A stretch of 64,000 nt of DNA, taken from Eledone cirrhosa (Eukaryota). The notes under the pieces were generated by a model. It was not told where the DNA came from, did no database searches, and worked only from the letters and a program-made list of their open reading frames with translations. Below, in pieces: positions 1-64,000 of this stretch (position 1 is the stretch's first letter; each line of letters opens with the position of its first letter). Location: NCBI GenBank assembly GCA_964016885.1, contig OZ024745.1:68076001-68140000 (forward strand). The letters run 5' to 3'. A program made the translations under genes and the position numbers.

Positions 1-735
1 AGATGATTGAACGTCTGAAAGTATATACTTTCCTTATGCATATTAACGGCTGAGCAGCCTAATTTGCAACGATGGTTGCTAAACACTGTACGGCTTAATT
101 CGGGATGTTTATTTACAACCATCCCGAGCATTATAATAAATGTTCGGTGAATCCATACGTACATATATATGTGTGCATGTATGTATATATATATATACAT
201 ACTACTGTACGTCTGTATACATATATGTATGTACGTATACATACTTATATTTAAGTAACAGCCGTACTAAGAGTGAGAAATGAAATTTCGTTTCATTTTT
301 TCCATTTATCGTTTTCGGTGCGCCCGGCCGATTAACTCACTCGATATGCAAATTAGGCTGCTCAGCCGTTAATATGCATAAGGAAAGTATATACTTTCAG
401 GCGTTCAATCATCTGGCAAGAAGGTATACGGTGCTGACGATAGCTAATAAGCTTGAAACTAGTACATCGTTCCTTTGTCAGTGTTGAACAAAAGGGAAAC
501 GATGGTTGCTAAACACTGTACGGCTTAATTCGGGATGTTTGTTTACAAACACACCGAACATTATAATAAATGCTCGGTAAACCCATACGTACATATATAT
601 ATATGTGTGCATGTATGTATATATATATACATACTACTGTACGTCTGTATACATATATGTATGTACGTATACATACTTATATTTAAGTAACAGCCGTACT
701 AAGAGTGGGAAATGAAATTTCGTTTCATTTTTTCC

Positions 736-737
<2 letters not shown>
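1..737 (+). mobile_element. Penelope-like pseudo-LTR-type cassette with inverted and direct repeats, ending in (TA)n
   Basis: 1-68 is the reverse complement of 347-414. 68-306 is directly repeated at 498-737. The hammerhead lies at 428-470 and (TA)n follows 737. Confidence 0.65.
428..470 (+). ncRNA. Minimal type-I hammerhead ribozyme
   Basis: Stem I ACGGTG/CATCGT; core CTGACGA at 434-440; stem II AGCT-aata-AGCT; GAAAC at 455-459; short palindromic stem III (AC-TA-GT); cleavage triplet GTA at 462-464. Confidence 0.85.
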
Positions 738-768
<31 letters not shown>

Positions 769-807
769 TAAATGAAGTCGTGCAGCTGGAACTTCAGTTA
801 TACTCAT

Positions 808-842
<35 letters not shown>

Positions 843-890
843 GCACACACACACAACACACACACTCACACACACACACTCACACACGCA

Positions 891-967
<77 letters not shown>

Positions 968-1216
968 ACACGCCCCCCCACACACATGCACACACTCATA
1001 TATGTATATATATATGACTTCTAAATGATTAGAGCTGGTTCATTCGTATGAAATCGTTAGGAATGCACTTATTCTCCACTAACGTATTGAGTACATTATT
1101 TAACTGCGGTTTTGCAGATGAAACTTTGATAAAAATATGCTAGTCGTGTATTGTGCAACATTTAAACGATCAGACTGAATAGGATTTAAAGATTATATAT
1201 ATATATATATATATAT

Positions 1217-1423
1217 AACGAAGGAAATGTGGTAAGGAACCAGGTGGACCATAACGCACCAAAGTACTCAATACTTAGGGTAGTAGAGTGGGTAATAGGA
1301 ACGACTAGGATCCCGACGGCTGAGCCCAAGCCGTTTCGACGGCTAATTTAAAAAAAAAAAATTTTTTTTAGTCCAGAATTAGCCGTCGAAACGGCTTGAG
1401 CTCAGCCGTCGGGGTCCTACTTG

Positions 1424-1428
<5 letters not shown>
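1217..1428 (-). mobile_element. TA-flanked fold-back cassette (family A) with hammerhead 3' half
   Basis: Homologous to 39063-39231, 44240-44431 and 4741-4851. Inverted arms carry GAAAC-GGC...GCC-GTC (stem III plus cleavage triplet). Confidence 0.7.
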
Positions 1429-1473
<45 letters not shown>

Positions 1474-1477
<4 letters not shown>

Positions 1478-1618
1478 TTTTATTAAGGCTAAGTAGTGAG
1501 TTTTGTTACCCTGGAGTTTCGCCTGTTTATCACACGGTCATCATTATGCCTTAATAAAATGAATATTAAAACTCTACTTCGGCATTGAGTACTCCTTTCT
1601 CGCAGTCGTCAACCACAT

Positions 1619-1622
<4 letters not shown>
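1474..1622. mobile_element. TA-flanked inverted cassette with truncated hammerhead
   Basis: The minus strand of about 1506-1543 reads TGATGA-ccgtgtgataaacaggc-GAAAC-tccagg-GTA. 1474-1489 is inverted relative to about 1548-1565. The tail carries AATAAA and TTGAGTACTC. A degenerate relative lies at 59952-60145. Confidence 0.6.
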
Positions 1623-1672
<50 letters not shown>

Positions 1673-1882
1673 GTATATGTATATGTATTTATATATATAA
1701 ATGTATATGTATGTATATGTATATAAAGCTCTTCATTTTCACTCAGCTGGAAGTTCGTGCCAAGAGCAGTAGGAGGTTATTCCGTATCTCTATGACAGAC
1801 TTACATTTCGTCAAGTGGAGGAAAGGGGGGGACTCAACTGAGTAGCTAAATAATCCTGTATATGTATATGTATATATATGTG

Positions 1883-1918
<36 letters not shown>

Positions 1919-1975
1919 TATATATATGTATAGGTATTTGTATACATATATGTGTATATATATGTATGAATATAC

Positions 1976-2021
<46 letters not shown>

Positions 2022-2023
2022 GC

Positions 2024-2064
<41 letters not shown>

Positions 2065-2329
2065 TACACTCATATATCTCTCTCTATATATATTGCAGAC
2101 TCGGTAACTATTAAATGATCATATATTTACATACGCAGTAAGATATATTTGCAGTTATAGTGACTATGATTGATAATAATTGAAATATATGCTGGAAACT
2201 AAGTCTGGCATTCACAAATCATCTTATTTTGTTGTTATATTGTTGTTTCAACATTGTGTCCGATATAAGTGGGATCAACTTGCAATTTCCGAACAAAAGC
2301 CGTATGTACAGATACTGAAGCTACTCAAA

Positions 2330-2645
2330 CAAAGTGATGTATGTTGGATCTTCGTCGGTTCCGACGACGAATGTTCAAGTTGTTGGAACAATGGGAGAGC
2401 GTGCTTGTGAAATTAATGTGTTAGTATCTGCTTGAATATTCCACATACACGTATACCCTTTAAAGAAATTCTTAGGGATGATCAGCGCAACACTGTGTAT
2501 AACAACTCTGCACCATTAAATTACAGCTGAGTGAATACGAGCAACATGTGGCAAAGTGTCTTGCTCAAGGACGAAATACATCGCCGGGAAAAGAACACAC
2601 GACCTTGCAATCGTGAACATAAGACACGAACCACTAAGCCACGTG
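2330..2645 (-). mobile_element. tRNA-derived SINE, family 2 (CORE-like), diverged
   Basis: Shares gtccttgagcaagacact, cactcagctg and gtggaatattca blocks with copies near 6030-6310, 17930-18215, 39870-40180, 51520-51750 and 58810-59080. Confidence 0.65.
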
Positions 2646-3026
2646 GATTCCCACACTATATATGAGGCGGGTGAATAGAAACACACATGTTGTATAGATA
2701 AGACATCAGAAAATGGTATATTATGGTATATTATCAACAGACGTCATCCATTTGTTTTTTATGTTAATTCAACATATCTTTCGATAATTATTTCTTTTCA
2801 GTGTTATTCTTCGTTATTCTTCTTTATTTCTTCTATTAACTAACATTGCAACGTTTCTCTGATCTTTGCTTATCATACACTACAACGGATATATGTGGTA
2901 TATATTGAAATATCAACACAACAACAGTTCTCTCTGTCAAAGAAAGTAACAACACAATGTCTGCCAATCAACATTGAATCATTGAATACCATTTCAATCC
3001 TTCTCTCTCTATTTTTCTCGGGCTCT

Positions 3027-3136
<110 letters not shown>

Positions 3137-3284
3137 GTTGTGTTATAAAATGTTCATTAACTGGGGTTGCGTTTGCAAGATTCCGATCAATAAAGAATGA
3201 TGTAAATAGATTCAAGCATTCAACGTCGTATGTATCCTTCCAATTCCGATATGGTAACCCATGAAGGAATATACGTACAATAAT

Positions 3285-3467
3285 TGTTTCTACTTTTGGC
3301 ACAAGGCCAGCAATTACCCAGTGCATTACTGGTACTTTATTTTATCGACCCGTAAGGATGAAAGGCAAAGTCAACCTCGGCGGGATTTGAACTCAGATCG
3401 TAAAGGGACGTAACTATGCTGGAAAGCATGGCGTCCGACCCTCTACCGATACTGCCAATCCACCGCC
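3285..3467 (-). mobile_element. tRNA-derived SINE, family 1 (young)
   Basis: The minus strand has an A-box-like TGGCAGTATCGG, a B-box GAGTTCAAATCC and the core GCCTTTCATCCTTACGGGTCGATAAAATAAAGTACCAG. Target-site duplication CGTACAATAAT at 3274-3284 and 3467-3477. Confidence 0.9.
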
Positions 3468-4087
3468 GTACAATAATGATAAAAATGCGAAAGCTAGATA
3501 TTCCTAGTTCCTTTTATTACGTAATTCATCAAATTTCAGCAGAGAGTAGGGGAAGCACTTCCGTTCAAGTCTTTGTTTCTTTCTTTAGCGATCTGACTAC
3601 TGACCAGTTCAATCGATTATCGCCACATCTCTCGCTTGTCAATACTGGTTCTAAGGTTATTGCTCAAACTAACTTGTATTAATTTATTTCATTCTTTCCT
3701 GCGGTTACAACTCTGTTGCTTTCGAATGTAACAATTTTCCTGTCGTATGTAGATATTTCTTCTGTTTTTTTTCTTTCTCGTCCTATGTCCGTTGTGTTTT
3801 CTTCCCTAATAGATATCCATGGATAGCTATTGATACGCTGGTGGTGAATAATCCTGCCTTATCGAGCATCCGAAACTATAATGATCCACAGAAAAACACC
3901 CGATGTACGGGAATTCTTCATTTGTTTGTCTCTTTCAGGTTTTCTGTTTCCTATATTTCTCCCCGTGTTTATATATATATATATATATATTAGAAAATAG
4001 AATAGCTTTCACCGTATTTTTGACTAAAGAAATTTTAGTCTGATAATGGGGTTTAGAACCCTCAGATAAATGGAAAAAGATGAGTAT

Positions 4088-4158
4088 TGACGTACATGGG
4101 AGTCGAACCCACATCTTTCGTTATCCAGACCACTGTGCTACCATTACACCAACACATC
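4088..4158 (-). pseudogene. tRNA-like 71-nt cloverleaf (nominal anticodon GGA) with disrupted anticodon stem
   Basis: Acceptor GATGTGT/GTACGTC plus A; D arm GTGT-AATGGTA-GCAC; T arm GTGGG-TTCGACT-CCCAT; A and B boxes intact. A second inverted copy is at about 4371-4439. Confidence 0.7.
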
Positions 4159-4604
4159 ACCCATCTCCTTCCATTCAAATTAGAAGCTACATTCTTAGCG
4201 AGTATAAATGACAAGTAAGTATGTTTTGAAACAGTGAGCAGGTTTGAAATTAGAAAATAGAATAGCTTTCACCGTATTTTTGACTAAAGAAATTTTAGTC
4301 TGATAATGAGGTTTAGAACACTCGGATAAATGGAAAAAGATGAGTATTGACGTACATGGGAGTCGAACACATGTGTTGGTTAATGGTAGCACAGTGGTCT
4401 GGATAACGAAAGATGTGGGTTCGACTCCCATGTACGTCAATACTCATTTTTTTCCATTTATCTGAGGGTTCTAAACCCCATTATCAGACTAAAATTTCTT
4501 TAGTAAAAAATACGGTGAAAGCTATTCTATTTTATAATTTCAAACCTGCTCACTTTCAAAACATACATACTTACTTGTCATATATATATATATATAAATA
4601 TATA

Positions 4605-4730
<126 letters not shown>

Positions 4731-4864
4731 AAAAAAAGAGTTAGGACCCCGACGGTTGAGCTCCGGCCGTTTCGACAGCTAGATCTGAACTAAGTATCGA
4801 GTACTCTGGTGCGTTATGGTCCACCTGGTTCCTTACCACACTGCCTTCGTTATATATATACATA

Positions 4865-4937
<73 letters not shown>

Positions 4938-5581
4938 TATATAGATATATAAAAGATAGAAAGAAAAACACAGCTCGAGAGAGGGAAAGCTAGAGAGAGA
5001 TAGAATGTGTGTGAGAGAAAAAATAAAGACGTTCGAGGAAGTGATATATATAAGAAAGAAAAACACAGCTTGAGAGAGAGAGAGAGAGAGAAGAAAGACC
5101 GTAGAGGAAGTAATATATATACACACACATAAACACAGCTACATACACATATATTTGAGTACATTGATTTCTTTCACAAGAGCTAATATATATATATATA
5201 TATATATATATAATAACAATTAAAGATGATATAACGTATACATAAAATACAAGCATCCCACACTATATTTGAAAACGAGACTGTGTCCTTCTTAACAGGA
5301 TTCCACGATTATCCATTCGTTCTAATTGCTGTACCATGTAGCAAAATATTTCTTGGTCAATGTTAGCAGAAGAGAAAAAAAAAAGTCAATATTCTTTTAT
5401 TTATTTATCAATTATTTAATAATGGCGATTCTATCGTGTCGTCTGCTTCTGTTTCGCTTCCAGCAAATATCAGCAACGTTACACCACCATAATCATTTCG
5501 TCTTCATTTGTGTAATACATTATAGTAATTAGTATTTGTAACCACATCATAGGCTATGTCACATAGATTTTTTTTATTGGA

Positions 5582-5584
5582 GTG

Positions 5585-5645
<61 letters not shown>

Positions 5646-5920
5646 TAGTAGTAGCAGTAGTAGTAGTAGTAGTGGTAGTAGTAGTAATAGTAAAAAGTAG
5701 TAATGGTAGCAGAAGTAGTTGCCCAGGAGAAGAATTTCTTCTTCTTCTTCTTCTTCTTCTTCTTCTTCTTCTTCTTCTTCTTCTTCTTCTTCTTCTTCTT
5801 CTTCTTCTTCTTCTTCTTCTTCTTCTTCTTCTTCTTCTTCTTCTTCTTCTTCTTCTTCTTCTTCTTCTTCTTCTTCTTCTTCTTCTTCTTCTTCTTCTTT
5901 TCTTCTTCTTCTTCTTCTTC
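5582..5920. repeat. (GTA)n followed by (CTT)n microsatellites
   Basis: Directly visible trinucleotide arrays at 5582-5700 and 5737-5920. Confidence 0.97.
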
Positions 5921-6029
5921 GAGTCTAGGTCAACCTCTCCGTCACAATTACCACCACCCTGCCGTTGTCATTAATATCCTTATTACAGTCGTCATCAAGA
6001 TTATCATCATCACAAGCAGCATCAGCAGG

Positions 6030-6309
6030 TCATGTTGGTAAGGTCGTGAGATCGATTCCCGACAGAGCGCTGTGTCCTTGGACAAGAGTCTTTATTTCAC
6101 GTGGTCCCAGTTCACTCAGCTTGAAAAAAATTAGTTGCACCTGTAATTAAAAGGGTCAGTCTAATCACACACTTTGACAAACTGGGTCTCCCTGAGAGCT
6201 AAGTTAAGTATGCACGTGTCTGTGGAATTCTCAGCTACTTGCACATTAATTTCAAGTGCAGGATGTTTCGGACTAGTGGTACGCCCGTCGTCGTAACATG
6301 CGACAATCC

Positions 6310-6310
<1 letters not shown>
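6030..6310 (+). mobile_element. tRNA-derived SINE, family 2, followed by (CA)n/(TA)n
   Basis: Contains gtgtccttggacaagagtctttatttcacgtgg...cctgtaattaaaaggg...ctccctgagagc, shared with other family-2 copies. Confidence 0.7.
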
Positions 6311-6401
<91 letters not shown>

Positions 6402-6490
6402 TGTATATATATATACACAGACACACACACACACATGTATATATATATATATATATATATGCAGACACACACATACATACACACACACAC

Positions 6491-6529
<39 letters not shown>

Positions 6530-6546
6530 CACACACACACACACAC

Positions 6547-6675
<129 letters not shown>

Positions 6676-8800
6676 CACACACATACACAGATGCAGATAG
6701 ATTTCCAGATGTCAAAGATTAATATAACGGTTACAACGTGGAAATACCTGGAAACATGGAAACGCCGTTTTCAATTTTGATTTTAACTGATACAGAGTGT
6801 GGTGGATTGGTAGAATTGGTAGTGAATCATATAAAATACCATTGTGGTATTTGTATTGGCTTTTTATGCTTTGAGTTCAGATCTCGCAGAGGTCAACATT
6901 GTCTTTCATCCTTCGGGGCTCGATGAAATAAAGTACCAGACAATCATTGGGGTTGATTTACTCAACTTTGCTCTTCCTTTCAAAATGTGCTGGCCTTGTG
7001 TTTGAATTAGAAATCAATTTTAACTGATACAGTGATTCTACAAAGAATTCTTTCAAACTTCTTGTCTCATGTTACTTGTCTGAAAATACACAGACTTTCT
7101 ATTAATATAAGATAATTAAATAAACAAATGAATTTATAGTAGCGCGACCCTGCAATACTGGTTAAAATTTACAATGTCATATAGAATACATAATGATTTC
7201 CCATTTAGCCAAATATTTTGGTTAGAAGGGGAAATCGATTGTAACAACCCTAGTACTTTAGTGGAATTTTATTTTATCGACTATGGTAGAATGTAAGGAA
7301 AAGTTGACTTCGGCGAGATGTGAACTCGATTTTGTTTATATTGAATAGACGACGAATTGGTAGACTCGTTAGAACGTCGGCTTTGCGGTATTCGTTCCGC
7401 GTTCTCTGCTCTCTACGAGGTCCCCTTTGCCTTTCATCATTTCGAGGTTGATAAGAAAGTACCAGTTTAGTACTGGGTCGATTCTAGCTCTATATCTCTT
7501 TTTCACTTCCTCTTTATAACTTCCTATCCTTCTCTGGAAGAATTCTACTGCATTCAAACCTGGAGAAGGATGGGCCCCGCCAGGCTTAACATGCCCTAGA
7601 AATACCGTATGCCACTACGGCGCCCCTACAACTTCATCAGGAGTTACGGGACCATGCATGCTTGCATGTTTACATTGTATCTGTTCAGTAGTTGTTGTTT
7701 TATATGTGTAATCCATATGCCACTATGTTATAAGTGACACTTATTTCTTCTTTTGATATATAGGGCGTCTCATTATTCTATTCGGAGACAAGATAAATGG
7801 TAAGACTGAAGAATGATTAAAATCTGAAAATGTCGATTAATTAATTTCATATGAAAATATATTTAATTTAAATTCGATCTATTTTAAAATTAGAACAAAA
7901 AAAATTAATATAGAGAGGACTGAACGGAAAGACTTTGAAGGCGGGGGTCATTCCAATGAAGTGCTATACCAATCATAGTTAAGCGGATTAATTTAAACCA
8001 GTGACTAGGATACATATTTAAAGATAAAAAATACCAAAATAACCCGATTAGTAACCCGAGAAAAGCAATTAAGAAAATAGTTTCCTGTAAATCAAAGAAT
8101 TTTTGAGGAAAGAAAAAAAGTTGAAGAATTACAGAAGAATTACTTTGAAATTTAGTCAAATAAAGTTCAATGTTGAGTATTGAATTACTGAAATAAACCT
8201 TCAACATTGGCGTCAGTGAGATCAATAATCAATTTTTTGTCATTAAGTTGTTGATCTGTCGGAACGAAACAACCGACAGTAGTAGGGGATGGAACGGCGT
8301 TTCTTTAACAGTTAGATACATGAAAGTAAAAGGAGATGGAATATTGAGGAAAAAATAACAAAAAACAAAACAAAACAAAAAACGAAAACAAACAAACAAA
8401 AACAAAATTACGAGGGTTTCAATAAAAAGTGTTTTAAGATAAATTATGAAAAAAATAAATAATAGAAATAAAAGATATCAATACATTATTTTGAATTAAT
8501 TTAATGAATATTAAATCTGACACAACTTAATATAATTGTGTTATTGTAACATCTTTAGCAGTTTAAATAGGCCAATCTATCTATCTATCTATCTATCTAT
8601 CGCTGATAGTAGACATGTGTTACTTCGGTTGCAGCCTTTTGGATTTGTATTACGTTTTTGACTGTGAGTTTGTTTTTCATTTGCTTTATTTGTGTGACCT
8701 AACCTCCCGCCTGGACTTGCAGACGGGTGGTTATTTTATTTTTACCCCTTTTTGGGGGTAAAAAGTACTTTGAAAAGTTTGTATACCAACTTAAAATAAT

Positions 8801-8978
8801 TGTTTCTACTTTAGGCACAAGGCCAGCAATTACCCAGTGCATTACTGGTACTTTATTTTATCGACCCCGTAAGGATGAAAGGTAAAGTCAACCTCGGCGG
8901 GATTTGAACTCAGATCGTAAAGGGACGTAACTATGCTGGAAAGCATGGCGTCCGACCCTCTACCGATACTGCCAATCC
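8801..8978 (-). mobile_element. Family-1 SINE nested in the LINE 5' UTR
   Basis: Near-identical to 3285-3467. A 15-bp duplication CCAACTTAAAATAAT flanks it at 8786-8800 and 8977-8991. Confidence 0.92.
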
Positions 8979-9099
8979 AACTTAAAATAATGGACACCAT
9001 ACATGAAAACACAACTGCCACCCCCCCAGGGAAAGTGATAAAGAGCAACAAGTAACTCAACCTACTGAAGCTTCCCTTCTCTCGCTTTCGCATGCGAGT

Positions 9100-10898
9100 A
9101 TGGAAGTGGATTTGGCAAACAATTGTAAAAACTTGGGTAATAACCCAAACAATGGAAACACCAAATTGAAAGAATGTATAAATAACACTGACACCAACAA
9201 CACCAACACAAATAATAAAGAAAATAACACAAACACACACAAAAGCGAAAACAGCAGCAACAATGACAAAGGATACAACATAAATGTGAACTCAAAACCC
9301 GAAAAAATGGGTGAAAATCCCAAAAGCTGTACCGCAAACGACAACAACCAAAACGCAAACGCCCAAGAAAACAAGAACAACAGCAACGAAACACACAAAA
9401 AAAGACCCCACTATACGAATATCCTTTGTCCAGGTGGTTAAGGAGACCGAAACTTTCACCCCGGTTGACATCAGTGATGCAGCTGAATTGCTAAAAGAGG
9501 GGAGAAAACAGGTGAGCTTTGGTGAAAACGGTGATTTCACCATAATCTCCCCTAAGGATATTAAAAGAGCCACGGTCCTAAGGACAATTAATTTTAGAAC
9601 TATTTCAAATGCATCGAAAAAACCAGCTCAATTATCGCATAGCGAAATTGAGCTGGAGTTAAAAGACGCGTTGAAGGACATGATTTTTATTGAGAGAGGG
9701 AAGTTATATGGGAGTCTGAACATTTTGATGAAGGACCAATTGGTGGCCCAAAAATACTCGGTGTCGCCAATTGTGTCCAAACAGTACACTTTCTTCCCCA
9801 CCTACATCGGGAAGAAAACTAAAAAAATAACAATCTCCGGTATACACCCAAATACAAATATGTGGCTGATACTAGGAGGGATACTGGACGACGAAGATGA
9901 ACTCCTTGATATAGGCAAACCCACCAGGAGCCACTTTGGCGGTATAGGCATACAGGTTCCGGTTCGAATGAAACCAGAACGTATCGCAAAGATACCCCAA
10001 AGAGTGCCCCTGGAAGGCTCCCAATTTATGAATATTGCAGTTGAGGATAGGCGGCCCGCTTGCTACCTCTGTGGAGGCAGATGTCACCTGAGGGCTACCT
10101 GTCCTCAACAAACTAAAAGACCTTTACTGCCAACACATCCAAAAACAACACCACCACCACCACAACAACAACAAACACAAGTCAACAAAAAACTGAACAT
10201 GGACCCACTAATCCCTCCACACCCATAACAACTCCACAAACAAAAACACAATCACCACCACCACCATCACCCCAAAAACAACAAACACAACAAGTCAACA
10301 AAAAACGGAACACGGTCCCACCCAACCCATCCCCACCTAAAAAAACTCCAACAACATACATAACAAACCCCAAAATATACCCCTCCCCTCCAACATGGAA
10401 GAGGATCCCTTAACGTCAGAAGACGAGGAGGAACCCTTCCAAAAAATAAAGCGGGAAAAAAGAAAACACACCGCACCCACACAAAGGAAAATAACCCCTC
10501 AAACAAAAGTAAAAAAATACAGAACAAAAACCAACAAAAATGACACAGACACATACTTCAACACAAAAAATATAAAACTTGTAAACAAAATTGAACAAAA
10601 CCCTTCGGTTTGCACCGAAGGGCCAAATTTCACGAGGGCCACAGAGAACCCCTCTTTAAAAATGATTAAAACTCCGACAGACATTTATATAGCACTAAAA
10701 GACAATTTTCCTGAGGACGTGGCCCCCCCCCCCCCCATGTGTAAAACCAATGAATCGAGTCCTCTTGAAAAATCCCCCCCCCCCCCCCCCCCCGACACCC
10801 ACACCATACCAAAAACCCCAACCCCACCACACTCTGATGTCCCCCACCCCCACCTCCATGGAAATTTGCGGCCAGGACCCCGGGACGCAGAGAGGTAG
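9100..10898 (+). pseudogene. LINE ORF1 (gag-like nucleic-acid-binding protein), frameshifted
   Basis: Overlapping ORFs 9100-9441, 9311-10228 and 10395-10898. CX2CX4HX4C knuckle CYLCGGRCHLRATC near 10061, followed by a Pro/Thr/Lys-rich tail. Confidence 0.8.
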
Positions 10899-10926
10899 GT
10901 GCCTCCTTTTTCTCTTTACCACCAAT

Positions 10927-13900
10927 ATGGCTGTATTGAGAGTGGCTTGTCTAAATGCGCGTGGCCTGGGCTCATATTGGAAGCAAGCAAAACTTCTAAA
11001 TGACCTCAGGTCACGCTGTATAAATATGATGGTCAATTGCGAGGCCCGGATCAGCAGCGTGCGCCAGCTAGCCCCCACCTTTGACGACTTTGAGATGCAC
11101 GCATCTCTCTGTCAGCCCGGAGGTGGGAGTGGGGTTGTCGTTCTGCTGCAAAAACATCTGAGTCTCGTCGCACAGACGGTACACCTGGACCCGGAGGGTC
11201 GACTGGTGGTTTTAGACGTTGGCAGTGGTGAAGGCGGAGCCTTTAGGCTGGTCGCCGCCTACGCCCCTTTTGGGTCAGCGCGGCCGGACTTCTTCCAACG
11301 TCTGGAGACTTTTCTAGGGACGTCCCGCTCCTTGCTTTTAGTGGGGGACTGGAATGGTATCCTAGATGCACGTTGAGACTATGTAGGGGCATGTCCTGAT
11401 AGAGGGGGTTGTAACAGCCTCAAGGGGTTAATCGGCCGATTTGACCTGGCCGATAGATATCGACTAGATTTTCCGACTGTGCCAACCTGGACTTGGACAA
11501 ACCATAGCGGTCAATCTAGATCGTACTTAGATAGGTTCTTAGTTAGAAATAAGGATAAGGACTTTTTAAGTTGTCCAGAAATGCTCATGGTTGGCTATTC
11601 AGACCACAAGTTAGTGACCTCCATGGTCAACCTTGATAGAACGCATAGACAGGGACCCGGTCACTGGAAGCTCAACTTGTCCTTACCGGCAAGTAAAGCT
11701 TACAGGGACCGGATTAGTACTTTAGTTAAGGAGCGGTTGATGGGCGCCATCGTCAACAGCAGGTGGTGGGGATCTCTCAAAAGAGAGATTAGAGTAGCTT
11801 CAATAGGAGTTAGTAAGGAGTTAGCCTCAGATAGGAAGGAAAGAGAGTTGGTAGATAGTGTAGAAGAGGCAATTAGAAGCGGCGACGTCGCCAGAGTGCC
11901 AGCGTCGAGAACGGCCTTGGGCCAGTTCTTCGACGCGAAACACGAAGGCTGCGTTGTCCGAAGCAAAATACGTGCTCTGGGAAACGAGGGTACCAAAGCT
12001 GTTAGCTGGGCCCGCGTGACAGAAGCCAAAAGTGGGATTAGATCCACTATCCGGTCTTTGCGAGACCAGGATGGACGGGTGATCTTTGGACCTAAGCAGA
12101 TGTGCGAGGCCTTTCAAAGGCACTTTGCCCGATTGTTCGGAAGGGGCGAGGAGCCGGATGGGGATGTGGACCTCGGTCCATACCTCGACGGCCTGCCGCG
12201 TCTTTCGGACGAGGAGGCGAAGTCCTGCGAGAGGCCAATCTCAGCTGCTGAAATAGCGGACGTGCTGAGCTAATGCGGCAGACACAAATCTCTGGGCCTC
12301 GATGGTCTTCCATACGAACTGTATTTAAGTATGCCGGACTTGTTCTTCGATCTCCTCGAGGCGGTCTACTGCAACTGGCAACAGAATGGGAGAATTCCCT
12401 GTTCTATGACCAAGGGCGTAGTCTCGCTAGTGAGGAAGGACGAGAACAAGGGGGATGAAATAAGTAATTTTAGGCCCATAACTCTGCTAAATGCAGAGTT
12501 AAAGATTTTGGCCAAGGTTTTAGCAAAGAGGTTGGCGCTTGTCGTGGGCAACCTGGTGGGAGATGCGCAGACATGCGCCATCCCGTCCAGGTCCATTCAC
12601 GACAACCTCCATCTCATGCGATACATCATAGAGAGGGTTGGGAACGAACCCGGCTTTGGTGGGGCCCTGATCAACTTGGATCAATCTAAGGCGTTCGATA
12701 GGGTCGACCATCGTTACCTGGATGCGGTGCTAGTGGCGGCAGGTTTCGGACCCGTTTTTCAGGGGCTGGATCACTGCCATGACCCGCAGCCGCATCTGCT
12801 CTAGGGTCAAAGTGAACGGCTACCTCTCGGAGCCGTTTGAAATCACGCGGTCCATCCGACAGGGATGCCCTCTCTCCTCCCTTCTGTATGTATTGGCCCT
12901 AGAGCCACTGCTGCGGAAGTTGGAGTTGTTACAGGGCATCCCTTTAGAACCGGGATTGCGGAAAGCGGTGTCGGCCTACGCCGATGATGTGACAGTAATG
13001 GTGTCAACCGCCTCGGAAATCGGAGTGATCGGCACCTTACTGGAGGAATACAAAAAGTGTACAGGGGCTAAGCTGAACCGGGACAAGTCAGTCGGTTTGC
13101 AACTCGGCGAGTGGAGGGGCAAACCGATGGCTTCCAACGGCGTCGTCGGACGTTGGACGGAGGGCCCGGTGAAGTTGCTCGGGGTCTGGTTCGGGCCCGA
13201 CCTCCAGGTGGAGAAGAACTGGGGTGAGGTATCGAACAGGGTGTTTGCGCTGACGCAGAAGTGGGCTGAGTGCAAACCATCCCTGAAAGGTCGGGCGGAG
13301 GTGGCGAACGCTAATATAGCGTCCGTCATCTATTACCGACTGGCCGTCGTGCCTTGCCCAAGGGAAATGCTCACCAAAATGGAGCGCGCACTCTTCCAAT
13401 TCCTTTGGAAGAAGCGGGCTCCTTTGGTGAGGAGATCCATCTATTGTCAACACCCTTCGAAAGGAGGGCTGGAGATGCCGTGGCTGCTGATGCGTAAACA
13501 CGCATTAAGGCTACGACACCTCCACGTATTCCTCACCGGTCAACCGGTGTGGGCCCCGTTTGTGAGGCGAGCCTTTCCGAGACTCGTCTCGCTCACCGAG
13601 CTGCAGTCCTGGGTCAAGCAAAGACCGAGAAAACTGGGCGCCTGGCACACCGAGGGTGCCCAGGCGCTCACACTCTCTGGCAGGCGGACTCGGCTATCGG
13701 TGGAGAATCCACCTCGTCATTCTATAGAGGGCTGGTGGTTAGTAGGTGCGACGACGCCCTCGGACAAGCCCTAGGCATGGAAGAAGACGAACTGGCCAGC
13801 CTATTCGGGACCTATGGACAACTTCCAGAGGTCCCTGGCAGTGCTACCGAGGGGCGCTGCCCGTTCGAGAAAAGCTCTACAGACACGAGCACCCGGGTAG

Positions 13901-14335
13901 GGACCCCTCGAAAAAGATCTGTCCCAGATGCGTGCGCGACGAGGAAACCGTTGTGCACGCATTGGTACACTGCTCGGGCGTTGCCGATCTGTGGGACTAT
14001 GTCGAACGACTGCTGTCACGGGTGGGACCAATCCGGTTGACCACCGAGTCCATTGTAACGATCAAGCCGCCTCCCCCTTCAAAAATGAAGGAGAGGCGGT
14101 CTTCCTCTGTGTAATAGCCATGGTGAAAGAGGTGGTATGGTGGACACGTTTGAAAGGGCTGAGGTCGGACACCATTCTCTCCGGCCAACAATTGGTCCTT
14201 TTCTTTAAATACCATTTTAAGAGAAGGATCAGAATGGAGAGAGAGGTGCTCTACCCCAGCAAGTTTTATGAAAGGTGGGAGAAAGTAGCGAGAATGGCTC
14301 GTGTGAATGGGCCTTCTCTCTTTATCAGCCTGTAG
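10927..14335 (+). pseudogene. LINE ORF2 (APE endonuclease, reverse transcriptase, zinc finger) with stops and frameshifts
   Basis: APE motifs: LNARGL, VGDWNGIL, SYLDRFLV, YSDHKLV. RT motifs: RPITLLNAELKILAK, LDQSKAFDRVDH, RQGCPLS, YADD (12977). Zinc finger CPRC...ETVVHALVHC. Stops at 11374 and 12271; frameshifts near 12760, 13660-13810 and 14070. Confidence 0.95.
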
Positions 14336-15782
14336 GTGGAAAGGTGGAAATTCAAAGGAACACCCCCTCTTTGTGCTCCTAAGGAAAAGGGTTACACACT
14401 TCTTCGGGGGTGTGTGTAACCCCCAAAACGGCTCCTCCCTATTGAGGACTGTATTGTTAATTTTATATTTGTTATTTGTTTTTTACTCGTTCCCTTATGT
14501 AAACTCCCCCCTTGTATTTGTCCCCTTCTTTTGTGCCCTCGTGGCAAATAAATAGAAACTTATCTATCTATTGCCTGCTTATTTATCCACCCCCCATCTC
14601 TCTCTATCTATCTATATCTCTCTCTATCAATCTATCTACCTAGTCAGCAATCCACAATCAAACAGATGATATATGACATCTAGGTAACTGGTAAAGCCAT
14701 CAACTTCTCTTCAACTTCTTTTCAAATAGTCTTGAAAAGCTGGTAGCTTCGGTGAAACTTCGAAGTAAAAAGTCACTATTAATAACAAATATCATAAGTA
14801 TTTTATGGATGTTTAGATGTTTAGTGTGTTTATACATATACATATGATACTAATCAAATGACTAGTAAGAAAATTATTCGACTTAGTACTCCATAATTTC
14901 ATCATGATCACTACCACTACCATCACTATCATCACCATCATCCTCATCACCACAATATTCATCCTCACCTAAAATTATGTTGATGATAGAATATAATGAT
15001 TTTCACAGTCATAAGAGTCGGATATTCAGTTCACGGAACAATTAAATGACCATCGTTAAAACCGACGGAGAATCCATAATTATTTTTGTAAACGAACAAA
15101 GAAAAAAAAAAATGAGAAAAAAATTGAGTAGCTGTTGAGATAAGTTCTCATCCAACAGAATTCTGTATTGTGAAATATCAGTTTCTCCGAGGTTAATATG
15201 AAAGACCACCCTATATCCAGTTACATGTTAGTTAACACATTAATAACAACTAAGCTATTCAGAAACGCCCGGTGCATTTTTCTTTCATTAAAGACGTTTC
15301 TTATCTGAGAGACTAATTGAAATAAAACGGAAAAGGATCATTACATTCAGTAATTATTCCTTCTTACCATTCTTTATAAACATGCCATACTGCTCGCAAA
15401 TCTTTCTGGACAACTTTAAATCAATGCCAAAATAGAATTAATATGAATTTCCTGTATTTTACGTAAATGTTTGTAAAATTATGAAGCAAGGAAAGAACTT
15501 AAATAACAGCCCCAAAGATAAATGTAAATGTAATCTTTTAAAAGCTTTATAGAAGGAAAGAAATAATAAATAATTATTTGGCACTATACGATTAAAAATA
15601 AATTAAAATCTATTAGTTTTTCACAACGTATATACAATGACATAAGACGACGAATTGGCAGAATCGTTAAAAACTTCGTGATATTGGGTTGTGGGTTCTG
15701 AGATCAAATTACACCGAGGTTAACTTTACTTTCCATTCTTTTGAGGCCGATAAACGAAATACCAGCACAATTGTATAGTAGA

Positions 15783-16687
15783 CTAGCAGATTTACCCGGC
15801 GTTGCTCGGGGTTTGAAATTATGCTAAGAATATACAGCTAGGAAGTAAAAGAAGAACATTATTTGTCCCCAACCTGTCAAAATAAGCAGAAGTCTTCAAT
15901 AATTAATGCAAACGAATATTTAGTGCAATCATTGTACACATAAAACTATGCTGATAATGAAGGAAACACTGAACAGGATGTAGTTATACAAATGATTAAA
16001 GACAATACACGTTGCAAATCTGTAAAAAAACAGGCAGTTTTGCTAAAGTACAAAAAGTTGTAATGAAAGCAGAGTTGTATACAAACAAAAAAACAATGAG
16101 AGTAGAATAAGAGAAAATTTATTCTTTGAGAGCATCCTTTGCTGTGTATGGTTACATTTTGAACTTATAATCCAAAATATCATGCATGACATATTCATTG
16201 GTATGTTTTGTAATGAGTAAGGTGAAGTCAAGGCAGAGCTGTAATAAGTTTTTTGTTAACACTAAAGCACTTCAGGATAGACGATAATCTTTGTTTTTCT
16301 TTTCGGAACAAACGCAAAGAGATTATCTCGACTGCCAACTCGTGAGCAGGCAACGTAGAAAAGCAAGGTTCATCCAAGAGAATTCCAGCGACGGACAGAG
16401 TTTGACTGTTTATATTTCTGAAAAGTTGGTTATCTCCCTTTTTTTATAAGGATTGTCAATAAAGTTGGTTAACTCCCTTACATCAATTTTGCTACCGATA
16501 ATTTTGATATCGATTTTTTTTATTGTTGAACGTGGGTCGATTTGAAAAATGTTTGTGATGTGACAATCTTAGCGACCTGTGCAACGTGCACAGACAATTT
16601 GGTCAAATTCAGTTGGTAATTGTAAAAGCCTTAAGTATGCAAAGTTGTACACAGACACACACATCCTCGCTTTTATATATATAAAGA
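15783..16687 (-). mobile_element. Non-autonomous Helitron with helicase remnant
   Basis: The minus strand starts TCTTTATATATATAAAAG and ends with hairpin CCCGAGCAACGCCGGG...CTAG. It is inserted between A and T. Confidence 0.88.
16262..16407 (-). pseudogene. Helitron RepHel Pif1-like helicase C-terminal fragment
   Basis: Translates as SQTLSVAGILLDEPCFS, then after a small deletion YVACSRVGSRDNLFAFVPKRKTKIIVYPEVL*. This matches the Pif1 QGQTL...FSHGQLYVAxSRV...NIVYxEVL terminus. Confidence 0.88.
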
Positions 16688-17370
16688 TTCTTCTTTTACA
16701 TCTCTTTCTCTGGAAGAAATCGGTTGTATCCAGATCTGGTCAGGATGGGCGTTGCCTAATCTTCGTCAGGATCCAGGGTCCATAGAATGGGATCAATTTT
16801 GACAACTAATATATACAGACATATGCTGTGTCTGGACCTGCGTAAATATTTACAAAAGAATGTCAGTTATATTGGTTATTAAATGATTCTTAATGGGTTC
16901 ATGTATGATAAACTGCCAAACAAATTCCTAAACACAAATATTCTTTGTTCAGAGTTAATTAATCCATGTGGGAGTTATTTGTACCATTGAAAATAATTAA
17001 TCAGAGTGTAAGCCAATTTAGCACTCGACGTAGAAGCAACAGTTTATAATAGTATGGATCTTTATATAGTAAGTTATCCACGGAGTATGGACGTATGGGA
17101 ATTGATACAAAGGCAGGTAGTTAAAATTCATAATGCATATTTCTGTTCTTTCCATATTTTTATTGAGGTTACGTAATTACGTAATTTCGATTATATAAAT
17201 CTCTTCAAACGTAATTACAAAATAATATACTGTTACAATGGCATTACAGGGTATAGTCATCGGATGTTCGCTTCATGTTTATATAGTAACATTTGTGGGC
17301 AGAAATATGTAGGTGTGGTCAAAACTAATACCATATAAACATGAAGTGTGTATACATAAATATGTATATG

Positions 17371-17439
<69 letters not shown>

Positions 17440-17893
17440 TTATGCAGAACTGATGAGAAATCTGCAGATACTCCACCCTGATTACACCTTCAGATTTATG
17501 CCTGTGATTATTGGAGCACTGGGATATGTTAGTAACTGCCTCAATACAAATCTTGAGAAGCTTAGATTTCACAGGAACAGAAAGAACACTAGTTAGGAAA
17601 TTACAAGTACAATCCATTAATGGAACAGTAAAAATATGTAAAACATTCCAAAAATTTTGCATCTAATAACTGCATATACACATGTACAGATACAAAGCAT
17701 ATACACATGCACACATACAACTCAAAACATCCACATCCACACATACAATAACATCCATATCTACAGATGCATGCATACATACATATCTACCTAGTTGATG
17801 TGTAAATTCCAATGAGAGAGTCTTGTGTCTATGTTAGAAACCGACTCTCTCTCTTTATTGGTAAAACTTTGTGAAATTATAAAACCAGAAGAA
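17440..17893 (+). mobile_element. 3' fragment of an RLE-type LINE (R4/Dong-like)
   Basis: Translates LQILHPDYTFRFMPVIIGALGYVSNCLNTNLEKL...KLQVQSINGTVKICKTF, homologous to 24394-24800. It abuts (CA)n. Confidence 0.75.
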
Positions 17894-19040
17894 CATACAC
17901 ACATACATACATATAATATAATAAAAAATAAGATTGGTTAGTGGTTAGGTTGTTTGTCTCACGATCGCAAGATTGAGAGTTCAGTCCAAGGCAGCGTGTA
18001 GTAAAGCAATTTATTTCACATTAGTCGGAAAAACTAATTTGAACCTGTAATTCAAAGGGAGCAGCCTTGTCACACAGTGTGTCCTGCTGGATCTCCCTAA
18101 GAATTACGTTAAGCATACATATATTTATAGAGTGGTCAAATGCTTACTCGTTAATTTCTCAAGTAGGTTGTTCCATCAATATATAAATGTGAGCGGCTTC
18201 CCTCCGTCACGCAATGTGTGTGTGAATGTATGAGTGTGTAAAAGGAAGGAAGGGGATGGTGAAAAAACAATAACAAAACAGTGTGAATGTATGTGTGTGT
18301 TTGTGTTAATGTATTTGTGTGAATGTATGTCTGTGAGTGTGTATTTTTGTAAGTGTGTCTGTGTATGCGCGTTTATATTTATATACTCATACATATACAT
18401 GTATGAATATGCGCATACACACACGCACACAAAGATAAACATACGCGTCAGCGTGTCGAAAAAACCTCTGGTTGATAAAAAAAAAACTGGAACACGTGTC
18501 GTCGTAACTTACAGAGATCTAATACACAGAACACGAAGTAACTTAATCAAGGAAATTAGTAATTTCTTTAGTTCGTATATCGGAAATATCAGGTTGAATA
18601 AGATGAAAGTTATCTAACAATCAGTAAAATAACTTTCTTGTTTCTCAGACCATGCTATCGAAACTATATATTTCAATCAAACGTTCCACTAGTTAAAACA
18701 ACTGTACACTAATTGTACTAATCATGCAACATGTACATTGTAAAGGAATATGAATAATTAATTTTCATGATATCAACCGAAGTCAGTGAAAAAACAAAAA
18801 AACGTCTTTCGCATTGAATCTCAATTAAGCAAACCATGTGAGCTAAAATATGTAGGAAGCAAAGTCTCTCTCTCTCACTCTCTCTCTCTCAATCTCTCTC
18901 TCCCTCTCTCCCCCTCCCCCCTCTCTCTCCCTCCCTCTCTTTGTATTGTTTATATGTATATGTATAAGTATTATTTATACACATATATATATGTAGACGC
19001 ATATATATATGTAGACGCATATATATATATATATATATAT

Positions 19041-19270
19041 TTATTAAAATAACAGATTAAAGTTTCAGCAAAGAATCGCTGCTTTCACCCTTAACGGGAT
19101 CTTCTGAGTTTCAGAAGATCCCGTTAAGGGTGAAAGCAGCGATTCTTTGCTTAAACTTTAATCTGTTATTTTAATAAATATTTGCTCTACGGTTCTTATA
19201 TGTTTGATATATATTTATCCTTATCGAGCCCTCTTTGGATTTTAGTCTTCAAATTTATTATTATTACTAT
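19041..19270 (+). mobile_element. Fold-back cassette with variant hammerhead-like core
   Basis: Arms of about 67 bp around loop 19108-19110. Reads AGTTT-CAGAAGA-tccc-gttaa-gggt-GAAAGCA...TGCTT-AAACT at 19107-19157. The same sequence recurs at 45165-45215. Confidence 0.6.
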
Positions 19271-19390
19271 ATATATATATACGGGTGCATAAATATTCAC
19301 AATCTTTGAATTCAGTATTACTGTAAATGTTATGGAACATTAAAAGGTACCGATTTATATAACCCAAGCTTTCCTAATCAGGTTTATATA

Positions 19391-19464
<74 letters not shown>

Positions 19465-19831
19465 AACACAATGACATAAACAAAAAAATGAATATAAAAA
19501 ACTTATATATGGACACAATTTTCTGCAAATATAAAATGTCCACGAATTAAATCAACGTCGAACTTGGTTAAATATCTAAATAACTAAAGAAAAGCATCTA
19601 ACTAGTATATATGCTTTTAAACATTGAAGGAATATAAATACGATAAGAGAAAGCAATGACGTAATATATTCTAGAGAATAAAAGGAATCACAAGAAACAA
19701 AAAAGTTCTACAAGCTCTATTAGTTTATTTATAATACAGCCAGGGAAAATGTTTTTAGTAGATTGTATGAATATACTTCTACAGATTAATTTTGTATATG
19801 TAAACGTAAATTTAATTTACATCTAAGACTG

Positions 19832-19834
<3 letters not shown>

Positions 19835-19893
<59 letters not shown>

Positions 19894-20145
19894 TATATAT
19901 ATTTATATATATATATATATATAAAAATATATATATGTTTATATATATATATATATATATAAATATATATATATTTATATATATATATATATATATAAAT
20001 ATATATATATTTATATATATATATATATATAAATATATATATATTTATATATATATATTTATATATATATATATAAATATATATATATTTATATATATAT
20101 ATTTATATATATATAAATATATATATATTTATATATATATATATT

Positions 20146-20213
<68 letters not shown>

Positions 20214-20236
20214 AATATATATATAAATATATATAA

Positions 20237-20269
<33 letters not shown>

Positions 20270-20272
20270 AAT

Positions 20273-20367
<95 letters not shown>

Positions 20368-20376
20368 AATATACAT

Positions 20377-20447
<71 letters not shown>

Positions 20448-20517
20448 TATATATATCCTGATGATTTCTAATGAATGAAACAGTTCTAGTCCTGTAGAAT
20501 CTCATCTATATTAAAAC

Positions 20518-20571
<54 letters not shown>

Positions 20572-20584
20572 AATATATATATAA

Positions 20585-20619
<35 letters not shown>

Positions 20620-20620
20620 C

Positions 20621-20663
<43 letters not shown>

Positions 20664-20732
20664 TATATATACGTGTATATATGTATATATATATATATAT
20701 ATATACGTGTATATATATATATATATATATAC

Positions 20733-20814
<82 letters not shown>

Positions 20815-20938
20815 GTGTATATATGTATATATAAATATATATATATATATATATACGTGTATATATGTATATATATATATATAAATATATATATATATAC
20901 GTGTATATATGTATATATATATATATAAATATATATAA

Positions 20939-20980
<42 letters not shown>

Positions 20981-21014
20981 GTGTATATATGTATATATAT
21001 GTATATATATATAA

Positions 21015-21057
<43 letters not shown>

Positions 21058-21183
21058 TATACATATATATACGTGTATATAAATATATATATATATAAAT
21101 ATATAAATATATATATATACACACGTGTGTTTGTATGTGTGTGAATGCGTGTGTGTTTTTCGCATGTAGGTATGTGAGCGTGC

Positions 21184-21245
<62 letters not shown>
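19835..21245. repeat. Long degenerate (TA)n array
   Basis: About 1.4 kb of TA repeats with TAAA, TTTA and ACGTG interruptions. Confidence 0.97.
20456..20518 (+). ncRNA. Isolated hammerhead core embedded in the (TA)n array
   Basis: CTGATGA at 20458; GAAACAG-ttctagtc-CTGT; GTA at 20494-20496. Same family as 51353-51405, truncated in stem I. Confidence 0.7.
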
Positions 21246-21246
<1 letters not shown>

Positions 21247-21652
21247 TTTCGCAGGAGAAAATTTCTCTTCAGACAACACGGGGAAGAGAAACTAATTAGT
21301 ATTGTCAAGAAGTGAAAAAATTATCAAAACTTGTAGAACAACAATATACTAAAAATGGAGTAAATTTCCAGAAAACAAATTTGAGTCAATTACGAGAGGA
21401 AAAATCAATTTGTTTTAATTCTAATAGTAATTTATTGTTGATGATTCTTTAATCTTTTTCTTTTTCTATATATATATATGAGGTGTTTGTTGACTTATTA
21501 TTTCAGTAAGAACACAGATGTTTTTCTCTCGCCTTTTATCAATCCATTCTATTTATTTCTACCTGTATCTATTGTGGAGACATCATAGCCGAGGCCGAAT
21601 TGTAAAGTGGTTTGCTTCACAACCATAATATCTGTCTGTTCGAACCCGCGAC

Positions 21653-22480
21653 GTGGCGGGTTTGAAATGTTTTACTATAGTCTAGAGTCGACCCAAGCCA
21701 TGTGAGTGAAATGTGGCGGGTTTGAAATGTTTTACTATAGTCTAGAGTCGACCCAAGCCCTGTGAGTGAAATGTGGCGGGTTTGAAATGTTTACTATAGC
21801 CTAGAGTCGATCCAAGCCACGTGAGTGAAATGTGGCGGGTTTGAAATGTTTACTATAGCCTAGAGTCGATCCAAGCCACGTGAGTGAAATGTGGCGGGTT
21901 TGAAATGTTTACTATAGTCTAGAGTCGATCCAAGCCATGTGAGTGAAATGTGACGGGTTTGAAATGTTTACTATAGCCTAGAGTCGATCCAAGCCATGTG
22001 AGTGAAATGTGGCGGGTTTGAAATGTTTACTATAGTCTAGAGTCGATCCAAGCCATGTGAGTGAAATGTGGCGGGTTTGAAATGTTTACTATAGTCTAGA
22101 GTCGACCCAAGCCATGTGAGTGAAATGTGGCGGGTTTGAAATGTTTACTATAGTCTAGAGTCGACCCAAGCCATGTGAGTGAAATGTGGCGGGTTTGAAA
22201 TGTTTACTATAGTCTAGAGTCGACCCAAGCCATGTGAGTGAAATGTGGCGGGTTTGAAATGTTTACTATAGTCTAGAGTCGACCCAAGCCATGTGAGTGA
22301 AATGTGGCGGGTTTGAAATGTTTACTATAGTCTAGAGTCGACCCAAGCCATGTGAGTGAAATGTGGCGGGTTTGAAATGTTTACTATAGTCTAGAGTCGA
22401 CCCAAGCCATGTGAGTGAAATGTGGCGGGTTTGAAATGTTTACTATAGCCTAGAGTAGATCCAAGCCATGTGAGTAAAAT
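21653..22480 (+). repeat. Minisatellite, 14 units of 59-60 bp, derived from a SINE interior
   Basis: Unit GTGGCGGGTTTGAAATGTTTACTATAGTCTAGAGTCGACCCAAGCCATGTGAGTGAAAT with no spacers. SINE head and tail sequence flank the array. Confidence 0.93.
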
Positions 22481-23823
22481 TGATAAGATGGAAATTATTT
22501 GGAAGCCAGTTGGATTGGCTGTATCTGTAATTCAAAGGGCCTGCCGTATCACAAACTGTATCACATTGAATCTCCCTGAGATTTACGTTAAGAGTGCATG
22601 TGTCTAGGCAATACTCGGTTATTTACTCTATAATATGTAATTCAAAGGCCAAGCGTTCTTAAACACTGTGTCATGTTGAATCTTCTAAAGAATTACATTA
22701 CGGGTACATATATCTCTGGTATATTTATCAACTTACGCTATAATCAAAATCGCCTTCAAATTTTTTGGAACCACTGAGCGGAATGCTTGATACATTGTGA
22801 AAAAAAAAAAAAAATGAATTCGGGGTTACTGAGTTGGCAACCTTTCAAAGCTACTGAGCGGCAATATTTTTATTTGCGTGGTACCAATACAACTACTGTA
22901 TGAACGTGCACCCGTGCAGCTTAGATAGAACGTTACCTATAATATAAGATATATAGTACCTGTAATTGAGAAAGAGAACTGTAATTGTAACCGAATCTCA
23001 CTGAGAATCACGTTATGGCTATACATGTTGACTTAATGCTCAATTATTTTAACGTTAATTTCACGAGAAAGTTGTTCTGTCAATGTAAAAATTGGAACAC
23101 TCATCGTCGAAGTCGACGGAGAACCATCTTATTCCATCTCCATTTCTTTTAGAGTTTCCTTCTGTATTTAAAGAATTTAAGAATCTAATTTCAAGTGATA
23201 ATTTTGAAGATTTATGCCTGGATTATGTGGTTCCCAAATTACATTCCACAGAAGTTGATTAAAAAAAAAAATGTCTCGCGAAACATACATTTTCACAGTG
23301 ATCAGAAATTGATTTTCATTCACGCATTAAAAAATAAAAAAATAGATGTGGTGGAATGAAAATCAGTTTCTGATTAGCGTGAAAACTGTTTGCTTAAACT
23401 TTAATCTGTTCTTATAATAAATATTTGCTTCACGGGTTTATATATATATATATTATATATATATAATCCTTATCGAGTCGCTCTTCAAACTTAAGTTCTG
23501 TTATCGCTGTGGTCTTGGATTTTCTTACCTTATGTTGCTTGCACATTTCTCGGTTTGTTGTTTTTTTCGCTCTTTTCTCTTTTCTTCCCTTTTTCCTTTT
23601 TTCCCTTCTATTTTCCTTCTCTCTCTCCTCCGTTTTCCCAATAACTTACCCAGTTATTGAACGTTCTGGGGGTAGATATATTGTCTTTAAAGCGTTGAAA
23701 TATCCGTGACTCCCAGTAGACAACTGACGAGGAAAACTCCCCCACCACCGTTCTTGCTTTCTTCTTATTCTCATTCCATTTTAAAGCCTAACTTAACTAG
23801 CACCTACACAGCCATCCTATTCT

Positions 23824-23860
<37 letters not shown>

Positions 23861-24393
23861 AGTAAATTTGTCACGAATATACATAACATCTCAATAAAAA
23901 AGAGATCATTCAGAGAAGCAAATAATATGGAACATTTTATGTTTTAGGTTGCTCGACTAAGAATATACCCCTAGTGAAAGATGATTGTGATTAGTTTACT
24001 GTAATCTACTCTGTGATTTTGTATAAATGCGAGGTAAATTCACTTTCGTATATGCACCAGCCGTAATTCAATATCCATCTGTTCAGATTTGATTCTAGGG
24101 TGAAGTCAACTGACTTCACTCTTATAGACTTAAACATGGCGCAGTCTTATTGCCCTGATGTAACTTACTTGGCTGTCTGCCTAGGTAGAAAACAAATAAA
24201 TTTTAGATATATAGATTTACTGTGTCACAGGTTAAGAAACAAGGTATTTGATGTCAATTCTGATTGTAATTTCTGAGATATGTATGTATTTGTGCAGTTA
24301 TATGTATATATGTTATCTCTTTCTCTTAATTTCGAGTATATTTTTTTGACCGGCCACCTTCCTGGTGGCAAGGTTGTAAAAGAAAAGAAATTG

Positions 24394-24800
24394 TCATCCC
24401 TTGAATCGCAAGAATGTTTTGCAAATTTTGAAGGTGCCAGCTATCGCAGCCATTTGTAGACTATGAATTAGGGAGCTGCGCTCTTTGTCCGCAAATCCAA
24501 GTTCAGTCATACTTTGGTCCAAACGGGTTGGTATATAACCCGTAGCTCCAATAATGATGGGTATGAAGCTAAAGGTGTATCTTGGATACTGGATTTGCAA
24601 ACTCCTCATCAATGGTCCGTAGATGTCCTCCTTCTCCTGTATTTTTCTGACAACGTTTACATCAAGTGGGCAGCTGATCTCCACAACAGAACACGTTTTC
24701 AATGTGTGCTCCCAAACAACAATATCAGGCCGGTTGTGCTTTAATTTGGTGGCAGTTTTTATTTTCAGGTTCCACCAGTATTCCTTAGTGCCATCTGTCT
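24394..24800 (-). pseudogene. R4/Dong-like LINE restriction-like endonuclease fragment
   Basis: EYWWNLKIKTATKLKHNRPDIVVWEHTLKTCSVVEISCPLD...KEDIYGPL...PIIIGATG. 5'-truncated at (TATG)n. Confidence 0.88.
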
Positions 24801-24801
24801 C

Positions 24802-24921
24802 ATGTATGTATGTATGTATGTATGTATGTATGTATGTATGTATGTATGTATGTATGTATGTATGTATGTATGTATGTATGTATGTATGTACGTATTCATG
24901 TATGTATGTGGTTGTCTATTC

Positions 24922-24952
<31 letters not shown>

Positions 24953-25215
24953 TGTATGTATGTATGTATGTATGTATGTATGTATGTATGTATGTAGTTG
25001 TCTATTCATATGTATGCATGCATGTATGTATATATTCATGAATGTATGTATGTAGTTGTGATTCATAACTATGTATGCATGTATGTATGAATGTATGCAT
25101 GTATGTATGTATGCACGTATTCATGTATGTATGTATGCATGTATGTATGTACGCACGTATTCATGTATGTATGCACGTATTCATGTATGTATATATTCAT
25201 ATGTATGTATGTATG
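24802..25215. repeat. (TATG)n microsatellite
   Basis: Directly visible. Confidence 0.95.
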
Positions 25216-25479
25216 TTTGATGGTATGTAGGTATTGATGTATAGAGAAGGCAACTAGTCGTGATTCTACAATTATACTCAGGTTAAGTTGGTATTTCTAA
25301 AATAAAAATTACGAGACTATATCATATATACTGAAGTTCTCGCTTTTATGGCAATAAAAATGATAAATTGCTGTTCAGTATGTCTGGCAATGACCCACGG
25401 CTGGCAAAAGAACCTCGTTTATTTGTGTAATTTAGAATCTCATAAAAAAGTAAGAAGATGAATTCATGTTTTCTACGAA

Positions 25480-25760
25480 ACTGTTTATCTATTATCTGTG
25501 TTCAGCTCACAATCTAAAAGTTGTGGGCCTCTTCATTGACCCATAAGTGTTGTTTCTCCTGTATTTTCTTACCACACTGGCGTGAAATGAGCAGTTGACT
25601 TCCTCATCAGGGTATGCTTTTATGTTATGGTCCCAAACAACAGTAGTAGATCGATCTCTGTTTAAATTGGTTGATGTCTTTATTCTTCGGTTCCACAAAT
25701 ATCCTTTTGATCCATCGGTTGCAATATATTAATCTTTATTTGATGATATTTTTTCTTCAT
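25480..25760 (-). pseudogene. Older, degraded R4/Dong-like endonuclease fragment
   Basis: ORF WNRRIKTSTNLNRDRSTTVVWDH...NTYGSMKR aligns by eye with the 24394-24800 peptide. The element may extend upstream to about 27600. Confidence 0.6.
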
Positions 25761-27719
25761 CCCACTATTTCAGATTTCTCTGTATACTACATGATACCTT
25801 ATAGAATGGTAGTTTCTGGTTGACATTCTCTTACAGTTAGTTATAATGTGACGAATATCTTCAGTTTTGTTTGTATAGCCTACATTTATTGGCTGCTGAT
25901 GATAACCTTCTTGCGTGCAAAAGGTTCATAGTCGGGAGTACTTGATCCTAGATTGCACTGAAATAACTTTCAACGCTTCGGTACTTCAAACATTTAATAT
26001 CGTGTATTCTCCCTATGATTCTTGTTTCGTTTCAACTAGCAATGTACAAGCCTATCATTGAACTGGCTTGTTTATTTTTATTGTTGCATCAAATAAGATT
26101 TTCCAATTTTTCTTGGGGAGACGCCAATGCTGGTTTTATTTCATGTTATTTTCTTAGTTCGTTAAGTATTATATTGAATCTGTTGATCTGTGTTCTAATC
26201 CAAGTATCATATAATGTTGCTAACAAATTAAGGCCACAGTGTCCTTTACATGAGAAATATAACCTCTCTGCATACCTCACCGATCCTGAGATATTAAGAT
26301 AAACGAAGCACTTCCCAATTTCTTATATCAATCTAGTTAAGTTCTTGTAGTGGCCAGTTCAGAAGGCATCATGCAGGAGTCAGGATGGGTACTGTAAAAC
26401 TGTTGCGACATATCTGTAGAAGGCTGAAACATGTCATCATCATGATTTCTTTGTACTTTGTATTCTTTCATTGTCCATTCTTGTTAATATGTTCTTCATA
26501 CTCGACATTTTCTTTCTGTTAATATACTTCTAGTTCTGTATAGGTTGTATTTTCAAACCATCCACGTTGACATTTTTTGTCCGGGCACCGACTTTTGTCA
26601 TTTTACTACAAATTATAATTATCATAAATTCACATTTAAACTCGACAAATTTCATTCCAGTATTTGAATATATTAGGTAATGTAATTTAATTGAATTTTC
26701 AACTAGTCCATGCAGCTGCAGATTGTTTACAAAGAATAAGTGAGATATATTTCTAAATTCAAAATATGTAATTTTCTAAACACCATCTTTTGTGAGCAGG
26801 TATTATAACGAGTTTACTTCTAAACATAGTACTGACAGTAGGCCAATGTCATTTAGGATGCCTTTGTGATAACAAATGATGTCAGATTGTTCTCACATCT
26901 CAGAAATATGAAGATTCTAGTTATTTGTGTAGTATAGCAGCTACAAGTGATTATGGTGCACTTGCTTGTTATAAAACTTGCCCTCGAAGACTATCTGATA
27001 CTCCAGCTACATTACAACCATTTTCCTATATTTCTTTACTCTTGTTGATTAGAAACTGCTCTAAGCAGTTCCATAGTTATTTCCACCGTCTGGTTATAAT
27101 ATTTTTGACAGAACAATTTATCTTCCTAGAGACAACCCTAGTGTATATCTTATACATGGTTGGGCAGTAATTTTTAGCTTGAGTATTTCAGTTATTTTAG
27201 AGAATGAGGTGAGTAAGAACAGTTGTTCATGTAGTGTTATAAAATCTCAGCAATATAAAGTGATATTCTTGTATCAATATACTGTTATAAAATCTGGCTG
27301 TGGGAATTTTCAGTTTGTTATTTACATTAGGAACATTTCCAGTTCTGTGCTAAAAATTTCATATTATTTTGTTTGAAGTAACTTGCTTGTAGTAGCTTTG
27401 AACTTATTCTTCTGATGATCTGTTCAGTATTTTGCGTTTTTAATATGCTTATTTGTACTTCAGTTTTCACTGTTGATATAAGTTCTTGTTTCAAGTGATG
27501 TAGTTTAGAATTTAAGTTTCAAATTTGTCTCCAAATTACTTTTCTAATTTGTGCTTTGGATGGCATTTGAATACATTATCTGTAATATACTTAATAACTT
27601 GGAGAATCTATGAAATATTTGCCTGTATCTTGCCTGGGATGAAAGAGTAATGTGATTGCTGACATTAATAACATAAGATTTATGTGTCTTATTACTAGCA
27701 AGGGTAGAAAGTGAGAAAT

Positions 27720-28362
27720 ACGAGAATGAGGGAAAGGAAAGCAAGGATAGGAGAACAAGGGTAGAAGGAAAGCAAGGAGTGAAGGACAGCAAGGAGAGCA
27801 AGAAAAGAAGGAGAGTAAAGAAGCAAGGCGAGAAGGAGAGCAAGGAGTGAAGGACAGCAAGGAGAGCAAGAAAAGAAGGAGAGTAAGGAAGCAAGGCGAG
27901 AAGGAGAGCAAGGAGTGAAGGAGAGTAAGGAAGCAAGGAGAGCAAGGATAGAAGGAGAGCAAGGAGAGCAAGGAGAGCAAGGAGAGCAAGGAGAGCAAGG
28001 AGAGCAAGGAGTGAAGGAGAGCAAGGAAGCAAGGAGAGCAAGGAGACGAAGGAGAGAAGGAGATCAAGGAGAGCAAGGAGAGAAGGAGGGCAAGCAGAGC
28101 AAGGAGTGAAGGAAAGCACGGAGTGAAGGATAGCAAGGAGTGAAGGAGAGCAAGGATAGCGAAGAGAGAAGGAGAGCAAGGAGCGAAGGAGAGCAAGGAG
28201 AATAAGGAGTGAAGGCGAGCAAGGAAGCAAGGAGAGCAAGGGAAAAAAAGAGAGCAAGGAGAGCAAGGAGTGAATGCGAGCAAGGAGGGAAGGAGAGCAA
28301 GGAGAGTAAGGATAGCAAGGAACGAAGGAGAGCAAGGAGAGCAAGGAGAGAAGGAGAGCAAG
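27720..28362. repeat. Purine-rich degenerate minisatellite based on GGAGAGCAA
   Basis: Strand-asymmetric 9-bp units with variants and one higher-order duplication near 27770-27920. Confidence 0.9.
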
Positions 28363-28554
28363 AAGTTTCTGTATTATATATATGTGTATAATTATGTAAT
28401 AAACAACACAATACAATTATTCCATTTACCAACGACTTCGGGCACCTCTGTTGATGTAGTCTGTCTTTCTGAAACCTTTAGTAAATTACATAATTAACTA
28501 GCTCTGTACTATACATAGAGCACTCTTCCTTTACATTTTATACGGAAATACTTC

Positions 28555-28593
<39 letters not shown>

Positions 28594-28671
28594 AAGGTTT
28601 TATTTAAAATTGTTGGGTTACAACAAGTAAATATTTTATAACTGATATAAAGCACTCGACAGTTTTTGGAG

Positions 28672-29064
28672 TATATATACGATATTAAACAAATGGAAAC
28701 TATATTTATAAAACCATATTTATTTCATTATACATATTTCAGGGATACCATATTAAAAATATGGCATGCCTTCGTCAGATAAAATACAATATATAAACAG
28801 TTTTATAAATAATTTTGACGTACCATATTATAAGCGACCATTAAATTAGGAAGCTGTCTGGGTAGTCAGACTACCCAGACAGCTTCCTAATTTAATGGTC
28901 GCTTATAATATGGTACGTCAAAATTATTTATAAAACTGTTTATATATTGTATTTTATCTGACGAAGGCATGCCATATTTTTAATATGGTATCCCTGAAAT
29001 ATGTATAATGAAATAAATATGGTTTTATAAATATAGTTTCCATTTGTTTAATATCGTATATATA
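28672..29064. mobile_element. About 390-bp near-perfect palindrome carrying two divergent hammerheads
   Basis: Centre at 28868 (GGGTAGTC-A-GACTACCC). The arms match base by base where checked. (TA)n lies at the right end and TA-rich sequence at the left. Confidence 0.88.
28950..29015 (+). ncRNA. Type-I hammerhead ribozyme (mirror copy on minus strand at 28721-28786)
   Basis: Stem I TATTTTAT/ATGAAATA; CTGACGA at 28958; stem II AGG..CCATAT-tttta-ATATGG..CCT; GAAAT-atgt-ATA. Confidence 0.8.
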
Positions 29065-29329
29065 TATATATATATATATATATTGTACTGGGTTACATGT
29101 TACCAGTACCACTCAAGAGTGACCCGACATAATTATATACATACATACTTACAGACAGGCGGACATACAGACAAAATGTTTTGAATAGCTAGTATATCAG
29201 CGAAATGTTCAAGGAAACTGTTATTATTAACAAGGCTTTAGTGTGTTCAGATCACAAACCCATAAAACACACACACACACAGACAACACATATATGTATG
29301 TTCCTCTCTCTCTCTCTCTCGCTCTCTCG

Positions 29330-29368
<39 letters not shown>

Positions 29369-29417
29369 AAATGAAGTTAAATAAAAGTCAAATGATTAAA
29401 ATTTAGCTTCGTTTATT

Positions 29418-29472
29418 ACTGCTATATATATTTCAGTGACAGCCATCTTTGGTTGTGACCTCTTCAGGCAGT
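29418..29472 (-). ncRNA. Type-I hammerhead ribozyme
   Basis: Minus strand: ACTGC-CTGAAGA-ggtcacaaccaaagatggctgtcact-GAAAT-atat-ATA-GCAGT, followed by AATAAA. It lies between two (TA)n tracts. Confidence 0.82.
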
Positions 29473-29583
29473 TTGAATTAGTATGGTATAGACAAGTACA
29501 TATGTTGTTGAGGTGTATAATATTGTCAATACTCTGATATGCCCAGTTCCTTGTTGGGTTGTTATTTCACTGAGGAACTGGAG

Positions 29584-29653
<70 letters not shown>

Positions 29654-29889
29654 AACATTGAGTTATAAACTCGAAATAGTCTTTTACAATTAAATAGCCC
29701 AAAGAAGGGAATATTTCTGAGCCGTGTAATACAAATGAATATATGAGGGATAAACACCTATAGAATTATAGAAGTGTTCGGATTGCAAATGACCAAGTTA
29801 GCTAGGTTGAAAAAAATACTAATTTAACATCTTGATCTAAAATAATAAATCAATAAAAATAACAAACCTATATTGGCAATGGCCGTGAT

Positions 29890-29960
29890 ACCTGGACAAA
29901 TTCTAAATTTGTTTCGCAACAATTAAGTGAAAGTTACTATTCCTGTGCTCTTCTGCAGGT
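29890..29960 (-). ncRNA. Type-I hammerhead with U4-to-A core change, in cassette 29652-30064
   Basis: ACCTG-CAGAAGA-GCA...TGC-GAAACAAATT-tag-AATTTGTC-CAGGT. Loop II and the tail are homologous to 45983-46323. Confidence 0.78.
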
Positions 29961-30059
29961 TATTATGTTAAATTAGTATTTTTCTACCTAGCAAACATGG
30001 TCATTTGCAATCTGAACACATGTATAATTGTATAGGTGTTCATCCGTCATATATTCATT

Positions 30060-30123
<64 letters not shown>

Positions 30124-30210
30124 CAAACCACTATCCTGATGTCGTCCAAAAGTAATGGTCGCATTTTGAAAGGGTACGTCAATGTTTATTTATAAAACTG
30201 GTATATATTG

Positions 30211-30275
30211 TATTTTGTCTGATGAAGGCATACCATAATTTAACTTGGTATCCTTGAAATATGTATAAGGAAATA
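30211..30275 (+). ncRNA. Hammerhead, diverged paralog of 28950-29015
   Basis: CTGATGA at 30219; AGG..ACCA/TGGT..CCT; GAAAT at 30256; ATA; stem I TATTTTGT/AGGAAATA. The cassette 30120-30318 lies between (TA)n tracts. Confidence 0.75.
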
Positions 30276-30353
30276 AATATGGTTTTATAAATATAGTTTC
30301 CATTTGTTAATATCGTATATAAATATATATATATATATATATAAATATATATA

Positions 30354-30404
<51 letters not shown>

Positions 30405-30862
30405 AGGGACCCGTATCTTAACAGCTACTCTTCCTCCCCATTTTTGTTTGCCTATATTTGACCGGTAGTAGCTGTTAAGATACGGGTCCCTTAGAATAAA
30501 TTTTTTTCGCGACATTCCTGGCTTGACTGTAGTTTGACATTAATACCGACATTTCTTCCTCTTTCTTTCTGTCTTTCTCCTTGTAGCTGGACATTAACCC
30601 TGACTTTTCTTCTTCTTCCTTTTCTTCCTTCCCCCTTCTTCTCTCTTCTTTCTTTTTTCTTGTGGCACGATATTAACGCTGACTTATGTTCCTCTCCCTT
30701 TCTGTTTTCCTCTATTTGACCGGTAGTAGCACACTATAAGCTTTAGCCACGTCACTTGAGGGCGACCGGCAAAAGTGGAAGATGCTGGATGGCGGTCGTC
30801 CTCCGGTCTTTGATTTTCAGCCCCATGGATTTTATCTATTGCATTCACTTATTATATTTCGA

Positions 30863-30920
30863 ATACCTGATGATATCACCGGATTCATACGGAACCCGGT
30901 CATTGAAATGATCATAGTAT
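30863..30920 (+). ncRNA. Type-I hammerhead ribozyme in cassette 30403-31088
   Basis: ATAC-CTGATGA-tatcACCGG...CCGGTcatt-GAAAT-gatc-ATA-GTAT, then AATAAA. The tail has TTGAGTACTC. A 27-bp inverted repeat lies at 30403-30429 and 30466-30492. Confidence 0.78.
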
Positions 30921-31086
30921 AATAAACCTTTCAAGGATTTACACAAGTCCAGCCTCCTGTCATTTCATTATAATATTTAACTCCGTACTAGCACCACCAA
31001 CTACAAAAACAAAGACGGTTGAACTGCTTTACGTTGAGTACTCTCCATACGGAATTGACCAGCTCTATCCAGTGGTGAACCTCAAA

Positions 31087-31141
<55 letters not shown>

Positions 31142-31387
31142 GCTACTTATATATATATAGGTGTGTGTATGTGTGTATGTGAATGCGTGATTGTGTGTGT
31201 GCTTGTATATGTGTATATAAATATTATGTGTTGATGTGTTGGTATGTAAGTTCATGTCGCTATGACAGAAGAAAGCGTCAAACATGTATATGTAAAAAAA
31301 CTTAATATTGTTACTACAAAGACGATTATTAATTGAGCAATATTTTCTGACATGTAGGAAGTCCTTGCTTTAATATACTACGTCTGA

Positions 31388-31971
31388 TAATTGTTTCTAC
31401 TTTAGGCACAAGGCCAGCAATTACCCAGTGCATTACTGGTACTTTATTTTATCGACCCCGTAAGGATGAAAGGCAAAGTCAACCTTGGCAGGATTTGAAC
31501 TCAGATCGTAAAGGGACGTAACTATGCTGGAAAGCATGGCGTCCGACCCACTACCGACACTGCCAATCCACAATACTACTACTGATAATTGTTTCTACTT
31601 TAGGCACAAGGCCAGCAATTAACCAGTGCATTACTGGTACTTTATTTTATCGACCCCCGTAAGGATGAAAGGCAAAGTCAACCTCGGCAGGATTTGAACT
31701 CAGATCGTAAAGGGACGTAACTATGCTGGAAAGCATGGCGTCCGACCCTCTACCGACACTGCCAATCCACAGTACTACTACTAATAATTGTTTCTACTTT
31801 AGGCACAAGGCCAGCAATTACCCAGTGCATTACTGGTACTTTATTTTATCGACCTCGTAAGGATGAAAGGCAAAGTCAACCTCGGCGGGATTTGAACTCA
31901 GATCGTAAAGGGACGTAACTATGCTGTAAAGCATGACGTCCGACCCTCTACCGATACTGCCAATCTACCAC
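31388..31971 (-). mobile_element. Three head-to-tail family-1 SINEs
   Basis: Units of about 198 bp start near 31388, 31585 and 31785, joined by TACTACTACT-type linkers. Confidence 0.9.
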
Positions 31972-32885
31972 CTTTATTATACTACTACTAATAATAATAG
32001 ATGATATAGCCACGCAATAGAACTATTATCCACTTTATGAAGACATACATTGTAGTTAGTAATTCCAAGTGTACATGTGTGTCTAATTGTCTTCAAAAGG
32101 TGTTTAAATTTAAAGAAAAGACGTTTATAATGAAATTAAAGTTTCCGATTCACTAACCATGAAATATTAATAAATAAATATATCAAAATATTCTATTGAA
32201 AATTATAGAAATTATTGAGAATTCCTCTGAAATGTTCCTTTTAACCATCACATGATCCATTATTCTACATGTAATGTTCCAATATGAATACAATGACTTA
32301 ATATACAGTAATCAGGAGTAATTTGATCAGGAAAATGCTTTGAATATTAGAATTGAAATATATTTTGTCATTATATCCATTATAATGACAAAATATATTG
32401 TGGTTGCTTTGGATAACAATATATTTTGTAAAAGGTTAAAATATATGCTATAAAATATATGACGTAAAATATATGATATAAAATATATGATATAAAATAT
32501 ATGATATAAAATATATACTATTACATAAGATTTTTTGGTGAATGGAATAAAGTTTTGACAATTCATTGAAACGAATTCTTCACTATTCTTTGGCATGGAC
32601 ACACGATTTCAGGGCTTTAATCTCATTGCAAATATATTCTCAGACACACAGCACACACATACTGTCAAAAACACCAAACTATCTAAACACCACAAGTAGA
32701 AGCACAATACATATACACACCCCCTACACATACATCATACAACCTATACCACAGAAATATTATAATCGTACTCGATACAACATCAACCCCACAGCACACC
32801 ACAGAAGGCGCCACCACCCACACATGCATTTGCGCCACCACCCACACCAGAATTTGCGAGGGCATTACCATCTGTACTTTGTGCC

Positions 32886-32990
32886 CAAAAATAATATAAA
32901 AAATAATATAAAAAATAATATAAAAAATAATATAAAAAATAATATAAAATATAATATAATAAATAATATAAAAAATAATATAAAAAATAA
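32886..32990. repeat. 12-bp tandem repeat AAAAATAATATA
   Basis: About 8-9 copies, directly visible. Confidence 0.9.
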
Positions 32991-35180
32991 ACCAGCAAGA
33001 AGAAATGCTGCAAAATTCCGATTAATTGGATGAGAAATAAGCGAGATGATATTCTCAGGTATTGTTTTTATATGGTTGGCTATCATCTTGCATGATGTAC
33101 AGGAACCGAATGTTTTCATTATCATTAATATATTAAAAAAACAACGGGAATAATTTGGTGATCAAATGACACTCAATCGAGCAAACACTGTTGTTTTTGA
33201 TACTTTTTCTAACGTATTTGACTCCTTCAAAGCTGATATTCTCTCATTACCACGGTATTTAAGTTTTAATACCCTGGACCACATGAAATACTGTAAACAA
33301 TACATTTTTGTAAAGTACTAAACAGAACTATGGCAGTATCACTTTACAAATTAGACTTAAATATTGAACATGTTCACAACAATCTGTTCATTAGTAAAGA
33401 TACTCTAAATATTTGAATAAACGCATTTTTAGATATTTTCTACTAAATCATGTCTAGGTATTTAATATTAAAGCAAGACCCCCATCTGCATGATCGATCT
33501 ATTGCACTTCTCTCTGCACTTATCCATTGGTTTCTATGTGTTTGAGGTCCTTCTAGAAAGTTCGATGTCTTGTCTTTTCCCTCACAAGGCCAGCCGAGGC
33601 TATAGTAGACGATACTTATGTTAGATGCTGCGCAGCGAGCCTGAAACTAAAACTACATGATTGGGAAGTGAACTTCTTAACCACACTGCTATGCCTGCAC
33701 CTTTATATAATGGGTGTGGTATGGTCCCGTAACTACTGATGGAGTCGTAGGTGCGACGTATTGAGATACGGCATTTCTTGGGCATTTTAAGCCTGGCGGA
33801 GGCCATCCCTATCCAGGTTTGAGTATAGCAGATTTTTCCAAGAGAGAGAATAGAAAGTGAGAGAGAGGAAATGAGAAAGAGATATAGAGGAAGAATAGAA
33901 ATACCAGTACAAGACTGGTAGTTTTCTATCGACCTCGAAAGGATGAAAAGCAAAGTTGACCTTGGCGGGATTTGAACTCAGAGAGGCGAGAGCCGGACCG
34001 AATCATAAAGCATTCTATCCGACGCTCTAACGACTCAAAGTATTAAATCAAATAAATTAAATAAAACGAAGTAAAATAAATCAAAATATCAGAAACTTTT
34101 ACAAAAATATAACAAAATGAATACAAACAAATGAAATAAAATAAAATATATAATTCAATAAATAATTCAAATAAAATAAAATACGCGCTATCACCTTTAG
34201 CGACTATATACATACACAAATATATACACATACATAAATACGTACATGCACATACATACATCTACATACACACAAATACATACATACACAAATATATACA
34301 CATACATACATACACAAATATATACACATACATACATACGTACATGTACATACATCTACATACACACAAATACATTCATACACAAATATATACACATACA
34401 TACATACATCCACATATACATCTACACGCAAATACATACACAAATATATACACATACATACATACGTACATAAATACACACACACACATACACACACATA
34501 TAGAATGTGTGTTTGTATGTGTGTGTGTGTGTATGTGTGTGCATAACTAAGAGTCTGGACACACATTCATATGCACACACAAATACACACACAAATATAT
34601 ACATATATAAATACACAATGCATACATACACACGCACAGGGAAATATTATTTCATATAGAGGCACATAGAGAATAGGAAATGCACACACATACGCATTTA
34701 ATAGTAAACGCGTTTGCACATGATTAAATACGAAAATAGAGACATACATAAAACACAAGCAATATTTTTTTATTTATTCAATGAAATAAAAAAATAATAT
34801 AAAAATGAAATATAGTAAAATAAAGAAAATATTCAATTTTATCTGAGAAATGTAAATCTTGGTATTTATCTAAGATGAGTAAATATTCTAATAACCTGAC
34901 GCCTTCATCTTCGTAATAACATCATGCCTTCATCTTTTCTTCGTATTTCGTCTGAAAATTTTAAATTTCCCGTGTATTTTGTTTGTCTCTGGAAGTGAAC
35001 AGAATATGAAAGAGATTATGAAACCTCCGTTAACCCTTTCGACACTACATCTCTAATATAATAGACTGCTTATGGTTTTCATGTCATTTTTTTTATAATA
35101 ATTAAAAATCTAGAGGAATTAAAAAATATAATTAATTTTGTGATTTTTCAATTCGGAGTAACTGAAAAAAAAAAAAAAAA

Positions 35181-35450
35181 ATCGCCGGACAGATTTTACT
35201 GGCAAAAGTAACTGGCGGGAAACCCAAGGGTAGACAACGAGCAAGATGGTTGGATAACTACTATGATCACGCCCGGTCTCGCTTAGGGATCCAGCCGGAT
35301 CTATTGGAGACAGTTGCTTCTGACAGAACCCAGTAGATGGAGTGTTTGAGGACTCTGCCCCAACGACCTTCTCAGAACTAAGTAAACGAAGAAGACGAAG
35401 AAGAAGTCAAAGAAGAAGTCAAAGAAGAAGAAGAAGAAGAAGAAGAAGAT
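35181..35450 (+). mobile_element. RTE-like LINE 3' fragment with (GAA)n tail
   Basis: QILLAKVTGGKPKGRQRARWLDN resembles the RTE C-terminal GxRxRGRPxxRWxD motif. Confidence 0.6.
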
Positions 35451-35779
35451 CAACAACAACAACAACAACAACAACAACGACAACAACTAATTTTCTCATT
35501 ATCAAGCTGGTGCGTAAAACATGACTTAAGAAAATCCTCTTCTATGAAATCATGGTGGAGGGTTTAAATTTAAATAGAACAGTTTTTTAAAAGATGATTT
35601 ATCATCATAGAGCCTAAGGCGGTTCCAGACGGGTTTGAAACAAGTGTTAAACTGGTGGGAAACTGCTATTGTTGCTGCTAATGTTTTGCCAAGAATTCAG
35701 TTGAACAGTAAATTTTCTCTAGACAGGTCCTTCAACTTTCGCTAGACAGGTCCTTCAACTATATAATTTGAAAAGAACC

Positions 35780-36014
35780 GAAAATGTCGAACAGTAAGTG
35801 AACAGAAAACATGAATAAAATTATATTTTAAAATCAAACATTAGGAATTATCATCAGGACAGCCTTGCTAGGAACAGCAATGGTTTTAAGGAGTGTGTTA
35901 GAAGGAATAACCCAAAGTATGTTTGGCCATTGGCTATGGCTCGCTCTTTTGGTATTGTGTCGGTATAACATCTGCCAGAGTAAAAGCGTTATGAATGATA
36001 ATAATAATAATAAT
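35780..36014 (+). mobile_element. R4/Dong-like LINE extreme 3' end with (TAA)n
   Basis: IIRTALLGTAMVLRSVLE resembles the QKxALLGTARILRxVL terminus. A short UTR and a TAA repeat follow. Confidence 0.55.
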
Positions 36015-36015
36015 G

Positions 36016-36908
36016 ATTTCGACTCTAGGAACAAGGCCAGCAATTTGGGGAGAGGGGAAAGTCAATTAAATCGACCTTAGTGCATTACTGGTACTTTTTT
36101 TTTTTTTTTTATCAATCTCGTAATAATTGTTTCTACCATTGACACAAGGCCAGCAATTACCCAGTACATTACTGGTACTTTATTTTATCGACCCCGTAAG
36201 GATGACAGGCAAAGTTAACCTCAGTGGGATTTGAACTCAGATCGTAAAGGACCGTAACTCCATGCTACAAAGCATGGCGGCCGACCCTCTAACGATACTG
36301 CCAAACGATACTGCCAAACGATACTGCCCTAGAGTTTCTACTTTTGGCACAAGGCCAGCGATTACCCCAGCGCACCACTGGTACTTTATTTTATCGACCT
36401 TGTAAGGATGAAAGGCAAAGTTAACCTCAGCGGGATTTGAACTCAGATCGTAAAGGCCCGTAACTCCATGCTACAAAGCATGGCGGCCGACCCTCTAACG
36501 ATACTGCCAAACGATACTGCCCTAGAGTTTCTACTTTTGGCAAAAGGCCAGCGATTACACCAGTGCACCACTGGTACTTTATTTTATCGACCTCGTAAAG
36601 ATGAAAGGCAAAGTTAACCTCGGCGGATTTGAACCCATAACACAAAGGGCCATAACCATGCTGCAAAACATGGTGTCTGACGTTTTACCGATACTGCCAA
36701 ACCACTGCCAATTCATAATAATTGTTTCTACTATTGGCACAAGGCCAGAAATTACCCAGTACATTACTGGTACTTTATTTTATCGACCCCGTAAGGATGA
36801 AAGCAAAGTTAACCTCGGCGGGATTTGAACTCAGAATAGCAAGGGCCGTAACTCTATGCATCAAAGCATGGCGTCCGACCCTCTACCGATACTGCCAATC
36901 CACCGCCA
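36016..36908 (-). mobile_element. Cluster of about five family-1 SINE copies or fragments
   Basis: Repeated cacaaggccagc...tactggtactttattttatcgacc...gatactgcc blocks. Confidence 0.88.
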
Positions 36909-37615
36909 ATTCATAACAATAATAATAGATTAGAATTCATAGGTATAACTACATTCGACTTCCAAATAATTCAAATTTACAAATGCTGGTTTTTGTTGTA
37001 AAGTGAAAAGTGAGGAAGGGGATTAGCCGAAATATATGAAGCCTCCTTCATTAATCACATGACATACATGACCATATTTTACGAATATTATTGATGACAC
37101 CATAATTGATATCTTAAAATCTCAGCAATTCCATCGAATTACAAGCATGTTATTATTGTTGTTGCTGTTGTTGTTATCGCTGTTGTTACTGTTGTTGTTG
37201 TTGCTATCATTGTTGGTGTTCTTGTCGTTGTTGTTGTGGTGGTGGTGGTGATGGTTGCTGATTTTGTTGCCAATTTTGTCGTTGTTATTGTTGTTGTTGT
37301 TGTTATTATTATTGTTCTGGTTGTTTTGTCATCGTTATTGTTGTTGTTAATGTCATCATCGTTATTGTTATTGTCGTTAGAGGCAAGATAGATTTTTAAT
37401 TGTATTTACGTCGGTACCACACTGATTTGCAAGCAGCATCTTCAATCCCTCAGCGCTTTTAATAACAAAACCCAATAATTGAATGTAGAACAAAATTATA
37501 CGGAACACCACACAGTGTGATACCAGACAGTTCAGTATGAGGAATCATATTTAATGTTTATAACATATTAATATGCTGAAAAACATATTTAGTCCCGCTG
37601 TAAAGTAATAATAAT

Positions 37616-37800
37616 TGTTTCTAATTTTGGCACAAGGCCAACAATTAGCCAGTGTATAACTGGTACTTTATTTTATCGACCCCGTAAGGATGAAAGGCAA
37701 AGTTAACCTCGGCGGGATTTGAACTCAGACCGTAAAGGGACGTAACTCTATGCTTCAAAGCATGGTGTCCGACTCTCTACCGATACTGCCAATCCACCGT
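37616..37800 (-). mobile_element. Family-1 SINE with target-site duplication
   Basis: CTGTAAAGTAATAATAAT duplicated at 37598-37615 and 37801-37818. Confidence 0.9.
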
Positions 37801-38408
37801 CTGTAAAGTAATAATAATGACGGCGCGAGGTTTAGTGGTTAGAGAATTGGACTCGCAATCGTGAGGTTGTGAGTTCGACTCCCGGACCGGTGATGTGTTA
37901 TGTCCCTTGAGCCAGACGCTAAGTTGTTAGTTTCACAATCAAAAGGGTCCGGGTTCGATACCAGAGCATGACATCCTGAACAAGTGTTATTTACCATAGC
38001 CACCTTGTGGCTAGACACTAGGTATCCAACTGTATAACGTGTTTGCCAATACGCTGCCTCTAACTGTATAAATGCAAGTAAAGTCACACATGCTGAATAT
38101 GGTGCGTGAGAACAAGCTTCCATTAGCTAAGACTATTCTGAAAATTTCAAAACTAAAACATCTTTCACGTTTCCTTATATCTAGATCTAGTCACTCTCAG
38201 TCATGTCAACTCTCTAAGTTGCTTTGCCAACGAAATATGTTACGTTGGCTGACATCTAGATCAAGCCATTCTCAGTGCTAACTAATTGTATTGTGTGGAA
38301 AATTAGCTGTATTATTTCATATGAGATATATCAAATATTATATATATATATATATATAAGAGACGTAAGATAAGAAAATTATAAAATTAACTTACTTACT
38401 AAAATATC

Positions 38409-38490
38409 ACTTCCAACTAATTAGTTTCTGGAATGGAGTAGATACATCTTCCGAAGAAGGTGTGGAGAAACATCCCGTCATCAGGAAAGT
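38409..38490 (-). ncRNA. Type-I hammerhead ribozyme in cassette 38358-39018
   Basis: ACTTTC-CTGATGA-(long stem II)-GAAAC-taatta-GTT-GGAAGT, with a palindromic stem III (AACTAATTAGTT). Confidence 0.72.
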
Positions 38491-39011
38491 CTATTCTCAT
38501 ATAAGTTTCCAGGCAAAGCGAGGACTCTGGAAGCTTATTAAAAAATAAATCAGTGAATAGGAAATAGCAAAGCGTGGACTTACTTACTAGCCATTGAGAA
38601 AATCACTGCCTCTGTGTCTGTGGCAAATTCAAAAAGAATCGAACACGTGACATCGAGGTCAATCGGTGGAAAGTGGGTTGTTAATAAGACAGCGGCCAGC
38701 CTACTACCGTAGCAGCAGTCATGGCCAGTATTGCTCGACAAATATTTTGGAGATAATAATAAAGAATTTATATCTAGTAACATATATATATACATACAAA
38801 TGCATATCGATGCTAGCAAATATATAGGTTTTGTCTTAATAACATATTTTAGTAAGTAAGTTAATTTTATAATTTTCTCATCTTACGTCTCTTATATTAT
38901 TGTTCTGCAACCCCATGCATTGAACCACAATGTTATTAAGACAAAACCTATATATTTGCTAGCATCGATATGCATTTGTATGTATATATATGTTACTAGA
39001 TATAAATTCTT

Positions 39012-39062
<51 letters not shown>

Positions 39063-39066
<4 letters not shown>

Positions 39067-39229
39067 AACGAGTAGGACCCCGACGGCTGAGCTCAAGCCG
39101 TTTCGACCCCGAAACGGCTTGAGCTCAGCCGTCGGGGTCCTACTCGTTCCTATTACCCACTCTACTACCCTAAGTATTGAGTACTTTGGTGCGTTATGGT
39201 CCACCTGGTTCCTTACCACATTTCCTTCG

Positions 39230-39231
<2 letters not shown>
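39063..39231 (+). mobile_element. Family A fold-back cassette between (TA)n tracts
   Basis: Perfect arms of about 45 bp around 39106-39109. The right arm reads CGAAAC-GGCttgagctcaGCC-GTC, and the tail contains TATTGAGTACTT. Confidence 0.78.
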
Positions 39232-39293
<62 letters not shown>

Positions 39294-39345
39294 CAAATAA
39301 ACGAGAAAGTTTCGTTTATATATGAAAAATATTTATTGCGTATCG

Positions 39346-39437
39346 ACCTGTTACGCGGGTTTCGCAGATGATTGACTCAAGGTGACCCATAGGGGTTATG
39401 GAGCCGACTCCAGTATCGATCTGCTCCTCAGACTGGT
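39346..39437 (-). ncRNA. Type-I hammerhead with extended stem II
   Basis: ACCAGT-CTGAGGA-GCAGAT...ATCTGC-GAAAC-ccgc-GTA-ACAGGT, then AATAAA. A paralog lies at 46671-46762. Confidence 0.78.
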
Positions 39438-39467
39438 GATGCGACAAAGATATATGTTTGTTGTGGT

Positions 39468-39523
39468 TTGTCGAACCTCTATGTTACGAAATATAAATAA
39501 ACATACACACGTACACATGCGTA

Positions 39524-39593
<70 letters not shown>

Positions 39594-39669
39594 TATATAT
39601 ATATATAAAGCTGTACGCATGTGTACGTGTGTATGTTTATTTATATCTCGTAACATAGAGGTTCGACAA
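39468..39669. repeat. 58-bp inverted repeat enclosing a (TA)n tract
   Basis: 39468-39525 is the near-exact reverse complement of 39612-39669. Confidence 0.85.
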
Positions 39670-41618
39670 AAAAGGATCGATAAACTTAGTACATGACTTG
39701 AAAAAAATTCAGGGGTCGATTTGGTCGAGTAAATCACATAAAACGGTGCCCCAGCATAGCCGCCGTCTAATGAGAAATCATAGGAAAAATAATAAAGGAA
39801 TCAAACTGATAAAAGCCCATTCTATTCCATATTTAGATATTTTGTTTTCTAATAAACATACATTGTGAAGACGCGTGGACTAATGGCTAGGATGTTTGGC
39901 TCACGATTTTAAGGTTATGATCTCCATTCTTGGTGGCCTGTTATGTCCTCGATAAGAAACTAATTTTCAATTTGCCCCAATTCACTTATCTGGCAAAAAT
40001 GTGTTGTACCTGTAATTCAACGGACTATCCTTCTTACTTCGCGCTGAATATCCTTGAGAATTACGTTAAATGTACACACGTGTCCGTGGAATGCTCAGCT
40101 ACTTGTACATTGATTTCATTCGCATGCTGTTTCGGTGATTAAATGATTCAAACACTCATCATCAAATCCGACAGAGATCTATTCCATCCCACATTTAGGT
40201 ATTTTGCTTGTTTGTTTACTAAATTTCTATTGAAATAAATATTCGATTAAATAAAATATATGACTAGGAATATTTCATATGAATTACTAGAGATTCTTCA
40301 ATCGGATTGAAATCACTCAGATGAAGTTAAGGCCATAAAGGATTTCACAACATCCTGCTCCTTTGTTTAGCTCTCATCACTGATTGGAATATTCTAAACG
40401 TGAATTATATTTCCCGAGGGTTTATTCTCTTTCTTATATTACTTAGAATTTCTCAGCATACATATCAGCGTTCTATATTCAATACTGCTAGCCCTTGAGA
40501 GAAAGGAAAACCTTAGTTTTCTCTATATATTCTATGGACACTGTACAGCAGATATACGACAAACTGTCTCCAATCATCTTATGCATGATCGCAGAAATCA
40601 TAAATACGTTTCTATTAATTTACCGTCATACAAGTGTTATTCATCTATCTACTTTGCATAGAATATTAATTCGAAATTCGGAACCAGAAGATTCAATAAG
40701 AAATCTCAATTTGCCGATATATTGATGATAATTCAATAACCTGTTCGGTAGGAAAGGAAGCAGTAGCAACAACAGCAACAGCAGCAACATCCAACTAGAG
40801 AATGGTAGTCGTATATATTTATTTCAATTTTATGAAAGTAGAACAGTTTATATAATATTTAGGATTTACAAAAGAAACAAATCAATATAGAGTCAGAAAC
40901 GAGTAGAAAAAATGCCATGCGCACCCAATACTCATTTACAATAAGGAACGTTAGTGCTGTTTTCAGAAACATTTCAGGCAAGTCAAGTCACTTACGATCA
41001 TCTCTCGATACTTCATTAAGAGGAGCCACCAACGATTTCTGAAAGTTTTTTTTTGTCAGCGGCTTAGCTACCGTGAACGTCTTGAATACTACAGACTGAA
41101 AAATGTAATTTACTGATGAATTACCATATTTCAATGGTTTATTCTGTCCAGCTGTAGATTCAGTGCTTTCTTTACTTCCACTATCTCCGCTGCAGCATCT
41201 AGGGATGCGACAAATAGAGAAGGAGTAGCTAACAGTGACGTCCTCAAATAAAGGTACACTTAGTCTATTTTAATATACGAGAAAATTATATTGATATATC
41301 AGAATATGTCCGATATAGTGGACAAAAAGACAAACAAACAAGCGAAACAAAAACAAAACGTTATTTGTCATATTTATTTGTCAAATGGCCCTTCGTCGGG
41401 TTCGACAATGAGTGTTCTAGATACATGACTTACTGGTTACTATTGCTAACAACCTTTTAGATTATCATTTCAAATTCCACCAGAGTCAGATTTATCTTTC
41501 ATTCTTCTTGGGTTGATTAAATATGTACTAGTCGTTTAGAACGATTACATACACCACCTACAGATGTTTGACATGTTACATAGGTGGCGAAATATTTAAT
41601 CCCGTATGAAGAAGGTAG

Positions 41619-41756
<138 letters not shown>

Positions 41757-43410
41757 TGTATTGGACTTCCTGTCGATTCCGACAGCGAGTATTCCAGTTC
41801 TGTGAACAATCGACCTTGTAAGGATGAAAGGCTAGGTTGATTTTGCCTTTCATCCTTACAGGGTCGATAAAATAAAGTATCAGTAACGTACTGGGTAATT
41901 GCTGGCCTTGTGCCAAAAGTAGAAACAATTATGTCATAATGTAGTGAAAGTACGTGGCTTAGTGGTTAGGGTGTTGGGTTCATAAAGTCATGTATTTGAT
42001 TACCTTACTATGTAACACGTTATTTCATTGAGCAAGACACTTGAACAGCTGAAAATGAACACCAGTGGGCTAATCTCCGCAACGGAGTGGCATCTCTGCC
42101 AGAGGAAATTTTGCAATCCTAACTGGTTAAAGTTCATAAAAACGTCAGAAACTCCGAATTTCGTCCAGCCAGTTGAAGCATGGGAAAGCTGACGTAAACA
42201 ATAAATCTAATTCATAATATTGAATACTGGTTGATTGGTTCTCTTTATGAGTTCCAATATATATGTAATTGAATCAACGAGGTAGCCATTAGTGGGTTGA
42301 TCGACTTACTATACATAACAGCCTAATTTCTCCTATATCACACCCTTCATAAGGTGAAAGAAAGATTATATTCGATAATATTATTCTTTATACACTATGT
42401 CTGATAACGAGATACGATGGTCATTGCTAGAATGCCCTTCATAATATGTCTGCTTAATCAGGGTCGACATAAGTTTAGCAACACATGATAACAGATTCAC
42501 GGAGCGAGATATATGAACCAATTCAAAAGACTCACAGAAGTGTGTAAAACATTATAGGAAAACATCTAATACAAAGCGTATATAATTCTTAACATATACA
42601 AAATACGTTTATATGTAAGCAAGTTCCTGTACAAATGCTACTACATAAAATTCACATTAAAACTATATTCTGTCAAGGAAGTAAAATAACCATAAAATAA
42701 AATATCTTTGTCAAATAACTAATGTTTATAGCTAAGTCTTTGTTTTGTCTCCTGGAAACAACATTAACCTTACACAGAAACACTTAGTAAATCTATAGAT
42801 ACGTTGTTCTAAGGTTAAACAATATAACGTGGACAGGGGCTTGACACTTTAAAATTAAAGGATACAAATTACTATTTTTATTAGTTTTACCATTAAACTA
42901 GTTTCTTAAAGGGATAAAAGAACTATTAAATAAGAATATATGAAATTCTTTTAAGCAACTTGAAAAAGAGAAAATTCTAAGAAGCTATGAAATTAACTGT
43001 TGCTTTAAGTTATAATTTTAATCATTGCTGTTTTATTGTTATATTATCTCTTCTATCACCTTTGAGTGAAGGTTCATGGTTTGTTATTAGGTGTGTTGGT
43101 CTCATTATTATAAGGTTGTAAGTTCAATCCCTGAACTGGGCAGCACATTGTGTTGTTGAGCAAAACACGTCATTCCACGTACCGCGCGCGCGCGCGAGAG
43201 AGAGAGTGAGAGAGAGAGCAAGTGTGTGAGGGAGAGAGAATGGAGTTAGGATAAATGATAGAAGATACACATACATACAGTTTTGCTCGCTGAATGAATA
43301 TATATATATATATATATATATATTTCTTTTTTTTAGGGCATCGAATACAATGCTTTGCACTATTCATTCCGTCCAATAGCTGGGTCGATTGTCCAAAATT
43401 ATACACATAT

Positions 43411-43465
<55 letters not shown>

Positions 43466-43629
43466 GTACATATATATATATATATGCATATACTTATAAA
43501 CATATTCATACAGCTTTTTGTCATTCTCAAAATTGGAAAGACCAACGTAAACATTGTTTCCTCGGTCCGATTTGATGAGCTTCACCCCACTCGATAAGCT
43601 AATGCGGTCTGAGATCTTGTCGATCGACT

Positions 43630-43695
<66 letters not shown>

Positions 43696-43710
43696 ATATA
43701 TATATATATA

Positions 43711-44169
43711 TGGTCGTTTTTGAAGCCTCAACAATGCAGATTAGTAAGTCTCCGGGTAACAGGATCCGGTGGTGAAGAGAGAGATATAAGGGAATGTAGA
43801 ATGAGATGTATAGTGTGTAGAGAAACGTAGGAAAGAGCGTAAAAAATAAAAATAATAACACGAGATAGAGGTACCTTGGGAGAGATTTAATTGTCCCTAT
43901 ATTTCGGATTCGACAGATAACTTTCCCCCGCCGGAAAAAACCCACAGTTGATGGATGCGAATCCGAAATTTATTTTTATTTTTTACGCCCTTTCCTACGT
44001 TCCTCTACACACTATACATCTCATTCTACATTCCCTTACATCTCTCTCTTCACCACCGGATCCTGTTACCCGGAGACTTACCCATCTGCACTGTTGAGGC
44101 TTCCAAAACGACCAAAAGAAAATAAATCTTATTATTATTCCACAATGCTTCAAGCAAACTTCAATACTC

Positions 44170-44172
<3 letters not shown>
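43711..44172. mobile_element. TA-flanked fold-back cassette with about 140-bp arms
   Basis: 43711-43853 is inverted relative to about 43970-44114, with several mismatches. No complete hammerhead core was seen. Confidence 0.7.
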
Positions 44173-44239
<67 letters not shown>

Positions 44240-44245
<6 letters not shown>

Positions 44246-44431
44246 ATGTTCAAGACCCTGACGGCAGAGATCAAGCCATTTCGACGGCTATTTCCAGAAA
44301 TACCGTCGAAACGGTTTGAGCTCTGCCGTCGGGATCTTGAACATTTTCCTATTACTCACTCTACTACCGTAAGTATTGAGAACTCTGGTGCGTTATGGTC
44401 CATCTGGTTCCTTACCACATTTCCTTCGTTA
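44240..44431 (+). mobile_element. Family A fold-back cassette, diverged subfamily
   Basis: Arms surround a centre near 44295; GAAAC-GGT...GCC-GTC; same tail as 39150-39231. Confidence 0.75.
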
Positions 44432-44439
44432 TATATATA

Positions 44440-44871
44440 TCTCCTTATAATATATAACCAGCAATTTCTCTGTTTGTCTGTCTGTCCGACAGTGGAAACA
44501 CGTGCGCGCGTGCGAATGTTTTTTGCGCACGCGTAGAGTGAGAGTGAAAGAAAGAGACAGACTACGAGAGGGGGGTAGCGGGAGGGAGAGAGGGAGAGAG
44601 AGAGAGAGTGAATAGACGCTAAAATACGTGCGCGCGTGCGAATGTTTTTTGCGCACGCGTAGAGAGAGAGTGAGAGTGAAAGAAAGAGACAGACTACAAG
44701 AGGGGGATAGCGGGAGGGAGAGAGGGGGAATTGAGGAGTGCTACAGAAACATATATACATTTCTGTGTGTGTGTAATATATATATATATACACACAGAAA
44801 TATATATACATTTCTGTGTGTGTAATATATATATATATACACACAGAAATATATATACATTTCTGTGTGTG

Positions 44872-44918
<47 letters not shown>

Positions 44919-44996
44919 GAAATATATATACATTTCTGTGTGTGTAATATATATATATACTAGCAGAAAACCACCCAATGGGCGGTTTTCTGCTAG
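44440..44996 (+). mobile_element. Non-autonomous Helitron-like element
   Basis: Starts TCTCCTTATAATATATAA followed by (TCTG)n, has internal tandem duplications, and ends in a hairpin plus CTAG. Confidence 0.65.
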
Positions 44997-45384
44997 TCTA
45001 TATATCTAAAACAGAGAATGTCTGTCTGTATATCTGGCTGTCTGCATTACGACATCGCTATATGTGTGTGTGTATATATGCATATATATATAGTGCATAT
45101 ATATATATATAGTGTGTAACGTTTTTCGAAATATTTACTTCTGCGTTCACAGATTGATTATTTTAGTTTCAGAAGATCCCGTTAAGGGTGAAAGCAGCGA
45201 TTCTTTGCTTAAACTTTAATCTGTTATTTTAATATATATATATATATAATTATATATTCGTGTACAGATATTTTTGCATACACAATAACAAAATATAAAC
45301 AAACGTATTTTTCTTATATATTCACGAGGCTCGTGAATATATAAGAACCCTAGAGAAAATCCCGAACAACGGGCCATTCTGCTA

Positions 45385-45385
<1 letters not shown>
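44997..45385 (+). mobile_element. Second, abutting non-autonomous Helitron-like element
   Basis: Starts TCTATATATCTAAAACAG followed by (TCTG)n and ends CCCGAACAACGGG...CTGCTAG before T. Confidence 0.65.
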
Positions 45386-45430
<45 letters not shown>

Positions 45431-45438
<8 letters not shown>

Positions 45439-46316
45439 ATTGAATATAAAAGAGAAATAAACTCAGATATATATACACATATGTGTTCAAATCGTAAGGG
45501 ACACAGTTCGCTAGGGTGAAAAATAATACTAACTATAACCAATAGGGTTTGCCAGACTCAATTTAAAAGAATATATCAAGAAAATAAATACAAACCGGTA
45601 CAAGCTGGCAAACCCTATTGTCTATAGTTAGTATTTTTTTCACCCTAGCGAACCTGGTCCCTTACGATTTGAACACATATGTGTATATATCTGTGTTTAT
45701 TTCTCTTTTATATTCAATTATAATATACGGCTCGGAAAAATCTCTTTCCTTGAGCTATTTAATTGTAAGAGACTATTTCGTGTTTCTAACTCAATATATA
45801 CCTTTGATATATTCGGCTCCGTCAATTTGTTGAGCTAACTTAAACGTCGAGTAAACTTGGCTGCTATTTTTAGTATCATAAGTTTGTGAGACACGTTGGG
45901 TATTGATGCCATGTGCGTTATTTTATGTACGCACAATATTCAGTATTCTGAGATACTTAGAAGTGAGGAGTTTACTAATTTTACACCCACTGATGAGCAA
46001 AGAATTGGTAATCTTCTTCACTTAAATTGCGAAACAGTTTCACCAAAAGCTGTCTGGGTGTTTGGTAGTTACCCCATACCGGTTTGTATTTATATTCTTG
46101 ATTTATTCTTTTAAATTGAGTCTGGCAAACCCTATTGGTTATAGTTAGTATTTCTTTCACCCTAGCGAACCTGGACCCTTACGATTTGAACACATATGTG
46201 TATATATATCTGTGTTTATTTCTCTTTTATATTCAATTATATTACACGGCTCGGAAAAATCACATTCCTTGAGCTACTTAATTGTAAGAGACTATTTTGA
46301 GTTTCTAACTCAATAT

Positions 46317-46323
<7 letters not shown>
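45431..46323 (+). mobile_element. Penelope-like cassette with inverted and direct terminal repeats
   Basis: 45431-45601 is an inverted copy of about 46076-46245. 45605-45803 is a direct copy of 46122-46323. It is flanked by (TA)n and has a central hammerhead. Confidence 0.8.
45983..46061 (+). ncRNA. Canonical full type-I hammerhead ribozyme
   Basis: Stem I ACACCCA/TGGGTGT (7 bp); CTGATGA at 45990-45996; stem II GCAA/TTGC; GAAA at 46031; stem III ACAG/CTGT; GTC at 46052-46054. Confidence 0.93.
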
Positions 46324-46352
<29 letters not shown>

Positions 46353-46355
<3 letters not shown>

Positions 46356-46540
46356 GTTTCTACTTTAGGCACAAGGCCAGCAATTATCCAGTACATTACT
46401 GGTACTTTATTTTATCGACCCCGTAAGGATGAAAGGCAAAATTAACCTCGGCGGGATTTGAACTCAGACCATAAAGGGCCGTAACTCTTTGCTGCAAAGC
46501 ATGGCGTCCGACCCTCTACCGATACTGCCAATCCACCGCC
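46353..46540 (-). mobile_element. Family-1 SINE inserted in (TA)n
   Basis: Full-length match to 3285-3467. Confidence 0.9.
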
Positions 46541-46670
46541 TATATATATATAGTATAGGAGACTCAGTGAATTACTGGTGGTGGTTCACATATGAGCATT
46601 CGATGCACAGGTGGAGAGTATATAAGAAAAAAACGATGAAGTTTCATTTACATGTTTTTATTGCTTATCG

Positions 46671-46762
46671 ACCTGTTACGCACGTTTCACAGATGATTGG
46701 CGCAAGGTGATCTATGGAAGTTATGGACCCGACTCCTGCATAGAACAGCTCGTCAGACTTTG
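46671..46762 (-). ncRNA. Degenerate hammerhead, paralog of 39346-39437
   Basis: CTGACGA (46756-46750) and GAAAC-gtgc-GTA-ACAGGT are retained, but the stems are eroded. Confidence 0.6.
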
Positions 46763-47229
46763 CGATTCAACAAAAAAAAAAAACAGAACATAATTTATTG
46801 TGTAGGATGTGAGGTTTAGTGCGAAAGTAATTACAAAGAAACTATGTCCACCACGGAAGATCTTTAACGTCTAATTAAGAAAATAGCGAAATTATTATCG
46901 TTATTAAATAGAGAACAGATATTAAACTCTTCCTATGATTGCAGTATAATGGCAGCAGCGGACAACATGACTTCGGGGAAAATCTCGGAACAAAGGGAAA
47001 ACACTTACACAGTATAAGTATGGAAATTCTACAAGACAACAATAAAAACGACAACAACAACAACAATATCAAGAATAACAGAAATATAAAATAAAGAAAA
47101 CGAATGGAAATTAGATAGTTTATCATTTGCTTTTCATCATTCTTCACTATCAAAGAAGGAGGTGGAAGAAATCTTATTTAAAACACAGCTGTTGTGATGA
47201 TCAAGCAGTTTCAGCATTGATGGAAGACC

Positions 47230-47313
<84 letters not shown>

Positions 47314-49133
47314 ATATATATATATATAAAGGGTGAGAGAGAAGAAAGAGAGTAGGAAATGTGTCCGCAGTTACTGTCAGCAAGCTCTCATCACCTGTAA
47401 TTAAGGCCTCTGTTGATGATGAAGCCAGCTAGTTCCCGGTCATTAAGACTTAATTTTGAAAGGCAATGTATCAAATGACGAAATCATAAGTGATTTTCTC
47501 TATGAAATTAGTTCAGTTGTGAAAACCGCCGCCAGAAAAGTTGTTGATGTAAAAGTCTTGTTAATATATACAGAGTTATTCTCAAGTTTGCTTCATATTT
47601 TATTACAATATTTCCTTTCATAATTCGCTCTTTTCATTTGTAAATCACTTGCATTTCAACATCATACTAACATTATATTTTCCTATTCATTCTTTGCATC
47701 TGTCTTTAAGTTGTGCCACTTTTATTTATATTTTGACTTTTTTCTGAGTGAATGCCACATTGTTGGAGGTTTGGGACTTAGACTTATGATCATAACGTCG
47801 TCGTGGGTTCCATTCTCTGACTCAGCGACGCTTTGTGATCTTGAGCATAATATTTTATTTCACGTGGTTCTTTCTGTCAAGAGTTATAACTGGCAATGGA
47901 AAGACCAATGAAAAGATCGTTTCTTTGGTCCAATCTGACGAAAGACACAATTCTTCTCCTTAGTTTATATTTGCTGTATTCCTCACTGCTCCCCATTGCA
48001 GTGTTTCATACTTTTCAGATACTCAAATCTATAATAACAAAGCCAAGTGTTGTAGTGAAACATGACCTAGTATTCCCTTACCTTCCTTCGTTAAGATGTT
48101 TAAAAAGATTTTATTTACTGTTTAGTCAGGGAGGGAAAAGAGCGGCAATGACCATTTTCATGGTCATCGATACTAGTGGGAAGGAGAGTATAAGGTACCT
48201 TCAAACAGGAGATCAGGTTTAATGTTTGCAACAGAGTGCACTTCAACAAATACACCCAATGGCCCGATGGTGGAGTTTAACTGGTTATCGGATGTAGTCT
48301 GCCACCTAAGTAGACCACAGTAAGATTCGAACTCAAAACGCAAAGAGCCAGAACGCTGTAATAAATTTCACCAATCCACCGTCCCTTAGTGATACCTTAT
48401 TTTATCGATATCAAAAGAATAAAAAACAAAGTTAACTCAGACAGGATTTGAACTCAGAGTACAGAGAACCGGCATATCTGAAGGCACTGTATCTTATACT
48501 TTAACGATTCTGCGCCATTTCACCGCCAGGGGTATGAGAGGTAGTGTATCTGGCGTTTCCAGGCCCCCTCAAATGAACGAGTTCGTAGCGGTTAATGGTC
48601 TACTGGATTATTTATAAATCAATGTCGTCAAGATAGACGAAGGTGGTGGTGAAAGAGCTCGGATGTCTGGTCAGCGTGTTTGCAACAGAATTAACTTTGG
48701 AAAAGCCTCAAACGTATTCCAGCCGTTCATTTTATATCCTATATTAATTCTGTACAGTTTTCAATCTCCACTAGCTATAACACACTTTCAATAACACAAC
48801 CTATCAACATTCCAAATAAAGAACACATACTGATACAATATCTTTGATTAATTAGTTGAACTGCTGCTCCATGTAAATGTTATATCCTATATAAGCACCT
48901 CTCACCTTGACATTATAACTATTTGTCAGTATTAGCTACTACAGGTGCCTTTCGCGGCCATCTATCTATCTGTCTGTCTGTCTATCTATATATATATATT
49001 AAGAAACATATCTATATATATATTTCATGTGTTCCGACAAAAATATCCTCACTCTCATATTGAAAGCTGTTCGTGACTTGACACCTATTCTGAACTCTTC
49101 CCAATCATTGTTATACATTATATGCATCCATTC

Positions 49134-49136
<3 letters not shown>

Positions 49137-49196
<60 letters not shown>

Positions 49197-49488
49197 TATG
49201 TATATATATATATATGTATATATATATATGTATATATATATATGTATATGTATGTATATATATGTGTGTATATAAATATATGTATATATATATACGTATA
49301 TATATATGTATATATATATTATGTATATATATATGTATATATATATTATGTATATATATACGTATATATATATGTATATATATATGTATATATATATTAT
49401 GTATATATATACGTATATATATATGTATATATATGTATATATATATGTATATATATATATATACATATATATATACACATATATATAC

Positions 49489-49519
<31 letters not shown>

Positions 49520-49534
49520 CACACATATATATAC

Positions 49535-49577
<43 letters not shown>

Positions 49578-49930
49578 CATATATATATATGTATATATAT
49601 ATATATACATATATATATACATATATATATATGTATATATATATATATACATATATATATACATATATATATGTATATATATATATACATATATATATAT
49701 ACATATATATATATACATATATATATATATACATATATATATATACATATATATATATACATATATATATACATATATATATACATATATATATATATAT
49801 ACATATATATACATATATATATACATATATATATATACATATATATATACATATATATATATGTATATATATATATATACATATATATACATATATATAT
49901 ACATATATATATATGTATATATATATATAC

Positions 49931-49981
<51 letters not shown>

Positions 49982-50088
49982 CATATATATATACACACAT
50001 ATATATATATACGTATATATATATACACACATATATATGTATATATATATGTATATATATATATATGTATATATATATGTATATATTT

Positions 50089-50150
<62 letters not shown>
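49137..50150. repeat. Degenerate (TA)n/(TG)/(CA) array of about 1 kb
   Basis: Directly visible. Interruptions switch from mainly TGTA to mainly TACA. Confidence 0.97.
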
Positions 50151-50151
<1 letters not shown>

Positions 50152-50608
50152 AATAACGCCCCTCTCTCATCCATGATGTATATCATCCAACCATTATCTT
50201 TACATTGAATGTATTTTAATATGAATGATTTGTACTAGCCTTATCATATATTGATTTGCTATTTTTGTAACTAAAAGACGTCGTTAGTGTCTTTTTTTTG
50301 CCAGCTTTAAGATTATTTCCTGGGAAATATTGTCGTCTGGTTTCTGGAAGATAAATATTCCTTTATTAATGGAATCTACTATTTTTATATTCTATGAAAT
50401 ATATTTAGAGTTTGTAAGTAACAAGATGTAAACCATTACGTATTTACAAATATATTTGCAAATATATCAGAATTCTTTTTTGTTTTTGCCTTTGAATAAG
50501 ATAATGTAATGAAACGTTTAAACAATGTCTGAGTTGCAAACATCTGTTGTCAACAGATTCCTAAATTTCTCTCTCATTTTTTTAAGAACCTTATTACACA
50601 CATACAGG

Positions 50609-50673
<65 letters not shown>

Positions 50674-50811
50674 GGAGGGAGAGAGAGATATGTGTGTGTG
50701 TGTGTGTGCGTGCGTGTGTATTCATGTGTGTTTGTATAGTTACGCAGTGTGACTGAATCCGGAACTACATAACTATAAAGCAAACGCCTTACTTAACCTC
50801 ACCTCATATAC

Positions 50812-50847
<36 letters not shown>

Positions 50848-50946
50848 TATAGATATATATATATATATGTAAAAGGTAAACAGAAATAACAACACAATCA
50901 GTACAAGGTATATATTAGGTTAACGCTTGATATAGCAGGAAGAGGG

Positions 50947-50982
50947 TCTTAACGTTTCGGACGCTAGTCCTTCATCAGAAGA
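50947..50982 (-). ncRNA. Minimal Penelope-type hammerhead (dimer-dependent form)
   Basis: TCTT-CTGATGA-aGGAC-tagc-GTCC-GAAAC-GTT-AAGA. Stem III is reduced to the palindrome AACGTT. The cassette 50868-51237 lies between (TA)n tracts. Confidence 0.88.
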
Positions 50983-51234
50983 AAGAATGAGAAATAAGAT
51001 ACAATGAGGGGACGGGCGGGTTGGAATTGGAAAAAATGTCTTTAGATAAAAATAACAGGTCCATTCATGACGACATCTCTTGCAAAACTGTTCGTGCTGG
51101 CGTTTTGTGTATGATTTATGTTTTAGAAAAGTGGATGAGGGAGCGCGTCTACTTGAAATGGAAAAAAAAAAAACCGTTTTGAAAAAAGATCTATACTTGT
51201 GCACGTGCGTAAGCATGATCCTCCCAAAGTATAA

Positions 51235-51291
<57 letters not shown>

Positions 51292-51352
51292 ATATAGAAA
51301 TGGCTTGTACAGGACTAGAACTGTTTCATTCGAAGGAAATCATTAGGAAACC

Positions 51353-51405
51353 GGGTTTTCCTGATGATTTCCTTCGAATGAAACAGTTCTTGTCCTGTAG
51401 AACCC
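51353..51405 (+). ncRNA. Hammerhead in fold-back cassette 51287-51484
   Basis: CTGATGA at 51361; TTC-cttc-GAA; GAAACAG...CTGT-A (GTA at 51397-51399); stem I GGGttTTC/GAACCC. The palindrome centre is near 51353. Confidence 0.75.
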
Positions 51406-52187
51406 ATTTCTATATTAAATATTTATACTCTGCTATGAATTGAGTACCTCACTTACTGTGGTTACCCCCCGATTGAACCCGGGATATGTATATATATATA
51501 TATATATATGTATATATGTGACTGAACATTCGATAGACATGTGTTTCCTTAACGTAGTTCTCAGGGAGATTCGGCGTCATACAGGGTGAAGTAAAGCTGG
51601 TCCTTTGAATTAAAGATACAACTGATTTTAGCCAACTGAGTAAACTGGAGCAATGTGAGATAAAGTAGTTTATTCAAAGACCAAACACCCAGCCAGTAAT
51701 TGAACTTACAATCATGAGATAATTACCTTAACCACTAAGTCATGCACCTTCACACGATAATAATAACTTTGATAGTGTAATGTTTATAGATACCACACAC
51801 CTAACTAATAGTGATTTAGTTAAAACATTTAAGAGAAACCTCCGAGACGATAATCTCAACATAATACTAAACAACGCCAACTTCATTGTAATATACAACT
51901 CATACGATATTATATTTAACAAATATATATTTTATGACACAATTATTTGCTTCCAAAAATATAACATTTCTACAGCAAAGGAAGTAGTTTAGAGTATTGT
52001 TTATAACTATATTCTCTCATTAAATATACAATAACAGCGGTTACATCAACTTCTTACTTATTTATTACTGAAAAACTGTGGTTTATCAACCATGTTAATA
52101 TAATAAAAAATTGTACCAATGTTATTCTCATAATTAACTTGCGGATAGTTAATAGTATACAACTTTTATTATTAGTCTATGAAGGAG

Positions 52188-52810
52188 GGCGGTTGATTGG
52201 CAGTATCGGTAGAGGGTCGGACGCCATGCTTTGCAACACAGAGTTACGGCTCTTTATGGTCTGAGTTCAAATCCCGCCGAGGTTAACTTTGCCTTTCATC
52301 CTTACGGGGTCGATAAAATAAAGTACCACTCACGCACTGGGGTCGATTTAATCGACTTTCCCCTCCCCCAAAATTGCTGGCCTTGTGCTTATATAAGAAA
52401 CCATTATTAGTCTATGAAGGAGTGACAGTGTCGGTAGAGCGTTGGACAACATGCTTTACGGCATATAGTTACGTCCCTTTCACTCTTACGGGGGTCGATA
52501 AAATAAAGTACCACTAATGCACTGGGTTCGATGTAATTGACTTCCCCTCCCCACCTAATTGTTGGCCTTGTGACTAAATCTGAAATCGTTATTAGTCAAT
52601 GAAGGATGGTTATTTGGCAGAATCATTGGAGCGTCGGGTAAGATGCATTTCGGCATTTTCTCATGTGTTTTACATTCTGACTTCAAGTCACCTTTGCCTT
52701 TCATCCTACGTGGGTAGATAAAATAAATTAACAGTTAAAAGCTGGGGGCAGTATAGCCGACTTTCCCCTCCCCACAAATAGCAGGCCTTGTACCTAGATA
52801 AGAAATTATT
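52188..52810 (+). mobile_element. Three family-1 SINE copies of increasing divergence
   Basis: Flank ATTATTAGTCTATGAAGGAG is repeated at 52168 and 52403, with a variant near 52589. Confidence 0.85.
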
Positions 52811-53019
52811 TGTCTGTGGAAGAGAGAGGGGCTCAACTAGGTTTTAAATGCCTAAGACACGCCCTGTGTTAAGACTGTACCCGCTACTACTCCACCAGGA
52901 GTTAATGCTCTTTATCATTACATTTATACTTTTACCTGTACAGATAAAATTGAAGCTTTTTGAAAACCACTTTATTGGACTTGGCTAAGTGAGAGATGTC
53001 GGTAAGCATGCCAAGAAGT

Positions 53020-54480
53020 TTGGTTTATATCGCTCTGATTAGCTGTCTCGGATCAATACGGGTATAGGTTGATATGAATCGAGGTGCAATAGCATATCGA
53101 ACTAACAATTCTATAGGGACAATTCAACAATTTTAAGGTAAGGTTGTACTTAAAAGTAAGAAAGAGATGAAATGTATTTGAAAAGACAATATGTCCGAGA
53201 GGGATACCAGTATAGGATGTTTATAACCTTCAAAACTTCTTGAACATTTGTAAAGAAAGTATCTAGACAAAGCTAATAAACCACTGATTATTACAAAAGA
53301 AAAAAACAAAAGAAAAAAAAAACAACTACAATAATTGTAAATCAATTTTGTGCAGCAAATTAACTTAGAAATTTTGTTAAGATACCAAATTCGACGAAGC
53401 CAATGTTGTATTGTATATCATTGCAAACATTGTTGTAAGAAATAGTTTTAGTCATATAATTAATGAGAAAGTTATGAAACCTGTTTTAGAAAATGTTATT
53501 TCTAACGGGATATTTGAAGGTATTTTGTAATGTTTAAAATTAAGTAACGATTCAATTTGAAGAGGAATTGATGCTATATCTATAAATATTAAAAAATAAT
53601 TAGTTGAAAAATTGAAGAAAAAAGACATTAATTTCTCAATTCAGGCTGATAAGTCTACATCTTTTAATAACCAGAGCTCTTCTTATGGTGTATAAATATT
53701 ATTTTAATGATGACTGTAAATTGAAAGAAGAAATATTATTTGTAATACAATATGAAATGATGCTTCTGAAGAATCTATTTTCATTGCATTAAGGTCCCGG
53801 TTTCATGAAAATAGTCACATACGAAAATTTAATTTCAATTAAGGCTTCGTATCACATTTGAAAACAATATATTCTGAAAATGTTGAAATCTTGTAGTAAA
53901 AAGAGGAGTCCGACATTATTCACTTAGAATGATTATTAAAACTCGGTTTCATCCTGTTCATAATGAATACGGGAGTTAGATGGATCTCTAAAAGAAATTG
54001 CTTAGCAAGATTTATAAGCCTTTTTGATATTATAGCTAAATTATTATATGAAGGGAATTGTGTGATTGCTAGCGAATTAAGAAAAGAAAACAACAAAAAA
54101 AAGCAACAGCATTAGTTTAAATATTCCGAAAGCTTAATGTGATATCACTTCAACTTCAATGAAATTCTATTACATTGATTGATTGTAAAACAGCATTTAC
54201 TGAGAAATTGGAAAAGTTTCAAGTAAATTTTCTTAAAAACATTACACAGCATGTTTAAAATGGTAAAAATTTCTTCTCCACTTACCAAAATGGATCTGGA
54301 AATAGATTCTGGACACTAACCGTTAAAAGCCTGACATGAACAAAAGATTCTCTGATATATTTTTCTTTGAAGTTAAATCATGGATGATAGATCCATTTAA
54401 TTATAATGTTGGTTCAGCTGTAGAAGATATCGAAGAAGAATTAATTGAATTACGATGCAATGACAAGTCAAAATACATAT
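53020..54480 (+). pseudogene. Degraded hAT (Charlie/Buster, ZBED5-like) transposase
   Basis: LSNDSI*RGIDAISINIKK*LVEKLKKKDINFSIQADKST near 53540 and NTGVRWISKRNCLARF near 53966 match LSNxTxxRRI...FSLQLDEST and HTEVRWLSxG. Boundaries are approximate. Confidence 0.8.
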
Positions 54481-55327
54481 ATAATAGAGTGAACCTTCGT
54501 TGATTTTGACGAAGACTTTCAGTTGTACAATCAGCGGAACAGTCTGCTCGTGAAATTAAAGTGCAAGTGGCTGAGTATTCCACAAACTTAATTCTCAGGG
54601 ACATTCGGTGTGATACAGTGTATGACAAGGCTCACTCTTTGAATTACATATACAGTTCATTCGAAAGATTTCCAAGCAGTTTCTGTTAATCGTATATTAC
54701 TCAGAAGGCTTGGGTCAACTCTAGCCATATTAAATGACACTTGCTCAATATTCCACCCAACGTGATCAAACCCTGGGCCTTTTGATTTCTAAACGAACTC
54801 CTTAACCATTCGGCTATGCTGCATCCATGCATGTAGGATAAAGTAGGAAAGACTGAACTCAATTTATGAAAATACTGTAAATATACTATAAAAAGGTTAT
54901 AAATTGAAATGGCCAAAGTAATTGTCTGTTGTGTATCACCATAAAGGCGGTCAATTGATATGGCTTTCTACGCTCTGAGTTCAAATTCCATTGAAGTCAA
55001 ATTTGCATTCATCAGTTCATTATCGATAAATAAAGTACCAGTCAAGCGGTGGTGGATTGATTAATATATTAAAGCGTCAAACTTGTGGTCCCTGTTTTCG
55101 CTCTGTGAATTCTGAATTCAAATACCACTTCCCGTCAGACATTATGGGACTGGACCCCTATAATTAATATATCTAAGAAACCGTCTATGAAAAGCAACCC
55201 CATAAGAGGCCAACTTAATCTATCTATACAGTTGTGCTATTACCACAACTACAAACAACATTTCATCGACCAGTAAACCTGAAAAGCAAAGTTGACTTAC
55301 GAGTCATATCTGCTATTGGTGATTTTG

Positions 55328-55484
55328 GATGAAAGCTTCTTCACCAATGGGATCCAAGCACTGAAACACCGTTGGAAGAAGTGTGTGGGCCTCAAGGGGG
55401 ACTATGTTGAAAAATAAACCTCATTTGGTCACATTCCATGAGAGTATCTTGGTCAGCCTATAAACTTTTCAGTCGATCCTCGTA
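55328..55484 (+). mobile_element. mariner transposon 3' fragment
   Basis: DESFFTNGIQALKHRWKKCVGLKGDYVEK* (stop at 55415-55417), then a TIR-like end ...GATCCTCG followed by TA. Confidence 0.88.
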
Positions 55485-56023
55485 GGAAGATTTTAAAGGT
55501 ATTTTGTTTGATGCTCTAAAAATTTCGTTTTGTCAAGCGGCTAATTGGCAGACGTTATGGCGTCAGATAAAATACATTGCAGTCTATATTCCGACTCTGA
55601 GCTCTAAATTCAAGCTTTACCGAGGCCGACTTCGCTTTTAATCCGTTCATGGTTGATAAATCGAAGTACCAGTTAAACTCTAGCATGAATTTCTCTTCCA
55701 CTTTTTATCTTTCTCTTCCTCAATCCGTTATGTGAATGAGACGGTACAGCTTCAACAATCCTCTCACCACCACATTGTAGACAAGAAATAAAAGAGCTGT
55801 CTTAGTGTATGTGGAAAGAATGAAAAAGATAAAAGAAGAAAGAGATAAATAGAGAGATGAAAGAAAAAAAGCGAGAGACAGAAAATAAGGCTAAACAAGA
55901 ATATGCAGTTTAAAGATTTTCAAAGAGGAAAGGGATTTATCTGTGGCGTGTGTTTGTGTGATGTAGCATTAGGTGTCACTGGAATTTAATCATAACGACA
56001 GGAGCGCGTACACGCACCCCCCC

Positions 56024-56089
<66 letters not shown>

Positions 56090-56224
56090 TGTAAGTATGC
56101 AATAAAATTCTAATTATATATATATACATATATACATATATATATAATGTAAGTATGCAATAAAATTCTAATTATATATATATATATATATATGTTTGTG
56201 TATAACACACATACACACACACAC

Positions 56225-56287
<63 letters not shown>

Positions 56288-56963
56288 ACACAAACATACA
56301 TATATATAAAATATATACATAGCACTAAGTAGATTATGAGTTCTACACACATCAATATGAATATTTATTATCAGATTTGCTAAAACCAAGAAATCAAGTC
56401 CAGTTTTGACGTGGCTTTAGAATTTCAATGTCAGGTCTCTTGGCATTAACATTCGGACAAGATTCAAGGATATATATGTAGTTTTGTGAAGACTTAATTG
56501 AGCTGGTCTAATTCTATGGATAAACATTTGATTGATTAACATGTCGTAGATAGATATTAAAGGCTGAATCACTGCTTAAGTCACTTAACTTTACTTAACT
56601 CAAACATAATCACGAGAATTAGAACACACTATCGTTGGTAGGAGCGGCGATTTGGCAGATTTGTGAGAACGTCCGATAGAATGCTTTGTGACATTCGTTC
56701 CCGATTTCTGCGCTCTGAGTTCAAATCCAGCCGATCTCTGATTAGACTTCCATTCTTTTGGGACCAATTCCATCTCTCTCTGGAAGAAATGGACTGTGTT
56801 CAGACTTGGAGAGTGATGTACTCCACCAGGTTTAAATGGCCTAGGAACGCTCTATACCGCTATGGCAGCACTACGACTCACTCAAGAATTCAGAGCTCAT
56901 GGATGCATGTGTTAGTAGTAAAAAAAAAAGAAGGAAACTAAAACATAAACAACATAAAATCAC

Positions 56964-57543
56964 ATACTCTCGGATCTCGAATGATCGTCCCCCCCACCCT
57001 CCTATTAATTTTTCAGATTTTTTTCCACCACTCCCGCTCTTATTCCACACACCGCTTATTAAATTTTATTTTATATTAAGTGGTAGGATTCCTGAGACAA
57101 TTAATTTTCTTTATACTTTAAAAAAAATTTTACATGACAAAAAAAAAAAAGAACGTTACAAGAAATCCCATACGTTATAAAATAAACAGGATGGGTTGGG
57201 GTCTAATATGTAAACTAAACGACTAATGATGGTTTTTTTAAAAATCAAAGGAGGCATCCTAGAAAAAATTACCGATTTTCTAACCCCACCCCACTTATTC
57301 CAAGCCCCTGCTTATTCCAATCATTCCCGCTTATTCCACACCCCATTTGGCATTATCGGTAGAGGGTCGGATGCCATGCTTTCCAGCATAGTTACGTCCC
57401 TTAACGATCTGAGTTCAAATCCCGCTGAGGTTGACTTTGCCTTTCATCCTTACGGGGTCGATAAAATAAAGTACCAGTAATGCACTGGGTAATTGCTGGC
57501 CTTGTGCCAAAAAGTCGAAACAATTATTTTGGACCCGAGTGTA
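56964..57543. mobile_element. MITE-like element with a nested family-1 SINE (57347-57527, plus strand)
   Basis: Imperfect terminal inverted repeats TACTCTCGGATCTCGAAT and ATTTTGGACCCGAGTGTA, with internal repeated CTTATTCCA motifs. Confidence 0.55.
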
Positions 57544-60500
57544 GTAAAGTGAACGCTGCCAGATTATAAGTGTCAACAATACACATCAATAAACGTATGG
57601 TAATAGAAGCACCAATAAATTCCAGGTTGAGAATTCGGTTGTTTGATCAACTGAACATCATCCAACTTATGAATTGTGAAACAGGTTGAATATTCCACAG
57701 ACATGTATACCCTTAACGTAATCCCTAATCCGAATCAGTGAAACACCACAAATGATAAAATTAGACCTTTGAATTACAGCTACAATCAATCGGACGGGCC
57801 TCAACACAATTTCCGTTCGCTAAGTTTCACTCACACGGTTTTTGTTGACTCGATGATATGGTAAAGATTCTTAACTACTCAGTCATGTCTGCATTCACGG
57901 TATATTTAAGATTTGATGAATATAACTACAGTAATGGCAGGATGGTTATAAAGTTTACTTCACAATTTATTGGTTTCAGGGTTAATATCTGTGCGACACC
58001 TTGGGAAAGGATTTTGCTCCATAACCTCAGATAAACCAAAGCACTATAAATAAAATTTGGTAGGAGACTACATAGAAGCTTGTCAAGGGGATCGTTTCTA
58101 TACCTGTATGGTCGACTTAATCCATCGCCCTATTTAATCCCACTACCTATCTCACAGGCTCCTTTGGTCAGGTCGCCGGTTTAATGATACTTTTCCTCTT
58201 TCCTTCTTTCAGATATCGGGGCTCTGAAAATGGCCAGGGACGTTGTCTATCCTCCTCTGACTAAGTCATAAAATTGTCGCAAAATATATAATAATTAAAT
58301 AAAAATCAAGTATTATATTATTCATGGTTATCCTTTTTTTTATGGCGGTTAAGTGTGATTTGACGGAGATTTGACTGCTATTTTTAGGAGGTCAAGTGGA
58401 GATGTCCTTGGTTGGCTTATTGTATATCTAGGCGTGGAGTGGTGTTACCTAAACAACTCAGTTAAGACGTTCAGCCTCATGGTTAGGGTGTTGATCTCAC
58501 GATCTTGGATTAAAGGACTGTCTGGTGTGCTGTGATTTTGTGTAAGTTAACTTCATTTTATGTCATTCCAATCCAATCAGCTGAAAAGAAAAATGTGTAT
58601 CAGTCTTCCGGGATAAGCCCCGGTCTGTTGAGTCTCTGGGTTTTGGACAGACTTTAACTATAACTTAAACAACAACTCTAGGATAGCGATTTCTACCTTG
58701 GTGCATCTTATTCAGCTTCTGTGCATCTAGAACCACATTTGTTTATACACCAAAAGGATTACATAACGCACCATACAGTTTAATAAGTACACAAGAATGT
58801 CTAAGGGGTAAAGAAACTTCTTTTCCAACCACGAGGTCTCGGGTTCGCTCTCTCTCTGTGACATTCTGGGCAAGTGTCTGTATTATATCCTCTAGTCGAC
58901 TTAAGCATTGTGAGTGAAACTGCGCAAACAGAAATTGTATTGAAGCTCGTCTTATGGATTGTACTTGTAATTCAAAATTCCAGCTTTGTCACATATTCTA
59001 TCATGCTGATTCGATGTAAGAATGTTGCTATGGGTATATGTGTATATGGAATACTCAGCTGTTTACACGTTGATCGATGAAACAGACGCAGGATTCATCA
59101 TCCTAATATATAGTATGGATGAATGAGTAATATATTTAGCAGTACACCAAAGTTCTATTTAAAAGATATAAACGCTTCATGTAATTAGAATCCAAAGGGT
59201 GACAACAGATACTACAAGGCACCTCGACGGTAATTTTTCTAATCCTGCATCATTTGAATATTACTTTATTTATCGACATTGAAAGGATTAAAGGCAAAGT
59301 TGACCTCGGTGAGGTATGGAATCAGTGCAAAGAGCCGGAAGAAATACCGAGCCGTTTAATCTGACACTCTAACGACCCTGTAAATTGAAATAAGTTCAAC
59401 AATTTAAATATCATATCTGAAACTTTTAATGATCGTCAGTAACTTTCTATTGGCTTTCAAGTATTTAATTATCCTGTAGCATACTTTGTGATTATCAAAT
59501 TAGTAGCGTGTGTAATTACTCAATGTACGTGATTATTTGTCGTTTGTAGTAATGATTCGTTGTATAAATAGCTGTAGTGGAATAACCTGGAGATATTTCC
59601 TGTGTATGCTGCTTATTCCATAGTTTGTAGCCGGGTCTGGAACTTGGCTGAATGGTTAAGAAATTTTCTTAGCAGTCTTGAGACATAAGGCTTAATCCTA
59701 TCTTGCGCAAGTGCTTTTACCGTAGGCTTGGGATGACCGTATCATTGTGAGTGAAATTGGCTCGGCGGAAACTGTGGAAACCCGTCAAATAGATTGTTAC
59801 TCTATTTCAAATGGCCAGTCGTCTTATATATTAAATTGTGAGTAAATATGTGATTCATTTTTTTTTATTTGTATAAATACAGTATAGAGGTAACCGCATT
59901 ATTGATCAGATATAAAAATTCACATACATCATATTTATATATATATATTTATACGCTCAGCAATGATGATTGCGAGAATGAGTACTCAATACAAGAGTAG
60001 AGATTAATAAATTCTTTATTGAGCCCAAGCTTGAACTTTTGAGTTTCTCCTGAGTACTCATCTTGTAGTACAGTTTTTCTGATGATCCTGTCAAAACACA
60101 AGAGATACTATAGAGCAACATAACTCAAGTTTGTCTTTAATAAAAAAAAAAAAAATCTATATCTACGCATGTCACTATTTACTATTTATACACGGTGAGT
60201 GAAAGTAGGAAGCTATTTACGTTCTTTCGGAACTAAGGCGCAAGTAATAAAGAAATGGAAAAAAATCTCTTTTAATACAAGCAGAGGCGGAATAAGTAGA
60301 AAGATAATATGACAGCTGGTCAAAGCTTAAAACTCACAAGATAGCAAAATATCCTGAAGACAGAAATGTAATGAAGCAATCAGTGAGGATTTTAATCGAA
60401 AATGGCGGGGATAATAGATATAAACATATCAATAAGACTTCATTTCATATTTGTCACAATTTCTCGGTTGAAGAGGTTTGTAGATGTCTTAAACAGTGGA

Positions 60501-61861
60501 GAAATCAACATCAGTTTCTCAGTAATAGGAAACGATGTTCTGGAATGGTTTCTCCGTTATAGAATCAGTCAAAAGAATTAGATGTTAAATCCTACATCTT
60601 TCCTTTTCCTTTTTGTCATTTTGATATTTTGAAGCTATTTTAAACGGAGCAAATTGGCAGTATCATTAGGGAACGGATTAAATGTCTCGGTATTTGTTTC
60701 GCCTCACTGCGGTCTGAGTTCATATCCTGCCAAGGTCAACATTATGTGTCATTATTTCGGATTCGATACATAAAATACCATTCCAGGGGCAGTTCATTGG
60801 CAGAATTGTTAAGGATATATGATATCTGAGCCGGCTTTGTGAGTTCAAATGCCGCCCCCTTCTGCAAGGAGTTGCGACTGACAGTTATTATCATCAATAG
60901 AAATACTAATGGAACTATTGTTACCTTGGACCAATCTGATGATCGGCTCCTATCCTTTTATTTTACTTTTAAAAATGAAAAAAAGATTCAATACCTTATC
61001 GAAGGGAGAATGCCCTGGTAAGTGTGGTAATTATTTAAAATATATAATTTTATTTTTACTGTTTTAGCAGTAAGGAAAGAGCAGTGCCTATGACACTTTC
61101 CTGTGTCTTACAGATTGGCGGAAGAGAGGAAGTTATCTTTAAATCAGAGATTTGGTTTTAATGTTTATCTCCAAGCAGCAGGTCGTTGTTAAAACTAGGC
61201 GATGGATTAAATTTACTTCAGAAGACTTTTTCTCTGAAATACTTTGTCTATCATGCGTAATGCAAACTCTTCTGATTCAGTTCCAGTGAACTGGTTTCTC
61301 CAACACCACCACCATAATAGAAATAAATTTGTAACTTTGACCACGAAGCTATTAATTATTCCATAAATTGCAACTGAATATTAAATCTATATTCACTAAA
61401 ATCCATATAACATTCTACTTCTTCATTTCTAATTACCAGATCACATTCCATCTAAATTATTAAATAAGAACTTGTCATCTAATTAATATATTTAATGAAT
61501 AAATGACAGTGGATAGAAAGAAACGGTAGCGGGGCGGAGAAAGTGCCTTGTGGTGTTTAATTACGCATCCTTACAATCTTCTGCTCAAAAACTCATCATT
61601 TCGGAAAAGATAAAATAATGTACAGTAGGCGACAAGTTGTTGGAACGTCGGATAGAATGCTTTGTGCTCTTGGTTTTGGTTCTATGCGCCCTTTGAAATT
61701 CCGCCGAAGACAACTTAAGCTTTCATTCTTTCGAGGTTGAGAAATGAAGTTGAAGAAAAGTATTTTCTTTTCTACCACTTTCTGCCTGCCTGTCTGTCTG
61801 TTTGATTGTCTGTCTATCTATCTGTCTGTCTATCTGTCTGTCTGTCTATCTGCCTGCCTGT

Positions 61862-61976
<115 letters not shown>

Positions 61977-63197
61977 TCTAGAAGAAATCAACTGTATTTA
62001 GACCTGGAAAGGATTGGGATCTGTTCCTACTCACACCAGAAGTTATTGGTCCATGGAACCATAGAAACAATCAATCCTTTCCAAAATTAAGGCCGTGGGC
62101 CTATTTAGAAATCAATATTATAAGTACACTTTATATACTCTACGCTGAAATATGTTTAATAAATTCATCTTAACAGTTGCATCTGCAACTGCTGTGTTTC
62201 AGGACGTATGGATAACTGTGAAAGCATTTAGATATATTTCTACGTGTTTCTTCAACAACACAGAAGCCTCCCACAAAAGGTGACATACAAAACAAAACAT
62301 TTCAATGACACCACCGCGGGGATATATTTTATAAAAAAAACATTTTACCAACGACACAGCAATGTCTGAAATGTATCAGAATAATCTCTTTTTTTTAACG
62401 TGTATGAAGAAATAGTTGAAAGTGTTTACACTTCACAATTCACCCTTTTCCCGACAAAGCCCTCTAATTAAATCAAAAAGAAAACGTTAGTTATATCTAT
62501 ACTTCATTACGTGTTCCAGCCGTCAGACTGAGGCCATGCACGCCGTCTTATAGAATAAATGTTTATTATCTATTTAATTACATCGTCAAACAAATGGATG
62601 TCGTGAAAATTAGACTGATCGTTTCGGGTATTTTCGATATTCTGTGCAATATATATAGTGCTTCTATAATACCACAGATCGACGGATAGAATGCTTTGCA
62701 GTATTCGTTTTAGCTCGCTGGTCAGCTTTGCTTTTCATCTATTCGAGGTCGATAAAAGTCTAGTAGCGGAGCCGATTCTTCCTCTATATATCTTTCTCAC
62801 TTCGTTTCTATCGCTCTATATCCATCTCAGGTAGAAATTGACTGTGTTAAGACCATGCATGCATAATGCCCTAAAGATTAAAATATACGCCGTATTCTAA
62901 TGGGGATATTCTTGTTTATCAATGTATAGTTTAGTTTTTCAGTAGTTGTGGTAGCTGAGCGAACAAGTACTGCGTTTCTAAACTTCGACAAATGACAAAA
63001 AGAAATCTTTCTCTCGAAATTTCAAATGCGTATTAATTTGCTGAAATCTGGTTTCATGCTGATATTTGACTCAGTGTGTCCTTCGAACCTTATAATGTTA
63101 GTTGTAACACAACACGCAACAGTTGAAGTAAACATCTTAGTACAGGCACACATGTTTAGTAGTTGCATAAACAATAGCAGCTGCAGCAGCAACAGCT

Positions 63198-63239
<42 letters not shown>

Positions 63240-63454
63240 ATAATAATGGTCGTTGATTTAGGCACAAGGCCAACACTTTTTGGGGGCGGGGAAAGTCGAT
63301 TAAAACGACCTCAGTGCGTTACTGGTACTTTATTTCATCGACCCCGTTAGGACGAAAAGGTGGGATTTGAAATCAGAATACATAGGTAACTCTATGCCGC
63401 AAAGCTTGTTGTCCAACGCTCTACCGAATCTGCCAACCCACTGCCCTTCCTTTA

Positions 63455-64000
63455 TATATAATTGTTTCTACTTTTGGCACAAGGCCAGCAAAATACCCAG
63501 TGCATTACTGGTACTTTATTTTATCGACCCCGTAAGGATGACAGGCAAAGTTAACCTCGGCGGGATTTGAACTCAGATCATAAAGGGAGGTAGCTCTATG
63601 CTGCAAAGCATGGCGTCCGACCCTCTACCGATACTGCCAATCCACTGCCTTATTTTTTTTTTTTTTTTAGCAACGTGAAATAAAGTGTCTTGCTCAAGGA
63701 CATAACGTATCGCCCGGTCCACGAACCGAACTGAGCGATGCGTTATGTCCTTGAGCAAGACACTTTATTTCACGTTGCTAAAAAAAAAAAAAAATAAGGC
63801 AGTGGATTGGCAGTATCGGTAGAGGGTCGGACGCCATGCTTTGCAGCATAGAGCTACCTCCCTTTATGATCTGAGTTCAAATCCCGCCGAGGTTAACTTT
63901 GCCTTTCATCCTTACGGGGGTTGATAAAATAAAGTACCAGCAATGCACTGGGTAATTGCTGGCCTTGTGCCAAAAGTAGAAACAATTATATATATAGGAA
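63455..64000. repeat. About 265-bp inverted duplication of a family-1 SINE plus an adjacent family-2 fragment
   Basis: 63455-63713 is the reverse complement of about 63736-63996 with a few mismatches and a spacer of about 20 nt. Confidence 0.9.

Follow-up and report, generated by a model that had tools for sequence, protein, structure and literature searches.

A non-coding hammerhead repeat of Eledone cirrhosa and its probable insertion by a Hydra-type PLE enzyme

Penelope-like elements (PLEs) are the closest relatives of telomerase reverse transcriptases. In the Hydra clade of C-terminal EN+ PLEs, the tail of 30-40 nt was ascribed to endonuclease resolution, and the sections of that paper at hand do not mention a hairpin (PMC8557442). 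That one of the inverted pLTRs carries a tail had been reported earlier (PMC3846280). In Poseidon, two internal RT start sites bound the tail, both target strands are nicked and extended, and a dimer was predicted (PMC11167929). Animal retrozymes are non-coding repeats with a type I hammerhead, for which circular RNA has been shown (PMC7229834); a circular intermediate has also been proposed (PMC4209133). A recent preprint, in the parts of it available, sampled no molluscs (10.64898/2026.07.22.740005), and our search of the literature outside subscription journals and preprint supplements returned no description of cephalopod retrozymes.

Here we describe a hammerhead repeat of the cephalopod Eledone cirrhosa from a stretch of 64,000 nt (assembly GCA_964016885.1, contig OZ024745.1, positions 68,076,001 to 68,140,000, forward strand; the window, in whose numbering positions are given). 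One insertion in the window reads, in order, (TA)n, inverted arm, partial tandem, full unit and (TA)n. The full unit (45813..46323, +), non-coding, with a period of 517 nt and a GC content of 34%, is joined at its 3' end to (TA)15 at 46323-46352. It is preceded by a partial tandem copy of its own 3' end (a pseudo-LTR; 45605..45812, +; 93% identical to 46122-46331), which stops before any second hammerhead, and by an inverted arm (45432..45600, -; 95% identical to 46077-46244), which ends at the site called site 1 below and is joined to (TA)n at 45386-45438. The 3' end of the unit falls a few nt short of site 2. A non-autonomous EN+ PLE layout is thus present (partial tandem, inverted 5'-truncated arm, one-sided tail and (TA)n target), in agreement with the layout described for Hydra clade elements, which likewise carry a hammerhead upstream of their ends (PMC8557442). 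The repeat differs from these elements in that it has no ORF and, beyond the hairpins described below, no detectable homology to Hydra-type elements, and in that its tail is longer, about 80 nt.

A second insertion at 29652-30064 has a main arm (29652..29973, -) that ends at site 2 on (TA)33 and an inverted arm (29974..30064, +) that ends at site 1 on (TA)30. The first-pass annotation had placed both cassettes in one family and had made this depend on their alignment outside the hammerhead core; such an alignment was found (78% over 168 nt, E 1e-33), and the kinship is confirmed. The two belong to different clades, A at 45813..46323 and B at 29652-30064, and a full clade B unit (locus L034) is identical to the window unit in 361/544 columns, with a score of 485 against 174 +/- 13 in 200 shuffles. 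With one hammerhead per copy, both window insertions are dead ends. Adjoining the clade B insertion, a third, unrelated hammerhead repeat lies at 30122-30318 (+; CTGATGA 30219-25, GAAA 30256-59, long stem II), in whose relatives the TA-joined end is followed by a hairpin of the type described below (ACTC/GAGT), with another end about 90 nt farther on.

The family is large. Across the assembly (3.0 Gb), the core pattern had 2058 matches, a few of them from other families, versus 5 in the control, and a 25-mer of the tail, with up to one mismatch, had 3244 versus 0. DNA searches with the two window hammerheads gave 1612 and 1708 first-look candidates, 40 of which were scored in each case. Long arrays of the unit were not seen among 250 loci; two hammerheads one unit apart occur at three distinct clade B loci (L088/L089, L244 and L248). 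Both tandem units of L244 (1346-2100) carry the same private duplication of the GCGAAAC/stem III segment, as is expected from copying round one template.

Elsewhere in the window, the repeat scan was dominated by TA runs, and the Rfam scan of the whole window returned microsatellite-driven miRNA noise and one tRNA. A tRNA-Ser(GGA) at 4087-4159 (-) was called by both ARAGORN and Rfam and is possibly a SINE head, because a GGA anticodon is unusual in eukaryotes. Broken, GC-rich, LINE-like ORFs with endonuclease and RT at 9290-14037 (+) are presumably of the L1/Tx1 type, and an ORF fragment at 24397-24915 (-) with HNRPDIVV and VEISCP motifs is one that we take to be a restriction-like endonuclease of non-LTR elements. 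Five further spots (21653-22480, 31375-31965, 36129-36898, 30404-30495 and 1305-1420) hold a 59-bp array (14 copies), two arrays of a SINE-like unit of ~195 bp and two short inverted-repeat elements.

The clade A hammerhead of the window unit (45983..46061, +) has the canonical U4. Stem I pairs ACACCCA (45983-89) with TGGGTGT (46055-61) over 7 bp, stem II pairs GCAA (45997-46000) with TTGC (46027-30) over 4 bp below a 26-nt loop, and stem III pairs 46034-40 with 46047-53 over 7 bp; the core letters are CTGATGA (45990-96) and GAAA (46031-34), and the cut is predicted at a GUC, after 46054. All the marks of a type I hammerhead are therefore present (CUGANGA, GAAA, UH, three stems and an open stem I). 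Block-wise dinucleotide shuffles of the window yielded a hammerhead of equal strength in 0/200 cases, and a loose descriptor matched 0.025 times per shuffled window. Rfam returned RAGATH-1-hammerhead alone for the motif (18.9 bits, E 0.64; gathering score 56.3), and the minimum-energy fold of the local sequence is a structure other than the hammerhead. The earlier description of a textbook intact hammerhead is thus borne out by the core and stems of the window copy, but not by the Rfam score, which is below gathering, or by the minimum-energy fold. Because stem III has 7 bp, the anatomy does not require dimer-dependent cleavage. The clade A hammerhead can be expected, with good confidence, to cleave. 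The failure of 8/9 Xenopus retrozyme dimers to do so (10.64898/2026.07.22.740005) counts against our main reading.

The paralogous clade B hammerhead (29890..29960, -; predicted cut after 29895) has stem I ACCTG (29960-56)/CAGGT (29894-90) and stem III ACAAATT/AATTTGT; the inverted arm has truncated it on the side of the 5' flank, which is missing. Its core is CAGAAGA, with A in place of U4 at 29954 (U4A), so that the claim of an intact hammerhead in both cassettes holds for the window copy and not for the paralog, which lacks CUGANGA. Private decay of the paralog was considered as the origin of U4A and was ruled out by fixation in a monophyletic clade: the CAGAWGA core is found in 683/2058 core-pattern matches, and the eight U4A representatives of a 29-row tree form one branch (100/100), while three divergent relatives of the family have U4C. 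Inside the U4A clade, stem I is either ACCTG/CAGGT or ACCCG/CGGGT, and stem III has either AAAT/ATTT or AGAT/ATCT; since both strands were changed, pairing was kept after the core change. U4C has been named as a tolerated natural hammerhead variant, and U4A is not named in the available text of that paper, its figure 5 aside (PMC3088659). Our literature search, figures and subscription journals lying outside its view, found no publication on a hammerhead with U4A. A natural U4A core is thus kept in hundreds of copies, and descriptors built on CUGANGA miss such motifs.

For covariation, 86 parsed motifs were grouped into 32 clusters, of which 9 truncated or mis-parsed ones and 2 with a long stem III were left out; 21 cluster representatives and the window copy make up the 22 rows of the alignment. 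The parser had admitted only motifs with 3 bp in stems I and III and with the first two stem II pairs formed. In the rows so chosen, 82.7% of the cells were paired, versus 76.1% after shuffling (0/500) and 33-45% after sliding. Stem I is 94% paired. The covariation that the first-pass annotation had seen between two cassettes recurs in these 22 diverse copies, with two-sided changes at 5/7 pairs of stem I and 4/7 of stem III, and at 1/4 of stem II. Across the clades, the core letters vary little or not at all except at positions 4 and 7. Private mutations struck the core as often as other positions in clade A (7/330 vs 72/3132), and the counts for clade B were 1/273 vs 21/2219; this points to selection on source elements and neutral decay of copies. 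Shared variants hit the core in 0/11 cases against 13/106 and 3/89 elsewhere (0/11 vs 13/106 alone is not significant). Selection on the RNA structure, as had been claimed, accordingly applies to the source elements, but not to these two copies.

The ends of the repeat are fixed. From 250 loci, we collected 231 distinct 3' ends, 158 of which were joined to a TA run; two sites about 80 nt apart hold 151/158 of the latter and 46/73 of the remainder. Within about 10 nt downstream of each site, there is a hairpin that opens with RCTC, continues with an upper stem or loop and closes, after a bulge of 2 nt, with GAGY. In the window, hairpin 1 (46249..46274, +; GCTC, GGAA/TTCC stem, TT bulge, GAGC), which recurs in the upstream partial copy (45730..45755, +), lies just 3' of site 1 at about 46244, and hairpin 2 (45816..45835, +; GCTC ... 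TT GAGC) lies just 3' of site 2, which falls at 45812 in the tandem junction. The hairpin 3' of both sites is common to clades A and B and to two PLEs, with compensatory changes. These young autonomous PLEs have ORFs of 821 and 832 aa (61,015 and 32,688 first-look candidates), and the same two hairpins stand behind 69/70 and 16/16 of their TA-joined ends, respectively. Both ORFs show, by eye, RW, DKT, CxCx5C, CxxC and CxH motifs, with an RT followed by a C-terminal GIY-YIG, and by these eye-read motifs we assign both as putatively Hydra-type; Pfam searches with the 821-aa ORF and two PLE fragments, and a PDB search with the 832-aa ORF, gave no significant match. These two very young families, represented by loci L116 and L121 (821 aa) and L135 and L136 (832 aa), contain many near-identical intact ORFs and tandem dimers. 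Both candidate helper families also carry hammerheads of their own with a palindromic loop III, the core being U4C in the 832-aa family.

Apart from the hairpins, BLAST found only low-complexity matches to the unit in 12 fetched regions of the two autonomous families. As these searches yielded no autonomous element that has the sequence of the unit itself, the helper is inferred from the shared motif and target. Among loci enriched for these families, 134/335 motif occurrences had, elsewhere, a TA-joined end just upstream, as against 0/34, 10/118, 0/28 and 1/83 for control hairpins. When CTC/GAG alone was imposed, the first upper pair formed across the 2-nt bulge in 29/37 supported clusters vs 1104/2650 unsupported matches. 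In published consensi, the motif can be seen by eye in Hydra-2_Amil and Hydra-2_Ajap and twice in Hydra-1_Ajap (coral and sea cucumber), is imperfect in Hydra-1_Crog and Hydra-1_Obim, and was not seen in Hydra-1_Amil. A literature search, subscription journals and figures excepted, found no published description of this hairpin. We have little doubt that the unit is a PLE-dependent repeat, and we think it likely that a Hydra-type PLE enzyme inserted this unit of ~517 nt, which carries a type I hammerhead and ends at two fixed sites in (TA)n.

Opposite ends of one insertion use different sites. Mirrored insertions pair site 1 with site 2 in 57/59 cases (55/57 without internal TA runs, p 1e-14); the exceptions, L147 and L148, are both site 2/site 2, and a third called by a looser pipeline, L212, has a left end that resembles site 1 on inspection. 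The opposite ends of the helpers differ as well, in 28/28 and 3/3 insertions of the 821-aa PLE and 7/7 of the 832-aa PLE; two fetched helper regions yielded one end only. This pairing fits twin priming on one RNA, which we consider very probable. Both arms are of the same clade in 55/57 insertions. An arm has its partner as best match in no more than 12/33 insertions, which counts against the main reading, as does the report that Poseidon start sites in vitro are the same for both strands (PMC11167929). No excess of A-to-G editing was seen, and this counts against the main reading too. Neither a count of the end-pairing rule nor twin priming in PLEs was found in the literature that we searched, which excluded subscription journals and figures. 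At L122 (2880-3550), the inverted arm of a clade B copy abuts a PLE RT fragment that is truncated at its 5' end, with no TA run at the junction. The L034/L122 fusion may reflect a template switch but was set aside as evidence for one, the RT fragment being short and decayed.

Next to the hammerhead, a strand of the 5' flank (45961..45982, +) that abuts the top of stem I is complementary over ~20 bp to a strand of loop II (46001..46023, +) that abuts the top of stem II (duplex -20.8 kcal/mol); segment 45970-46075 takes in only the proximal half of this helix. The complementarity is clade-matched and covaries. In 21/23 representatives, the flank pairs more strongly with its cognate loop than, on average, with the loops of the others (p 1e-5), and this holds for 11/14 within clade A (p 0.015); flank x loop energies are -13.6 for A x A and -17.5 for B x B, versus -11.3 for A x B and -11.6 for B x A. 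Two-sided changes occur at 8/18 flank/loop II pairs, with 73-80% pairing, clade B loops being out of register there. Older relatives (L074:1080-1800, L221, L230 and L213, three of them U4C) retain the flank/loop II pairing, and L074 also retains hairpin 2 with a perfect 5-bp upper stem.

In our reading, the flank/loop II helix may act both as a proximal tertiary contact and, at full length, as an off state, and would likely control the ribozyme. A purely activating pseudoknot as in bacterial and human hammerheads, with no inhibition, is an alternative that we take seriously without expecting it to prevail: like a pseudoknot, the helices of clades A and B start from the tops of stems I and II, and a contact of this kind occurs in about 40% of hammerheads (PMC3088659). 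On the other side, the best conserved part of the helix is the distal GAAGTG/CACTT, and pairing takes up to 23/26 loop nt, which leaves 3 nt to close loop II, so that on geometric grounds the full-length helix could not coexist with a closed stem II. That the window copy was co-opted as a regulatory ribozyme of the host, as its intact core and stems might suggest, appears very improbable, since many copies of the family are intact, copies decay neutrally, and an ORF scan recognised no host exon nearby.

The origin of the arms and the form of the template have to be weighed in the same way. Fold-back or self-priming as the source of the inverted arm, perhaps with an antisense template and with no second priming on the sense RNA, was proposed for Penelope inversions (PMC3846280) and would suit L148, which has mirrored flanks and is site 2/site 2. 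We judge it quite improbable for the repeat, as sense-strand hairpins define both ends, either site can end the longer arm (23 vs 11 of 34), and in 27/31 insertions the inter-site tail carried by the other arm is absent from the site-1 arm, so that the former was not copied from the latter; by the last two observations, both arms were templated from RNA. As hairpin 2 lies beyond the inserted end, the source RNA must have been tandem or circular. Of 156 arms examined, 97 reach the predicted cut site and 92 of these cross it, 31/156 are longer than one unit, and a second cut site is reached by 6; cut linear monomers were therefore not the template. What had looked like an accumulation of 5' ends close to the cut site disappeared with clade-specific references, leaving 3 ends within 5 nt of it vs 2.6 expected. 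Circles and uncut tandems are both compatible with these arms. Spread by PLEs from uncleaved tandem RNA would dispense with the circle; the hammerhead would then be vestigial or seldom cleave, chiefly in the U4A clade. Such spread would account for the absence of 5' ends piled up at the cut site, and tandem loci do exist. U4 substitutions lower hammerhead activity, and the flank helix outcompetes the hammerhead: with the natural flank, the hammerhead fold is not predicted (-27.5 vs -14.8 for the hammerhead, in a nested model that cannot score pseudoknots), a result that counts against our main reading. So does the finding that Poseidon insertion in vitro is independent of hammerhead cleavage (PMC11167929). 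We nevertheless regard a vestigial hammerhead as unlikely, because a relic would not have kept the near-invariant core letters across clades or gained compensatory changes in stems I and III inside the U4A clade. The maintained core and stems argue for a working ribozyme, and hence we lean towards a circular RNA template.

In the reading that we prefer, insertion by a Hydra-type PLE enzyme, a source locus with two hammerheads would be transcribed, and the ribozyme would cut out the unit, which would probably be re-ligated to a circle. The PLE protein, probably as a dimer, would bind both bulged hairpins, nick both (TA)n strands and start cDNA synthesis a few nt upstream of each hairpin, so that each priming site serves one target strand. 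Both cDNAs would pass the ligated cut site, in some cases extending beyond one unit, before they are joined head to head; the product would be a main arm, a partial tandem and an inverted arm, with a one-sided tail. The flank helix would likely exert its control through a proximal part in pseudoknot register, while the full 20 bp, which exclude a closed stem II, would keep most of the RNA uncut.

Tentatively, and at somewhat short of an even chance, we propose the whole of the following: that the twin RCUC/GAGY hairpin is a signal of Hydra-type RTs, that a dimer primes both strands on a circle, and that a retrozyme with a clamp-switched ribozyme, active also with U4A, exploits it. If so, the bulged hairpin would supply the signal, long missing, by which Hydra-type PLE reverse transcriptases recognise their RNA. 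The repeat bears on how PLEs choose their RNA and on the origin of the inverted arm and the one-sided tail, and as a passenger of 517 nt, with two small hairpins as all that it has in common with its likely helper, it offers a minimal template that can be tested directly. Ribozyme work gains a long covarying flank/loop II helix, and animal retrozymes are tied to the PLE machinery through insertion anatomy.

Among the known systems, Poseidon PAc resembles the repeat in its two RT start sites bounding the tail, its AT-rich target and the extension of both strands, but it initiates in an AC-rich stem loop inside the ORF and, in the parts of the report available, shows no strand-site coupling (PMC11167929); the repeat has its own hairpin copy for each site and uses different sites at opposite ends. 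The pseudoknotted hammerheads share the base-paired contact between the stem I and stem II regions and natural core variants such as U4C, although their pairings are of 4-6 bp (PMC3088659) and that of the repeat is of about 20 bp. Like metazoan non-LTR retrozymes, the repeat is a non-coding, low-GC, many-copy unit with a type I hammerhead, and it shares with them thousands of copies, tandem forms at some loci and coexistence with PLEs (PMC7229834; 10.64898/2026.07.22.740005); its unit of 517 nt is above the 170-400 nt of PMC7229834 and within the 51-972 bp of the preprint 10.64898/2026.07.22.740005. As far as those sources describe them, known retrozymes form arrays and are linked to their helpers by pLTR homology, whereas the repeat is mostly dispersed as two-armed insertions of under 1.5 units and is linked by a shared hairpin; its stable 7-bp stem III, its 26-nt loop II paired to the 5' flank and its U4A clade also set it apart. 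A hammerhead in a PLE-mobilised retrozyme is thus of a known kind, and what is new is a variant ribozyme together with strong genomic evidence on the helper's choice of RNA and on how it is copied.
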